Assembly: GCA_965203175.1 (NCBI GenBank)
Contig: OZ241867.1
Span: forward strand, 6,176,001 to 6,240,000
DNA from: Candidatus Latescibacterota bacterium
GTDB lineage: Bacteria; Latescibacterota; UBA2968; UBA8231
Reading direction: 5' to 3'
Length of the DNA stretch: 64,000 bases
In this document: piece by piece, positions 1 to 64,000 of the stretch
How positions within the stretch are numbered: the first letter of the stretch is position 1
How the letters are laid out: each line of letters begins with the position of its first letter
Notes under the pieces: generated by a model
The model's input: only the letters and a program-made list of their open reading frames with translations
Database searches by the model: none
What the model was told of the DNA's origin: nothing
Position numbers and translations under genes: made by a program

Positions 1-830
1 GGCCGATCAGGCCCTAAGGCCTGAGTCTTGTCCTCGAAGCGATCCCCGCCCAGATTGCGGTACATGCGATCTGATTCCGCTGTCATCCCCTGGGGACCAC
101 AAAAGCTCTCAAGCCCTTTGTAGAGGCACTTTTTCCATCCAACCGGTGGATTTTCCAGATCAAACGCCAGATAATTGACCACGTACAGATCCAGTAGGCC
201 ATCCTGGTCTAGGTCTCCGAACGCGGCGCTGGTGCCCCAACCCTCGTCGTCTACCCCCGCCACCTCGGCGATCTGGTTAAAGCGGCCGTCCCCCTCGTTG
301 CGGTAGAGTCTGTTGGGGCCCCAGTACGTAGCGTAGAGATCCACATCGCCATCGTTGTCGTAATCGCCCACTGCACAGCCCATACCCCAGCCGCTGTAAT
401 CGACGCCTGCCTGCTGACTTACCTCCGTGAATACTCGCTCACCCGTTGCCGCCTCGGTGCTGCGATAGAGCCGGCTGTGGTTGCCGACCGTCTCGCCTTC
501 CAAGCGCGTGCCATTGGCAAAAAAAATGTCCAGATAGCCGTCTCCGTCGCTATCGAAAAAAGCCACACCCGCCGATATAGTCTCCAGTATGTACCCCTGC
601 TCGGGACCACCCGACACATTCTCAAAGTCCAGACCCAAGACCTGCCCTACATCCTCGAAATACACGGCTGTGGTTTCCACCTTGGCCGCATGCGAGACAG
701 GTCGTTCCGGCGGTTCAGTGCGAGCTATGGGCTCAGGCTCAGGGGCACATCCCGAGCTTAGTGATAAGAAAAAAGCTGTGCCATATGCACAAATTCTGCG
801 GCACCTGTTAAATGCGATGCAGTGTATCAA
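1..830 (-). CDS. CRTAC1/ASPIC-UnbV family FG-GAP repeat lipoprotein, 5' part (runs off left edge)
   Basis: Hand-translated, not in the ORF track. TTG start at 830 after GGAG, lipobox LSSGC, then FFDSDGDGYLDIFFANG, GMGCAVGDYDNDGDVDLY and AAFGDLDQDGLLDLYVVNY repeats. Confidence 0.85.
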   Translation of the reverse strand, partial: MIHCIAFNRCRRICAYGTAFFLSLSSGCAPEPEPIARTEPPERPVSHAAKVETTAVYFEDVGQVLGLDFENVSGGPEQGYILETISAGVAFFDSDGDGYLDIFFANGTRLEGETVGNHSRLYRSTEAATGERVFTEVSQQAGVDYSGWGMGCAVGDYDNDGDVDLYATYWGPNRLYRNEGDGRFNQIAEVAGVDDEGWGTSAAFGDLDQDGLLDLYVVNYLAFDLENPPVGWKKCLYKGLESFCGPQGMTAESDRMYRNLGGDRFEDKTQALGPDR

Positions 831-918
831 GCGTTCTCCATTTCCCGATGCAGTCAAGTACGGCGCGCAATACAATATCCCCTACGATAATCGCTGATGC
901 GGCCATAGCGCAAAATTT

Positions 919-1473
919 TTGATTTTTTCGTACAAACACATGCCCCACTCACCCGTCTCCTCTATAAAGGGAGACAAAGAAAGGCGTCCGTTCTTCGTCG
1001 AAAACGCGGATTTCCTCGGCAAACACGGATTGTTCTACAGCCGACGGATCGCCGACCCAGATTTCGGCGCTAAGTTTATCGGCAAAGCCGGGGAATGCAC
1101 GCTCGGCATCCTGACGGCGCAAGACCGAGGCGAAGCCGGTGCAAGACCGAAATTCGGCGTCTTAAAGTTACAGAGGGAAGTATTCCACAATTCGACCGTA
1201 GGTGCGCTAGTGGAAGGCATCTGGGATCGCGGGATGTTTGACGAGCGCAAGACGGTCTGGCGGGGACGGGCGACCTACTTTGCCACCAAGCGCCTCTTTC
1301 TACGCGGATTCGCACAAGACGCTGGCTATCTGGATGAGCGCGACATCAACTTGCTCGCCAGCTATGAGATCGTACCAAAAAGCCGGGTTTATCTGGCTTA
1401 CAACTTAGGCGACACTGCCGCAGAGAGAGCGGAAAAGCTCCGCTTCAAGGTGGCGTATCTGCTGTCCTACTGA
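919..1473 (+). pseudogene. Truncated or internally deleted DUF5916-like outer-membrane protein remnant
   Basis: ERRPFFVEN..LFYSRRI motif plus a beta-barrel-like C-terminus (FKVAYLLSY). Only 184 aa and no signal peptide. Confidence 0.5.
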
Positions 1474-1501
1474 GCGGTGAGAGAATGGATGCAAAGGCAA
1501 C

Positions 1502-2056
1502 ATGGGAGACGAATACGATCCTACAGATGGGGACTTGGTACGGCGTTTTGCCGAAGGCGATATGGCCGCCTTTGCCAATTTGGTCACCCGCTACCAAAAT
1601 GGAGTTTTTTTGTTCTTCTGTCGCATGACAGGCCGGAGAGCCGATGCTGAAGATCTGGCACAAGAAACCTTTGTGCGCGTCTATGAGTCCCTCCACAGCC
1701 TCAATGATCCGACGCGTTTCCGCTCGTGGTTCTGGGCCATTGCCAGCAACTTATGCCGCGACTACCACAAGTATCGCCAGCACCGGCACCACCTGTCGAT
1801 TGAACGCGACATCGATCTCGACCTTCAACTCGCGGAGATGGGATCGGCGCGGACCGTCGAGTTGGCGAGCAGAATCCGCACGGCGCTTGCGGCGCTTGAC
1901 GACGAACGGCGCTTGGTCGTGGTTTTGCGCGAATACCACGAACTCTCTTACGAAGAGATCGCCGCAACAGCGGGTTGCTCAGTAGGTGCTGTGCGCTGGC
2001 GTCTGCACGCAGCCCGCCAGCAACTGCGGGCAAATCTGTCCGATTTGATTGGTTGA
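1502..2056 (+). CDS. ECF sigma-70 factor
   Basis: AEDLAQETFVRVY (region 2), FRSWFWAIASN, and LSYEEIA..GAVRWRLHAAR (region 4). Confidence 0.95.
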   Translation: MGDEYDPTDGDLVRRFAEGDMAAFANLVTRYQNGVFLFFCRMTGRRADAEDLAQETFVRVYESLHSLNDPTRFRSWFWAIASNLCRDYHKYRQHRHHLSIERDIDLDLQLAEMGSARTVELASRIRTALAALDDERRLVVVLREYHELSYEEIAATAGCSVGAVRWRLHAARQQLRANLSDLIG

Positions 2057-2061
2057 GCACT

Positions 2062-2439
2062 ATGGAACCCGAGAAATCCCACACCGAGGATCAACTATCG
2101 CAACTACTGTCGGCATACGACCCTGCTAGGCCGGAAGACCTCGCCGCAAAGACGCTGGCACGGCTATTGCAAAACGAGCCGGACCGGGAGCGTCGGAGAG
2201 CTTTGCTGAAAGCCTTCGCCGGCCGAGTTGAAGAGTTGCAAAACGGACTGGGATGTACTATCGCCGTCGTGTACATCGGCGACTGCTCGGTCGTCGTACC
2301 TACCTCGGCACTAGCGCGGGACAGTCAGCCGATTCCTTCGATATCCGCATCGAAAGAAATCAAGTCCATAGTGCGCGAAGTCGATGAACGCGAAGTGCCG
2401 GTCGGCGTGGGCTATACGTTTACCATAGACGCTGTCTAA
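2062..2439 (+). CDS. Hypothetical protein, possible anti-sigma-like partner
   Basis: ATG 5 nt after the sigma stop; N-terminus EDQLSQLLSAYDP..PEDLAAKTLARL. Confidence 0.5.
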   Translation: MEPEKSHTEDQLSQLLSAYDPARPEDLAAKTLARLLQNEPDRERRRALLKAFAGRVEELQNGLGCTIAVVYIGDCSVVVPTSALARDSQPIPSISASKEIKSIVREVDEREVPVGVGYTFTIDAV

Positions 2440-2459
2440 GGAGGCTGTAGAAAGACGAC

Positions 2460-2894
2460 ATGGATAGAGACAGAGCCGATATCGAAGCGATCCACCGCCT
2501 ACTGAACCGCTACCAGCAGGCCCACAGGGAACAAGATTGGGATGCGGTCCGCTCGTGCCACGACGAGACCTATTTTCGCTGGTTCGGGTGTGGATCGACA
2601 GATCCTATGGGCTGGGTGCCCCACCTATTCTTGGTGCAGAGCGAGATGCAGGAATGGGGGGAGACGCGCATGCCCGAGGGCGCTAACTACGAGCAGGAAC
2701 AGCAAATATTACAGACGGACGTTCGCGGCAATATGGCCATATCCGTAGTGCGGGAATCGGGGTGCTGGAGTTCGGATACTGGTCAGGTATACTCTCGATG
2801 GGACGATTGCCAAAACGTGTGGTTCACGGGCCGTATCAAGGGCGAGTGGAAGATTGTGGGTGCCTTCTTTCCCGATATAACACCCTCCAAATAG
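2460..2894 (+). CDS. SnoaL/NTF2-like (DUF4440-type) protein
   Basis: AAGGAGG RBS; DIEAIHRLLNRY..DWDAV and a C-terminal GEWKIV. Confidence 0.8.
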   Translation: MDRDRADIEAIHRLLNRYQQAHREQDWDAVRSCHDETYFRWFGCGSTDPMGWVPHLFLVQSEMQEWGETRMPEGANYEQEQQILQTDVRGNMAISVVRESGCWSSDTGQVYSRWDDCQNVWFTGRIKGEWKIVGAFFPDITPSK

Positions 2895-2898
2895 GGGC

Positions 2899-3045
2899 CT
2901 GTACAAGCTCGCCAGAAGCGAAAAGTTAGCTCAGCTCGCTCGCCCCGAAACACGACTACTGACGATACCCGTTATGCCAGTGCCTCGCTCAATTCCTGCG
3001 GGCTTTACATCACAACAGCCTTATCACCCCGCTTTGGCCATCAAT
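2899..3045. repeat. Copy A of a ~145-bp imperfect direct repeat (copy B at 4090-4233)
   Basis: Shared blocks tacaagc, ccagaagc, aaaagttag, ccgaaacacgact, cgctcaatt, ttacatcaca and cagccttatcaccccgctttg.ccatcaat. Confidence 0.9.
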
Positions 3046-3080
3046 CAGGTATCTACCTAAACACCGAAGGAGAAGAAGAG

Positions 3081-3491
3081 ATGGCAGCTATCCACCACAT
3101 CCGGTTATCAGTCTCCGATCTAGATACTTCGACGAGATTCTACTCACCCTTGCTAGAAGGGCTTGGATTCCGAGGATTGCCCCCACGGCTGACAGGGAAG
3201 GGCGAGATCGACAGATTGCGATTTGAGAAAGACGGGACGGTCCTGCTGATCGGCCGCACTATGGAAGCAGGTCGACACGAGAGGGAAAAGCCTGGGCTAC
3301 ACCATCTCGCCTTTTCCGTGGACTCACGTGCAGAAGTTGAACGGATCTACGATGAGGTGATCAAAAACCTAGAGCATGTGAATGTCGAAGACCCGCCAAT
3401 CGACTGTCCAGAGTACGGCGAGGGCTACTACGCGACATTCTTCTTCGACCCTGACGGCATCAAGCTCGAAGTAACTTTTACCCCGGAATAA
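3081..3491 (+). CDS. VOC/glyoxalase family protein
   Basis: IHHIRLSVSD, GLHHLAF, YYATFFFDPDGIKLEV; AAGGAG RBS. Confidence 0.92.
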   Translation: MAAIHHIRLSVSDLDTSTRFYSPLLEGLGFRGLPPRLTGKGEIDRLRFEKDGTVLLIGRTMEAGRHEREKPGLHHLAFSVDSRAEVERIYDEVIKNLEHVNVEDPPIDCPEYGEGYYATFFFDPDGIKLEVTFTPE

Positions 3492-3657
3492 ATCAGAACG
3501 GAAGGCACTGGTATGATTCGCGATGTGTTGGATGATCTTTTTTCCAAAAAGTTCCTTGATGAGCACCTCTAAAACTTGAGATGAAAGGACACCTTGGGGA
3601 CGCCCACTTCTAATCGCAACCGAGAGGCATAGTCTCCAAAAATTAAGGCCCCTGTAG

Positions 3658-4149
3658 ATGGAAATTAGGATTGCTGAAGTAGATGCAGATTTAGAAATAG
3701 TTGGTAGTTTGTTGATCCAACTCAGACCTAGCTATGACCTACGCACTATAATCTCTCAGATTAAGGCTCAGCAAAAGAGAGGTTACACCGTTGCTTATAT
3801 CAAGGATGATAGTCAGGCTATTTGTGCAGCGGGGTTTGTAATTGAGACCCGATTGGCTTGGGGAAAACACATGTACATTGAAGATCTGATCACAGATGAA
3901 CACCGACGTTCTTTGGGCCTAGGCAAAGTCATGCTAGATTGGCTTAAATCCTATGCGCAAAAAAATGACTGTGAGCAGATCCATTTGGATTCAAGCGTTC
4001 AGAATTTTTCTGCACATAGGTTCTATCTGCGCGAGGGGTTTAATATCGCAAGTCATCATTTTTCGATTGTGAATGGGAATAAGGCAGATCTATACAAGCC
4101 CACCAGAAGCAAAAAGTTAGATCATCTCGCTCCGAAACACGACTCCTAA
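3658..4149 (+). CDS. GNAT N-acetyltransferase (C-terminal tail derived from repeat copy B)
   Basis: YIEDLITDEHRRSLGLGK, LDS..AHRFYLREGF. Confidence 0.92.
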   Translation: MEIRIAEVDADLEIVGSLLIQLRPSYDLRTIISQIKAQQKRGYTVAYIKDDSQAICAAGFVIETRLAWGKHMYIEDLITDEHRRSLGLGKVMLDWLKSYAQKNDCEQIHLDSSVQNFSAHRFYLREGFNIASHHFSIVNGNKADLYKPTRSKKLDHLAPKHDS

Positions 4150-4233
4150 CGGTACCCGTTACGCCAATGCCCCGCTCAATTACTGCAGTGCCTTACATCA
4201 CACCAGCCTTATCACCCCGCTTTGACCATCAAT
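4090..4233. repeat. Copy B of the direct repeat; overlaps the last 12 codons (including the stop) of the PEP-utilising gene
   Basis: Alignment with 2899-3045. Confidence 0.9.
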
Positions 4234-6603
4234 TTCGATCAACTGCCCGGTTCTAATCTTCTTGGTCCCGATCAGGGTTCCCACCACCGCCGGCAACCCG
4301 TATTCTCGGGCGACGACCGCCCCATGACACAACGCCCCACCCCTGTCGCTCACTAATCCCGCCCCGACGGCAAAAAGCGGCGTCCAATGGGGATCGGTCG
4401 TACCACAAACCAATATCTCCCCCGGCTGTAGTTGCAACGCCTTGTCCAGATTCACGGCCACGCGCGCACGCCCTCTGACAATCCCCGGCGAAGCCCCTAC
4501 TCCACGCACCTCTCCCTTTGGTGCCTCAAATGGAGTCGAGGGACCCCAAAACAAGTAATCTTCCTCTTCGGCCGGCGGCTCCTTACAAGCACCGAGGAAC
4601 TCTGGCGGCGCTAGTTTCAACCGTCGATCAAACTCCCGTTGGCGTTCGACGACTCGCACGCGCAACGGCTGACGCACGCCGAATCCCCAGAGGATGATTT
4701 CGTTCAGTTCTAGGTATTTGATCTCGCTCCGCTTCTTCTTGAGGATCCCGCCTTTGATCATTCGGCGGCCCAGTTCATCGAAAAGCGGAAATATGTAATG
4801 CGTTGCGATCCCATCGACCCAGTAGTTGTGGTCCTCGGTCAGCGGATAATTGGCCAGAGCTACCTGCAAAAGCTCTTCGAAAACCTCGCGCTCCTGCTTT
4901 TTCAGCAGCGAACGCACGTGTTCAGTAAATTGCTCCCGCTCTACCGCAAGCTGGCGCAATTTCACGTGCGGGTCTTCCACACCCTGCTCGGCGTATTTGA
5001 GGACCAAGGAAGCGAGAAATTCCGGCGAGTCTTTCCAATAGGTCTCTAAATACTGGTCGAAAATTTCTTTGAAGGATCCCTCAAGCCCGTCCCATCTGCC
5101 TTGCTTCTTGCGCGACTGTAAGGCAGCCCTTAGAAGCTCTTCGTTGGCGGGAGTAAGGTGCTGTTGCAACTGCCACAGGAGACGCCCCTTCTCAACGCTC
5201 AAATTTGACTGCCCCTGTACCAATCGGTAGGGTTCGCTTTCCGCGGCATCGGGAAACCGTTGGCGATACCACTCCACCAAGTGCCCAACGGCCTCGACCG
5301 CGGTCCCGCCTAGATGCGCGTGCATTCTCGCGCATTCGCAATACCAAGGCAGTGCTTCGACCAGCACGCTGGCCAACTCGTCGTTGGACAGCGCCGACAG
5401 GTCCAAGCTGCGGAAATAAGCCCGCTTCTGCTTGAGCCCGGGCAACCATTCACTTTTCCAGAGTTCGGGTATCTCGCGCTCCGTTTTTTTGCGAGCCTCT
5501 TCTTGCGCCTTGCGATTGCCGACCCTAAAGGGTTTTTCCGCCTCGTATGCGTAGCCATTCACATAGATCCGCATAGGTAACGTGCCGCTGCCCGTCTCTC
5601 GCCGTGCTTTCGCCCAACCTTGCATCCAATACCATTCAAACGACTGATCGAGCGGCGCTTCCAGACTCCCCTTGCGCCAAGTCAATTCAGCATCTTTGGG
5701 ATCGTCCCATTCCACCGACCAATCTCGTCCATCTTGCACGAGGGTCGTCACCGGACGGCACTGGAGCAAATACAGCTTTCCATCCTTAAAAGCGCATTCC
5801 AAGTCAACAGGCCACCCCATCTGGGCCTCCAGGTCAACCGCGCTACGGCAGATCTCACCGACCTGTTCGTCAGTTAAAGTTGGCCGCGAACGATTGTCTG
5901 CTGGCACGTCGATTTCGATCGTGCCAATGGATCCAGCGGCGCACATCCGCTCTTTCTTGGCCACGCTCCGCGTCTTGATCCGCAATTCCCGTTTGTCCAC
6001 GGTGTACGTATCGGGAACCGAACTGCCATCGACCAACCCTTCTCCCAACCCCCAATATGCGTTGATGACGATCTCGCTTGAGTCGTTGGTGACTGGGTTG
6101 GCGGTAAACGCGACCGCTGAAGAATCCGCAGCGATGAACTCCTGCACGAGAATGGCCAGATTCACCTCGTCCGCACCGGCCCCTGAGTGCTTGCGGTAAG
6201 CGGCGGCATGGGGCCGGTAGGCCGCCTCCACGCATTCGACTATCGCCGCAGCTACGGCAGCCACGCCCACGACGTTCAATAGGGTCTGATATTGGCCAGC
6301 AAAGGAATTAACTGCTCCGTCCTCCGCCACAGCCGAGGATCGGATCGCCACCGCTGGCTCGGAAGTTCCGCAGCGAGCACCCAGTTCCGCGTACGCGGTC
6401 TTGATCTCAGCATAAAGGTCGGGAGGCAGCGCTGCTCCGCCACTCCGCACCGGTACCATTCTCGCCGTCGCATTGGTAGTGATACAAAAACCAAGTGGCA
6501 CTTGTCCGCCACTATGTAGCTGGTTGAGGTTAGCCGCTTTACCGCCTACCAGTTCCCTCTTGCCGCTTGCAGGGTCGTCTAACCAAATAATACTCAAAGC
6601 CAT
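4198..6603 (-). CDS. PEP/pyruvate-binding ATP-grasp plus C-terminal His-swivel domain phosphotransferase (rifampin phosphotransferase/PigC-like architecture)
   Basis: VGGKAANL, AIRSSAVAED..SFAGQY, YLLQCRPVT; C-terminal GGALCHGAVVAREYGLPAVVG. Confidence 0.9.
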   Translation of the reverse strand: MALSIIWLDDPASGKRELVGGKAANLNQLHSGGQVPLGFCITTNATARMVPVRSGGAALPPDLYAEIKTAYAELGARCGTSEPAVAIRSSAVAEDGAVNSFAGQYQTLLNVVGVAAVAAAIVECVEAAYRPHAAAYRKHSGAGADEVNLAILVQEFIAADSSAVAFTANPVTNDSSEIVINAYWGLGEGLVDGSSVPDTYTVDKRELRIKTRSVAKKERMCAAGSIGTIEIDVPADNRSRPTLTDEQVGEICRSAVDLEAQMGWPVDLECAFKDGKLYLLQCRPVTTLVQDGRDWSVEWDDPKDAELTWRKGSLEAPLDQSFEWYWMQGWAKARRETGSGTLPMRIYVNGYAYEAEKPFRVGNRKAQEEARKKTEREIPELWKSEWLPGLKQKRAYFRSLDLSALSNDELASVLVEALPWYCECARMHAHLGGTAVEAVGHLVEWYRQRFPDAAESEPYRLVQGQSNLSVEKGRLLWQLQQHLTPANEELLRAALQSRKKQGRWDGLEGSFKEIFDQYLETYWKDSPEFLASLVLKYAEQGVEDPHVKLRQLAVEREQFTEHVRSLLKKQEREVFEELLQVALANYPLTEDHNYWVDGIATHYIFPLFDELGRRMIKGGILKKKRSEIKYLELNEIILWGFGVRQPLRVRVVERQREFDRRLKLAPPEFLGACKEPPAEEEDYLFWGPSTPFEAPKGEVRGVGASPGIVRGRARVAVNLDKALQLQPGEILVCGTTDPHWTPLFAVGAGLVSDRGGALCHGAVVAREYGLPAVVGTLIGTKKIRTGQLIEIDGQSGVIRLV

Positions 6604-6664
6604 ATTATTCCTTACCAATGAGACCGTTTCACGTAGCTAATTCCGCAGACTCTGCACCGCAGGA

Positions 6665-8566
6665 TCACCCCACCAAAACTCGCACATCTCCCCGCCGCGT
6701 CGTCAATCCCTCAGCGTCGAAGTGACCCAAAAGCGCCATGGCGCATTTGCGGTTGCTGCCAATCAGCGTGCGGAATTCGGCTACTGTAATCTCGCCGTCG
6801 CGCTTGAGAGAATCGCTCAGCAGCGTCCGCGCGCGGGCGAGGGCCTCGCAATGGATAAGCAAGCCCCCCTCCAACGCGACCACCGTCCCCAATGCTTGCA
6901 GTGCTTGGACCATGTCCGTTACCTGGGGCAGCGGGGCGTCGAAGGCTTGGGCTAGCTCGGCCATCGTCGGCAAGTTGGCAAAATCCGTGGTGTTGACCCG
7001 CGCCTCCACAGCCGCCCTTAGCACCTCTTGCTCTGGAGTGAAGCAAATGCTGTGCGACGCAGCCCTCACCACGGCCCCATCCAGCGCGATCCGCCCCGCT
7101 TCCTCCAAGTAGCGCAACACGCAGTCGAACAATTCGGGCTGGATGTAGCGCGCGCTCAAATTGCGCAGCTCCTCGCGCGGCAATCCCAGCTTGAGCGGCT
7201 GGTCGCGGTGAAAGCTCGTCAGCGCAGCCTCGACCTGCGCGCCCCAGTGCTCACACACGTCCAAATGCAAAACGTGCGGTTGCCCTTCCGACACCACGCG
7301 CACGGCACGGCCATCCGCTACCAGCGCATCCGTCAAGCCCTCCAACCGCTCCTCGCCAATGCCCATTTCGCCAGCCAGCACCTGCTGGCCCTTGAGCCGG
7401 TCGTCCGCATAGCGGAGCCAGCACTCGACAACCTCAGGCAAATCGGCACTAGCCAACGCCTGCAAATGCGCGAGCAGCGCCTGCTCGAAGCGCCGGTGCT
7501 TAGCCGGATGCGGGTTGAGCACGCGGCCGCCGCCAATGGTCAGCGCCGGCGAGTACCGGCGCAGCACAAAGCGGTCGCCCCACGCCGCAACTACGGGAGC
7601 TTCTAGGCGCAGCTGCGCAAAACTCTCCTGCCCAGGCGTCAAAGGTTCACCACCGGGAAGTACGACCCGCGCCATAATCTCCCGCGTGCCCAAGTGCAGG
7701 CGCACGCGGGTGCGCGACGCCATAGTCATCGGGCTTGACGCGAGGAGTTGCACCTCGGCGTCCAGCATCTGCGTAGGACGGAAAAATCCAGCCGCGACCA
7801 GCGAGTGCCCGCGCTCGACTTGGCCCTGCTCCACGCCAGCCAAATTGATCGCGGCTCGGTCGCCGGCCCGCACCTCTTGTGCCGTCGCGCCGTGCTGTTG
7901 CAAGCGGCGCACGCGCGCAGACCGACCTTCGGGCGCAATCTCCACGCGGTCGCCCTCAGCCAAGGCCCCAGCCTGCACCGTGCCTGTGCAGATGAGGCCA
8001 AAGCCCTTGACCCCAAAGGCCCGATCTACGGGCAGACGAAACGGCGCATCCGTGCGCTTGGCTGCAGTGTCCTCGACCATGGCTAACAGCCGCTGCCGCA
8101 GCGGGTCAATGCCCGCGCCGCTGAGCGCAGAGACGCGAAAGATCTCGGCCTGCGCCAAAAAACTCCCGTGCACAAACTCCCGCACCTCTTCCTCCACCAA
8201 GTCCAACCACTCCTCCTCCACCAAGTCGGCCTTGTTGATCACCACTACCCCGCGCTCGACCCCCAAAAGCCGCAACACGTCGAGATGCTCCTGCGACTGC
8301 GGCATCACGCCGTCGTCCGCGGCAATGACCAGCATGGCCACGTCAATGGTGCTGACGCCAGCCACCATGGTCTTGACAAAGCGCTCGTGCCCGGGCACGT
8401 CGATGATCGTAGCTTGATCCCCCAAAAAGGCAAAGCCAAGTTCAATGGTAATCCCCCGCGCCCGCTCTTCCGGGGCTTGGTCCGTATCCATGCCGGTCAG
8501 TGCCTTGACCAACAGAGTCTTGCCGTGGTCAATGTGCCCGGCCGTGCCAATAACAGTGTGCGCCAT
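6665..8566 (-). CDS. selB: Selenocysteine-specific elongation factor
   Basis: [35 protein letters not shown]; 633 aa with C-terminal winged-helix [16 protein letters not shown]. Confidence 0.96.
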
Positions 8567-8645
8567 CTGCTCAATATCCTATATTGACGTGCTCTTCCTG
8601 GCCTATATTATGTTCAATTCCGCGAACACAACAAGGAACTTCTTC

Positions 8646-9380
8646 ATGTACCTCAAGCACCTGCGTCCCTACCAACTCACTGATGCAGTGGCCCAAGGGC
8701 ATCCCCTGCTCGTGCCGGCCGGCTGCATCGAAACCCACGGCCCGCACATGGCCATCGGCCACGACACCCTCATCGTCGAGGAGATCTGCGACCGCGTGGC
8801 CGCACGCACCGCTTGCGTCATTGCTCCATCGTTCGACTACGGCCCCACCGGCTATGCCCTCGGCGGTCCAGCCGACGGGACCATCGACCCGGACTACGAC
8901 GCCTTTGGCGGCTTGGCCAAGAGCATCCTGCGCAACTTTATCGAAATGGGCTTCCGCAAGACCTACGTCATCATCATGCACCAAGGCATGGGCGGCCCCC
9001 TCGCCTTGGCCTTCAGCAAGGCCGCGGCCGAACTGGCGGTTGAGAAGGTGCTCGCCGAGGGACACCCACGCGGCTGGTGGGGCGACCGCGACGAGCTGGC
9101 CCGGGTTGGCTCTTGGGGCGGGCACATCGAAGTGCAGCCCATGATCCTCCCGGAATCGAGTCCTCCGGCCGGGGGCGATCACGCCGGATACAACGAGACC
9201 TCCTTCCTGCTCGCCGCGCGCCCCGAACTCGTAGAGCAAGACCGCCTCGGCGACGACCCGCCTTGGTACTGCCAGCAAGACGAAACCAAAAACAGCTACA
9301 CGGCCAACGCCGAGCACGGCCAAGCCATGATCGCGTCCGTCGTCGATGCGTGGGTCGCCAAAATCGATCAGGAGCGCTAG
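8646..9380 (+). CDS. Creatininase family amidohydrolase
   Basis: [26 protein letters not shown]. Confidence 0.9.
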
Positions 9381-9381
9381 A

Positions 9382-10005
9382 ATGACCCAAGTACTGACCG
9401 TACACCCCGACCGCCTCAAAGGCCGCCACATCCAGCGCGCCGCCGAGGTGCTGCGCCAAGGCGGCGTTATCGTCTATCCCACCGATACGATCTACGGCCT
9501 CGGCTGCGACATCACCAACAAGCAGGCGATTGAACGCGTGCAGCGCATCAAGGGCCGCGATAGAAAGAAGCCCATGTCCTTTGTGTGCGCCGACTTGACC
9601 CACATCAGCGACTACGCCCGCGTCTCCAACTACGCCCACCGCATCCTCAAGCAGTGCCTGCCGGGGGCGTACACCTTCGTGTTGCCAGCCACCCGCCAAA
9701 CGCCGCGCATCCTGCAAACCAAACAGAAGACCGTCGGCCTGCGGATCCCCGATCACCCAGTGCCGCTGGCCTTGGTCCGCGCCCTCGGCCAACCCATCCT
9801 GAGCACCAGCGCCAACTACGCCGATCAAGAGGTGATAACCGAACCGTGGGCCTTGGAGGAAGAGTTGGGACCACAAGTAGAATTGATCTTGGAGTGCGGG
9901 CCGCTGCCCGTGGAGGCTTCGAGTGTGGTCTCGCTGGTGGGGGATCAGGCCGAGGTGCTGCGGGAGGGCAAAGGGGATTTGCGCTTGTTTGCCGAGGAAG
10001 ATTAG
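9382..10005 (+). CDS. Sua5/YrdC/YciO family L-threonylcarbamoyladenylate synthase-like protein
   Basis: YPTDTIYGLGC, IKGR..KP, PGAYT, VGLRIP, STSAN. Confidence 0.93.
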   Translation: MTQVLTVHPDRLKGRHIQRAAEVLRQGGVIVYPTDTIYGLGCDITNKQAIERVQRIKGRDRKKPMSFVCADLTHISDYARVSNYAHRILKQCLPGAYTFVLPATRQTPRILQTKQKTVGLRIPDHPVPLALVRALGQPILSTSANYADQEVITEPWALEEELGPQVELILECGPLPVEASSVVSLVGDQAEVLREGKGDLRLFAEED

Positions 10006-10008
10006 CGG

Positions 10009-12342
10009 ATGCCGCACCGGCTCTTTGGCGCGGTCTTGTGCTGCCTGCTCGTATTCGGCGCAGCCAAGGCCCAATCGCCGTTTATCTCCTACGCCGAGCG
10101 CGGGGAATTCGCCCTCGCTGCTTTTGGTGGGTTGGACGTAGGCCTCTACGGCTACGCCAATCCCGCGCTCCTCAGCTATGTCGAAGGCTTGGAGCAGGGA
10201 GTCGCTTGGTCGGATAGTAGTTCCACCCATTCGTGGGGCCTTTTCACGGCCGCGCCCCACTTGGGATTTGGCGTTGTAAACGGTCGCCGCACCCGCGAGT
10301 ACCGGGCCGGACTTAGCACCGGCGACCGCAACTTCAGCCTCGGGGTGAGCATGGGGTGGGGAAGCGTGCGGCACGTCGTCCTCGGGGGAATTTGGCGGCC
10401 CGGGCCGCGTCTCTCAGTAGGAGGCACCTTCACTTCGACCTTTGCAAACGAGAGTCGCGAAGGAGCCGTTGATCTCTCCCTGCGTCCCTGGGGCGACGAG
10501 CGGCTCACCTTGTTCGCGGATTACGCGCGCACCGACGAAACGGAGTTCTGGAGCACCGGAGCCGTAGTCGAGCTGGTGCCAGGACTGGCGCTGACCGGGC
10601 GCATGTTCGCGGATCGCGCCCTGAGCGTTGGCTTGCGCATCGGGCTAGGTGCCGCAGATTTCCAAGCGCAGGCGCACAGCCGCACCTTCCAGACGTATGC
10701 GGCGCGCTTTGGAGCGCAGCGCGGGAACCTATTCCGACCGCGGGCGCGCTACCTTTCCATGGAATTGTCTGGGCCGATTCAACACCGCCGCTATGCTTTC
10801 TTCGACGACTCGCAGAGTCTGCTCAATCTCATCGCCTTATTGGAGCGCGCGCGCCGCGACCCAGCGATCAAGGGCCTCGCCATCAATGCTTCGGGTCTGC
10901 GGATCAGCCCAGCGCTCGGCTGGGAACTGCGGGAAAAGCTGCGCCAGATCCGCGCTGGGGGACAGCGGGTCATCGTGTACATCGACCGCGTGGACATGTA
11001 CAACTATCACTGGGCCTCGGTGGCCGATCACTTGGTGCTCGATCCGGCTGGCGCAATCGGCTTGCAGGGCTATGTGGCGGGGCACACGTACTTCAAGGGC
11101 GCGCTGGAAAAGCTCGGAATCGGCTTCGACGAGTGGCGGCTTTTCTCCTACAAATCCGCGACCGAACCATACGTCCGCCGCGACATGTCCGAGGAGGAGC
11201 ACGAGCAGCTAACGGTCCTGCTCGACGACTGGTACGCCCTCGCGCGCAGCGACATCAGCGCCGATCGCTCGCTGGCGCCCGATCAATTCGACCGCCTCGT
11301 GGAAGACACCGCGTTCTTCCTCCCGCAAGAGGCCCTCGACGCCGGCCTAGTGGACCGCCTCGGGCGCTGGAGCGAAATCGACCCCACAGTCGAAGACCAC
11401 CCCGTCGTCGCAGCCGCTTCGTACACCCGGCCAGTCGACCGGCGCTGGGGGCAGCGCAAGCGCATTGCCATCGTCTATGCCCTCGGCGTCTGCGCCATGG
11501 ACACCGGCATGGGTGCGCGGCGGCTCGTCGGCGAGATTGCCTCGGCCTGCGCGGCCGCGGACGCCGTGGTCCTGCGCGTGGACTCTCCGGGCGGCGACAT
11601 CCTGCCCTCGGCTCTCGTGGCCGACGCCGTGCTGCAATGCCGCGAGCGCAAGCCCGTCATCGTCTCGCAGGGCTACCTCGCGGCTTCGGGCGGGTACATG
11701 ATCTCGCTGCCCGGCGATGCAATCGTCACCGCGCCCAACACCATCACCGGCTCAATTGGGGTCATTGCCGGCTGGGCGTACAACACCGGGTTCAAGGAAA
11801 AGCTCGGCCTGAGCACGAGCCGCGTGCAGGTGGGCCGCCATGCGGACTTGCCCTTTGGCATGACCCTGCCCCTGCTCGGCCTGCGCTTGCCAGACCGCAC
11901 TTTCACTGAAGACGAAAGCGCGCGCATGGAACACACCATCCGCTCGCTGTACGAGGACTTCGTCGCCCAGGTGGCCAGCAGCCGCCACATTGCGCCGGAC
12001 TCAGTCGAAGTCATAGCCCAAGGCCGCGTCTGGAGCGGCCAACGCGCCGTACAACTCGGCCTCGCCGACCGGATCGGCGGTCTCGAAGTGGCCATCGCGC
12101 TAGCCAAGGAAAAGATCGGACTGTCAACGGACGAGATCGTCGAGCTGATGGAACGCCCCCGGCCCAAGCTATTTTCGTCCGCGCTGTTGCGCCCGCGACT
12201 GTTGGGCCTCACCGCGCAGCCCACCCCCGAACTCGACTACCTGCAATTTCGCCTCCAGCACAATGGCTTGCCCTTGTTGCTGGTTCCCGCCAACCACGTA
12301 CCGAGCCCTGTGGGGCTGTATGGAGAGAAAACCTATGAGTGA
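10009..12342 (+). CDS. sppA: Signal peptide peptidase SppA (S49) with an N-terminal beta-rich extension
   Basis: YKSATE, RVDSPGG, AASGGY, TGSIGV, QGRVWSG; N-terminal signal peptide. Confidence 0.88.
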   Translation: MPHRLFGAVLCCLLVFGAAKAQSPFISYAERGEFALAAFGGLDVGLYGYANPALLSYVEGLEQGVAWSDSSSTHSWGLFTAAPHLGFGVVNGRRTREYRAGLSTGDRNFSLGVSMGWGSVRHVVLGGIWRPGPRLSVGGTFTSTFANESREGAVDLSLRPWGDERLTLFADYARTDETEFWSTGAVVELVPGLALTGRMFADRALSVGLRIGLGAADFQAQAHSRTFQTYAARFGAQRGNLFRPRARYLSMELSGPIQHRRYAFFDDSQSLLNLIALLERARRDPAIKGLAINASGLRISPALGWELREKLRQIRAGGQRVIVYIDRVDMYNYHWASVADHLVLDPAGAIGLQGYVAGHTYFKGALEKLGIGFDEWRLFSYKSATEPYVRRDMSEEEHEQLTVLLDDWYALARSDISADRSLAPDQFDRLVEDTAFFLPQEALDAGLVDRLGRWSEIDPTVEDHPVVAAASYTRPVDRRWGQRKRIAIVYALGVCAMDTGMGARRLVGEIASACAAADAVVLRVDSPGGDILPSALVADAVLQCRERKPVIVSQGYLAASGGYMISLPGDAIVTAPNTITGSIGVIAGWAYNTGFKEKLGLSTSRVQVGRHADLPFGMTLPLLGLRLPDRTFTEDESARMEHTIRSLYEDFVAQVASSRHIAPDSVEVIAQGRVWSGQRAVQLGLADRIGGLEVAIALAKEKIGLSTDEIVELMERPRPKLFSSALLRPRLLGLTAQPTPELDYLQFRLQHNGLPLLLVPANHVPSPVGLYGEKTYE

Positions 12343-13453
12343 AGAAGCCCGCGCACTGTACGCGGATATGGGGGCGACGCCCGTAATCAACGCCCTCGGC
12401 CCGCGCACCCTCTTAGGGGGATCGTCCCCTCACCCGGACATTATCGCCGCTATGGAACTAGCCGGCCGCTACTACGTTGACATGGACGCCTTCCTGGCGA
12501 GCACGGGGCGAATCGTCGCCGACCTGCTCGGGGCCGAGGCCGCGCTGATTACCCCTGGCTGCGCAGCCGCATTGGTCCTCGGCACGGCCGCCTGCGTCAC
12601 CGGTGCAGACCCAGATAAAATGGCCCGCCTGCCCGATTCGACCGGCATGCCCAACCAAGTAGTCATCCAAAAAGCCCAGCGCTACAAGTACGACCGCATG
12701 GTGCGCCTGCCCGGCGTCACCCTCGTCGAGGCGGGCACAGAGCAAGGGACCACAGCCGACGAACTCACCGCAGCCATCGGCCCCCAAACCGCCGCCCTGC
12801 TCTACCCGGCCATCGACAACGAAGCCGCCATCGTCCCGCTAGCCGAGGCCATTGACATCGCCCACGCTCGCGACGTTCCGGTCTTCGTGGACGCGGCCTT
12901 CCGCGTCTATCCCCTGGACGGCTTGACCCAATACATCGCAGCCGGGGCCGACCTAGTCGGCTATGGCGCCAAGTACGTGGGCGCACCCAATTCTTCGGGC
13001 ATTCTCTGCGGTCGCGCCGACTTAATCGCCGCAGCCCACTTGCACAGCTTCGCCTGCTTTGAAACCCGCGACCTAGAAGGAGTTGGCCGCCCGCTCAAGA
13101 TCGACCGCCAAGAGGTCGTCGGCGTGGTCTTAGCCCTGCGCCGCTGGCTGGCCATGGACCACGACGCCCGCAACCAACGCGACACCCGCCGCGCCGAGAC
13201 CGTGCGTCAGCACTTAGGCGAACTACCCCACGTACAAAGCTCCGTCAATGGCGCATCCCTGACCCTGACCTTGGACGAACAAGCGCTCGGCCAAACCGCC
13301 GCCGATCTAGAAGAGACCCTGCGCAACGGCAATCCCTCGGTCTGGCTCTCAACGGCCCCAAGCCAACTTCACTTGTCCATGCCCACGGTGTCCGACGGCG
13401 ACGAGGAACTCTTGGCAGCGCGGGTTAGGGAAGTGCTGGGGCTTGAGGGGTAG
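12335..13453 (+). CDS. SelA-like PLP-dependent enzyme (DgaE-type)
   Basis: VINALG..TLLGGS, PVFVDAA, GADLVGYGAK, GRPLKIDRQEVVG; about 372 aa, shorter than true SelA. Confidence 0.85.
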   Translation: MSEEARALYADMGATPVINALGPRTLLGGSSPHPDIIAAMELAGRYYVDMDAFLASTGRIVADLLGAEAALITPGCAAALVLGTAACVTGADPDKMARLPDSTGMPNQVVIQKAQRYKYDRMVRLPGVTLVEAGTEQGTTADELTAAIGPQTAALLYPAIDNEAAIVPLAEAIDIAHARDVPVFVDAAFRVYPLDGLTQYIAAGADLVGYGAKYVGAPNSSGILCGRADLIAAAHLHSFACFETRDLEGVGRPLKIDRQEVVGVVLALRRWLAMDHDARNQRDTRRAETVRQHLGELPHVQSSVNGASLTLTLDEQALGQTAADLEETLRNGNPSVWLSTAPSQLHLSMPTVSDGDEELLAARVREVLGLEG

Positions 13454-13484
13454 ATTCAGGCTGGCCACATCGCCGCGCCCAAAT

Positions 13485-15413
13485 TTACATGGTAAACCAG
13501 TTCGACATGCCGCCAAAATAGTCGATGATCAGCCACATGCCCGCCGAGCCAAAAGCCCCCAGCACCATGCCGAGAAAGAGCGGGCGCAGCAGGCGATAGC
13601 CCTTGGCCCCGCCGTATTTCAAAATGACCGCTTTGAAAGCCCAGGCGATAAAGACCGAAAACCAAATCTGGCTGATCGGGTAGGTCAGACCGAGGACTAG
13701 GCCGATGGGATGGATGGGGAAGCCGACGAAACGCGCCTTGAGAAAGCTCAGCACGGCCATGACAGCGCTGCCGATGCCGGTGTAGATGAGATGCCAGCCG
13801 TAGATTTCCTGCGGGTTGTTGATATTGTGCGCGATCCAGTTGCCCGTCAGTTGGGTCAAGCCGCCGAAACCCCAACCCCCGAGATTGATGCCACCGTATT
13901 TATACGCCAACGTGGTAACCGCCCACACCGCGGAAATCAGGGTGACCACTATGGTCGCGGCGATCGCCCAAAACAGCCGCCGAGTCTCCAAACGCATAAC
14001 CTCGGCGATCTTGAGGCCGGTCGCCGCTGAGGCCATGACGAAGGTGCGCAAATCGGCGGTCCAGGGGAAGTTCATGCCGAGCGCCGTCAGCCCGCTCGCT
14101 CCGAGCGCAGTCGGCCCGAGCGCCGTGACCATAAATACCGGCGGAGCCACCGGCGACACACCGTAGGCGAGGCCAGCTTGGGAGACAATGCGCGCCAAAC
14201 CGATGAAAGTGGCTAGGCACAGCAAAAAATAAAAAAGTGCAATGCCGAACTGCAGGCCGGTTTGCGCCAGCCACCACACGGCAAAGATCGACCCAAAGAT
14301 AAAACCCAGCACGGCCGTGCGGTACGAGAGCATCTCGCTGCTATCGTCAATCGTCGGATCGCGCTTGAAGGCTTTGCGCAGCACATCGCCGATATGTTGG
14401 CGCGCGGCCCACAGGATGGAAAAAACCAGGAAGAACATCGCGCCCTGCGCCAGATGGGCGACGCTGGCCGAAGCGGGCATCGAGTAGGGCTGCGATGGGC
14501 CAATGCTCCAGCCGAACAGACGCTCAACCCCAGTGTGGACATAGGCGAGAAAGGCGAAGAACCACACGCCGAACGAGACATCGAGGCTCAACAGATACGA
14601 AAGCCCGATAACCTCGAAGCGCGGGTAGAGGTTCAGACGCACGGATTCGCGCAGAAAGCGCAGCGGGGTATTCAACTGGATGAAGGGGAAGTAGTTGAAG
14701 TAGGAGTGCAGGCCATTGACGAGATTGATGAGAAACGGGATCAGAAAGCCCACCCAAGTCAGATAGTTGCGCAGCAAAGACGGCAGCAGACGGCCCTGCT
14801 CCCTCTGGGCCAATTCGAGCGGCAGGATCGAGAGCGGGAAGAGCAGGCGCTCGTGTTCCATCCACTGCTTGCGCAGGATGACCAACATGCAGAGCGTGAC
14901 GAAATAAACGCTGAGTATGAAGAAACCCCAAGCCAACAACGGCTTGTGCCACAGTCCCCAGGGCACGGGCTCGCCGCGCGCCGCCCCTTCAAAGAGCTTC
15001 CAGGTCGCCGCGCGGTCCTGGGACACGAGCCAGGGTTTGATGTGCGGGTGGATGATATTGGCCCAGTCGTTCTCCGGCGTGGCAAAGTAAAACAGCCCCC
15101 CTAAAAACGGGATCAAGTTCATAACGAAACCCCAAGAGGGAATCGCCGAAGCCACGATCATCATTATGTAAATGGTCGCTAACTCGCCGCTGTGCAGCCG
15201 CGAACCGGTGAGCAGCTGGGCAAGGGGATTGAGCAGCAAAGTGAGCAGAAAGAACAGGAAGATGGCGGCACCAGTGGAATAATCGGCGGCCATAGCCGAA
15301 CCGCGCACCACCAGCGTGCCATAGGATTCCCCGCAGGAGATCGCAGTAGCGCAGAGCAGTCCGATAAAAACCGCCCGTTTGGAAACGCCGCGCTGTGGTT
15401 GGGCTTCTGTCAC
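13485..15413 (-). CDS. Polytopic membrane protein, DUF6785/DUF6784 family (OPT-like putative transporter)
   Basis: Many TM segments; RKQWMEHERLLFPL, FPIHPIG, LKYGG..YR..RPLFLG. Confidence 0.82.
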   Translation of the reverse strand: MTEAQPQRGVSKRAVFIGLLCATAISCGESYGTLVVRGSAMAADYSTGAAIFLFFLLTLLLNPLAQLLTGSRLHSGELATIYIMMIVASAIPSWGFVMNLIPFLGGLFYFATPENDWANIIHPHIKPWLVSQDRAATWKLFEGAARGEPVPWGLWHKPLLAWGFFILSVYFVTLCMLVILRKQWMEHERLLFPLSILPLELAQREQGRLLPSLLRNYLTWVGFLIPFLINLVNGLHSYFNYFPFIQLNTPLRFLRESVRLNLYPRFEVIGLSYLLSLDVSFGVWFFAFLAYVHTGVERLFGWSIGPSQPYSMPASASVAHLAQGAMFFLVFSILWAARQHIGDVLRKAFKRDPTIDDSSEMLSYRTAVLGFIFGSIFAVWWLAQTGLQFGIALFYFLLCLATFIGLARIVSQAGLAYGVSPVAPPVFMVTALGPTALGASGLTALGMNFPWTADLRTFVMASAATGLKIAEVMRLETRRLFWAIAATIVVTLISAVWAVTTLAYKYGGINLGGWGFGGLTQLTGNWIAHNINNPQEIYGWHLIYTGIGSAVMAVLSFLKARFVGFPIHPIGLVLGLTYPISQIWFSVFIAWAFKAVILKYGGAKGYRLLRPLFLGMVLGAFGSAGMWLIIDYFGGMSNWFTM

Positions 15414-15634
15414 ATTCGCCTTTGCCAGAATTTCGCTCGTTGCCCACGTCTTTCCGCAGCCGGCCCCATAATCGAGACGCGACCGTCGTTCCGCATTGTA
15501 AACTACAGGGCGTCAACGGCATTATCAAAGCCGCTAGTTTCACAGCGGTATTTCACGCGATAGCTGGCAAAGACTTGCCCCGGTCATCCCCGCGCCTTAA
15601 ATCCTACGACCAACCCAAGCCACGAGGAGCAACC

Positions 15635-15706
15635 ATGTCCACCGAAGAAGGCATGGGGCTGAAGATGGCAGCGCCCATCACCGCCTATGCTGCCGAGCAT
15701 CTATGA
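15635..15706 (+). other. 23-aa mini-ORF MSTEEGMGLKMAAPITAYAAEHL, possibly a gene remnant
   Basis: GAGGAG RBS; TGA overlaps the ATG of the helicase-head copy (ATGA). Confidence 0.4.
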
Positions 15707-15795
15707 GCCCGGCACAACAACAGGCCGAGGCCCTAGCGGCCGGACTGTATGACCATCAGATCGAGGGCATCGCCTTTTTGTTGGGTCGTCAGCGG
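15693..15795 (+). repeat. Diverged copy of the 5' end of the SNF2 helicase gene (20020-20122)
   Basis: Encodes MSPAQQQAEALAAGLYDHQIEGIAFLLGRQR versus MSTAQQQAEALAAGLYAHQVEGIAFLLGRQR. Confidence 0.95.
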
Positions 15796-15990
15796 TTCGC
15801 TCTTTTTGCCCGATCCCATTGAAGTGGAACAGACCTATCGGTACGCCGGTGTTCGCACACGACGGGGAGCGGACTTGACCATAGAATTAGTTGCCAGCGA
15901 TGCCGACGAGGACGAGCTTATACAGCAATAGGGGTGGGCCAGAGAGTACATCGTTGTCGGGGAATACTTTTACGTGGGCACCAACCCATG
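15796..15990 (+). pseudogene. C-terminal fragment of an unknown gene with an in-frame TAG
   Basis: ..DELIQQ*GWAREYIVVGEYFYVGTNP*; begins at the end of the helicase-head copy. Confidence 0.35.
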
Positions 15991-16159
15991 AACAAACCTA
16001 CACCTATCAGGTAAGGCTTACGGCGGAGGATGGTCAAGGAGGATAGCGGATAGGGAAACCTTTGCGATTATCGTGACCGAGGCCGATGATGGAGGCTCAG
16101 AGGCGGCGGGAGGTGAACAGCCTCTTGACCCAAGTGAGGAATCGAGGAGAAATCAGACG

Positions 16160-16486
16160 ATGTCGAAATTATCGGCGAAACTGAAGAATAACCAAGCCTA
16201 TCTCATGTACTGGGCAATAGTCTGTGCCCTCTGCGTAGGAGTGGCGGCTTGTTCGACAGACGCTTTGATTGGCCCCGAAAAGGGTAAGGCCCAGAAGATC
16301 ACCGGAGAAATCGAGGAAAAATTGGGTGATGCACAGATCACCGGAGAAATCGAGGAGGAATCAGGCGATGCACAGATCATCGGAGAAATCGAGGAAATCG
16401 AGGAAAAATTGGGTGATGCACAGATCACCGGAGAAATCGAGGAGGAATCAGGCGATGTTGAAATTATCGGCGAAACTGAAGAATAA
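16160..16486 (+). CDS. Small lipoprotein with acidic 13-aa repeats (DAQITGEIEEESG)
   Basis: GAGGAG RBS, basic n-region, lipobox VAAC. Confidence 0.65.
   Translation: MSKLSAKLKNNQAYLMYWAIVCALCVGVAACSTDALIGPEKGKAQKITGEIEEKLGDAQITGEIEEESGDAQIIGEIEEIEEKLGDAQITGEIEEESGDVEIIGETEE
16296..16486 (+). repeat. 39-bp tandem repeat: 4 units (one with a 9-bp internal duplication) plus a degenerate fifth
   Basis: agatcaccggagaaatcgagga(aaaattgggt/ggaatcaggc)gatgcac units starting at 16296, 16335, 16374 and 16422. Confidence 0.95.
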
Positions 16487-17639
16487 CCAAGCCTATCTCA
16501 TGTACTGGGCAATAGTCTGTTCCCTCTGTGTAGGAGTGGTGGCTTGTTCGGATAGCGCACTGACACGACCAGAAGCCAACGATGGCGGTGAGGCCTCTTT
16601 CTTTATTAGAAGCAAAGTCGTCGCTGCTACCTTGTCGCGTGCTGAGGTAGTTATAACGGGGTCAAATATGGATGAGATACGTCAAGACTTGACCATTGAT
16701 GGAGACGTGATTACTGGAATTGTACAAAACATACCCGCCGGGGAAGAACGCCGTTTCGTCCTGAATGGATACGATTCCTCTGGCAACTTAGCCTATAGTG
16801 GATCGGCAATTGCCAACGTAGTTGCCGGAGAGCAGGTAACGGTCAGAATTACAATGAGAAAGCAGGGAGACAAGATATATTGGACGACCAGTAGCCGCAT
16901 TCGCCGTGCCAACTTAGACGGCTTACAAACCGAAGACCTCGTCACTACCCGAGGTGGGCTAAGGGGGTTGGTCTTAGATGTGAGCAGCAGCAAGATGTAT
17001 TGGACCGAGCAAACCGCGGACAAGATTCGCCGTGCCAACCTCGACGGCTCGCAAATCGAAGACCTTGTTATCAACCTAGAAAACCCAGTGGGGCCGGTCT
17101 TAGATATGGGCGATAGCAAGATGTATTGGATAGAGACGGGTAAGATTCGCCGTGCCAACTTAGACGGCTCGCAAATCGAAGACCTCATCACTACCGGACT
17201 GAGTGAGCCAGCGGGACTAGCCTTAGATGTGAGCAGCAGCAAGATGTATTGGACTGACCAAGGCACGAGTAAGATTCAACGCGCCAACCTCGACGGCTCA
17301 CAAATCGAAAATCTCGTCATCACCGGACTGAGTGAGCCAGCGGGACTAGCCTTAGATGTGAGCAGCAGCAAGATGTATTGGACCGAGCAAATCGCGGACA
17401 AGATTCAACGTGCCAACCTCGACGGCTCGCAAATCGAAGACCTTGTTATCAACCAGAATAAGGTGGATGGTCCTAGGGCACTGATCCTGGATGTGGACGA
17501 CGGCAAAATGTATTGGATAGACCAGCACGGGAGCAGCATTCGCCGTGCCAACTTAGACGGCTCACAAATCGAAGACCTCATCACCGGACTGTCATCCCTA
17601 TCGGGGCTAGCTTTAGATGTGATCAGTAGGGATCAGTAA
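16455..17639 (+). CDS. Lipoprotein with an Ig-like segment and an LDL-receptor class B (YWTD) beta-propeller
   Basis: Lipobox VVAC; six KMYWT/I..KIRRANLDGSQIEDL repeats. Confidence 0.9.
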   Translation: MLKLSAKLKNNQAYLMYWAIVCSLCVGVVACSDSALTRPEANDGGEASFFIRSKVVAATLSRAEVVITGSNMDEIRQDLTIDGDVITGIVQNIPAGEERRFVLNGYDSSGNLAYSGSAIANVVAGEQVTVRITMRKQGDKIYWTTSSRIRRANLDGLQTEDLVTTRGGLRGLVLDVSSSKMYWTEQTADKIRRANLDGSQIEDLVINLENPVGPVLDMGDSKMYWIETGKIRRANLDGSQIEDLITTGLSEPAGLALDVSSSKMYWTDQGTSKIQRANLDGSQIENLVITGLSEPAGLALDVSSSKMYWTEQIADKIQRANLDGSQIEDLVINQNKVDGPRALILDVDDGKMYWIDQHGSSIRRANLDGSQIEDLITGLSSLSGLALDVISRDQ

Positions 17640-17675
17640 ATGCCGCACCGTTACGAGGCGTTGTGAATGCGGCAT
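17640..17675 (+). terminator. Stem-loop downstream of the YWTD gene
   Basis: atgccgca...tgcggcat inverted repeat; no U-tract. Confidence 0.35.
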
Positions 17676-17740
17676 GGCATCGATATTATGTCGCTCCTGC
17701 CTTAATTTCCTTGCTGTTGCCACACTAAAAGGAAACCATC

Positions 17741-18730
17741 ATGCCACGCTCAGCCGAAACAGGGCGTCGCTCATTAAGCACAACGGAGCGGATAGTGGTA
17801 ATTGTGGGAATGCTCTGTTTACTGGTTGTAATTATTGTAGCGAATGAGTCCCACAAGAAAAGGGAGGCGGAACGATTAGCCGAACGCGAGCGCCAAGTTC
17901 AAGAACAAAAAGAAAGGGAGGCAGAGCGAGCAGCAGCCCTCAAGCGCCAAGTCCAAAAACAAAAAGAAGCATCCAACATGCGCCAACTCGCCCAAGCTAG
18001 AGCCCTAGTCGATTCAGGGCAATTCAAGCCAGCCTATAAGATGATGATAGAGCTTCCAGACTCCCTTGTAAGGCATGAAAGAGAAGACATAAGAAAACGC
18101 GCACTTCGCCAAGCCCTTGTTGCCCTTGATATCGAAACCGCTAACGCGCTACTGGCAGCCTCTCGGACTCAAGATTCCTCATATGTCCAAGCTGTCCAAG
18201 CCCTTGACGCCTACTCTAGCATAGATAAGAAGTTACATGAGATACACCGTGATACACTCTATTTATCAGAAGAGATACCTCGGTTAAGAGAAGAACTTCG
18301 TAGCCGTCGTAAGACAACAGGATACATTGTGAAGAGATTCGCCGATGACCTCTATGAATGCCGATATACCGGCTTAACTAGTTCTGATTTCTGGCTGAGG
18401 GGGGCACAGCCGAGAATACTCAATGAGATATTCTTGCTTGTAACTGTACAGACGGCCTTTACCTCAAAAGGGCATTTTGCTCTCTATCTAAAAGAGGGGG
18501 GTACCCGGACTATCGAAACGGTTGATGGATTTACTAAAACAGTTGATGTGCTCATTGAGGACACAGAAGCAGAAAGTGAAATCGAGCAGGACAAAGCTTG
18601 GCTAAAAGAAGCGCAGGGAGAGTGGAAACAAATGAGAGAGAAGATTCTCCAAATTAAAAAAAGTAAACGCGAAGCGTGTAAACAACTTATGAAGGCCACC
18701 CGCGTTTTAGGGTTGTCAACTAAGTGTTGA
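17741..18730 (+). CDS. Hypothetical membrane-anchored coiled-coil protein
   Basis: AAGGA RBS; N-terminal TM IVVIVGMLCLLVVIIVA followed by E/R/Q-rich helices. Confidence 0.75.
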   Translation: MPRSAETGRRSLSTTERIVVIVGMLCLLVVIIVANESHKKREAERLAERERQVQEQKEREAERAAALKRQVQKQKEASNMRQLAQARALVDSGQFKPAYKMMIELPDSLVRHEREDIRKRALRQALVALDIETANALLAASRTQDSSYVQAVQALDAYSSIDKKLHEIHRDTLYLSEEIPRLREELRSRRKTTGYIVKRFADDLYECRYTGLTSSDFWLRGAQPRILNEIFLLVTVQTAFTSKGHFALYLKEGGTRTIETVDGFTKTVDVLIEDTEAESEIEQDKAWLKEAQGEWKQMREKILQIKKSKREACKQLMKATRVLGLSTKC

Positions 18731-18811
18731 CGAGGGCATTTTGAATACAAAACGGATTGGTTGTCTTGCCTTGTCTATTATCCTCGTCTTGGGTTTGTTG
18801 GACGTGATTAT

Positions 18812-18851
18812 GGCCCTACGGCCGAACTGTACACCCACCAAGTCGAAGGCA
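18812..18851 (+). repeat. Third, shorter copy of the helicase 5' segment (matches 20056-20096)
   Basis: ggccctacggccgaactgtacacccaccaagtcgaaggca versus ggccctagccgccggactgtatgcccatcaggtcgagggca. Confidence 0.7.
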
Positions 18852-19020
18852 GCACCTGATTGGGAGTAAACCCATCGTTTTTATCTATTGACGCCGTAGA
18901 GGGGTATCCATATGCTCACTATTCGACCCGTTTCTTTGCATAAGGGGGGCCTATGACCGCCTCGCAAAGCAGCCCGACAGGGGTTGTCAGACGGTTTCTA
19001 ACAAAATACGAGGTATCGTC

Positions 19021-19371
19021 ATGCAGTTTGAAGAATTCGTCGAAGATCGGGTGTTCTCGCCGACGCTCGTCGCGAATGCGTTGCATACGACCCAGGCCGA
19101 AATTGCCGGTACGCTAGGGCTTGGCCGCGATGCCTTTTCGTGCGCCTCACAGATCCGAGCGCAGAAGACGCAGACGCGACTGCGGCAGATGCTGGAGATC
19201 CTCCACCGAATTGAAGCTCAAACCGGTTCCGAACTGGCCGCTTATGCTTGGTTCCGTGCGGAGCCTTTGCCGGGCTTTGGCGGCCTAACACCCGACCAAC
19301 TTCTGCGGGAAGGCCGTGCAGACCAAGTGCATGCTCATCTCGACCGGATCGTCGCTGGTGGTTATGCCTGA
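19021..19371 (+). CDS. Xre/MbcA/ParS-type antitoxin
   Basis: HTH plus C-terminal AYAWF..PLPGFGGLTP..LL..G. Confidence 0.9.
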   Translation: MQFEEFVEDRVFSPTLVANALHTTQAEIAGTLGLGRDAFSCASQIRAQKTQTRLRQMLEILHRIEAQTGSELAAYAWFRAEPLPGFGGLTPDQLLREGRADQVHAHLDRIVAGGYA

Positions 19372-19892
19372 TGCGGTTCCAAGGGTTCGTGTACCGTGCA
19401 CACAACCCGCACTGGTCTTGGTCGCCGCTCTCGGGAGAGGGAGCGCGTCTTCATGGTGGTCGGTTTAACCGGATCGGTGTTCCCGCTCTCTATACATCTC
19501 TGTCGCCGGTTACCGCCATAAGAGAGGCGAGTCCATTGGGGCGACCAATGCAGCCGATCGTGCTGTGTTCCTACGAAGTGGATGCCGAGCCGATATTCGA
19601 TGCCACGAACTCGTTCCAGCGGGCCGCCCACTTTGTGACCGATTTTGAACTTAGCTGCCCAAATTGGGAACGAGAAATGCTGGACGGTGCAACCCCGGCA
19701 TCCCACACGCTAGCGGATCGCCTAATCGCGGCTGGCTATTTGGGAATGCGCGTCCAGAGCTTCGCGCTAGGGACCGAAGCCGATGATCTCAACTTAGTGT
19801 TCTGGCACTGGAGCGATCGTCGGCCGAGCCGCGTCGTGGTGATTGACGCCGAGGGGCGTCTTCTCAAGAATCCATCATCACCTACGAACTGA
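19371..19892 (+). CDS. RES-domain toxin (NAD+-targeting family)
   Basis: YRAH..SGEGARLHGGRFN..ALYTS..REA, VQSFA..NLVFW; coupled to the antitoxin via TGATG. Confidence 0.92.
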   Translation: MRFQGFVYRAHNPHWSWSPLSGEGARLHGGRFNRIGVPALYTSLSPVTAIREASPLGRPMQPIVLCSYEVDAEPIFDATNSFQRAAHFVTDFELSCPNWEREMLDGATPASHTLADRLIAAGYLGMRVQSFALGTEADDLNLVFWHWSDRRPSRVVVIDAEGRLLKNPSSPTN

Positions 19893-20029
19893 CGTTACGT
19901 AACCTCTGCCTTCGTAGGACAGACTCTTACGCCCACTTGGTTGGAGCAGGTATCCAGCAATGCTTGTTTGTAGACAAGGCGCTGGCCTGAGTAGCGTTCA
20001 AAGAGACATCCCCACGCAACCGAGCATCT

Positions 20030-21784
20030 ATGAGCACGGCACAACAACAGGCCGAGGCCCTAGCCGCCGGACTGTATGCCCATCAGGTCGAGGGCATTGC
20101 CTTCTTGTTGGGCCGCCAGCGGGCGATTCTCGCCGACGACATGGGGCTGGGCAAGACGCGGCAGTCCGTGCTGGCCATGCGCCAAGCCCGACCCGAAGGG
20201 CCTTATCTAGTCGTCTGCCCGGCAGCAGTCAAAATCAACTGGGCGCGCGAGATCAAGTTGGTGCTGCCGACGGCAGAAATCGCCATCGTCGGCCCCGCAC
20301 CCGCGCCTGAGCCCGGCTACACCGGCTGGGTCATCATCAACTACGACATCCTCGCCAAACACCCACTGGCGGAACACGCTTGGAGTGGCCTAGTCTTCGA
20401 CGAGGCCCACTATCTCAAAAACTACCGCAGCCAGCGGCACCGCCTGTCCATGGACTTGGTCAAGGCCGTCGATGACGAGGCGGTGATCCACCTTTTGACC
20501 GGCACGCCGTTGACGAGCCGGCCGCGCGATCTCTTCCCCTTGTTGCAATTGGCGCGCCACGCGCTCGGGCGTTCGTTCGTCTCGTTCGCCAAGCGCTATT
20601 GCGACGCGTACAAGGGCGAATACGGCTGGGTCGCCGACGGAGCCTCTAATATCGAAGAGCTGACCGTGCAGTTGCACGGCATCATGCTGCGCCGCACCAA
20701 GGCCGAGGTCCTCGACCTGCCGCCCAAGATCCGCAGTTGGCTCGACGTGGAGGTCGCCAGCCGGGTAGCGCGCGACATGAGCGAGGCCGTGACAGAACTG
20801 TTGCAGACCATCTCGCGCCGGGGCCAAGCCAAGCTAGCCGACGAGACCGAGACCGAGCGCCGCTCGCGCCAAGGCTGGATCATGGGCCAGCTAACCACCG
20901 CGCGCAACCGCTTGGCCATCGCCAAGGTCCGCAGCACGATCCCCTTCGTCGAAAACGCGCTCGAACAGGGCGAGAAGGTCCTAGTCTTCTCGTGTTTTCT
21001 CGCGCCCGTCAACACGCTGCGCAAGCACTTCGGCCAAAAGGCCGTAGCCATCACCGGCGAAGTGCCCGCTAGTGAGCGGCAACAACTAGCCGACCGCTTT
21101 CAGGAGGACGACTCCGTGCAGATACTAGCCGCGCAGATTACCGCCGGAGGCGTTGGGCTCAACCTCACGGCGGCGCGGCAGGTGGTCTTCAACGATCTCG
21201 ACTGGGTGCCGGTCAATCACTGGCAAGCCGAGGACCGGGCCTACCGCATCGGGCAACAGCAAGCCGTCAACGTCACCTACATGGTCGGCAGCAACACGAT
21301 CGACGAATTCGTCAAGACAGTCCTCGAGACCAAGTCGACGCTGATCGACCAACTAGTCGAAGGCAGCGCCTTACCCGGAGATTTCCAGCGCGACGTGATG
21401 GACGAGTTGCGGCGGGTAATGGAGGTGCTGCCCGAACTGCCCACTGGTGCAATGGACGAGCAGCAAGTGGCGGAACTCTTGCGCGAGGCCGGGACGGCTT
21501 TTGTCGCCGCGCAGCCCTCCGTCGAGTCGGAAACCAAGTCGCGCTTGCCGTCAGCCGAGGCCGTGCGCGTGTTGGCGCGGGTGTTGGCAGGGCCAAAGCG
21601 AGCGCTGTACCGAGTGGACAGTTCGTCGAAGCCGGGGGCGTTCTACGAATTGGAGGTAGAGGGAAACGACATAAGTTGTAGCTGTAAGGGATTTTCTTAT
21701 CGAGGAATTTGTCAACATGCGCGGGCGCTAAAAGAGGCATTGGTCAAGGGGGAGGGATTGCCGGAGGGATTCGTCGAAGTTTGA
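20030..21784 (+). CDS. SNF2-family helicase/ATPase with a C-terminal SWIM zinc finger
   Basis: LADDMGLGKT, DEAH, LTGTP, GVGLNL, QAEDRAYRIGQ; CSCKGFSYRGICQH. Confidence 0.93.
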   Translation: MSTAQQQAEALAAGLYAHQVEGIAFLLGRQRAILADDMGLGKTRQSVLAMRQARPEGPYLVVCPAAVKINWAREIKLVLPTAEIAIVGPAPAPEPGYTGWVIINYDILAKHPLAEHAWSGLVFDEAHYLKNYRSQRHRLSMDLVKAVDDEAVIHLLTGTPLTSRPRDLFPLLQLARHALGRSFVSFAKRYCDAYKGEYGWVADGASNIEELTVQLHGIMLRRTKAEVLDLPPKIRSWLDVEVASRVARDMSEAVTELLQTISRRGQAKLADETETERRSRQGWIMGQLTTARNRLAIAKVRSTIPFVENALEQGEKVLVFSCFLAPVNTLRKHFGQKAVAITGEVPASERQQLADRFQEDDSVQILAAQITAGGVGLNLTAARQVVFNDLDWVPVNHWQAEDRAYRIGQQQAVNVTYMVGSNTIDEFVKTVLETKSTLIDQLVEGSALPGDFQRDVMDELRRVMEVLPELPTGAMDEQQVAELLREAGTAFVAAQPSVESETKSRLPSAEAVRVLARVLAGPKRALYRVDSSSKPGAFYELEVEGNDISCSCKGFSYRGICQHARALKEALVKGEGLPEGFVEV

Positions 21785-21901
21785 CAAGTTCGGACGAACT
21801 GTTCCGATCCGATAAGCAACTTTCTGTATGGAAGTTTTTAGAGACGCTGGACTTGGATATATTGATTGCCATCCCCATCAACTTCTACAAGGAGCCTGTC
21901 C

Positions 21902-22546
21902 ATGGCCTTTGAAATTTTCGACTTCCGCAAAGAGGAACACATCAAAAACCTCCTCGTCACTCCGCACATCCGCTCCCGCTTTCTGCGCATGCAGCCGGGC
22001 GACGTGGCCGGCCTGCACAGCCACGACCTCGGTCACGAGATCTTCCTCATCCTGCAAGGCCGCTGCGCCTTCCACATCGCCGGCAGCGAACAGGAGCTGT
22101 GCGCGGGCCAGCTCTGCGTTGCCCTCGCCGACGAAATCCATCAGGTGCGGGTCGTCGGCGATGAACCCATGGTCATGTACCTATCGGTCACGCCCCACAT
22201 CCAACCGACCCACACCGGCCGCGACCCCGACGGTACCCGCCATCCAACCCGCTTCCAGCTTTCCAGCTCGTACGACGTGGAGACGGATACCGACACGCCC
22301 ATCGACGAACTCATCGACAAATTCACGACCGCAACTGACGATTTGGCCCGCGCCGCCAGCGACCAAGCGACTGCCCAAGCAGCAAGAAGCGACCAACTCA
22401 AGGCAGCTCTCGCGGCTGGCGACGAAGCACAGGCCACCGAGTTACGCGAAGCCATGTGGCAAGACGTGTACCAGAGCTTCAAGCGGGCCCACGCACTGGC
22501 TGATGTGTGGAATGACTTGACGCCTCGCGTCGGGAAGGTAGGTTGA
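21902..22546 (+). CDS. Cupin domain protein with a C-terminal helical region
   Basis: LHSH...EIFLILQG, EIHQV; AAGGAG RBS. Confidence 0.85.
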   Translation: MAFEIFDFRKEEHIKNLLVTPHIRSRFLRMQPGDVAGLHSHDLGHEIFLILQGRCAFHIAGSEQELCAGQLCVALADEIHQVRVVGDEPMVMYLSVTPHIQPTHTGRDPDGTRHPTRFQLSSSYDVETDTDTPIDELIDKFTTATDDLARAASDQATAQAARSDQLKAALAAGDEAQATELREAMWQDVYQSFKRAHALADVWNDLTPRVGKVG

Positions 22547-22547
22547 C

Positions 22548-23621
22548 ATGGCCCCTATCCGCATCGGCATCGTCGGCTGCGGTGCCGTCGCCCAAGTCCA
22601 GCACCTGCCCAACCTCACCGCGCTCAAGGACCTGTTCTCCGTCGAGATGGTTTGCGACATCTCGCCGAGCTTGGTGCAGACCGTAGCGCAGGAATTTCAC
22701 GTACCGCACCACACCGACGACTGGCGCGCACTGCTCGCTGCCGATCTCGACGCCGTACTCTTGTGCCACACCGATCCCAAAACCGAGATCGCCGTCGCCG
22801 CCTTTGAGGCCGGCAAACACGTCTTCGTCGAAAAGCCGATCTGCTTCTCCCTCCAAGAGGCTGACCGGATCATTGCCGCTCGGCAGGCGGCTGGCACCGT
22901 TGGCTTAGCTGGTTACATGAAAGTGTACGACCCGGCCTTTGAGGCCGCGGCCCGCGCTGCCGCTGACATGGCCGCGATCCGCTTCGTCCAGATCCACCAT
23001 CTGCACACCAACAACTCACATCACCTTGCGCACTTCCGCCTACACCGCACCGACGACATACCCGCTGATGCCGTCGAGCAAACGAGTGCGGCCCGCGCTG
23101 CAGCCGTGCGCGAGGCCATCGGCGAGGTCCCCGCCGACGTACAGTCTGCCTTTGGCTGCCTCTCCGGCAGCATGATCCACGACATCTACGGCCTGCGCGC
23201 CATCATGGGCATGCCCGAAAAAGTCTCCAGCACCGATATCTGGTACGAAGGCTGGGGCGTCAGCACCATGCTCGCTTACGCCAACGGCGCGCGCTGTGCG
23301 GCAACCTGGGTCGAGCTAAAGGACGTGCGCGACTTCAAAGAAACCCTCGAAGTCTGCGGTGACGACCGCCGCGTGTTGCTCTCTTATCCGACCGGCTTCT
23401 CGCGGGGCATCCTCTCCACCTTGGAGATTCAGACCCTCGACGAGGCCGGCGAGGCCATCACCCACCGCCCAGCCATCGCGTGGGAAGGCCCCTTCGTCCG
23501 CGAACTGAAGCACTTCCACGCCTGCATCACCGAAGGTGCGCAGCCGCGTACTCCCTTGGAAGAGGCCCGCTGCGACATCGCCCTGATCATCGACATCATC
23601 AAAGCCTATACAGACCGCTAA
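22548..23621 (+). CDS. Gfo/Idh/MocA oxidoreductase
   Basis: IGIVGCG, GKHVFVEKP, IHD. Confidence 0.93.
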   Translation: MAPIRIGIVGCGAVAQVQHLPNLTALKDLFSVEMVCDISPSLVQTVAQEFHVPHHTDDWRALLAADLDAVLLCHTDPKTEIAVAAFEAGKHVFVEKPICFSLQEADRIIAARQAAGTVGLAGYMKVYDPAFEAAARAAADMAAIRFVQIHHLHTNNSHHLAHFRLHRTDDIPADAVEQTSAARAAAVREAIGEVPADVQSAFGCLSGSMIHDIYGLRAIMGMPEKVSSTDIWYEGWGVSTMLAYANGARCAATWVELKDVRDFKETLEVCGDDRRVLLSYPTGFSRGILSTLEIQTLDEAGEAITHRPAIAWEGPFVRELKHFHACITEGAQPRTPLEEARCDIALIIDIIKAYTDR

Positions 23622-23634
23622 CAAAGGAAGCAAC

Positions 23635-25212
23635 ATGGCCCCCAAGCCCAAAGCACCACCCATCATCTTCACTGACGACGGCTGGATTTTCACGGCCGAG
23701 GAAAACGTCTCGGTCGCCGACCTCAAAGAGAAAATCGTCGATGGCTATGCTGGCACCGGCGGCGCGCTCTGGTGGAGCACGGGCGATCACGAAGTCTATC
23801 AGTTCGAGACGGAGATTGGCGAGAAATTCGGCGACGACCGCAGCGACCTCGACGCAACAGCCCCTTCTTTCGTCCACTCGGCCACGCCCGGCGTCGAGGA
23901 GCGGATCGCCGCCAATTTACGGGGCCTGATCTCCGAGTGCGGCGGACCATTGACCGCGCTCTCGGGACTGTGCCAAGAGGCGGAGATCCCCTTTTTCCCG
24001 CGCGTGCGCATGAACAGCCATTACGTGATCGATCCGTCCCATCCCGGCTACGGTTGCTTCCGCCGCGAGCAACCCCACCTGCTCATTGGCCGCCCCGGCG
24101 AGGAGTTCCCCGAAAAGTCGGTCGAGTGGGGCATCCGCACCGGTCTCGATTACGCCCACGCCGAGGTGCGCGAGCACATGCGGCGCATAGCCTGCGAGGT
24201 CTTCGAGCGCTTTGACGTCGATGGCATCGAACTCGACTTCATGCGCCATTCGGCCTTCTTCCGCATGGCCGAAGCCACGGCCAACAGCTACCTGATGACC
24301 GATCTGGTGCAAAAGATCAAGGCGCGGCTCGACGAAGTCAGCGCCCAACGGGGCAAGCCATTGCAACTAGCCGTCCGCGTCCCCCCGACCTTGGCAGACT
24401 CGCGGCGCATTGGCCTCGACGTTGACGAGTGGATCGAGACCGGCCTCGTCGATATCGTCGTCGTTGGCGGCGGCTTTATCTCGTTTGAGACTCCGGTCGA
24501 TGAATTCGTCCGCGCCGCGGCCTCCACCCCCTGCCTCATCTATGGCTGCATCGAGGCCACCCGCCACAGCGACCGGCACTTCCTCCGCGCCTTGGCCCTG
24601 CGCTGGCTCACCGACGGGGCCGACGGCATTTACCTGTACAACTTCTACACCATGTCGCCCGAGTGGAACCGCCAAACCGCCGCTGAATTCTCCGACATAG
24701 AAACCCTAAAAAAACTCGACAAATGCTACGAGATCAGCGGCACCATGTCCTTCAGCCCCACGGAGGGCCACAGCGCCGCCTTCCGCTTGGCCCACCCTTC
24801 GACGCCGCTTCCCGTGCCCTTGCCCACCGACAGCCCAAGCTTGGGGCCGACGTTCCGCATCCGCGTCGCCGATGATGTAGCCGATGCCACCGGCGGCTTG
24901 GCCTTGCGTTTGGATCACTTGCCAGCAGAGGACCGCCTCGAAGTCGAACTCAACGGCCGCGCCCTCCTTTGGGATCAGGCCCAAGTTTCCGGCGATGGCT
25001 GGTCGCGCGAGCTGGCAGCACCGCTGTTTTGGGCTAGCTATCCCACCCGTCCGGTCGAGCAAAAAATGGAAGGGGTCAGCGTGGAATTTGCAGTGGATGG
25101 TTCTTTTTTGCGGCAGGGTACTAACGAGATCGCCGTGCGGCTAGTGGCGGGTGAAAAAGATCGCCGCGAGCAAGTGATACTGACCGGCGTCGAATTGGCT
25201 ATTTCTCACTGA
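23635..25212 (+). CDS. Putative glycoside hydrolase-like TIM-barrel protein (GHL10-like)
   Basis: LDYAHAEVR, FDVDGIELDFMRH, GADGIYLYNF. Confidence 0.7.
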   Translation: MAPKPKAPPIIFTDDGWIFTAEENVSVADLKEKIVDGYAGTGGALWWSTGDHEVYQFETEIGEKFGDDRSDLDATAPSFVHSATPGVEERIAANLRGLISECGGPLTALSGLCQEAEIPFFPRVRMNSHYVIDPSHPGYGCFRREQPHLLIGRPGEEFPEKSVEWGIRTGLDYAHAEVREHMRRIACEVFERFDVDGIELDFMRHSAFFRMAEATANSYLMTDLVQKIKARLDEVSAQRGKPLQLAVRVPPTLADSRRIGLDVDEWIETGLVDIVVVGGGFISFETPVDEFVRAAASTPCLIYGCIEATRHSDRHFLRALALRWLTDGADGIYLYNFYTMSPEWNRQTAAEFSDIETLKKLDKCYEISGTMSFSPTEGHSAAFRLAHPSTPLPVPLPTDSPSLGPTFRIRVADDVADATGGLALRLDHLPAEDRLEVELNGRALLWDQAQVSGDGWSRELAAPLFWASYPTRPVEQKMEGVSVEFAVDGSFLRQGTNEIAVRLVAGEKDRREQVILTGVELAISH

Positions 25213-25443
25213 CGATCAGAATCGATCGCCCTTGCGAATATTTAGGCAAAGGACGAGTTTTTGCTCCCAACCCTAGAAAGTTTATACTAAATTTAGCTGA
25301 AGGACTTTCCAGTACACTTACCAGCATCGAATCATCGACGGGGAACCTTTGGCCAGCAAAGTGATTCATAGAGGAAAGTCTCGGTATTTTCAGCCGAGTT
25401 GAGCGGTCAGGCGCGGTAAATCGACCCTTCTGTTTCTGTACCG

Positions 25444-26118
25444 ATGGAGAGTGTGTTCATGCCCCAGGACCTCCCTTACTGGCTGCACTCCGTGAGTGTT
25501 GTCGTCACCGCGGAGTTTCACAACCCATCAATTCTTAACCCCGACTTCTTGGTGTCAAAAGAAATCGTGCCCGAGGACTGGGAGGTCTCCGAGACGATCA
25601 CGACTCCGTCGGTGTCCGTTGTGAGTTATAGCCAAGGTATCCAGTGGAGAGTAGATCAGTCGCAGCTCAATGTTGTTGAGAACTGTGAATCTTCTTTTCG
25701 GGATAACTATCACGTCTATGAGCTAGTCAACGCCTATCTGACGAAACTCCCCCATGTTCCCTATCGGAGCCTCGGGCTCAACTGTGTCTTGTCCATCAAG
25801 CAGAGCGATCCTGAACAGTGGCTGATCCAACAATTTCTGCAATCAGGCCCATGGCTTGAGGGGGAGCCCAAAGTACTTGGCATGGAACCGAAATTCAGCT
25901 TAGATGCAGGTGACGCGGTGTGCAATCTTACCTTCAACGCAGGGCAATTCACACCACCGCAAGGTGAACCTGAGACCGCCGTCATCGTAAGAAGCAACGT
26001 CCATCACGCTGGTCCACTCGACGCGAATAAGCTACACATGGCCATCAATCGTTGGCCGGAGAAGCAGAACTTTGTTATCTCGGCCCTAGACAAGCTACTA
26101 AAACAACCACAGACATGA
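25444..26118 (+). CDS. Hypothetical protein (TIGR04255-like), gene 1 of a coupled triplet
   Basis: SVVVTAEFHNPSILNPDFL, LPHVPYRSLGLN, SNVHH; family call from memory. Confidence 0.6.
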   Translation: MESVFMPQDLPYWLHSVSVVVTAEFHNPSILNPDFLVSKEIVPEDWEVSETITTPSVSVVSYSQGIQWRVDQSQLNVVENCESSFRDNYHVYELVNAYLTKLPHVPYRSLGLNCVLSIKQSDPEQWLIQQFLQSGPWLEGEPKVLGMEPKFSLDAGDAVCNLTFNAGQFTPPQGEPETAVIVRSNVHHAGPLDANKLHMAINRWPEKQNFVISALDKLLKQPQT

Positions 26119-26813
26119 GTATGTTGACGGTTCCTACAGATGCCGTATTTGAGAATGCAACTGAGGCGTCGATTTCCTCTAGATGCTCGGCATTCGATAC
26201 GAGCGAGGACAGCGCCAGCTACTTCCAATCAGTGCCGGCTAGTCTCGACTCGGGTCATCAACAAATGCCACTAACGTGGCTTGGAGAGGACTTACAGACA
26301 GTTGCTATCCCTTTAGTTCATAAAGTTCTCTACGGTGACGTCACTTTCGAAGAGTGGCCCACTTTCGTTCAGATTACTACCCGTCCCGCTTGGGAACCAA
26401 CAATTGCCACCGCGAATGCACCTAAGGAGATCATTGCGGTCCTCAGACTGTTCGGGCTTGATGCAATCGCTGATCGCCTAAGCTATCTCCAACAGCTTGT
26501 CGAGGACGATCCTGACGAGCCATCCATGTCGATTGAATCGTTGAGAGCGCTAGCTCTTTTTCTTATGAGCGAACGACAACTACCCGATCCACGAATCGGC
26601 GTCACCCCAGACGGATTGGCGCAAATTGAGTGGCGGTTCCCAACTAACGGTATTCTAGCCATGGAGTTTCTGTCCTCCGGTCTAATCCGATTCGCCGCCA
26701 TCTCTGCACCAGCCCAACGCGGCGTCGAGCGACTGAGCGTCAACGGCACGTTGCCTAAGGACGCGGCCCTAGAAGCGATCCGGCCATTCACCTCGCGTCT
26801 ATCGCTCCTATGA
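26115..26813 (+). CDS. Hypothetical protein, gene 2 of the triplet
   Basis: ATGA overlap; S/T-rich N-terminus, C-terminal PRIGVTPDG..QIEW..MEF. Confidence 0.7.
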   Translation: MSMLTVPTDAVFENATEASISSRCSAFDTSEDSASYFQSVPASLDSGHQQMPLTWLGEDLQTVAIPLVHKVLYGDVTFEEWPTFVQITTRPAWEPTIATANAPKEIIAVLRLFGLDAIADRLSYLQQLVEDDPDEPSMSIESLRALALFLMSERQLPDPRIGVTPDGLAQIEWRFPTNGILAMEFLSSGLIRFAAISAPAQRGVERLSVNGTLPKDAALEAIRPFTSRLSLL

Positions 26814-27250
26814 CGAACCAGTCGCTTCCCGACGCCGACCATATCTCACGGTATTGCAAGCCATCGACTGTCGACGATGGAATACCGATGTTCACTGCCT
26901 TCATACCACGACAAGATGAGGATTATCTCTCGGTCAATTGGCTTGAGTATTTCGGTGAAACCGAGTTGGACGTCGCCATTGAGCGGGTTCGAGAAGTGTT
27001 TCGTAGCAAGGATTTCACACTGCGACCGAACGGTCGGTTTGCAGTGCTGAACGTCGAGGCGGCAAAGACGGCTGTCCATGAAGCGGTCGGGCGTACCTTG
27101 AACATAGATCATCTGCCCCTCAGCGACGACCCGTCCCACGCTGGTATTCTCGGATATTCTTCGGAGGACTTGGCGGTCGCCGTAGAGCTAGCAGCGCTCG
27201 TCACATACCAAGACGTACACCTAGCTATACCCGGATCTATATCGATTTAG
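26810..27250 (+). CDS. Hypothetical protein with possible ADP-ribosyltransferase-like fold, gene 3 of the triplet
   Basis: ATGA overlap; ISRYC..AF..YLSVNW..SHAGI. Confidence 0.55.
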   Translation: MTNQSLPDADHISRYCKPSTVDDGIPMFTAFIPRQDEDYLSVNWLEYFGETELDVAIERVREVFRSKDFTLRPNGRFAVLNVEAAKTAVHEAVGRTLNIDHLPLSDDPSHAGILGYSSEDLAVAVELAALVTYQDVHLAIPGSISI

Positions 27251-27257
27251 TTCAGAC

Positions 27258-27497
27258 CTAAGTCGGAGAAGGCAATGGCCTGCCGTCTTGCCTGTAGAGT
27301 TCAATTGTCTCTTCAACGATACGGCACAGTTCTGAAAACACTTCTTGTTCGTTATCACCGTGGCAGCCACCGTAAAAGAGACCCGGACAACTGCCAACAT
27401 AGCACTGATCTTCATCAGACCATTCTACTATTTTGACGTAACTCATGCGGCCCTCAATGTATGGTCTCTCCTGCTCATCGAACTCGCCGATGATCAT
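27258..27497 (-). pseudogene. Chimera of an aspartyl-protease-like N-terminal stub and a HicB-like domain
   Basis: MIIGEFDEQERPYIEGR followed by YVKIVEWSDEDQCYVGSCPGL..CHGD..GRPLP. Confidence 0.6.
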
Positions 27498-27778
27498 AGG
27501 ATCAGCAGGGGTGGGTCTGTGTCCAAGAACTCGATCACTACGTCCGCTCCGTGCAGCCCCCGGCCCTCAACCTCCCTGAGTACCTCATCCATGGAGTCGC
27601 CTACGGCTATAACTCCCTCCTTCCCCATCGCCACCCACTTGTCGGGATGACGTTCCACTAGACTAGGGCGCTCCTTGCTCATGCAAGCGACTATTTGGTG
27701 GTAATCGTCCATCTCATCTATCAAGGCTTTGGCACCACCCAAGCCCTCAATGATCCCCTTCACATAGTCCTTGTCCAT
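27494..27778 (-). CDS. DUF5678-like small protein
   Basis: AAGGAG RBS; HPDKWVAMGKEGVIAVGDSMDEV..VIEF. Confidence 0.7.
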   Translation of the reverse strand: MDKDYVKGIIEGLGGAKALIDEMDDYHQIVACMSKERPSLVERHPDKWVAMGKEGVIAVGDSMDEVLREVEGRGLHGADVVIEFLDTDPPLLIL

Positions 27779-27987
27779 AAGATGTCTCCTTCTCTTTTGT
27801 CGTTCGTAATCAACAAGAAGGCAAGCCAGCCCGTTTTCGCGCTTTGAGCGTCTTGCGCAGCAACTCAAACTCGGGTGCTGCTTCATCATACTTTTCTTTG
27901 TATTTAGGCTGCGACCGCATTTTTGCGATCAATTCTTTGTGCGTCATCATCTTTGATTTCATTTCGGGCTAATGGGATTTTCAATAT

Positions 27988-28869
27988 CTACTCTTCCCAC
28001 GGAATGCTCTCTCTCAGGACGAAATCGGCGCGATTCGTTATAAGATCAGTCATTCTATAGACCAGCGGATCAAGGCAATCAGAGACAAATGCTTCAAGCT
28101 GGTTCTGACGTACAAACTCGACGGAGAATATCCCGTTGAGTTTTTTTGATCGAATCTCTCTCTTGAAGGTAACATAGTCTATTCCCTGTGGCACGGGATC
28201 GGCTTTCATCGAGTCCACATAGAAAATATCGCCGCTGATAATCACCATAGGAACGAACAACCAGAAATATCGCCATTCACCAGATCGGCGGTAATCCATA
28301 ATCATTTTATGCTTCTGGGCTGTAAACGCTTTTGCCATAGGATAGAATATCGAATCGTATAAGCCGCCATGATTGGCGTGCCAGCTTTTTCCTTTACTGC
28401 GATCAATCCGGCAGAATTGGACAGCCTTCGTATCTCTTGCGAAGCCATGATGCACCTTGTCTAAACCTAGATGAAAGAACGCGGGTTTTTTTCTAACCTG
28501 AAAACCGCCTCTCGCTATTTTTTTTCGTGCCTCGTAGTTTGCAACTGGAAAAACAAACTCCTGCGGAGGGTAATGGCTATCCGCCTGATTCTTGGGCCGC
28601 CCTATGAAGACGAACGGATTCGTGCTGTTTTTGCATTCAGCGATGACCTCGACAAACGCTGATAGCTTTCTCTTTTCATTATGAGCCACTCGCCTGATCG
28701 CTCTAACGTCGATCTCACGAGATTTTCCTTCCTCGATATCCTCAAATGCCAAGTTAGTTTGGACATTGAAATTGAGAGATTCTAGTTGAGTAGCAACCTC
28801 CTGCTCCATCAAATAACCGGACTGTTTGAGTGCGTCGATAATATCTTTATGATTGGGACAATCGCTCAT
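27988..28869 (-). CDS. Putative PD-(D/E)XK nuclease-fold protein
   Basis: SGYLMEQEVA..REIDVRA..VIAECK. Confidence 0.7.
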   Translation of the reverse strand: MSDCPNHKDIIDALKQSGYLMEQEVATQLESLNFNVQTNLAFEDIEEGKSREIDVRAIRRVAHNEKRKLSAFVEVIAECKNSTNPFVFIGRPKNQADSHYPPQEFVFPVANYEARKKIARGGFQVRKKPAFFHLGLDKVHHGFARDTKAVQFCRIDRSKGKSWHANHGGLYDSIFYPMAKAFTAQKHKMIMDYRRSGEWRYFWLFVPMVIISGDIFYVDSMKADPVPQGIDYVTFKREIRSKKLNGIFSVEFVRQNQLEAFVSDCLDPLVYRMTDLITNRADFVLRESIPWEE

Positions 28870-29016
28870 TCGGCAACTTCTCCGATAGGTTAGTTGTAGC
28901 CATGACTACGCCGCCAGCGCATTCATATACGCCAAATGGGTGAACAATTGGCCGAGCATATCACAGTTCCTTTGAATTGAAAAAAAACTTTGATTTCTTC
29001 GCCGTAATCTGTCATA

Positions 29017-29036
29017 GTATGGTAAGCCTACCATAC
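29017..29036. promoter_or_regulatory. Palindromic operator at a putative promoter of the XRE gene
   Basis: GTATGGTA-AGCC-TACCATAC; TTGATT-17-CATAGT at 28990-29018. Confidence 0.55.
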
Positions 29037-29069
29037 CGGCATTTTGAATACAGCCGTGGGAGACGAAGA

Positions 29070-29399
29070 ATGACTGAAAACATCCGATTTGAGCGAAGCT
29101 CGGGGAATGTGTTCAAGGACATTGGGTTCCCTGAGGCAGAAGCGGAACGCGAAATATTGAAGGCCGATCTCGCCGTTGAAATCTACCGCATTATCGCGGG
29201 ACGAAAACTGACGCAGGCAAAAGCTGGGGAACTCCTCGGCGTCGATCAGGCGGATGTGTCGCGCCTGAAAAACGGGGATTTCGACCGTTTCAGCGTGGAA
29301 CGGCTGTTCGCATTTCTCAACCGGCTCAATCGCAACGTCGAAATCCGCATTACGCCCGCGAAAAACGCAAAGGGACACCAGCGGGTCGTCGCAGTCTAG
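29070..29399 (+). CDS. XRE/HTH_37 antitoxin-like regulator (no toxin adjacent)
   Basis: SSGNVFKDIG, LTQAKAGELLGVDQADVSRL, FSVERL. Confidence 0.9.
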   Translation: MTENIRFERSSGNVFKDIGFPEAEAEREILKADLAVEIYRIIAGRKLTQAKAGELLGVDQADVSRLKNGDFDRFSVERLFAFLNRLNRNVEIRITPAKNAKGHQRVVAV

Positions 29400-29414
29400 C
29401 GCCCTCCCGCTCCC

Positions 29415-30203
29415 TCACTCCTCCACCTCGGCCCACGCTCCCTTAGCCATCAGCCCCCCATCGACGCAGACATTCTCGCCAGTCATAAACGATGCCTTGT
29501 CGCTAGCCAAGAACAACATGGCATTGGCTATGTCTTCCGGCTGCCCATAGCGTCCGATCGGATGGAGCTTGGCGTAATCCTCGAAAAATTGCTCGCGCTC
29601 GTGGCCGAATGCCTCGATCACCTCATCGACCAACGGCGTCTGAATGCCCCCTGGATTAACCGCTAAAACTCGAATCCCATACTTGGCGTAGTCGAGCGCA
29701 AGCTGCCGCGTCATAGAAATAATCCCTCCCTTACTCGCAGCATAAGCCGAAACCATCGACGCCGACTGCAAGCCCTGGACGCTGGCCGTGTTGATGATGA
29801 CTCCCTTGCCCTGCTCCATCATCTGCGGCAGACAGTGCCTAGCCATCAGAAAGAAGCTCTTCAGATTGACGTCAATGATCCGATCCCACATCTCTACCGG
29901 CAGTTCGTGAGCCAGCTTATAGCTGGGCACGGGCTGGATGCCGACGTTGTTGCACAACACGTCAACACGGCCCCAATCCTCAATGATCTGCCCCACAGTC
30001 TGAGCGCAGACCTCGTCGCTGGCCACGTCGGCCTCAAAAAATCGGATCTGGCCCTCTTCCTCGGCCAAGGCCACACCAGCCTCCGCGTCTATGTCCAACA
30101 CGGCAACCTGCGCCCCTGCGCCGGCAAACGCCCGCGAAATCCCCCCGCCAATGCCCTGAGCACCGCCGGTGACGATTACTACTTGACCCGTAAAATCAGC
30201 CAT
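29415..30203 (-). CDS. SDR family oxidoreductase
   Basis: TGGAQGIG, NNVG, YAASK. Confidence 0.95.
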   Translation of the reverse strand: MADFTGQVVIVTGGAQGIGGGISRAFAGAGAQVAVLDIDAEAGVALAEEEGQIRFFEADVASDEVCAQTVGQIIEDWGRVDVLCNNVGIQPVPSYKLAHELPVEMWDRIIDVNLKSFFLMARHCLPQMMEQGKGVIINTASVQGLQSASMVSAYAASKGGIISMTRQLALDYAKYGIRVLAVNPGGIQTPLVDEVIEAFGHEREQFFEDYAKLHPIGRYGQPEDIANAMLFLASDKASFMTGENVCVDGGLMAKGAWAEVEE

Positions 30204-30246
30204 GACAATCTCCTTTATGGTTTAATGGAATGTCTCATTCGCCAAT

Positions 30247-31305
30247 CTAATACTCAGCGAGTTTCTTCAATTTACAACAAAACGCCTGCTGCCCCAGCAC
30301 CTCGACCGGGAACACGCGCTCCATGTACAAATCCGGCCATGCGCCAAATGCTTCACCCAGCAGAGTGCGTTCGCTGGTCAAACACACGGCCACTCCACCA
30401 GCCTTTAGAACTCTCGCCACTTCGCTAGCAAAACCCTCATAGAGCGGACGCAGCGCTTGCAGCTTGCCGACCTTTTTGCCAAAGGGCAAGTTGCACACCA
30501 CCCGATCGACGCTGCCATCGTCCAAGGGCAAATCCCGCGCATCCCATTGGCGAATGTCAATCGGCTTGTAGCGCGGACCGACATTTGTGCGGGTGGCAGC
30601 CACGGCTTCCGGGCGAATGTCTCCGCCCAAAAGCTGGGCGTAGCGGCCGTGCATCCCCCGCTCAATGAGAATAGTCCCAGCCCCGCACATGGGATCGAGA
30701 AAGACATCGCCGTCCGCTGGCTCGGATAGCATCACCAAGGCCCGCGCCACCGTCGGCCGCAGCGAAGCCTCCACTTGCGCGACCTTGTACGTGCGATGGC
30801 GCATGGTCTCGTCGGAAAGGCGCACCCCACAGAGCAGCTCGCCCGCGGCCTCCAAACCCCACACCTCCAACAGCGCTTGCTCAGCCATGTGCTTCCAGCG
30901 CGGGAACCGCCACGCCACGGCCTTCTGCAAGGCGCGGCGCATCTCTTGGCGCACATAGCGCTGCTGCCCGCCGCGACGCTGGACCACGATCCGATAGGTG
31001 ATGCGCTTGATCCGCTTGGGGCGCGCGCGGCGATGCGCACCCACCGCGTCTTCAAAAAGCGGCGACTCCGCGACAAGTGTGCCAGCCTGTGCCAAACCCT
31101 CCCGTCCTGTAGCCACCGGGCCGCGCGCCACCAGCGCAAACACATCCTCAGTCGTCCCCAATCCGAGCAAGTCTTGCGGCGGGGCATCCGTCGCAAAGAA
31201 CACCACGCCGCGCTGTTGGCCCTGCCGCTCGGCTCCCAAGCGCGCTGCAATTTCTCGTTGAGCGATATCCTCTAGCCCGGGGGCGACAAACGCGTAGAAC
31301 TGCAC
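30247..31305 (-). CDS. THUMP/UPF0020 RNA methyltransferase
   Basis: MRHRTYK..ASLRPTVA, DPMCGAGTI, CNLPFG. Confidence 0.88.
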   Translation of the reverse strand: MQFYAFVAPGLEDIAQREIAARLGAERQGQQRGVVFFATDAPPQDLLGLGTTEDVFALVARGPVATGREGLAQAGTLVAESPLFEDAVGAHRRARPKRIKRITYRIVVQRRGGQQRYVRQEMRRALQKAVAWRFPRWKHMAEQALLEVWGLEAAGELLCGVRLSDETMRHRTYKVAQVEASLRPTVARALVMLSEPADGDVFLDPMCGAGTILIERGMHGRYAQLLGGDIRPEAVAATRTNVGPRYKPIDIRQWDARDLPLDDGSVDRVVCNLPFGKKVGKLQALRPLYEGFASEVARVLKAGGVAVCLTSERTLLGEAFGAWPDLYMERVFPVEVLGQQAFCCKLKKLAEY

Positions 31306-31309
31306 GGCA

Positions 31310-32071
31310 CTATTCGTAGAGATCGTTTAGATCAGCGGCAGCCAGCTCGACCAAAAACTCGGCGAGTTGCGCTGCCACTTGCTCCAAGCAGCGGCGGCCC
31401 TTCTCCGGGGTAGCTTGGCGCGGGTCACCGATGCCCGTGTCGTCGGTCGCCTGCGTCCAGTCGCGCTGGGTCCAGACCCAGCCCTCCCGCAGCGCGGCGA
31501 GCTTAAACTTGTGCTCGCGGCCACTGCCCGCCTCTGACAGAGGCAACACCCAATCCGGCCGCAAGTATTGCATGAGACTGGTCTCCATCTCGTTGGCATG
31601 ATCGCCACCCTCCGCGAAAATCCCCATATCCACGATGCGATACCAATCCATGCAGCAAATAAAAATCGCATGGCGCGTCAACAGTTCCCGCACCATCTGC
31701 TTGAAGTCATTGCCGCCGTGGCCGTTCACAATGAGCAGTTTGGGAATGCCCTGATGGGCGAGCACTTCGACCAAGTCTTGCAGGACGGCGAACTGAGTCG
31801 AGGGATTGAGATTGAGGTCCAGCTTGATGTCGAGCTGGCCGGTGTTGACGCCAAAGGGCACGGTCGGCAAGACGATGACCTTGGCGTCCTGCTCCCAAGC
31901 AATACGAGCCGCAGCCGCAACGATCTCGTCGCACTGCACCACATCGGTCGAATAAGGCAGGTGGTAATTGTGCGCTTCCGTCGCCCCCCACGGGAGAATC
32001 GCGACCTCGTACGGGGTGTGCTCTACGGTCTGCCAATTGGTCTCGGCGAGGATATAAGGTCGGCCGGGCAT
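31310..32071 (-). CDS. Creatininase family amidohydrolase
   Basis: PWGATEAHNYHLP, NGHGGN, DHANEMETS. Confidence 0.93.
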   Translation of the reverse strand: MPGRPYILAETNWQTVEHTPYEVAILPWGATEAHNYHLPYSTDVVQCDEIVAAAARIAWEQDAKVIVLPTVPFGVNTGQLDIKLDLNLNPSTQFAVLQDLVEVLAHQGIPKLLIVNGHGGNDFKQMVRELLTRHAIFICCMDWYRIVDMGIFAEGGDHANEMETSLMQYLRPDWVLPLSEAGSGREHKFKLAALREGWVWTQRDWTQATDDTGIGDPRQATPEKGRRCLEQVAAQLAEFLVELAAADLNDLYE

Positions 32072-32081
32072 GGAGGCTCCT

Positions 32082-32633
32082 TTACGATGTAAGCACCGCT
32101 CGGTGCAAGGTCCGATATTCGGCCCCCGTCGGTTTGAGAATGCTTTCGATCAACTCCACCGCCTCCACCGGAACCTGTAATCGAGGTAACTCGCCGCTCT
32201 GCTCGCTTCTCGGCGAACGCACCCTCGCCCGCACTCGACCCAGCGTCACGTGCGGGCGAAAGTCCCGTTCCTCCGGCTCCCAACCAGCAGCGCACACCGC
32301 TTCTTCAACATCCCGTTGCAACGCCCCCAACCGTCCGTCCGCGTCCGCCACACCAGCCCAAATAACCTTCGGCCGACGGCGATTTGGAAAGCAGCCGCTT
32401 TCCTCTATAGTCGCAACAAATCCCTCGTGCCGCGCGGCAACTGCCGTCAACCCTTCCCGCAGCGCAGCGATTTGCGCATCCTCAGCCGCGCCGAGAAAAC
32501 GCAGCGTCAGATGGAGATTCTCCGGTCGCACCCAACTCACCCCCTGCGCCGGCCACAACGGCCGCATCGCGTCGCTCAGCTTGCCCAATGCCGCCGGCAC
32601 CCGGACGGCGACGAAGGCGCGACTAACGGGCAC
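32082..32633 (-). CDS. thpR: RNA 2',3'-cyclic phosphodiesterase
   Basis: Two HxT motifs: NLHLTLRFLG and FRPHVTLGR. Confidence 0.93.
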   Translation of the reverse strand: MPVSRAFVAVRVPAALGKLSDAMRPLWPAQGVSWVRPENLHLTLRFLGAAEDAQIAALREGLTAVAARHEGFVATIEESGCFPNRRRPKVIWAGVADADGRLGALQRDVEEAVCAAGWEPEERDFRPHVTLGRVRARVRSPRSEQSGELPRLQVPVEAVELIESILKPTGAEYRTLHRAVLTS

Positions 32634-33423
32634 CGCAAGCCCGCAAGCAGGCGTTCAAATACCCCCGGCTCTCTGCCGCAATCGTCGCCACCTGCCCCAA
32701 GTCGTACTCCTTAGCGCCAATCACTTCCAAATTAGCCGCCACGTCTAGGCCCGATTCGTGCAGCACCTTGACGTACCCGAATAAATCGATGTTACCCCGC
32801 CCACAAGCCTGCAACTCCGGTGCTCCTGGCCCGCCCTCCGCCACGGCACAATCCCGGATATGCACGTGCTTGACTCGCGAGATAACCGCCGCCAGCGCCT
32901 CTACCGTATTCTCCCCCGCCCGATGGATGTGGCTCGGATCCATATCCACCCCAAATCCCGGTGAGTCGATCCGCTCCATCGCCCGCAACGTGGTCGGCGT
33001 ATCGTAGATGCACTGCCCCACGTGCGCCTTAGCGCACAGCGTCACGCCGTGTTCGTGCGCCCTATCGGCCATCTTGCCCAGCAGCGCGACCTGCCGGTCG
33101 AAATCTTCCTCCACATCGCTTTTGCCCCCCGGGCCGACGTTGACAACGGGAATGCCAATCTCAGCACCAGCCGCAAACGCCAGCATCAGCCGATCTTCGT
33201 CGAGCGCGGCTTCTTCCATAGCCAGCAATTTTAGCTCGTATTTTTCCGCTAGCTCTTTGATCTGGTTGGCCTGCGCCTGCCAGTTGTCCAACTCCAAGTG
33301 CTCGCACATGCCCTTGATCGCCGAAAGCTCGACGCCATCGTAGCCAGCAAGGTGGATATGGCGCATCGCCATTTCCAAATCGAATCCTGCAAAGAGCACC
33401 GAATTGGCCCCTAAATGAATCAT
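32623..33423 (-). CDS. Sugar phosphate isomerase/epimerase (TIM barrel)
   Basis: GYDGVEL, DMDPSH, HVHIRD. Confidence 0.88.
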   Translation of the reverse strand: MIHLGANSVLFAGFDLEMAMRHIHLAGYDGVELSAIKGMCEHLELDNWQAQANQIKELAEKYELKLLAMEEAALDEDRLMLAFAAGAEIGIPVVNVGPGGKSDVEEDFDRQVALLGKMADRAHEHGVTLCAKAHVGQCIYDTPTTLRAMERIDSPGFGVDMDPSHIHRAGENTVEALAAVISRVKHVHIRDCAVAEGGPGAPELQACGRGNIDLFGYVKVLHESGLDVAANLEVIGAKEYDLGQVATIAAESRGYLNACLRACGAR

Positions 33424-33594
33424 TTTAGCAGCTCCTCTTGAGTGATAAACAATTGATTTTACTGAATTACCGAGCGGTCATTATACACAGACGAAAAGGG
33501 GGCGTCAAGCGGTGGAGCGATTGGCCGGACCGCGTCCTGCCGCCTATATTACGACGTAAAGAGGCCGCACATAGAAAGTACAAGGAAGGGATTC

Positions 33595-34410
33595 ATGGCC
33601 GATGAATTGAAACCTCAAGAAGCCGGAGGCGATACCTATCTGGAGGAAGTCGAAAGGGCGCTTGATGGGGACAGAACACTACTCGGCGAGGTATGGAGAC
33701 TCGATCAAAAAGAGTTGGATGCAAACAAGATCGCGAAAGAGCTAGATGTTGAGACAACGGGATTTGTCTACAACTATCGGCGTTGCGTAAAAGCGATTGT
33801 GGATGTAGAAGGTATTGCGCCAAAGTCCCCATCAATGGCTCGAAAGTGCGTATCGGCACTCCGAGGCTTCGCAAAACGCCACCGAGAGTCCCTCTCCCCT
33901 ACAACCCGCTTGGAACTTCAGGAGAGGGCAGCTAAATACGACTTTAGTGCGGCTGATCCAGCCAAACGGGAAGAGGAAGAACAAAAACTCGAGCACCAAA
34001 CGAGTGCTGCTGAGAAAGAGGCGGTCCCAGGAATATACGTGTACGCGCTGCCACACTATCTCCGCTATCCGATCGAGATTCCCGAGAACGACCAAACGGA
34101 TGACCGGACATACTTGAAAGTGGGCATGTCCGAAAGAGACGCCGTCAAACGTTTCCGACAGCAGCGGGAAAGTACAGTACTACCCGAACCGCCCGTTTTG
34201 CTGCGGATATATGTCGACTCAAACGGCATGGACATAGCGGAAGTTGAAAGGAAAATTCATCTCCATCTCAATGCCGCTGATCACGTCAGGAACTCAGAAC
34301 GCGGTGCCGGGACAGAATGGTTCCTCACTCATCTGAAGTTCCTCGACTCGACTGCCGAACTTCTCGGCCTCAAGACTCGCTTTGCATTCGACGATTCGGA
34401 CGACGATTAG
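33595..34410 (+). CDS. GIY-YIG (T5orf172-like) nuclease domain protein with an N-terminal HTH
   Basis: GIYVY..YLKVGMS..RF..LPE..ERKIH..GTEWF. Confidence 0.8.
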   Translation: MADELKPQEAGGDTYLEEVERALDGDRTLLGEVWRLDQKELDANKIAKELDVETTGFVYNYRRCVKAIVDVEGIAPKSPSMARKCVSALRGFAKRHRESLSPTTRLELQERAAKYDFSAADPAKREEEEQKLEHQTSAAEKEAVPGIYVYALPHYLRYPIEIPENDQTDDRTYLKVGMSERDAVKRFRQQRESTVLPEPPVLLRIYVDSNGMDIAEVERKIHLHLNAADHVRNSERGAGTEWFLTHLKFLDSTAELLGLKTRFAFDDSDDD

Positions 34411-34504
34411 AACGTACTAAATCTAACGGGAGTTCGGAGGGTTTTTCTGGGCTGGCGTAGTTCCTTCCATACCTTGGCCAAACGCTGTTGGTCTAGGTAT
34501 GCCG

Positions 34505-34813
34505 CTACGCATTTACATTCTCGAGATCGCGCACCTTGCGTGTAGTGATTTTGAAATCATGTCCCAAGACACCGAGGATATTGAAAAGTACATCGAAGCT
34601 AATTTTTCCGATCTTGGTTCTATTTTCAATCTGGGCAATGCGCGGTTGGGAGACGCCGACCATCTCGGCCAATTGGCCTTGCGTCAAGCCAAATCGCTTT
34701 CTACTCTTCACGATCTTTTCGATGAGCTGTTCTTTCTGGCGTAGTTCGTTAATATTGACGCCGAGTTCCTCCGCCCATTGCTCAATGTTTACCTTTTCCC
34801 AAGGCATTTTCAA
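34505..34813 (-). CDS. HigA-like HTH antitoxin
   Basis: GLTQGQLAEMVGVSQPRIAQIEN. Confidence 0.9.
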   Translation of the reverse strand: MKMPWEKVNIEQWAEELGVNINELRQKEQLIEKIVKSRKRFGLTQGQLAEMVGVSQPRIAQIENRTKIGKISFDVLFNILGVLGHDFKITTRKVRDLENVNA

Positions 34814-35142
34814 ATCTCCTTCAGTCTTCTGAGAATTAGCCGTTTATCCTTATCGGGAATGGTTTCGGTCTTTTTTTGGAGCACATGAACCAGATAAATT
34901 GCATCCCCGCGCTTGATGAAATAGAAAACTCGATAGATACTGCGCCGTTCTTTGAAGCGCAGTTCGTGTAAACCGAGAGCAATATTGAACAGCGGCTTGC
35001 TCAACGGCATCCCCAAGCTTTCCCCCTGCCTTAACCGATCAAGTGCCAAGAATAAATCCTCCTGTAGGCTTTGAGATAATCCCTCGACAAATTTCTTGAT
35101 CGGCGAATTGCCTGAAGCAGTGGTATAGTAGAGGATTTCCAT
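34810..35142 (-). CDS. RelE/HigB (Gp49-like) toxin
   Basis: GMPLSKPL..GLHELRF..YRVFY..LVHVLQKKT. Confidence 0.92.
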   Translation of the reverse strand: MEILYYTTASGNSPIKKFVEGLSQSLQEDLFLALDRLRQGESLGMPLSKPLFNIALGLHELRFKERRSIYRVFYFIKRGDAIYLVHVLQKKTETIPDKDKRLILRRLKEI

Positions 35143-35150
35143 CCTTGAAA

Positions 35151-35168
35151 TATAATCTGTAGATTATA
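35151..35168. promoter_or_regulatory. Palindromic operator containing a TATAAT -10 box, 8 nt upstream of the toxin start
   Basis: TATAATCT-GT-AGATTATA. Confidence 0.7.
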
Positions 35169-35296
35169 ATCGATCAACGGATCCCGCTAAAGCTGGAAGG
35201 GATCTTCCCATTCTGTAATCCCCCGCTTGCCCGCTGCACATTCGTATAGTATATTTTTGGATTCCTTTTTTCCCGCTCCTCGCGCCTACACGAGTC

Positions 35297-40956
<5,660 letters not shown>

Positions 40957-40960
<4 letters not shown>

Positions 40961-41610
40961 GCGAGTTGCATCTGCCCCAACGCGCCTTTTTCGAGTTCTC
41001 CTTTCGCTGCCCTCGGCGGGAAAAGCCGCCCAAAATCGACGGCAACTTGCGCGATTGGGACGACGCAGCGCGCGTGCCCGACCTGATGGCCGTCGATGGC
41101 CACCAACCCTTTGCCTCGGTCTATATGTCCTACGACGACAGCGGCCTGTACGTTGCCTGCGAGGTCAAGAGCAAGACGACCTATAAGCTCAATCCGCTCC
41201 AACCTGCTGCCGGCGACAGCCTCGAACTCTTCATCGACACCCGCGACGTCAAGGAGCACCGCGCCAACCGCTTCTGCCACCGGTTTTACATCTTGCCCGG
41301 CGGCAGCGGCAAGGACGGCAAGCAACCCATCGCCCGCCAGACCTCCATTGAGGACGCCCGTGAACAAGCGCCGCCCTGCCCGGAAGACGCGATTGAGACG
41401 GGTCTGCGCCGGCTTAAGCGAAGCTATCAGCTTGAAATCAAACTGCCGGCCGCGGGTCTCAACGGTTTTGCGCCGAGGGAATTCAGCCGGGTGGGGTTTG
41501 CGTATCTGTTGCACGACGCGCAGCACGGCACCCAGTCTTGGTCGTCGATATCGGACATGGGCGTAGAGCGCGATCCGAGCACTTGGGGCACGGCCGAGTT
41601 GGTGGACTAG
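40957..41610 (+). CDS. CBM9/DOMON-like sugar-binding protein
   Basis: PKIDGNLRDW, YDDSGLYVA, GDSLELFID, YQLEIKLP. Confidence 0.75.
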
Positions 41611-41688
41611 GACAGTCGGCGTCCTTTTACCTATCTTATATTTCTTATATTTAAATAGATCGTCTATCCGCGCATTCATCTAAGATCA

Positions 41689-44265
41689 TTGCCAATGCCT
41701 AATTCCGCTGTAATCCACCGGGTTTTCGGAGTGGGGATTTTCGTGCTGACGCTGGGGATGTACGTGAAGACCCTCGCGCCGACCGTGTCGTTTTGGGACT
41801 GCGGCGAGTTCATCGCCACGTCCTATATCCTCGGCGTACCCCATCCTCCGGGCGCTCCTTTGTACGTGCTGTTGGGGCGCGTCTTCACCTTGTTCCCCTT
41901 CGGCGAAGTCGCCATCCGCGTCAACTTCATGTCCGCACTGACCTCCGCGCTGGCGATTTGGTGCGTCTATCTATCGACCGTCGCGCTGGGACGGCGGGCG
42001 CTGGGCGGCCAGCCCCTGCAACCACTGGGCGACGCCCGCGACATCGGCGTCCTCGCCGGTGGGGCCGTGGCCGCGCTGACGTTGGCGTTTTCCTACACTC
42101 AGTGGTACAACGCCTCCGAAGCCGAGGTGTACGGCTACTCCATTTTATTTACCTGCCTGGGGCTGTGGCTGATTTTCTACTGGGAAGGCAGCGGCGCCGG
42201 GGCGGCCAACGACCGCTGGCTGTTGGCGCTGGCGTATTTATTTGGCCTCGGCGGCGGCGTGCACCTGTTGTGCCTGTTGACGATTCCATCGCTTATGCTG
42301 CTGGCGTGGTTTGCCGACCGCCAGTTGCAACGGCTGATCGTGCTGCTGGTCGGCTGGGGCGTATTCGGCGGGCTAGCGCTGATGGCCTTGGGGCCGGGAG
42401 CGCAGTGGAATGGGGTGATGGGGCTGGGGCTGGTGGGCCTACTAGCGTACCTGTACGGCCGCGACCGACGGCTGTTCTTCCTCCTGCTAGGCGTCCTCGT
42501 GCTGTTCGCGCTGGGCTATTCCACGTATGGCGCACTGTACATCCGCTCCGGCCTGAATCCGGCCATCGACGAGAACGATCCAGAAACCTGGTCGGCGTTC
42601 CTCAAGTTCCTCAACCGCGAGCAATACGGCACCGAGAGCATGCTGACGACCATGCTGACGGCGCGGGCGACCCGCACCTATCAGTTCTGGGATCAGCAGA
42701 TGAAGTACTTCTTTCAGCAGTTTCCCTTTCCGCTTTTCGAGCGGGACGTGGTATTCCGCAAGGCTACCATAAACCTGCCGGATCGAGTATCCATTTCGCT
42801 GGTGCCGTACTTACTGGGGCTGTGGGGGCTGGTGTGGCACTGGCGGCAGGACTGGCGGCGATTCGGGGGCGTGTTGCTGCTGTTTTTGATTATGGGATTT
42901 GGGCTATCACTCTACCTAAATATGCCAGACCCGCAGCCGCGCGAGCGGCACTACGTGTTCGGCGGGATGTACCTGGCGTTCGCGCTGTGGATCGGGTTAG
43001 GCTGGCTGGGCGTGGTCGAAGCAGTGCGGCAGCAGTGGGAGAAGCATCGGGCGGTTGTGATAGCAGTAGCAGCGGCTGGCTTGCTGCTGCCGGCCGGGGT
43101 GGCAGCGCGGCTCTATCACGTGGAAGACCGCACGGGCGACTATATCGCCTATGATTACGCGCACAACATGCTGACGAGCTGCGAGGAAGGCTCCATCCTG
43201 TTCACCAACGGGGACAACGATACGTTCCCGCTGTGGTTCCTGCAGGAAGTAGAAGGGATGCGGCGCGATGTGCGGGTGGTCAACTTGAGCCTGTTGAACA
43301 CCAACTGGTACATCAAGCAACTGCGCGACCGCGAGCCGCGCATCGACATCCGCTACACCGACGACTTCATCGACTCAGTACTCACCGATACGCAGATGGT
43401 TGATTTCTACAAGCGGTACTGGCCCGAGCCCAAGGTGCCGCCGGAGCTAAAGAAACTGGGAATTGACGTAGAAGTGAGCGCTCCTCCCGAGTACCCGATC
43501 CTCCGCGTCCAAGACGTCATGGTCATCAAAATTCTGGCTTGGAACGAGTGGAAAAAACCCATTCACTTTGCCATCACCGTTCCCACCAGCAACCTGCTCA
43601 ACCTCGACCCCTATTTGACCATGGTCGGCATGAGCGTAAAAGTCTCGCCCGAACCTACAGACGGAGTAGATGACGAGGCCCTAGAGCGCAATCTCCTCGA
43701 AAAATATCGCTTCCGCGGCCTCAACGACCCATCCTTGTACAAGGATGAAAACTCCGAGCGCCTCTTGGGCAACTACTGGGCTTGTGTCATGCAATTGGCC
43801 CGCAGCTACGAGGAGCAGGGGCGCAGAGATGAAGTGCCGCAACTCATGCAGTGGGCGCGGGACAACATCTACATAGGTTGGGAAAATCACTATGCGGCGG
43901 CCGATTACTTCAGCACCCTCGGCCAGCACGACATCGCGATTGATCACATCTACGAAGCCGCGCAATTCCTCATCGAGCGCGTGGGCATTGAGCCGGCTGC
44001 CACCTACGACAATATCATCGCGCTGACCGGGGTGCTGATCCAAGAACCTTACTCGGCCTACGACCGCGCCGAGCCCCTCTATTACCAAGCCATCGCCCTC
44101 GCACCGAAACGCTGGGAGGGCTACTACGAGTTGGCCGCCGCCCGACAGGCCAAGGGCGATGTTCCTGGAGCACTGGCCATCCTCCAGCAGTACAAAGAGC
44201 AATACGGCGAGCGGCCGGAGTTGGTCGAGGCCGAGCGCATCCTCCGCCAGTCCGCCTCTCCATGA
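41689..44265 (+). CDS. DUF2723 / TMEM260-like membrane glycosyltransferase with C-terminal TPR-like helices
   Basis: WDCGEF..LGVPHPPGAPLY, EAEVY, RERHY, TNGDNDTFPLW. Confidence 0.9.
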   Translation: MPMPNSAVIHRVFGVGIFVLTLGMYVKTLAPTVSFWDCGEFIATSYILGVPHPPGAPLYVLLGRVFTLFPFGEVAIRVNFMSALTSALAIWCVYLSTVALGRRALGGQPLQPLGDARDIGVLAGGAVAALTLAFSYTQWYNASEAEVYGYSILFTCLGLWLIFYWEGSGAGAANDRWLLALAYLFGLGGGVHLLCLLTIPSLMLLAWFADRQLQRLIVLLVGWGVFGGLALMALGPGAQWNGVMGLGLVGLLAYLYGRDRRLFFLLLGVLVLFALGYSTYGALYIRSGLNPAIDENDPETWSAFLKFLNREQYGTESMLTTMLTARATRTYQFWDQQMKYFFQQFPFPLFERDVVFRKATINLPDRVSISLVPYLLGLWGLVWHWRQDWRRFGGVLLLFLIMGFGLSLYLNMPDPQPRERHYVFGGMYLAFALWIGLGWLGVVEAVRQQWEKHRAVVIAVAAAGLLLPAGVAARLYHVEDRTGDYIAYDYAHNMLTSCEEGSILFTNGDNDTFPLWFLQEVEGMRRDVRVVNLSLLNTNWYIKQLRDREPRIDIRYTDDFIDSVLTDTQMVDFYKRYWPEPKVPPELKKLGIDVEVSAPPEYPILRVQDVMVIKILAWNEWKKPIHFAITVPTSNLLNLDPYLTMVGMSVKVSPEPTDGVDDEALERNLLEKYRFRGLNDPSLYKDENSERLLGNYWACVMQLARSYEEQGRRDEVPQLMQWARDNIYIGWENHYAAADYFSTLGQHDIAIDHIYEAAQFLIERVGIEPAATYDNIIALTGVLIQEPYSAYDRAEPLYYQAIALAPKRWEGYYELAAARQAKGDVPGALAILQQYKEQYGERPELVEAERILRQSASP

Positions 44266-45290
44266 CCGAGGCCGTCACCGTCGTCATCCCGCACTACCGC
44301 GCGGACGTACTCTACGACTGCGTGGCCTCAGTCTATGCACACAGTGATTATCCCGTCTGCGTACTCGTCGTTGACGACGGCGGCAACGCGCCTAGCTTGC
44401 AGCGGGCCAAAGCCGCCTTTCCCGCGCTAGAGGTCTTGCCCAACGAGCGCAATCTCGGGTTTGCCGCAGCCTGCAACCGCGGCTTGGCGGCCGCCCACAC
44501 CCGCTACGCCGTGCTGCTCAACGACGACACCCGCGTCGAACCGAACTGGCTCGCTCCCCTCGTCGCCATGGCCGACAGCAACCCCCGGATTGCCGCTTGC
44601 CAGCCCAAGCTGCGCTCGGCCAGCGCACCCGACCGCTTCGACTACGGAGGCGGAGCCGGCGGCTATATCGACGCCTTGGGGTACGCCTTTTGCCGGGGGC
44701 GGCTCTTCGACCGCTGCGAGCGCGACGAGGGCCAATACGACGCGTCCGTCCCGCTCTTTTGGGCCTGCGGCGCAGCCCTCTTTCTCCGCGTTGCCGCAGC
44801 CCGCCAAGTCGGGTTTTTCGACCCCGAGTACTTCATGCACTTTGAGGAAATAGACTTGTGCTGGCGTCTCCAGCTCGCTGGCTACCAGATCCGCGCCGTG
44901 CCGCAATCCATGGTCTTTCACCACTCGGGCTTCTCTCAGCCTCCGGCCACCTTCCGCAAGACGTACTTCAACCACCGCAACAGCCTCATCACGCTGTGTA
45001 AAAACGCGGGACTGCGCCGCCTGCTGTGGCTGCTGCCCTTGCGCCTGTGGTTGGAAGTGCTGGCCGTGCTCTACTACCTCCGCCGAGGCCAGTGGTCCAG
45101 CACCCCAGCCCCCTGTGCCGCCTTGCTTTGGTGTCTGGCGCATCCGCGCAACATCTATCGCCGCCGCCGCCAGAGCCAAGCCATCCGCTGCGCATCAGTC
45201 GCGCACGATGGCGTCTATTCGGGCAGCATTCTCTATCAGTACTTTGCTCGCCGCGTCCAGCGCACCTCCGCGCTCGTGCCCGAGCCATGA
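44262..45290 (+). CDS. Glycosyltransferase family 2
   Basis: VVDDG, NLGFAAACN, LLNDD, FMHFEEIDLCWR. Confidence 0.93.
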   Translation: MTEAVTVVIPHYRADVLYDCVASVYAHSDYPVCVLVVDDGGNAPSLQRAKAAFPALEVLPNERNLGFAAACNRGLAAAHTRYAVLLNDDTRVEPNWLAPLVAMADSNPRIAACQPKLRSASAPDRFDYGGGAGGYIDALGYAFCRGRLFDRCERDEGQYDASVPLFWACGAALFLRVAAARQVGFFDPEYFMHFEEIDLCWRLQLAGYQIRAVPQSMVFHHSGFSQPPATFRKTYFNHRNSLITLCKNAGLRRLLWLLPLRLWLEVLAVLYYLRRGQWSSTPAPCAALLWCLAHPRNIYRRRRQSQAIRCASVAHDGVYSGSILYQYFARRVQRTSALVPEP

Positions 45291-46444
45291 GCCGCGTCGT
45301 CCTTGGCTGCGAACGCCTGCTCGCGGCCGGCGGCCTGATCCGCGACCGGCGCGTCGGCCTGATTACTAATCACTCAGGTGTCGATGCGCACCTACAATCC
45401 ACCGCCGACCGGTTGCACCAATCCGACCTCTGTACGCTCGTCGCCTTGTACGGGCCGGAGCACGGGATCCGCGGCGCAGCGCAAGACGGCGAGCACATCG
45501 CCCATTCTACCGACCACCGCACCGGCGTACCAACCTACAGCCTCTACGGCCAAGTGCGCGCACCGGATGCCGCCATGCTCGCCGGCGTCGAGCTGATGCT
45601 CTTTGACATTCAAGACGTCGGCGCGCGCTTTTACACCTATCTCTACACCATGAGCCTGAGCATGGCCGCCTGCGCCCAAGCGGGCATTCCCTTTCTCGTC
45701 CTCGACCGCCCTAACCCCATTGGCGGCCAAGCCGTCGCCGGAAATTGTCTCGACCCGGCGTTTGCCTCTTTCGTCGGGCAGTACCCAATTCCGGTGCGCT
45801 ACGGCCTGACCATCGGCGAACTCGCCCGGCTCTTCAACGAGGAATACGGAATCGGCGCAGACCTACACATCGTCCCCATGGAGGGCTGGCAACGCTCCTT
45901 TTACTGGGAGGACACCGGCCTGCCGTGGGTGCCGCCGTCGCCCAATATGCCTAGCCCGGAGACGGCGGTGATCTATCCGGGAACCTGTTTCTTCGAAGGG
46001 ACCAACGTGTCTGAAGGACGGGGGACGGCCAAACCTTTTGAGCAGTTTGGCGCGCCGTTTATCGACGGGGCGCGCCTAGCCGACGCGCTCAACAGCCGAG
46101 CGCTGCCCGGGGTGGGCTTCCGCCCGGTGTTTTTCCAGCCGACGGCCAGCAAGTACGCAGACGAAATTTGCGAAGGGGTTCAAGTTCACGTCCTCGACCG
46201 CGCAGCCTTCGAGCCTGTCGTCGTTGGCTTTGAGGCGGTCGCGGTCGTGCGTCGGCTCTATCCAGGCGAATTCGCCTGGCGCGTGCCCGCCGGCGGCATC
46301 CACAACTTCGATCGCCTCGCGGGCACCGACCAGATCCGCCGCGCCCTCGACGCGGGATTAGCTGTCGCCGAGCTACAGACCGCTTGGGACGAGGCGTGCC
46401 AAGCCTTTGACGCTGTTCGCCGCCGCTACTTGACGTACTCTTGA
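45287..46444 (+). CDS. namZ: Exo-beta-N-acetylmuramidase NamZ (DUF1343)
   Basis: VGLITNHSG, PEHG, DIQDVGARFYTY, LDRPNP, PSPN, SEGRGT. Confidence 0.92.
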   Translation: MSRVVLGCERLLAAGGLIRDRRVGLITNHSGVDAHLQSTADRLHQSDLCTLVALYGPEHGIRGAAQDGEHIAHSTDHRTGVPTYSLYGQVRAPDAAMLAGVELMLFDIQDVGARFYTYLYTMSLSMAACAQAGIPFLVLDRPNPIGGQAVAGNCLDPAFASFVGQYPIPVRYGLTIGELARLFNEEYGIGADLHIVPMEGWQRSFYWEDTGLPWVPPSPNMPSPETAVIYPGTCFFEGTNVSEGRGTAKPFEQFGAPFIDGARLADALNSRALPGVGFRPVFFQPTASKYADEICEGVQVHVLDRAAFEPVVVGFEAVAVVRRLYPGEFAWRVPAGGIHNFDRLAGTDQIRRALDAGLAVAELQTAWDEACQAFDAVRRRYLTYS

Positions 46445-46512
46445 ACGAGGTTGTCCCGCCGCGCGATCTTTGTTATCGTTCACATTAGTACTCGCTACAC
46501 CTGATACCTGTC

Positions 46513-47103
46513 ATGCCCGCACCGCTCCAAACTGGCACCCTGTTGGTCGCCACTCCCACGCTCGAATCGCCCGCCTTCGACCGCGCAGTCGTGCTCATTA
46601 CCCACTATAGCGAAACAGACCTCACCATGGGTCTGGTGATCAACCGGCCCCTCGGCGAGCGAGTCCGGCGCTATGCGACTGATTCCCTACAGCAGCTCGC
46701 AGGCGGCGAAGATGCGTGTGCAGAGTTGGGACGAATATTCTACCAAGGAGGGCCAGTACACCAGCGCTATCTTTTCTTTTTGCACCGGCTCGATGGCCTA
46801 GTCGAAGGGGGCACAAAAATCCTCGACGGCCTCTATCTAGGTGGCAACCTCGATACCAAGTACGCCGAGGCCGAGGTGCTCCGGGTCGACGCGCCGCGGT
46901 TGCGGTTCTACTTGGGTTACGCCGGCTGGGAGCCGGGCCAACTCGAAGCCGAGATTAACGCCGGCACTTGGTTTTTGGCCCCAGGTGACCCCGAGATGGT
47001 CCTAGCGCCCACCCCCGAAACCATGTGGCAAGCAGTGACCTATTCCATGGGGGGCAAATATCGCCCCATCTCCGTATTTCCCGAAGATCCAGCCGTCAAT
47101 TAA
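46513..47103 (+). CDS. YqgE/AlgH family protein
   Basis: GLVINRP, GGPV, FYLGYAGW..GQLEAE. Confidence 0.92.
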   Translation: MPAPLQTGTLLVATPTLESPAFDRAVVLITHYSETDLTMGLVINRPLGERVRRYATDSLQQLAGGEDACAELGRIFYQGGPVHQRYLFFLHRLDGLVEGGTKILDGLYLGGNLDTKYAEAEVLRVDAPRLRFYLGYAGWEPGQLEAEINAGTWFLAPGDPEMVLAPTPETMWQAVTYSMGGKYRPISVFPEDPAVN

Positions 47104-48087
47104 TCAGCACACCATGCCCCGCTTGGCGCGGATGCCGTGCGCGGGCGGGTCGTCGCCGATCCAGCGGTCGTCTATTGGCTCGTGTGAACGCTGGTAGCGC
47201 GTATCGGAAGAGAGGCGGATGCGGTCCGTCTGGTTGTCTGAGCTAGCGTGCAACAGATACATGCAGAAGACCAGCAAATCTCCCATCTGGTACTCGGCCG
47301 TCAGCCAGCGGCCCCGCAACTCTTCGCGCACGGCAATCGCGTCGTGCGAGTAGGACCCGGACGAGTTCCAGCGAATTTGCTCGCGTTCTTCTCGTGTCAA
47401 CTCGCGGCCCTGTTCTTGAGCTGCCGCGACGATTTGGCGCGCGGTGGGGCCGTCGTTTTCGCAAAACGCATCCACATCAGTCTGGCCGTAGCCTTGTTTC
47501 AAGGCTTCGTTCTTGTGCGACCCCTCCAACACCATCAGCCCCCCCATCTCGTAAGGCACGTCGCTGAAGGGCGTCCACGACGTATAGAGCGCCTTGGTTC
47601 CTCTCCCCATATAGACGATGTCGCAATGCGGGGTCGTCGCCGTGTTGGTGCCCGGCTGCTTGGCGCGGAACCAAGTGTAGTCGTAATGCCGGACGGGCCC
47701 GCCTAAGAAAAATTCGTAAAAATCCATCATCGGGCCGTCGTGGAGGACCTTGTCCAGCGGCGGGTTGTTGCGCGCCAAGACGGGCATAAACGGGCCCGTG
47801 GCCGCCGGATTGACCGTCTTACCCGTGGCCACTACGCCTTCCATGGGCGGCCGCGCTGGGTCTAGCACCCCGGCCTTGAAGAGGCGATCGCACAATTCGG
47901 CCCGCGCCGCCAACACTTCGCGCCGATCCAAATACCCAGGCAAAAACAAATACCCGTCTTCCTCCATCCGCTCCCAGAGCGCTTCCCGATCGCCGATTAC
48001 ATCATCCGAGCGGCGGAGTTCGCCCACCTGCTCCATGGCGATCAGCTTGCCGCTGTACGTGAGTTGAGGTATAGTTGCCGTAGTCAT
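47104..48087 (-). CDS. Phytanoyl-CoA dioxygenase (PhyH) family
   Basis: PHCD, GDLLVF..LHAS..RLSSDTRY. Confidence 0.92.
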   Translation of the reverse strand: MTTATIPQLTYSGKLIAMEQVGELRRSDDVIGDREALWERMEEDGYLFLPGYLDRREVLAARAELCDRLFKAGVLDPARPPMEGVVATGKTVNPAATGPFMPVLARNNPPLDKVLHDGPMMDFYEFFLGGPVRHYDYTWFRAKQPGTNTATTPHCDIVYMGRGTKALYTSWTPFSDVPYEMGGLMVLEGSHKNEALKQGYGQTDVDAFCENDGPTARQIVAAAQEQGRELTREEREQIRWNSSGSYSHDAIAVREELRGRWLTAEYQMGDLLVFCMYLLHASSDNQTDRIRLSSDTRYQRSHEPIDDRWIGDDPPAHGIRAKRGMVC

Positions 48088-48270
48088 AGGTCGTCCTTTC
48101 TGAATCTAAAATTACGCTGCTGGCCCTCGGAAGCAAATGCCCGCCGACCAAACGGGCGGAGTGTCGTCCAAACGGGTGGAGCAATATCCTGATTGACCTA
48201 ACGTGCCTTAATTATTACATTTAGGCCCATCCCCAGTAACCCCTTATTGGCTTTTTGAGCGAGAAAAATA

Positions 48271-49398
48271 ATGTACATTCGTTCGCTGTGTGTCGCTGTA
48301 TGTTTGTTCTGGGTACCGCTTCAAGCCGCCGACTTCAACCCAGGCTCGAAGCCGCCGTATGCCGCCGCCATTTTGCTCGAAGCCGAAAGCGGCACCATCC
48401 TTTTTGCCCATCACCCAGATAGAAAGCGCTCGCCGGCCAGCACCCAAAAGCTGGTGCTCAAACTCGTGGTTTTAGAAATGGTCAAAGCAGGCAAGATCTC
48501 GTTAGAGGACTCGGTCTTGGTCTCCCGTCGTGCGGCGCGCACCGGCGGCTCTCAGGTTTTCTTGAAGCAAGGCGAGGTCTTTACACTGCGGGAACTGATG
48601 GAGGCTGCGGCTATTGCCTCGGCTAACGATGCTTGCGTTGCCATTGCCGAGCACATCAGCGGCTCGACCCCCGGCTTTGTCAGACTGATGAACGATCGCG
48701 CCCAAAGCCTCGGAATGCGCGACACGCGTGTTGTCAATGTCCACGGCCTCGACAACACCCCACGCGGTAAAGGCAACCTAAGCACGGCCCGCGACCTCTC
48801 CAAAATCGCCCGCGAGCTCTTGGGCCACCCAGAGGCACTGCAATGGTCATCTACCCGCCGCAAACCCTTCCGCAACGGCAAGTTCACGCTTCGCGCCACC
48901 AACAAGCTGCTGGGGCAGTTCCAAGGGCTTGACGGGCTAAAAACTGGTTATACGCGACGCGCTGGCTCCTGTCTCGTTTCTACGGCCATGCGCCACGACA
49001 TGCGTCTAATCTCTGTGATCTTGGGAGCCTCCTCCACGCGCGTCCGCAACCGGGAGACTCGCCGCCTGCTAACCTGGGGCTTTGATAACTTCTCGCGCGT
49101 GCCCATCGTCGAAACCGGCGAGCTAATGGGCAAGGTCGCGCTCAACTGGGGAATAGAGCCAGAGGTGCGCGTCTTGGCCCAAGACACCATAGTCGCCGTG
49201 CTCACCCCCGAACAGAAGCAGCAGATAGTCCGCCACCTAGAGCTACCCGAGGAATTTCCAGCACCGGTCGCTGCCGGAACTGAAATGGGCAAGCTGCGAG
49301 TCTCGCTGGGCGATAGCCTCCTGGCCGTGGTGCCCATCCACGCTGAAAAGAGCATCGGCCGCATGGGGCTGTGGGACAAGCTAATGACGTACTTTTAA
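48271..49398 (+). CDS. D-alanyl-D-alanine carboxypeptidase (PBP5 family)
   Basis: SxxK (ASTQK), SAN, KTG motifs. Confidence 0.93.
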   Translation: MYIRSLCVAVCLFWVPLQAADFNPGSKPPYAAAILLEAESGTILFAHHPDRKRSPASTQKLVLKLVVLEMVKAGKISLEDSVLVSRRAARTGGSQVFLKQGEVFTLRELMEAAAIASANDACVAIAEHISGSTPGFVRLMNDRAQSLGMRDTRVVNVHGLDNTPRGKGNLSTARDLSKIARELLGHPEALQWSSTRRKPFRNGKFTLRATNKLLGQFQGLDGLKTGYTRRAGSCLVSTAMRHDMRLISVILGASSTRVRNRETRRLLTWGFDNFSRVPIVETGELMGKVALNWGIEPEVRVLAQDTIVAVLTPEQKQQIVRHLELPEEFPAPVAAGTEMGKLRVSLGDSLLAVVPIHAEKSIGRMGLWDKLMTYF

Positions 49399-49404
49399 GC
49401 GCGG

Positions 49405-49827
49405 CTACTTGTGGTACCGCCCACCGCTTAAAATATCAAAGGACCGATACAAAGCCTCCAACAACAGCAGGCGCGCTAGCTGGTGGGAAAAAGTCAGCGG
49501 CGACAGCGACCACCGCTCTCGTATTTGAGACTCCACCCCCGCCGGCATTCCCTCGGCTCCTCCTATTACCAACACTAGATGCGAGTGGCCTTGGTTCATG
49601 AGCCGCTGGACCCGTTGCGCCAACTGTTCAGAAGTGAACGGCTCTCCTTCCACGTATAGACCGACGACATAGGTCCCTTTCAACAGCCGGTCCGGCAGAC
49701 CGCCCTGCGCCTTGCCTGGGCACAACGCAACCCGCGCCTGCCGCGAGAGCCGCTTGATATACTCCTGCTCGGCGGCTTCTAGTGCTGGGTTGCGGTGTTT
49801 CTCGTAGGAGACAATGCTGATCTGCAT
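49405..49827 (-). CDS. rlmH: 23S rRNA (pseudouridine1915-N3)-methyltransferase
   Basis: IGGAEG, SLSPLTFSHQLARL..YRS..YHK. Confidence 0.93.
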   Translation of the reverse strand: MQISIVSYEKHRNPALEAAEQEYIKRLSRQARVALCPGKAQGGLPDRLLKGTYVVGLYVEGEPFTSEQLAQRVQRLMNQGHSHLVLVIGGAEGMPAGVESQIRERWSLSPLTFSHQLARLLLLEALYRSFDILSGGRYHK

Positions 49828-49832
49828 TGGCG

Positions 49833-50885
49833 TTAGTAGTGATCTGGCGCAATCGACAAGGCCCGGTTCTCCAGCGGCAAGGCCACTCGCGCCCCACCCT
49901 GCCGATGCGACTCGACGATTGCGAAAATTAGCTCTTGGCTGCGACAGGCGAGCGTTAGATTGCCTTGGGTATCGCCGTCCTCGTCGATTGCCCGGACGAT
50001 ATCCTCCATCCCGCGCAATGTGCCGCTCTCAATGACAGCTTCGGGCGCATCCACCGGGCGCAACTCGCCGTGCTCGTCTTTCTTGCGCAGACTATAGCCC
50101 ATCCCATTGCTCAAGGTGCGTAGCATGCCCTCGGTGCCGCTGATTTCAAATTCCCAGCCGGGCGTGCCCACTAAGTACGAGTGAATTCCGTTTTTGAACT
50201 GCACGTATCCATTGCTGATCCTCGGATCTATAGTCAGCCGGTCGCCCTCCCAATCCGCGGCCTCTGCCTGTACCGTCCCCTGCGCGAATTCCGCCTCCGA
50301 GTCCAGCGCAAAAAAGAGCATCATGTCGGCCGCGTGCGTATGCCCCCATTGCGCCACGCTGATCCCGCAGTTTGCCACGACCGCCTGCACCTCGCCGATG
50401 TCGCCGCGCTCGATCATGGCGCGCGCATCGCGGTAGAGCGCGGCATAACGCCGCTGCGTGCCGTAGTTGAATTTGACACCCCGCGGTGTGCAGGCTTGCA
50501 GCATGGCGTCCATCTCGTGCACGGCGTTGCACAGCGACTTCTCGCAGTAGATGCCTTTGATGCCAGCTTCGGCCGCGAAAATTACCTGCTCGGCGTGCGG
50601 GCCCGGCCGGGTGGCAATGCTGACCACGTCGAGGTTTTCGCGCTCGATCATTTCCCTGTAATCGGCATAGGATCGCTGGGCACCGTAGCGGTCGCGGATC
50701 CTTTCGGCCTTCTCCTCGATTGGGTCGCAGACGGCAACCAGTTCCATCCGCTCGCAGGCGACGATTGCCGCGGCGTGCGAATACGGCAGAAAGAGCTGGG
50801 CATTGGGGCCGCTTTTGACTTCGTCGTCAATGGTGGCACCCATGCGTCCGCAGCCGATGAGTCCAACTCGATAGGTAGTGGGCAT
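49833..50885 (-). CDS. Gfo/Idh/MocA oxidoreductase
   Basis: VGLIGCGRMG, YCEKS, THAAD. Confidence 0.92.
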   Translation of the reverse strand: MPTTYRVGLIGCGRMGATIDDEVKSGPNAQLFLPYSHAAAIVACERMELVAVCDPIEEKAERIRDRYGAQRSYADYREMIERENLDVVSIATRPGPHAEQVIFAAEAGIKGIYCEKSLCNAVHEMDAMLQACTPRGVKFNYGTQRRYAALYRDARAMIERGDIGEVQAVVANCGISVAQWGHTHAADMMLFFALDSEAEFAQGTVQAEAADWEGDRLTIDPRISNGYVQFKNGIHSYLVGTPGWEFEISGTEGMLRTLSNGMGYSLRKKDEHGELRPVDAPEAVIESGTLRGMEDIVRAIDEDGDTQGNLTLACRSQELIFAIVESHRQGGARVALPLENRALSIAPDHY

Positions 50886-50908
50886 TTTGCTCTCCTTTTC
50901 GCGCAATC

Positions 50909-50937
50909 TTGACGCAGTTAGTATGCTGGGATATATT
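50909..50937 (+). promoter_or_regulatory. Sigma-70 promoter of tRNA-Val
   Basis: TTGACG-17 nt-TATATT. Confidence 0.75.
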
Positions 50938-50966
50938 ATTGACCCGTCTGCAATTAGACAACACGA

Positions 50967-51043
50967 GGGCGATTAGCTCAGCTGGCTAGAGCGCCTGCTT
51001 GACATGCAGGAGGTCACTAGTTCAAGTCTAGTATCGCCCACCA
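50967..51043 (+). tRNA. tRNA-Val(GAC)
   Basis: Acceptor stem GGGCGAT/ATCGCCC followed by ACCA; anticodon arm CCTGC-TTGACAT-GCAGG; TTCAAGT T-loop. Confidence 0.98.
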
Positions 51044-51049
51044 TCTTCT

Positions 51050-51080
51050 AAGCCCCTGACTTTTCAGGGGCTTTCTTTTT
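51050..51080 (+). terminator. Intrinsic terminator after the tRNA
   Basis: aagcccctga-cttt-tcaggggctt followed by a T-rich tract. Confidence 0.85.
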
Positions 51081-51172
51081 ATCCCCTTGTTTTTGTTTCT
51101 CAGCGCACAGATAATCAGTAGTTTGGCCCGGAGCACTTGAGTCACCTAAGTCTTCAGGACAGAAAAGGAAAG

Positions 51173-52183
51173 ATGACAGGCATTGGAATTATAGGTGCGG
51201 GAGGAATTGCCGAGCACCATTTGAGGGCGATCTCTCGACATCGTCAGGCCAAGGTTCTTTGCCTGGCCGACACTGACTTGAACAGAGCACAGAGCTTGGC
51301 GGACAGATACGGAATCAGTCGGGTTACAGTTGACCCGAATAGGATCCTTCTGAACGCGGAGGTCAATACGGTCATTATTGCTCTGCCCACATTTCTTCAT
51401 TATGAATGGCTGTTGCGATGTGCGAGAGCCGGCAAAGATATCCTCACCGAAAAACCTCTGTGCCGAACTGTGTCGGAAGGCAAACGCGTTCTTCGCACAT
51501 GTACCAAGCACAACGTTCGTCTTGCGGTAGGATACATGAGACGCTTCTCGCCGGCGCGGTTGAAAGTACAGTCGTTGGTGCAAGCCGGAGCGTTGGGCAG
51601 ACCCGTGACTTGGCAGATCTCGTCATTCGGGCCGCGCTCAGACTTCTATCGCGGGCCCGGAAATTGGATGTGGGACAGACGCAAAGGCGGTGGTCTTGTC
51701 ATGGATGGCTCCATTCACGATTTCGACTTCGCGTGCTGGATCCTAGGACAACCGACAAAAATGTTCGCACAGTCCTCCCGGATATCAGATGTCGCGACAG
51801 CGCCGACGCAGGCACACGCTCTTGTCACTTTTGCAGACAGCGATCGTCTTGCGTACAGCGCTGCATGGCAAGAGGGTGATTTCAGCCCGAGTCAGCGCTC
51901 GTCGTGTATCATCGGATCTGAGGGGACCATCACTTTGGATTCTGATTTTGAATTCACTTGGCATTGTGTCGGCAAAAAAGAGCGACATTTCAAGTGGAGT
52001 CCTGACAGACTCCGCCCGTCAGGTATGGGGGCTTCCTGGCTCTTCTACCGACAACTGGACAGTTTTGTGAGGAAGCAGAACGATGTGAGCCTGGCAACTG
52101 GCCAAGAATCTCTCGCCAGCCTGTGGATAGCAGAAAAGATCATTGACGCGGGCCCAGACGGCAGGCTCTGCTACTACAGATGA
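51173..52183 (+). CDS. Gfo/Idh/MocA oxidoreductase
   Basis: GIIGAGGIA, EKP, GGGLVMDGSIHDFD. Confidence 0.93.
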   Translation: MTGIGIIGAGGIAEHHLRAISRHRQAKVLCLADTDLNRAQSLADRYGISRVTVDPNRILLNAEVNTVIIALPTFLHYEWLLRCARAGKDILTEKPLCRTVSEGKRVLRTCTKHNVRLAVGYMRRFSPARLKVQSLVQAGALGRPVTWQISSFGPRSDFYRGPGNWMWDRRKGGGLVMDGSIHDFDFACWILGQPTKMFAQSSRISDVATAPTQAHALVTFADSDRLAYSAAWQEGDFSPSQRSSCIIGSEGTITLDSDFEFTWHCVGKKERHFKWSPDRLRPSGMGASWLFYRQLDSFVRKQNDVSLATGQESLASLWIAEKIIDAGPDGRLCYYR

Positions 52184-53208
52184 CTATGATAACTGAGAGG
52201 AAAGGCCGAACCAATCCACTCTTCCTAATAATGGATCTGAGAGAAAAATCAGAGCGGTGGCGACAGGTTGTCAAAGAAGAAGATATATGGCGACCAGCTA
52301 TTCAGCAGATATGCGATCGCGCCGGTATAGTCTATAGATCGATACGGACGGATTTTCATTCTAACAACGCTGTTTTTCTACTCGATCATCACTACGTCGT
52401 AAAATTGTACGCCCCGGATCAACAAGGCTCTTTCCGCGCTGAAGAAGGGGCTTTACGCATTTTAGCGACGACCCCGGTCCTGCCAATCCCCCCCTTGTTA
52501 GCCGTCGGCGATCTTAACGGTTTGCTCTCTTGTCCTTATATAGTTATGGGTATGGTATCGGGCATGCCTTTAGACGAGCTTCGAGGAAGATTTGGCTCTG
52601 GCGATCTCGTCAATATTGCAACACAGTTAGGCACGGTTATGGCTCGTTTTCACGGTAGTTATTTTTCCGGCAAATCTCAGATTGGACAAGCATATGGGGC
52701 CTGGAATACGCTTTGTGAAAATCGGCGGCACCAATTCATTGAAAATCTTGGACAGACCGTTTCTTTCCCCTCTTGCCTTAAATCAGAACTGCGTGCATTT
52801 GTTTGTTCTACTGAGGTGGATACGTATCTGAATACTCCCCATATTTTGGTGCACGGCGACTTGACGTGTTACCATATTTATGTGGAAGAGCAGGCTGGTC
52901 ATTGGCGAGTTTCGGGAATCATTGATATGGGCAATGCGCTGGCAGCCCCACCTGAATACGATTGGACAGACCTGTGGTTTCAGACACTCGAACGAGATGT
53001 CCAAGCATTGATCGCTTTTCTAACTTCGTACCAATCAGCCCTCAAAATAGACGAAAATTACCGTCGCCGACTGATGGCCTTTTTCCTACACAGTTGGGAA
53101 GCAGCCCCTAAGTTGGCTGCGCTCCTTGAATCAGAGAATGCCCCAGACATTAAGGATATTGGAGCATTGCTGGATTGGCTTTGGCCAAGAGAATTGGAAA
53201 CTTCATGA
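52180..53208 (+). CDS. APH-family (aminoglycoside/choline kinase-like) phosphotransferase
   Basis: YVVKLY, LVHGDL, IIDMG. Confidence 0.88.
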   Translation: MTMITERKGRTNPLFLIMDLREKSERWRQVVKEEDIWRPAIQQICDRAGIVYRSIRTDFHSNNAVFLLDHHYVVKLYAPDQQGSFRAEEGALRILATTPVLPIPPLLAVGDLNGLLSCPYIVMGMVSGMPLDELRGRFGSGDLVNIATQLGTVMARFHGSYFSGKSQIGQAYGAWNTLCENRRHQFIENLGQTVSFPSCLKSELRAFVCSTEVDTYLNTPHILVHGDLTCYHIYVEEQAGHWRVSGIIDMGNALAAPPEYDWTDLWFQTLERDVQALIAFLTSYQSALKIDENYRRRLMAFFLHSWEAAPKLAALLESENAPDIKDIGALLDWLWPRELETS

Positions 53209-53229
53209 ACATGGAACAGTTTTCACTTC

Positions 53230-53305
53230 GGCTAACATCAAACCCACGGCTCCGCTTCGCTCCGCCAAACCCCTTCGGGGTTCGTGGGTTTGAAAAACGT
53301 TAGCC
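53230..53305 (+). repeat. attC-like site 1
   Basis: GGCTAAC...TCAAACCCACG/CGTGGGTTTGA...GTTAGCC. Confidence 0.88.
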
Positions 53306-53323
53306 GAAAATACCCAAGGAAAA

Positions 53324-54109
53324 GTGACTTCATCGATGAATCAAATTCTCTCTCAAGAGGACATTGAACGCTTCCATCTAAACGGGTACGTCCGCCTCGA
53401 ATCGGCTTTTGATCGCACACTTACGCATCGCGTGATGACGTACATATGGGAAATACTTGAGCAGAGATACGGCTTCGATCGCGAAGATCCCTCAACCTGG
53501 AATCGCCCGACAAAAGGACTCAGCAAGATACTGCAAGCGAACCGAGACCTTTGGAATATTGGCGACCAGAAGATCACCTATGCGATCACCCAGCTCCTAG
53601 GTCCTAGCTGGAAATCACCCCCCCACTGGGGCACCTTGCTCCACACGATGCCTGAATCCCCCGATATGTGGAATATTCCGACGGGATGGCACTGGGACTC
53701 AGATCCGTTGGAAATCATAAATGGGAAAGAAGGTCTGTTCATCTTTATTTTTATGTCCCACGTCTTACCGCAGGGGGGTGGAACGCTTATTCTGGAGGGA
53801 GCCCATAAGCTCCTCTTGCGATATCATTGCCGGAGTGTAGAGGCTAAGGGGGGCCACAGTACATTCTTCAAAGCGCACCCATGGCTGGTGGATCTACGGA
53901 ACAACACAGGACCGATGAACGAACGAGTTGCTCGTCTGATGGAGCAGAATGCAGAGATTGAGAATATAAAGGTTAGGGTTGTTGAACTTACGGGAGAGCC
54001 AGGCGATGCCGTGCTCTGCCATCCGCTGATCGTACACGCTCGGTCTCAGAACGCTTCAAAAGTGCCTAGGTTCATGTTGGCCAAGCGAATATGGCGCGAA
54101 CAAGCCTAG
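53324..54109 (+). CDS. PhyH family dioxygenase (cassette gene)
   Basis: FHLNGYV, WHWD, GEPGDAVLCHP..HARS..RF. Confidence 0.9.
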   Translation: MTSSMNQILSQEDIERFHLNGYVRLESAFDRTLTHRVMTYIWEILEQRYGFDREDPSTWNRPTKGLSKILQANRDLWNIGDQKITYAITQLLGPSWKSPPHWGTLLHTMPESPDMWNIPTGWHWDSDPLEIINGKEGLFIFIFMSHVLPQGGGTLILEGAHKLLLRYHCRSVEAKGGHSTFFKAHPWLVDLRNNTGPMNERVARLMEQNAEIENIKVRVVELTGEPGDAVLCHPLIVHARSQNASKVPRFMLAKRIWREQA

Positions 54110-54142
54110 GCTGGCAGCCTCGACTTGTATGATGATATCTTC

Positions 54143-54229
54143 GACTAACAGCAGCACTTGTGGCTCGGGCCTGACGCCCCTCGACCTAACTTGCTTGCAG
54201 CAAGTTCACAAGTGCACCAACCGTTACGC
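54143..54229 (+). repeat. attC-like site 2
   Basis: GACTAAC...GCACTTGTG/CACAAGTGC...GTTACGC. Confidence 0.85.
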
Positions 54230-54246
54230 GAAAAATGTCATTCTTC

Positions 54247-54336
54247 GCGTAACAAGCAGTTACCACTGCGCCGCATACGCGGCTTGGCCCTGTGGGCAAC
54301 CTCCTTCGCAGGTTCAGTAACTGTAAAACGTTATCT
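54247..54336 (+). repeat. attC-like site 3
   Basis: GCGTAAC...CAGTTAC/GTAACTG...GTTATCT. Confidence 0.85.
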
Positions 54337-54376
54337 GCCATGCGTTTTCGCCTGATTGGTCGAAGGGGTTACAGCT

Positions 54377-55195
54377 ATGGAAACTTCCAAAATCGCCTTT
54401 GTGAGAGACCGGAATGGACTCTTTGATATCTTTACTATGAATGAGGACGGAACAGATCAGACCAACATCACGCGCACCCCGGATTACGAGAAAGACCACG
54501 TAAACTGGTCTCCCGATGGCACGCGTATCGCCTACTGCGACCGACGCCATGGCAAGGGCGAAATTTACGTAATCAACGCCGATGGAAGCGAACCAAGGCG
54601 ACTGACCCACAATTCGGCCCCTGACCTTCGTTCTCACTGGTCGCCCGACGGCCAGACGATCATTTTTTGCACGGATCGTCACGACAACGTCGAGATCTAT
54701 GCCATGAACAGCGACGGTTCTAACCAGAGGAATTTGACCAATCATCCGGCGTATGAGTTGGAATCAACTTTTTCCCCAGATGGCTCTAAGATTGCCTTCA
54801 CGACCGACCGCGATGGTAAGACACAAATTTATGTGATGAAACCGGATGGAAGCGAGCAAAAACGGTTGCACGTTTCTCAGGGCAACGATGAAGATCCTGC
54901 CTGGTCACCGGACGGCAAGTGGATCGCCTTTAAGTCGGACCGCGATGGAAAAAGATCGCAACTCTACGTCATGAGAGCGGATGGGTCGGATCCTAGACGC
55001 CTCACCAACGTTGAGGGCGGCGGCGCTATGGAACCCTCATGGTCACCAGATGGCTCGGCGATCAGCTTCACGGGCGACTGGGAAGGCCGCCAGCAAATCT
55101 ACCGGATAGATATCGACGGAAAGAATTTGACTAATCTCTCTAATAGCTCGACGAAGGATTTTGCTGGTGATTGGGGACCAACGATCGAGATTTGA
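54377..55195 (+). CDS. TolB-like PD40 beta-propeller protein
   Basis: Repeated WSPDG..IAF..DRDG..IYVM..DGS. Confidence 0.92.
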   Translation: METSKIAFVRDRNGLFDIFTMNEDGTDQTNITRTPDYEKDHVNWSPDGTRIAYCDRRHGKGEIYVINADGSEPRRLTHNSAPDLRSHWSPDGQTIIFCTDRHDNVEIYAMNSDGSNQRNLTNHPAYELESTFSPDGSKIAFTTDRDGKTQIYVMKPDGSEQKRLHVSQGNDEDPAWSPDGKWIAFKSDRDGKRSQLYVMRADGSDPRRLTNVEGGGAMEPSWSPDGSAISFTGDWEGRQQIYRIDIDGKNLTNLSNSSTKDFAGDWGPTIEI

Positions 55196-55205
55196 GCTTC
55201 GGCAA

Positions 55206-55430
55206 ATGACAGAATCGTTTGTTGATATTGGAAATCTCCGTCTGTGGACAATCGTGTATGGCAGACAGGATATCAGGCCGAGTTGGCCAGTCGAGCAACT
55301 TGCTCAACTGTTGCCGAACGCGCATTTGGAGTTTCTTGAGAATGCCCATCACCAAATTTGGCTTGGGCATGAAGAATTGCTCCAAGGTTTCTTGAGGGAA
55401 TTTGTAAAGAAATTTGCCCACAGCACATAA
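55206..55430 (+). pseudogene. Internally deleted alpha/beta hydrolase (head fused to tail)
   Basis: MTESFVDIGNLRLWTIVYG joined to RQDIRPSWPVEQLAQLLPNA..AHH; no GxSxG. Confidence 0.6.
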
Positions 55431-55507
55431 CACGTCCGTGCCCGGCTTCGGCGCTGGCGCGCCTTTGCCCAACCGCTACGCGGTTCGGCACGGCGGAAAC
55501 GTTGCAC
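55425..55507 (+). repeat. attC-like site 4
   Basis: ACATAAC...CCGTGCC/GGCACGG...GTTGCAC. Confidence 0.8.
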
Positions 55508-55539
55508 GCCATCCGGATGAAGATGGAAAGGACGAGAAC

Positions 55540-56022
55540 GTGGCGAAATCCTGTCCTGAATGCTTAAGTGATGTTCCTGAGAGCGCATTTGTATGTCACG
55601 CTTGCGGCCGAAGGATCGTGGGCAAGGAGTGCCCCGAGTGTTGTGAAGTTTCGAAAGAGACTGCAAAACGGTGCGCCTATTGCGGCCACAACTTTGAGCG
55701 CAAGGAGAAGATTGCCAAAATTGAACCATTTAGTGCAAAGGCCTCATTGCTGGCCACGCTCTTCCTCCGGATGCGTTTGATCCCACAGGAGATTTTGCTA
55801 ACTCCAGAGAAGATCATCATCCAAACGTGGGGATTCTTTTGGCTTAGCAGGTCGGACGAAGACATCCCTTGGGAGAAAATCGCCGGCTATCACTACCACG
55901 CAGGATGGTTCTGGGACAGTCTTGAAATCCAGACACGCGGCCAGACAGCCAATAGAATACGATGCCTTCAGAAACCAGACGGTCTAAGAATCAAGGAAAT
56001 ACTCGAGCAAATGAAAGAGTAA
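55540..56022 (+). CDS. Double zinc-ribbon protein with a PH-like C-terminal domain
   Basis: Four CxxC pairs; GTG start after AAAGGA. Confidence 0.75.
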   Translation: MAKSCPECLSDVPESAFVCHACGRRIVGKECPECCEVSKETAKRCAYCGHNFERKEKIAKIEPFSAKASLLATLFLRMRLIPQEILLTPEKIIIQTWGFFWLSRSDEDIPWEKIAGYHYHAGWFWDSLEIQTRGQTANRIRCLQKPDGLRIKEILEQMKE

Positions 56023-56058
56023 TTAGCGTTATTAATACAGCCAACAGTGGAGGTCTAA

Positions 56059-56544
56059 ATGCCTGAGGAAAAAACCGAAGTCACCGCTACCGCCAACATA
56101 AGCTTACGCGAAGTTAATGCCGACACTGTAGGGGCAGTCTGCCGCCTGAGCAACACCCTCACGGAGCCCAAGAAGAACTTTGTTGCCAACAATGCCTTCT
56201 CCATCGCCCAAGCATACTTCGAGCCCAAGGCCTGGTTTCGCGCCATATACGCTGATGAAGAGCCAGTTGGATTTGTGATGCTCGTCGACGATGCCGAGAA
56301 ATCTGAGTATTTCCTCTGGCGCTTCATGGTCGCCGAGCCTTATCACGGCCTGGGTTTCGGCCGCCGCGCCATCGAGCTGTTGGTGACATACGTCAAAACC
56401 CGTCCCCAGGCCAAGGAACTGCTTGTAAGTTGTGGGCTCGGCGAAGGGACTCCTGTCGGTTTCTACGAAAAATGCGGTTTTGTCCGTAATGGCAAGACCT
56501 ATGGTGAGGAAATCGGCCTGACGATGCGACTAGTCACTAGCTAG
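56059..56544 (+). CDS. GNAT acetyltransferase (spermidine acetyltransferase-like)
   Basis: FVANNAFSIAQA, LWRFMV..GLGFG, FYEKCGF; GGAGG RBS. Confidence 0.9.
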   Translation: MPEEKTEVTATANISLREVNADTVGAVCRLSNTLTEPKKNFVANNAFSIAQAYFEPKAWFRAIYADEEPVGFVMLVDDAEKSEYFLWRFMVAEPYHGLGFGRRAIELLVTYVKTRPQAKELLVSCGLGEGTPVGFYEKCGFVRNGKTYGEEIGLTMRLVTS

Positions 56545-56559
56545 CTTTGGAGGCATATT

Positions 56560-57180
56560 ATAGACTCAGAAGTCACCCTCGTCAGTGTCCACATTCCCAA
56601 AACGGGAGGGATGACGCTGTTGAGTATTTTACAGCAAGTGTATGTTGGTCACCTACAACTCGCCTACGAGGATGAGCGTGATACGATAGTCGAAAAACCA
56701 CTCTGCTATCACGGACATGCTGTGCTGGATAAGTTTGCCAACAATTTGGCCGCATTGCCCAATGCGAAATGGATGACGTTTCTGCGCGACCCCCTTCGAT
56801 CTGCGGTCTCGCTTTACCACTACGGTGTTAAACATGGGACCATTCGCGAAATGGGGCTGGACCAGTGGCTCACAGGAACGGAGATGTTCTGCTGGCCCGA
56901 TCCTCCCGCATACAACCACAACCGCTTCTCGAAATGGATCGGGCGTGCGAGAACCTCATGGGATCAGTTTGACCTCATCGGACTCACAGAGTACTTCGAC
57001 GAATCGATCCAACTCGCTTCGGAAGTGCTTGGATGGCCTGATGTCGAATACACATCGCAGAACGTGGGGACGTACGGCGATCCCAATTTGAATGAATCGA
57101 CTATCAATGTTTTTCGTCGGTTGAATTCAGATGACTACATAGTGTATGATAAAGCGATAAGGCGATTGCAGGGCCAATAA
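56560..57180 (+). CDS. Sulfotransferase family protein with a probable non-ATG (ATA/ATT) start
   Basis: PAPS-binding HIPKTGG lies in frame upstream of the first ATG (56611); also TFLRDP and GLTEYFDES. Confidence 0.8.
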   Translation: MDSEVTLVSVHIPKTGGMTLLSILQQVYVGHLQLAYEDERDTIVEKPLCYHGHAVLDKFANNLAALPNAKWMTFLRDPLRSAVSLYHYGVKHGTIREMGLDQWLTGTEMFCWPDPPAYNHNRFSKWIGRARTSWDQFDLIGLTEYFDESIQLASEVLGWPDVEYTSQNVGTYGDPNLNESTINVFRRLNSDDYIVYDKAIRRLQGQ

Positions 57181-57244
57181 GATGCTGCACTGGACGAGGA
57201 ATCCGCTGCGCTTCTATCCCCGCCGGTGAGTTTGAACGGTAGAT
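57172..57244 (+). repeat. Degenerate attC-like site 5
   Basis: GGCCAAT-aagatgctGCACTGGAC..ccgctgcgct..GCCGGTGAG..GGTAGAT; both core triplets mutated. Confidence 0.7.
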
Positions 57245-57278
57245 CCTACTTCATCAAGAGAGTTGAGTAGCCTTTGCC

Positions 57279-58328
57279 ATGAACGAAGTCCTGAGGGCCC
57301 TGGATCGCGAACAGCTCAAGCGTGCTTTCAGCAATCACTTCGGATGCTCGATCGCAGAGATCAAAGTCCGAGAGTCGAGGCCGTTGCCCCCAAATCCTGG
57401 ATTGTCTGGGGACAAACTGATCTGCGAAGTCTCGATGCGGTCAGGAGGAAGAACCTTGGCTCCAGTGGAGTGCTGTATCAAGCGGATGGTAACGCCCGAC
57501 GACCGCGAAGCCCATCTGTATCGATCGCTGCACGACTTGCAGTTCCCGTTGCCCGAGTTCTATGGGCACTATCTGGATGAGAAGGGCCGGGAGGTGCTGA
57601 TCCTGGAGTACATCCCGCGTGTAGGGTACTCCTTTCGATCAGATGAGGAGACAACGGAGTGGCTTTCGCTCATGGCTCGATTCAACGCCATGCCACTGAG
57701 TGCCTGCGATGTTGATTCACTAAGGCAGCAGGATTGGGGAGTTTGGCTCATCGATGGGAAGGTTGAGACCGAGTTTGAAGAAGTGATATGGTGCGCGGCT
57801 GAATCCTTGATCGGCGACGAGTTGGCCGCGTTCTGCCAAGCTCAGGCGTCCAAGATCCGATCTCTTAGTGGCTTCGCCAGAAGACTTCACGCCGTGGTAA
57901 TGGACATGCCTAAGGCGCTTTGCAACGAGGAGCTTCATCCGGGATGGCGATCAGACGGAACACTTGTGGCATTCGATCTGCACAGTACAAGACCGAGTCC
58001 TCGGTTCATGGACATCTCGAACTACATCGGCGCACCCGAGTCGGGATCATGGCTAGGGGCCCTGTCACCTCGGATGAAGTGGGCCCGCGTCTACGGCGAA
58101 GCGTTGGCAGTTGCGGGCGGCCCATCCGTCGACGCGGCGACCATTCTACACGAGTCACGTCTTGTTTGGATGGCATTCGCATTCCAACTCGCATGGTGCC
58201 TTCAGGTCGCTATCGACGGCAAGATCAACTGGTCGGAGGATCTAGAGAAGAACAAGCTGGGGGCGCGCAGAGGGATCCTGATGCGGCTTGCCTATTTAAC
58301 AGAGGCTCAAGAATGGGCCCTGGTGTGA
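57279..58328 (+). CDS. Divergent APH/kinase-like protein
   Basis: CIKR, REAHLY, PLPEFYG, LILEYI; atypical CNEELH and AFD catalytic-like motifs. Confidence 0.65.
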   Translation: MNEVLRALDREQLKRAFSNHFGCSIAEIKVRESRPLPPNPGLSGDKLICEVSMRSGGRTLAPVECCIKRMVTPDDREAHLYRSLHDLQFPLPEFYGHYLDEKGREVLILEYIPRVGYSFRSDEETTEWLSLMARFNAMPLSACDVDSLRQQDWGVWLIDGKVETEFEEVIWCAAESLIGDELAAFCQAQASKIRSLSGFARRLHAVVMDMPKALCNEELHPGWRSDGTLVAFDLHSTRPSPRFMDISNYIGAPESGSWLGALSPRMKWARVYGEALAVAGGPSVDAATILHESRLVWMAFAFQLAWCLQVAIDGKINWSEDLEKNKLGARRGILMRLAYLTEAQEWALV

Positions 58329-58372
58329 AGAGCCTCAGTGGAACATCTTCTGAGATCCAACGGAGGCGAACT

Positions 58373-58495
58373 GTATAACATGTGTTGGAGCAACGCTAAA
58401 GCTCAGTGGCTCTGAGTCGTTAGCTGTCCACCTTTCCCGTTCGGAGATTCACAGTCGGGTGTGCATCGTGTCAGCGGCTCAACACTACGTTAATG
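58373..58495 (+). repeat. attC-like site 6
   Basis: GTATAAC..GTGTTG(G)AGC/GCTCAACAC..GTTAATG with an extrahelical base. Confidence 0.78.
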
Positions 58496-58505
58496 GATGT
58501 GAATC

Positions 58506-58650
58506 CTCTAACGCCCCATTTACGCTGCGGGGCATTCGCCCCTTGGCCCTAACGGGCACATCCTCTCTCTGTCACGGCGCTTGCCTTCGGCAACCTCCTC
58601 GCCAGCCCTATGCGGGACGAGAGGCGTCATAAATGGTTGAAACGTTAGCC
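58506..58650 (+). repeat. attC-like site 7 (long type)
   Basis: CTCTAAC..CCATTTA/TAAATGG..GTTAGCC. Confidence 0.82.
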
Positions 58651-58669
58651 GACACTCAATGATTTGCTT

Positions 58670-59257
58670 ATGACTCAAGATCTTGTCCAGCGTGATCGAA
58701 TAATTCGCCAAGAAGCGGATGAACTCCTTGGACCAAAGGGATTGAGAAGCCTACTCGAAAAATACGGGACTCCTCACGTTTCAGGCAGTTACGCTCTGCA
58801 CCTCATGACCTGGAGAGATCTAGATATTTATCTGGAACAGCAACATCTATCAGAGGAATCGTTCTTTCGTTTGGGAGGTAGGATCGCCTCCTCCCTGGCT
58901 CCAGTAAGAATGAGCTTCCGAAATGAACGTATTAACCAGACACCGAGTCTACCGTTAGGTCTTTATTGGGGTATCTACCTTGGCGACGAGAGGAAAGGTG
59001 CCTGGAAGATAGATATTTGGGCAATTGATTCCCAAGATTGCGAGAAGCAACTTCAGTTTACCGAACGGATCGCAGCGGATCTGACTCCTTTACTGCGTTG
59101 TAAGATTCTCTCCATCAAAGATGCCTGTTGGCAGGATCCTGGCTATCGAAAGACCTATACAAGTCAGGACATTTACCGTGCTGTGATTGAGGAGGGCATT
59201 GAGAACATTGATAGCTTTAAGCAACACATGAAGGACAAGGGAGTGAGCGTCGGCTAA
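58670..59257 (+). CDS. Nucleotidyltransferase-fold hypothetical protein (cassette gene)
   Basis: GSYALHLMTWRDLDI, WKIDIW; stop codon lies within the next attC R''. Confidence 0.7.
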   Translation: MTQDLVQRDRIIRQEADELLGPKGLRSLLEKYGTPHVSGSYALHLMTWRDLDIYLEQQHLSEESFFRLGGRIASSLAPVRMSFRNERINQTPSLPLGLYWGIYLGDERKGAWKIDIWAIDSQDCEKQLQFTERIAADLTPLLRCKILSIKDACWQDPGYRKTYTSQDIYRAVIEEGIENIDSFKQHMKDKGVSVG

Positions 59258-59342
59258 TACAGCAATTCACGCTGCGCGCCGTGAGGCGCTGGGCCTTCGG
59301 CAAGCTGCATTCGCGGCTTCGTGAATTGTGGGCCCGTTAGGC
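59252..59342 (+). repeat. attC-like site 8
   Basis: GGCTAAT..CAATTCACG/CGTGAATTG..GTTAGGC. Confidence 0.85.
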
Positions 59343-59378
59343 GAAATCCTATCACTCTTTTAAAGAGTGGATTGAACC

Positions 59379-59816
59379 ATGTTCACAATCGGAGTTTTTG
59401 GGATCATTACTGACGAGAACGACCGCGTCCTGCTTTGCCACCGGCGTGACTTCGATCTGTGGAATCTGCCCGGTGGCCGAGTTGAAGCGGGCGAGAGCCC
59501 GTGGTCTGCACTGGTGCGAGAAATAGAGGAAGAAACGTGTTTGAGAGTAGTACCCGCCCACCTCAGCGGAGTATACAGCAAGCCAGATAAGAATGAAATC
59601 GTACTCTCTTTCTCCTGCCTGGTTACCGGTGGCAGTATCCACCTCACCGATGAGGCCGACCAGATCGAGTACTTTGAGTTAGAGCGTATCCCGAGCAACA
59701 CCTCCCCAAAACAGATCGAACGCATCAAGGACTATTTCGCAGACAGGGGAAAGACATATTACAGAGTGCAAACCGGTCCTTCTTCAGTCGATTTTATCAA
59801 CGAAGGACAGATGTGA
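59379..59816 (+). CDS. NUDIX hydrolase
   Basis: LPGGRVEAGESPWSALVREIEEET. Confidence 0.93.
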   Translation: MFTIGVFGIITDENDRVLLCHRRDFDLWNLPGGRVEAGESPWSALVREIEEETCLRVVPAHLSGVYSKPDKNEIVLSFSCLVTGGSIHLTDEADQIEYFELERIPSNTSPKQIERIKDYFADRGKTYYRVQTGPSSVDFINEGQM

Positions 59817-59830
59817 GAGATAGGTACATC

Positions 59831-59905
59831 GCCTAATAGCACGGTATTGCGCTGCGGCACCTTTGGCAACCGCTTCGCGATTCGCAAACCGGCAAAACGT
59901 CATGC
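59831..59905 (+). repeat. attC-like site 9 (degenerate cores)
   Basis: GCCTAAT..CGGT(A)TTGCG/CGCAAACCG..GTCATGC. Confidence 0.78.
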
Positions 59906-59909
59906 GAAA

Positions 59910-60965
59910 GTGAGTTCGATTTTGTTTAGAACGGATCTCTTCCAAGCGCACTTGGAAAACTGGGAACTCATTCTACAGGAGCGAACCGTTGAAGCCATCG
60001 AACGGATCGCATCTGTTCCTGGCGTTGCGGGTGTGATTCTAGGGGGTAGCGTTGGGCGAGGAATGGCGTGGCCTATATCAGATATAGACCTCATCTACAC
60101 TACTACCAAGGGGGCGGACAACAGTCTTGCAAAAAGAGTGGACGAGCTTGCGTTGTCCATCACAAGGGAGTGGGCGCGAGACACGTGGCCGACGTCTGTT
60201 GACGCAGGGCGACTCCATTTTACCGCTGACGAGGCAGACGACTTGCTCAAAGGCAAGCGTCACTTAGATGAGCTGATGGCCAATGAGAGGACTTTCCATG
60301 CGACCGACAAGAGCCACCTCGGTCGATCAGTTCACGCGTCTGAGGATTGCGATACTCCTGCATTTGTCGTGCTACTTTCCGATGGTCGATTTGACCCATC
60401 GGTTGTCCAGGCACGCCAAATCGAGCGAGTCAGACGTGTAACCAGTCTCGCTCAGCGAGTTCAGTCTCATCTGGAGGCCGGTAGTCTGATTGAGGCAGGG
60501 ATCTCTATACAGGAACTCGCGCGTGTGATAATCCCATATCTGATGGAAAGGTGGGGGCATGGAGATCGGTCCTTTGGAAGGGCTTTCACTCGTTTTTGCG
60601 TTCTAGCGCACGAGCACCAGGAAGAAGGCATTGCGAATCGCCTCATTCGACTGTTCTCTCTTACGGCGGATGAGGTAGAAGCAAGATACGCCAAGGCTCC
60701 CGCTAATGTTGTGGAGCGACACATCACATCGTATCCATCCCGCCTGGCCGTGGGCGAAAAGATCACGGAGCTCGATGACAAACGCGATGTCCTGTATGCC
60801 TACACGTGGTATGCAGTTCGCACTGGTGAAACTGGTTCGTGGCTCCTCAATGAGGATCTACACAAGTCTCAACTCAAGTTGTCACTGGATCAAACAGCAT
60901 CTATATGGACCGAGGTGGTCTCGAAGGAGCCGGATTGCATATCTAGCGAACTCACCCTCGCATAA
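59910..60965 (+). CDS. Nucleotidyltransferase domain protein (KNTase-like N-terminus)
   Basis: ILGGSVGRG..SDIDL; GTG start placed after the attC. Confidence 0.75.
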   Translation: MSSILFRTDLFQAHLENWELILQERTVEAIERIASVPGVAGVILGGSVGRGMAWPISDIDLIYTTTKGADNSLAKRVDELALSITREWARDTWPTSVDAGRLHFTADEADDLLKGKRHLDELMANERTFHATDKSHLGRSVHASEDCDTPAFVVLLSDGRFDPSVVQARQIERVRRVTSLAQRVQSHLEAGSLIEAGISIQELARVIIPYLMERWGHGDRSFGRAFTRFCVLAHEHQEEGIANRLIRLFSLTADEVEARYAKAPANVVERHITSYPSRLAVGEKITELDDKRDVLYAYTWYAVRTGETGSWLLNEDLHKSQLKLSLDQTASIWTEVVSKEPDCISSELTLA

Positions 60966-61044
60966 AACAAGCATCTACGGCTCAGGCCATCCGGCCTCCG
61001 CCCAACCTAGCTTCGCCAGGTTCGTGAGTGCCGGACCGTTACAC
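60960..61044 (+). repeat. attC-like site 10
   Basis: GCATAAA..GTTACAC; body resembles site 2 (ggctc.ggcc, cc.aac.t, ca.gttc). Confidence 0.72.
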
Positions 61045-61062
61045 GCAATTTAAGGAGGCATT

Positions 61063-63507
61063 ATGTTCAGGAACTATATCACTGTTGCTGTTCGGAATAT
61101 ATTCAGACATAAAGTCTATTCAGTGATCAACATTCTCGGACTGACAGTCGGTCTCACTGCGGTCGTACTTTTGATCGCCTACGTCGAGAACGAAACAGGC
61201 TACGACCGTTTTCACTCCAATCGGGAACAACTGTATCGCGTCGTGCGCAGGACTGTAGCGAACGAGCAAGAGATTGTCAGCACTAGCGTCTCAGGAGCAG
61301 TTCGAAACGCTGCTCTGGAGACCATCCCTCAAGTCAAGGCTGCTGCACGAGTTTGGGATGGGAGAGGAGCAGGTCCCCGTTGGATGCGTTATGGTGATAC
61401 CTCTCTGTCAGTGGATTTTTGGCTTGTTGAAGATAACTTCCTGGAGGTCTTTGATTTCCCTCTTCAACAGGGAGAAATATCAACACTCTTTGAAAAGCCA
61501 TACTCTGTGGCTATCACCGAAAAAGTAGCGCGAAAATTCTTCAAGGACGAAGACCCCATTGGGAAGATTGTCACCTTGGAGCATGTGTGGTTTGCTGGCA
61601 ATTACACCGTCACAGGCATTCTTGCCGATCCACCAGTACAATCCAGTCTGCAATTTGAAGTCATCTCATCGACTGTCCCAACATCTGGTACTCCACATTA
61701 TGCTTGGGAAAAGTGGAATAGAAGTTTCTCTTGGATTCCAGTCCAAACCTGGCTATTGCTTGAGCCCAACGCGAAGGTCGAATTTGCGGAACAAAACCTC
61801 AATGAACTTATGGTCAAACACCTGGGATCTAACGTTGCTGCCACCGATTCATATCAGTTACAAAAATTAACGCGAATTCATTTGTATCATCGCATCGACT
61901 TTGGATCGCGGATAGAAGATGGTGACGCTTCCGGTGGAACCGACATTCGCAGACTGCAAGTGGCAATAGGCATCGTGTTGCTGTTAATGCTGATCGCTTC
62001 AGTGAACTTCACGAATCTTGCTACTGCCCGTTCTTTGACACGCGCCGGAGAAGCAGGAGTAAGAAAAGTAGTAGGGGCGAGTAAACAAGACCTCATCATA
62101 CAATACCTAACCGAGTCCATCGTACTGGCATTCGCATCTCTTGTTGTTTCGATTGGCGTTGCGCAGTTGGTGTTCCCAATATTTGCCGATATGCTTGAAA
62201 CGAGCCTTCAGTTCACCCCTGGCGTCCTATTCTCTCTTATGCCCTTACTATGCCTCATTGCGCTCTTTTTCGGTGTGCTCGCTGGCCTGTATCCGGCCCT
62301 TTTTTTGTCCTATCTCTCGCCAGTCGAGGCTATTCAACCTGGTTACGTTCCTGGCTCAACCAAAGCATCGCTCCGAATGGGCCTCCTGACTTTCCAGTTT
62401 GCCTCGTCAATCCTGCTCGTTATCGCGGCAAGTGCGATGTCAACACAGATGGATTTCATTCGAAACAAGGAACTCGGTTTTCAGAAAGAACACGTCATTC
62501 TATTGCCCCTATTTGCCGATGGCAGGGGAGCGGATGTAGAAGGGAATGTTCCATTCACGGACCGTTATGAAACAGTAAAGCGAGCCTTCTTAAGAAATCC
62601 CAACATTCTGGCGGCCAGTGCAATACACACGAAAACTGGACTTGGAGGTCCAGCAGAGCTTATCCAACCAGCAGGGTATCCTGATGGCGTGCGAATGCGC
62701 CTTCTGGGAGTAGATGAAGACTTTCTGGGAACTTACGGGATTCATCTCGTAGAGGGCAGAAATTTCGATACGGGCAGAGCATCTGACAGAACTGCGGCCT
62801 TTATTCTCAATGAAACGGCAGTACGCCAATTGGGATGGGATAAGCCTATTGGCATGCAGGTCACATGGGGTTCTCGCAAAGGTCAAGTCATTGGAGTCGT
62901 CCGAGATTTCCACAATCGAAGCCTACATGAAGAGATTGGCCCTGTGGTCTTAGCTATCCGCCAGGATGTTTTCAACACCCTGGCACTTCGACTGGCGAAC
63001 GGAGATTTGATAGCTACAATCAATGACCTTGAGCGGATTTGGCATAAGTTTCTGCCCACCCGGCCTTTTCGCTACTCGTTCCTTGATGAGAGCTTGAGTA
63101 GCATGTACCTCGAAACCCAACGCTTCACAGATATTTGTACGCTGTTTGCTCGTTTGGCCACCCTTGTAGCCTGCTTGGGCATGTTTGGCCTCATCTCGTA
63201 TATCATAGAGAGAAGACGAAAGGAGGTTGCCATTCGCAAAGTCCTTGGAGCCTCGGACAGAAGCGTCGTGCAGATGCTCATAGGTGCTCAGATCCGTCCC
63301 ATTCTGTATGGAAATCTGATTGCGTTGCCTGGTGCTCTGTATTTCATTGATCGATGGATATCTGATTTTGTGTATCGCGTGGACATAGAATGGACGATTT
63401 ATGCAAGTGGGAGCATGGCCATTCTTGTTCTGGCAATTGCAACAGTACTTTTTCAGATCATCCGAGCGACTCGTAAAAATCCTGTTGAAGCCCTCAGGCA
63501 CGAATGA
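61063..63507 (+). CDS. MacB/FtsX-family ABC transporter permease (duplicated form)
   Basis: AAGGAGG RBS; NFTNLATAR..EAGVRKVVGA, RRKEVAIRKVLGA, NPVEALRHE. Confidence 0.93.
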   Translation: MFRNYITVAVRNIFRHKVYSVINILGLTVGLTAVVLLIAYVENETGYDRFHSNREQLYRVVRRTVANEQEIVSTSVSGAVRNAALETIPQVKAAARVWDGRGAGPRWMRYGDTSLSVDFWLVEDNFLEVFDFPLQQGEISTLFEKPYSVAITEKVARKFFKDEDPIGKIVTLEHVWFAGNYTVTGILADPPVQSSLQFEVISSTVPTSGTPHYAWEKWNRSFSWIPVQTWLLLEPNAKVEFAEQNLNELMVKHLGSNVAATDSYQLQKLTRIHLYHRIDFGSRIEDGDASGGTDIRRLQVAIGIVLLLMLIASVNFTNLATARSLTRAGEAGVRKVVGASKQDLIIQYLTESIVLAFASLVVSIGVAQLVFPIFADMLETSLQFTPGVLFSLMPLLCLIALFFGVLAGLYPALFLSYLSPVEAIQPGYVPGSTKASLRMGLLTFQFASSILLVIAASAMSTQMDFIRNKELGFQKEHVILLPLFADGRGADVEGNVPFTDRYETVKRAFLRNPNILAASAIHTKTGLGGPAELIQPAGYPDGVRMRLLGVDEDFLGTYGIHLVEGRNFDTGRASDRTAAFILNETAVRQLGWDKPIGMQVTWGSRKGQVIGVVRDFHNRSLHEEIGPVVLAIRQDVFNTLALRLANGDLIATINDLERIWHKFLPTRPFRYSFLDESLSSMYLETQRFTDICTLFARLATLVACLGMFGLISYIIERRRKEVAIRKVLGASDRSVVQMLIGAQIRPILYGNLIALPGALYFIDRWISDFVYRVDIEWTIYASGSMAILVLAIATVLFQIIRATRKNPVEALRHE

Positions 63508-63550
63508 CAGGTCTCACATCAAGAAAGTTACAGTATATCAGAGTGTAGAT

Positions 63551-64000
63551 TTGGCGATCAGCAAGCAAGCATATATAGAAGCCTCCAAGGCAAAGCCGAC
63601 CTTTACTGCTGAGCAGGGAGCAGTGGCTTTTGCTAGACAGGGGCTAGGCTCGGTTATCGAATGGACTGAACTTGCAGCAAATCCAACCAATTGTGTCTAC
63701 AAGGCAGTGTGTTGCGACGGCAGCTATATAATCAAGATCAAGTATCGAAAAGCCTTCTCGCTAGCGGTCGATTTCAATATTACCGCATTGTTACGCGATA
63801 CAACCACTCTGCCCGTCCCGGAGATCAGTGTATTATGCGAGGACCCCGATGTGTTCGGATATCCTTATCTGATTTCTAGTCTGCTCCCCGGTACTCAAGG
63901 ACGAGACTTTTTCGAGAGGCCCAGTACTAGCGATGATAGGCGGTGTCGCCTGCTCAAAGAATTTGGCTCAGCGGTCGCTGCCATCAATGAACAGAGCGTA
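63551..64000 (+). CDS. APH-family phosphotransferase, 5' part (runs off right edge)
   Basis: Hand translation: NCVYKA..YIIKI..LPVPEI..FGYPYLISSLLPG; start position approximate. Confidence 0.75.
   Translation, partial: MAISKQAYIEASKAKPTFTAEQGAVAFARQGLGSVIEWTELAANPTNCVYKAVCCDGSYIIKIKYRKAFSLAVDFNITALLRDTTTLPVPEISVLCEDPDVFGYPYLISSLLPGTQGRDFFERPSTSDDRRCRLLKEFGSAVAAINEQSV

Follow-up and report, generated by a model that had tools for sequence, protein, structure and literature searches.

Sedentary chromosomal integrons combine a vertically inherited platform with a homogeneous, lineage-specific attC family and an integrase gene that is often decayed, and their long arrays hold duplicated cassettes and genes mostly of unknown function. 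Vibrio and Xanthomonas are named as carriers. Clusters of attC sites without an integron integrase were termed CALINs in the work describing IntegronFinder and are thought to stem from integrase loss (Cury et al. 2016). The same paper cites a Treponema group of inverted-integrase integrons and holds that a recombinase close to attC does not count as an integron integrase if it lacks the IntI domain. Furthermore, an "integron-like" subgroup of simple tyrosine recombinases has been described (Smyshlyaev et al. 2021), and insertion-less IntI-like proteins are thus already on record as a class.

We analysed a 64,000-nucleotide stretch of a Latescibacterota genome (the window) in which a row of genes follows tRNA-Val. 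The row resembles a CALIN in its co-oriented cassettes, its attC-type sites, and the lack of a nearby IntI. However, this locus is fixed beside tRNA-Val throughout a genus, and the lost recombinase, which is not an IntI, can be identified from sister species. With sedentary integrons it shares a vertically inherited chromosomal platform, a homogeneous lineage attC family, long arrays with duplicated cassettes and mostly unknown genes, and frequent integrase gene decay, but its recombinase has no IntI additional domain. We consider it rather probable that the locus belongs, in decayed form, to an integron-like lineage whose noncanonical integrase is of putative activity.

A mobile gene cassette array behind tRNA-Val

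The genes that follow tRNA-Val do form an array of mobile cassettes. We searched for sites with a model, R2, trained on 44 sites from several genomes, the window's own among them. The window holds eight robust attC-type sites of 77 to 147 bp (42 to 69 bits with R2) and one doubtful site, c5, all on the plus strand between 53229 and 61045. Site c5 (58372-58426, 55 bp) scored 23 bits solely with model R1, whose training set held c5, and was not recovered when the window was searched with R2. It is therefore doubtful, and the "about 10" sites of an earlier note on this DNA come down to eight or nine. An R2 control with filters off, covering 84 kb (the window and the 20 kb behind it), yielded 12 matches at E ≤ 1: 10 strong ones, all within the array and on the plus strand, and two weak ones (E of 0.39 and 0.72). 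The array continues about 11 kb past the window, with two further strong sites at genome positions 6240829-6240935 and 6250733-6250821. The end given earlier, 64000, is that of the window and not of the array. The whole 6.58-Mb genome gave 18 site matches, 10 of them in the tRNA-Val interval.

In the 44-site alignment, 80.6% of cells were paired, versus 24 to 38% with the partner slid, and compensatory changes occurred at all 10 L''/L' pairs; because the alignment was fitted to the model, this measure is biased in favour of structure. The outer R''/R' pairs were broken in 16 to 26 of the 44 sites, with the TAAC/GTTA core retained. The spacers are constant and asymmetric, with 6 nt on the right in 42 of 44 sites and 1 to 3 nt on the left, which distinguishes these sites from those of sedentary integrons. 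Additionally, the bottom strand gave the more stable fold in 39 of the 44 sites. In seven of eight comparisons, R'' was no less complementary to the preceding R' than to its own, and in six it was strictly more so.

No recombinase domain was found in the open reading frames (ORFs) from 48271 to the end of the window or in the following 20 kb, where an adjacent intI would have made this an ordinary integron according to the earlier note. The genome-wide IntI search suggested there returned nothing above the TIGR02249 cut-off and no intact copy; all that resembles IntI is an N-terminal fragment of 93 aa near 1.294 Mb. Given no adjacent recombinase and no intact one in the 6.58-Mb genome, the array is formally a CALIN. 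The claim of an integron-type cassette array lacking an integrase in cis is upheld, and a distant integrase feeding it in trans finds no candidate in this genome.

All features of the array lie on the plus strand, with genes assigned by Pfam and sites scored with R2. Cassette 1 (51122-53299, 2178 bp) contains two genes. The first (51137 or 51174 to 52183) encodes a Gfo/Idh/MocA oxidoreductase and the second (52180-53208) an APH-family kinase; attC c1 (53229-53306, 68.7 bits; R'' CGGCTAAC, R' GTTAGCCG) follows. At locus L026, the kinase gene adjoins the platform without its cassette-1 partner, and identity between the window and L026 starts at the GTTAGCC of c1. Cassette 2 (53300-54223) carries a PhyH-like dioxygenase gene (53324-54109; PhyH, 24.6 bits) and recurs in L026, L027, and L035 at 95 to 97% identity in differing contexts. 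Identity with L026 stops past the GTTA in the R' of its site, c2 (54142-54230, 67.7 bits). Cassette 3 (54224-54330, 107 bp) is ORF-less and essentially only attC c3 (54246-54337, 60.2 bits), whose R'' is complementary at 7/7 positions to the R' of c2 and at 4/7 to its own. Cassette 4 (54331-55501) holds a PD40 beta-propeller gene (54356-55195; PD40, 168 bits) and a small ORF that ends, at 55430, inside the R'' of c4 (55424-55508, 62.9 bits); this R'' matches the preceding R' at 6/7 positions and its own at 3/7. The cassette is also present in L024, L026, L027, and L043, there after another cassette.

A composite block (55502-58644), whose only internal site is the doubtful c5, comprises four genes, encoding a zinc-ribbon/bPH protein (55414-56022), a GNAT acetyltransferase (56059-56544), and two products without a family (56611-57180 and 57279-58328), with the 147-bp attC c6 at 58505-58651 (49.8 bits). 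The next cassette (58645-59336) has a 197-aa gene without a Pfam match (58664-59257) and attC c7 (59251-59343, 56.4 bits), in which the stop TAA lies within R''; a stop codon is so placed at three sites, c4, c7, and c9. This cassette comes first in L043, with the platform joint G|TTAGCCGACACTCA, and in L025 the tRNA is followed directly by a truncated attC and then by this cassette. A NUDIX hydrolase gene (59379-59816; NUDIX, 72 bits) occupies the cassette at 59337-59899, whose attC c8 (59830-59906, 42.3 bits; R' GTCATGCG) has an R'' matching the preceding R' at 7/7 positions and its own at 5/7. In the cassette at 59900-61038, the gene (372 aa; 59847 or 59903 to 60965) has a weak, below-cut-off match to NTP_transf_2 (nucleotidyltransferase, 18.6 bits), and the cassette ends with attC c9 (60959-61045, 53.5 bits), in whose fold the R''-L'' spacer is unusually long. 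The last cassette (61039-64000) continues past the window. One of its genes encodes a MacB/FtsX-type permease (61063-63507), and another, starting at about 63.5 kb, is of the APH family. The cassette with the permease gene comes first in L032, at the platform joint G|TTACACG, and its own attC there has an R'' (CGTGTAAC) that is the exact complement of the cassette's 5' end.

Cassette boundaries fall at the G|TT of the R' box both in the L026 alignment and at platform-to-cassette joints in six loci. Across 22 related loci, R1 gave 31 matches in nine loci, all on the plus strand and 3' of the tRNA. Comparing cassette order among relatives, as had been advised, we found cassettes common to several species but in shuffled order. 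Sponge-metagenome contigs link cassettes in still other orders, some with joints at or inside attC sites (e.g., 54227>59904 and 54317>55428). Comparison between species shows that site-specific recombination at G|TT has added, removed, and rearranged cassettes. The interval from tRNA-Val to an M42 peptidase gene is a hot spot and is almost empty in 6 of 17 loci. The common cassettes are 92.8 to 98.0% identical, versus 89.9 to 93.0% for the left flank, and were the higher in nine of nine loci. The array also has an internal cassette duplication (97.5%).

The tRNA-Val end in this genome and in sister species

The tRNA-Val gene (anticodon GAC; 50967-51043, plus strand; ARAGORN, and 69 bits with the Rfam tRNA model) is conserved and anchors the variable region on its left side; the same tRNA is present in 18 of 22 related loci. 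On the same strand follows a terminator-like hairpin with a T-run (51050-51083, hairpin 51050-51073; a 10-pair stem with six G-C pairs), also kept in sister loci. Alignment of these loci defines a conserved plus-strand leader (51084-51108, 3' end ...TTTCTCAGCGCAC); counting the window, 11 of 18 loci have the motif. The species diverge past the leader, and it probably marks the left edge of deletions that took out the recombinase gene. Beyond it lies an attI-like remnant, AATCAGTAG|TT (51113-51123, plus strand), with the putative crossover between 51121 and 51122; its pattern has one match in the window, with 0.36 expected by chance per 64 kb.

The earlier note correctly placed a tRNA and terminator at the expected integrase position but missed what sister species have there, recombinase fragments and an attI-like platform. 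Between tRNA-Val and the arrays of these species, a mid fragment of a tyrosine recombinase gene remains in 7 of 18 loci and a C-terminal piece in two (L027 and L032). In translation, the two match residues 192-233 and 272-315 of the recombinase that is intact in genome G126, at 86% and 84% identity (E values, 2e-26 and 6e-24). The platform end ...AATACAGTAG|TTA (...CAGTAG|TTA) is conserved in L027, L028, L032, L035, and L043 and near-identical in G126 (...AATACATGTAG|TTA), and the cassette behind it differs from locus to locus, save one common to L035 and G126. A recombinase other than canonical IntI once stood at the expected integrase position.

We propose that the ancestor of the genus had a chromosomal integron-like platform just 3' of tRNA-Val. 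The tRNA and its terminator would have been followed by a plus-strand tyrosine recombinase gene, about 230 bp of conserved platform with the attI-like end ...GGGAATACAGTAG|TTA, and cassettes each terminated by an attC-type hairpin site. A deletion in this genome would then have taken the recombinase gene and almost the entire platform, sparing only AATCAGTAG|TT and leaving an orphan array that spans about 26.6 kb (from about 51.1 to 77.7 kb if the window's numbering is continued), with no cognate recombinase in the genome. Two details count against this proposal: the 11-nt remnant aligns to the sister platform with one indel, and the 5' end of cassette 1 (TTTGGCC) is a poor fit to the R'' of c1. 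Transcription past the terminator is still as puzzling as the earlier note found it; consensus promoters in the region numbered 9, versus 10.7 ± 3.2 in shuffles, i.e., no excess, with none in the stretch from the terminator to the first gene.

The type-2 recombinase family in Latescibacterota

The intact recombinases, which we call type-2, have IntI4 as their best solved relative (VchIntIA/IntI4, PDB 2a3v, 158 bits; XerA, 127; XerD, 92). They share the SAM_4 and Phage_integrase domains and the R, H-x-x-R, H, and Y positions with IntI, as well as a ...SPLD C-terminal tail with a Latescibacterota IntI. However, around the IntI-specific insertion, type-2 is about 42 residues shorter (18, versus 60 in IntI4), and the insertions of bona fide IntI were missing in 12 of 12 aligned members. 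The family scored 222 bits against TIGR02249 (cut-off, 265), and the G017 protein scored 229.6 bits (cut-off, 220) against NCBIfam NF040815 (XerA_Arch), which is named "site-specific tyrosine recombinase/integron integrase." In size and in the absence of the insertion, type-2 resembles XerA and XerC/D, but its genes adjoin cassette arrays, whereas this genome's own housekeeping XerD gene adjoins uvrC and its type-2 gene is missing. A quick tree with a poor outgroup separated the type-2 clade (SH-aLRT of 85) from 13 IntI (100). The recombinase is a member of an IntI-like/Xer-like family without the IntI-specific insertion. Its likeness to the integron-like subgroup of Smyshlyaev et al. (2021) is one of description, and the account of that subgroup used here gives no link to attC arrays or attI.

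Type-2 recombinases occur in 30 of 168 Latescibacterota genomes, and 14 of 29 loci have an attC match within ±1.5 kb of the gene. All 14 loci examined over ±10 kb have arrays (61 sites in total), on one side of the gene in 13 and on both sides in G077, and none has a tRNA in that range. The largest arrays adjoining a type-2 gene are those of G131 (about 45 kb), G122 (about 30 kb), and G126 (about 21 kb). Unlike sedentary integrons, these loci have two geometries. Five are divergent, the classical integron arrangement, with about 290 bp conserved 5' of the gene up to an attI-like end; conservation ends at ...CAG|TTA in four and at ...CAGATA in the fifth. In 8 of 14, the gene is co-oriented upstream of the cassettes, an orientation also seen at the tRNA-Val platform and in the inverted-integrase integrons of the Treponema group, which, however, have a canonical IntI (Cury et al. 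2016). From adjacency alone, we infer that type-2 may be the enzyme servicing this attC family in Latescibacterota. Points against this role are the sites on both sides of the gene in G077 and the very large wider recombinase family (7571 of 8000 scored candidates at E ≤ 1e-30); among distant members at 80 metagenome loci, on mostly short contigs, the lineage-specific R2 gave strong matches at two and any match at five.

Alternative explanations

The array might instead be an ordinary CALIN of the classical system, its cassettes made and moved by a canonical IntI since lost or acting in trans or in other cells. The insertion-less recombinases would then be passengers or mobile elements homing to integron att sites, as IS1111-attC elements and group IIC-attC introns do. 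The 93-aa IntI fragment in this genome and the bona fide IntI of 17 of the 168 genomes in the phylum favour this explanation. So do multicopy type-2 members (six copies in G078 and seven matches in G079), and in G079 an IntI gene or fragment precedes two of the copies by about 400 bp; copy number and placement would fit a mobile element targeting integron platforms. Array-adjacent copies are often broken, by one TAA in G131, three TGA in G122, and frame breaks in G128, G030, and G040, and the verdict of Cury et al. (2016) on attC-adjacent recombinases points the same way. However, no R2-type site turned up at the six IntI loci examined (G026, G015, G122, G123, G157, and G163). Direct scans of the G026 (L054) and G015 (L014) loci gave zero R2 matches at E < 0.1, whole-genome scans placed the site nearest to IntI at a distance of 84 kb in G122 and 65 kb in G123, and the IntI-only genomes G157 and G163 had no R2 match genome-wide. 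No attC lies close to the IntI fragment of this genome (G000) either. Moreover, in both geometries a conserved noncoding platform is contiguous with the type-2 gene and stops precisely at the G|TT joint, and the arrays are one-sided in 13 of 14 loci. We regard an ordinary CALIN as unlikely and a decayed lineage with its own noncanonical integrase as the better account.

Insertion of the region into tRNA-Val as one genomic island by a phage- or ICE-type integrase, with the array as cargo and the sister remnants as the island's integrase, would explain the adjoining tRNA, the recombinase remnants immediately behind it, and a G+C content below that of the genome (53.8% versus 59.0%). The earlier note likewise envisaged block capture at a tRNA hot spot and a 3' duplicate of the tRNA to the right. 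Yet the last 12 to 30 nt of the tRNA are not duplicated anywhere in the genome, 14-mers of its 3' half do not recur in the next 40 kb, and the content varies cassette by cassette at G|TT rather than blockwise. The remnants, in addition, are of the same family as the array-side genes at the 14 loci without tRNAs within ±10 kb. We therefore hold an island to be very improbable. Hardly any weight is left for REP-like repeats or terminators that separate genes by chance, although the sites are indeed intergenic, G+C-rich, imperfect palindromes 3' of genes. This reading is already contradicted by interspecies synteny that breaks at the GTT of R', by R'' pairing with the preceding R' rather than its own, by the ORF-less unit at 54224-54330, and by the concentration of 10 of the 18 genome matches in a single interval.

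attC-type sites and the cassettes that they bound

Nine candidate sites (c1 to c9, positions 53229 to 61045 of the window) were first picked from intergenic DNA, and a covariance model, R1, was then built on them. R1 found more sites outside the window, both at other places in this genome and in related genomes; 44 sites drawn from several genomes then went into a second covariance model, R2. With its filters off, R2 detected eight of the nine window sites at 42 to 69 bits, these eight robust sites lying inside 7.8 kb, and another two over the following 20 kb, every one of them on the plus strand; the other R2 matches in those 84 kb were two, both weak (E of 0.39 and 0.72). The ninth candidate, c5 (58372-58426), was dropped as doubtful because R2 had no match there. 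Genome-wide, R2 gave at least 18 matches at E <= 0.1 when 150 of 5434 first-look candidates were scored, and 10 of these were in this interval. A screen for AAC...GTT proved too strict, with c1 as the sole site picked up, and Rfam, which holds no attC family, reported the tRNA as its sole match.

The sites share the consensus C-R-N-N-T-A-A-C ... C-G-T-T-A-N-N-N-G and an asymmetric loop. In the 44-site alignment, which was itself fitted to the model, 80.6% of cells were paired, versus 24 to 38% with slid partners; compensatory changes occurred at all 10 of the L''/L' pairs, the outer R''/R' pairs were broken in 16 to 26 of the 44 sites, and TAAC/GTTA was nearly invariant. The right spacer was 6 nt long in 42 of 44 sites, compared with 1 to 3 nt for the left spacer, and the bottom strand gave the more stable fold in 39 of 44. 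An integron attC site is an imperfect palindrome with an R''-L''...L'-R' layout, a RYYYAAC/GTTRRRY-type core, and a crossover at G|TT. As judged with the covariance models built in this analysis, the window sites have these features.

Next, we compared the sites with their neighbors. The complementarity of R'' to the R' of the previous site was at least as good as that to its own R' in seven of eight comparisons (strictly better in six), the pattern predicted for cassettes that were each once circularized at G|TT. When the cassette for the PhyH-like protein was aligned with its counterpart in the related locus L026, identity began at GTTAGCC of the upstream R' and stopped after GTTA of the downstream R'. 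Furthermore, the permease cassette of another related locus, L032, has an attC whose R'', CGTGTAAC, is the exact complement of that cassette's own 5' end, G|TTACACG. By these alignments, the sites are the cassette boundaries, with a predicted crossover at G|TT.

The genome is a single contig of 6.58 Mb, and the stretch is present in sequencing runs labelled sponge metagenome. From 51137 to the end of the window, every long ORF is on the plus strand. Family searches of these ORFs returned mutually unrelated families: a Gfo/Idh/MocA oxidoreductase, APH-family kinases, the PhyH-like protein, a PD40 propeller, a zinc-ribbon/bPH protein, a GNAT acetyltransferase, a NUDIX hydrolase, and a MacB/FtsX permease, along with several further plus-strand genes that matched no family. 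For one ORF (56611-57180), the true start is probably earlier than the first ATG: the frame is open back to 56545 (56545-56610), with GGAGG at 56549-56553, and the sequence before that ATG may encode a sulfotransferase-like nucleotide-binding motif. A Sulfotransfer_2 gene lies further along the array (L007:12778-13665, L007 being a locus of the same genome), as do three ankyrin-repeat genes in a row past the window (L007:8810-12781, genome 6245810-6249781).

The array also contains a segmental duplication, in which 55190-56021 of the window and 6240595-6241411 of the genome are 97.5% identical over 832 bp. The duplicated segment covers a small ORF, the site c4, and the zinc-ribbon gene, and the L'-R' part of the attC is gone from the second copy. 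At 63508-63540 the permease gene passes directly into the next cassette with no attC between them; the attC of the permease cassette seems to have been deleted in the window, and the L032 copy of the cassette keeps its own 119-bp attC. Elsewhere in the genome, four attC-family sites that form another small cluster (3546740-3564984, plus strand) and single sites at 3139215, 741513, 2004347, and 1431132 are orphan arrays or single cassettes.

The tRNA-Val locus and the probable remnants of a platform

The flank formed by PBP5, the oxidoreductase, and tRNA-Val was found in 22 close loci, with the tRNA present in 18 of them. R1 detected 31 sites in 9 of the 22, all on the plus strand and all downstream of the tRNA. 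In blastn comparisons of 17 loci with the extended interval, the same cassettes recurred in a different order and with different neighbors, and in six of the 17 (L033, L034, L036, L037, L039, and L040) the M42 peptidase gene of the right flank followed about 65 to 1500 bp after the tRNA. Cassettes held in common were 92.8 to 98.0% alike, versus 89.9 to 93.0% for the left flank, and were the higher of the two in nine of nine loci. This points to cassette exchange between species after they diverged, and more recently than the divergence of the flanking core genes. Contigs from three DNA runs, which may derive from other species, joined the cassettes differently, with some joints at or inside an attC (e.g., 54227>59904 and 54317>55428). 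In one sponge metatranscriptome, RNA-library contigs covered parts of several cassette genes at 95 to 99% likeness; such contigs show neither transcript nor strand, and the library may hold DNA. In one species (L044), about 4.4 kb of extra DNA lies between the oxidoreductase gene and tRNA-Val.

The earlier note had reported no recombinase in cis, and this holds: ORF family searches found no recombinase gene on the left side of the tRNA, elsewhere in the window, or over the following 20 kb. Against the whole genome, the integron-integrase profile TIGR02249 gave no match above its cut-off. Its best match, below the cut-off, was the XerD beside uvrC, and the second was a 93-amino-acid N-terminal fragment of a canonical IntI (genome 1293742-1294023, L012:7742-8023, minus strand) covering positions 1 to 64 of the profile at 78.5 bits. 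This fragment provides no functional integrase, and no attC was found near it in the 16-kb locus searched. It adjoins an AbiJ-type gene that is split by an IS3-family element.

One reading put forward in the same note was that the array had been captured as a block at the tRNA. The array does lie behind a tRNA-Val(GAC) (50967-51043, plus strand) and a terminator-like hairpin (51050-51073, plus strand). In a tRNA-integrated island, the 3' end of the tRNA recurs as a direct repeat at the far border (attL/attR), and the island has an integrase. The last 12 to 30 nt of this tRNA occur once in the whole genome, with no second copy, and no 14-mer of its 3' half is repeated in the next 40 kb; with the 3' duplicate (attR) not found, block capture at the tRNA is not supported. 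A Pc promoter reading into the array, as integrons have, was likewise not recovered in our sigma-70-type scan, which found no consensus promoter between the terminator and the first gene and, in the region, matches at chance level (9 versus 10.7 +- 3.2).

When the tRNA-proximal junctions of related loci were aligned, a conserved leader ended in ...TCAGCGCAC, and behind it 7 of 18 loci had a short stretch of one gene, with a longer piece in L032 and L038. Translated, the L032 piece is 86% identical to residues 192 to 233 of a recombinase that is intact in genome G126 (E of 2e-26). What L027 retains is the 3' part of this gene, whose translation matches residues 272 to 315 of the G126 protein at 84% identity (E of 6e-24); the recombinase stop-codon motif is also kept in L032. 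After these remnants, five sister loci (L027, L028, L032, L035, and L043) share a conserved platform of about 230 bp, which includes a perfect hairpin with GTCTAAC/GTTAGAC arms and terminates in ...CGTCGGGAATACAGTAG|TTA. Beyond this end, each of the five has its own cassette, and two of the cassettes so joined are interior cassettes of the window array. The platform with cassette-specific divergence after G|TTA was found in these five loci and in G126. In the window, only AATCAGTAG|TT is left at the putative attI position. The window reads ...TCAGCGCAC-AGATAATCAGTAG|TTTGGCC at 51100-51128, so that the leader is fused to the last letters of the platform, and this 11-mer, a putative remnant of attI, is unique in the window. 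We read these junctions as a probable deletion, in which the window genome lost the recombinase gene together with the platform.

A tyrosine recombinase family beside related arrays

The recombinase of these junctions belongs to a family that we call type-2, which is IntI-like and has the domains SAM_4 (PF13495) and Phage_integrase (PF00589). IntI is recognized by PF00589 together with a specific region near patch III (the intI_Cterm profile); as judged by alignment to IntI4, TIGR02249, and NF011946, type-2 proteins do not have that region. The protein of genome G017 scored 229.6 bits against NF040815 (XerA_Arch), over the cut-off of 220, and 222 bits against TIGR02249, under the cut-off of 265; the NF011946 score of a type-2 protein was 159 versus a cut-off of 435. 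Against solved structures, the G127 protein matched IntI4 (2a3v) at 158 bits, XerA at 127, and XerD at 92. In the alignment to IntI4, 18 type-2 residues stand opposite 60 in IntI4, and all 12 aligned type-2 members were without three insertions of a Latescibacterota IntI, while an ...SPLD tail is common to both. A quick tree set 13 IntI sequences (support of 100) apart from the type-2 family (support of 85); with an outgroup of three Xer rows, two of them on very long branches, the tree bears on the separation of these clades and not on sister relations. The wider family is huge, and its array-associated members were scattered among the others in the tree.

We then examined how the family is placed relative to attC-type sites. 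Of 168 genomes of the phylum, 30 had type-2 genes (E <= 1e-45); at that threshold, the window genome had none. An R2 site lay within 1.5 kb on either side of the gene at 14 of 29 loci; L075, left out of this count for its size, is the same place as L056 and has five R1 matches. Within 10 kb on either side, sites were present at 14 of 14 loci, 61 in total, and were one-sided in 13. They lay downstream of the gene and co-oriented with it at eight loci, upstream and divergent at five, which is the classical integron geometry, and on both sides at one (G077). At the divergent loci, a stretch of about 290 bp ahead of the start codon is conserved, and the conservation ends in ...CAG|TTA at four of five loci; the fifth (G128) reads ...CAGATA. 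The largest arrays abut the type-2 gene (about 45 kb in G131, 30 kb in G122, and 21 kb in G126). Several array-adjacent type-2 genes are broken, and some members are multi-copy. In G079, one multi-copy member of 314 amino acids follows a canonical IntI gene at a distance of about 400 bp, and likewise an IntI fragment (G079:C1:2493564-2495712 and 2158606-2160397). By its position, it may be an element that inserts at or homes to integron platforms.

Canonical IntI was present in 17 of the 168 genomes, and none of the six IntI loci examined had R2 sites. Direct scans of the IntI loci of G026 and G015 gave no R2 match at E < 0.1. In whole-genome scans, 84 kb separated IntI from the nearest site in G122 and 65 kb in G123, and the genomes of G157 and G163, which have IntI and no type-2 gene, contained no R2 site.

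Classification and relation to known integrons

A complete integron has an adjacent intI that encodes a tyrosine recombinase with the IntI-specific additional domain. The window array has no such neighbor, and the recombinase family at the related arrays is without the insertion. In Cury et al. 2016 and the IntegronFinder 2.0 paper, a CALIN is defined as at least two clustered attC sites with no IntI nearby. The earlier note's observation of an integron-type cassette array without an integrase is confirmed by the eight robust R2 sites, and its label of CALIN is formally right: the sites, called by models built here, are clustered, with no IntI nearby and none intact in the genome.

We consider it somewhat probable, from the remnants and the related loci, that the array is what remains, as an orphan, of an integron-like platform whose recombinase was noncanonical and IntI-related. 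Our confidence in the cassette array and its decay history is much higher than in this whole chain. Against the chain stand the broken array-adjacent type-2 genes, the multi-copy members, the size of the wider family, and the rarity of R2 sites beside its distant metagenome members. More tentatively, and with the odds a little against it, Latescibacterota and perhaps other little-studied phyla could hold a second integron lineage, with an IntI-like integrase lacking the additional domain and with its own attI and attC subtype; a fixed asymmetric spacer may mark that subtype. If this is true, many CALINs of uncultured lineages would be complete or recently decayed integrons, and type-2 could represent the state of the integron integrase prior to gain of the additional domain (or following its loss).

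Both in integron biology and in its detection tools, an integron is defined by an integrase with the specific insertion, and other arrays are counted as orphans. Here, an orphan array appears traceable to a platform whose recombinase is without that insertion, and the same family occurs next to arrays as long as about 45 kb, with a recognizable attI-like joint, in many genomes of one phylum. Cury et al. 2016 describe 50 non-IntI recombinases near attC among 18,808, judged not to be integron integrases; in their intermediate group, two attC sites were the most that any of these cases had. Ghaly et al. 2022 restate the additional domain as defining and necessary, and Smyshlyaev et al. 2021 have the insertion as not fully conserved in an "integron-like" subgroup. 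Our full-text literature search returned no report tying an insertion-less recombinase to attC arrays and nothing on integrons in Latescibacterota. If the enzyme is active on these sites, cassette recombination would not universally require the additional domain, part of the CALIN class would be misfiled, and the step from Xer-like recombinase to integron integrase would be testable with natural intermediates. Symbionts found in sponge metagenomes also gain a gene-shuffling system, with cassettes that include kinases, sulfotransferases, ankyrin proteins, and permeases.

Among metagenome loci of distant type-2 members, R2 gave seven matches in 5 of 80 loci, strong in two; R2 is lineage-specific and most of the contigs are short, and this survey neither extends the association past the phylum nor limits it. 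Two metagenome contigs with a G+C content of about 44 to 48% (L127 and L130) carry distant type-2 members (40% identity) with attC-family sites upstream and divergent, a hint that the system may occur in more than one phylum.
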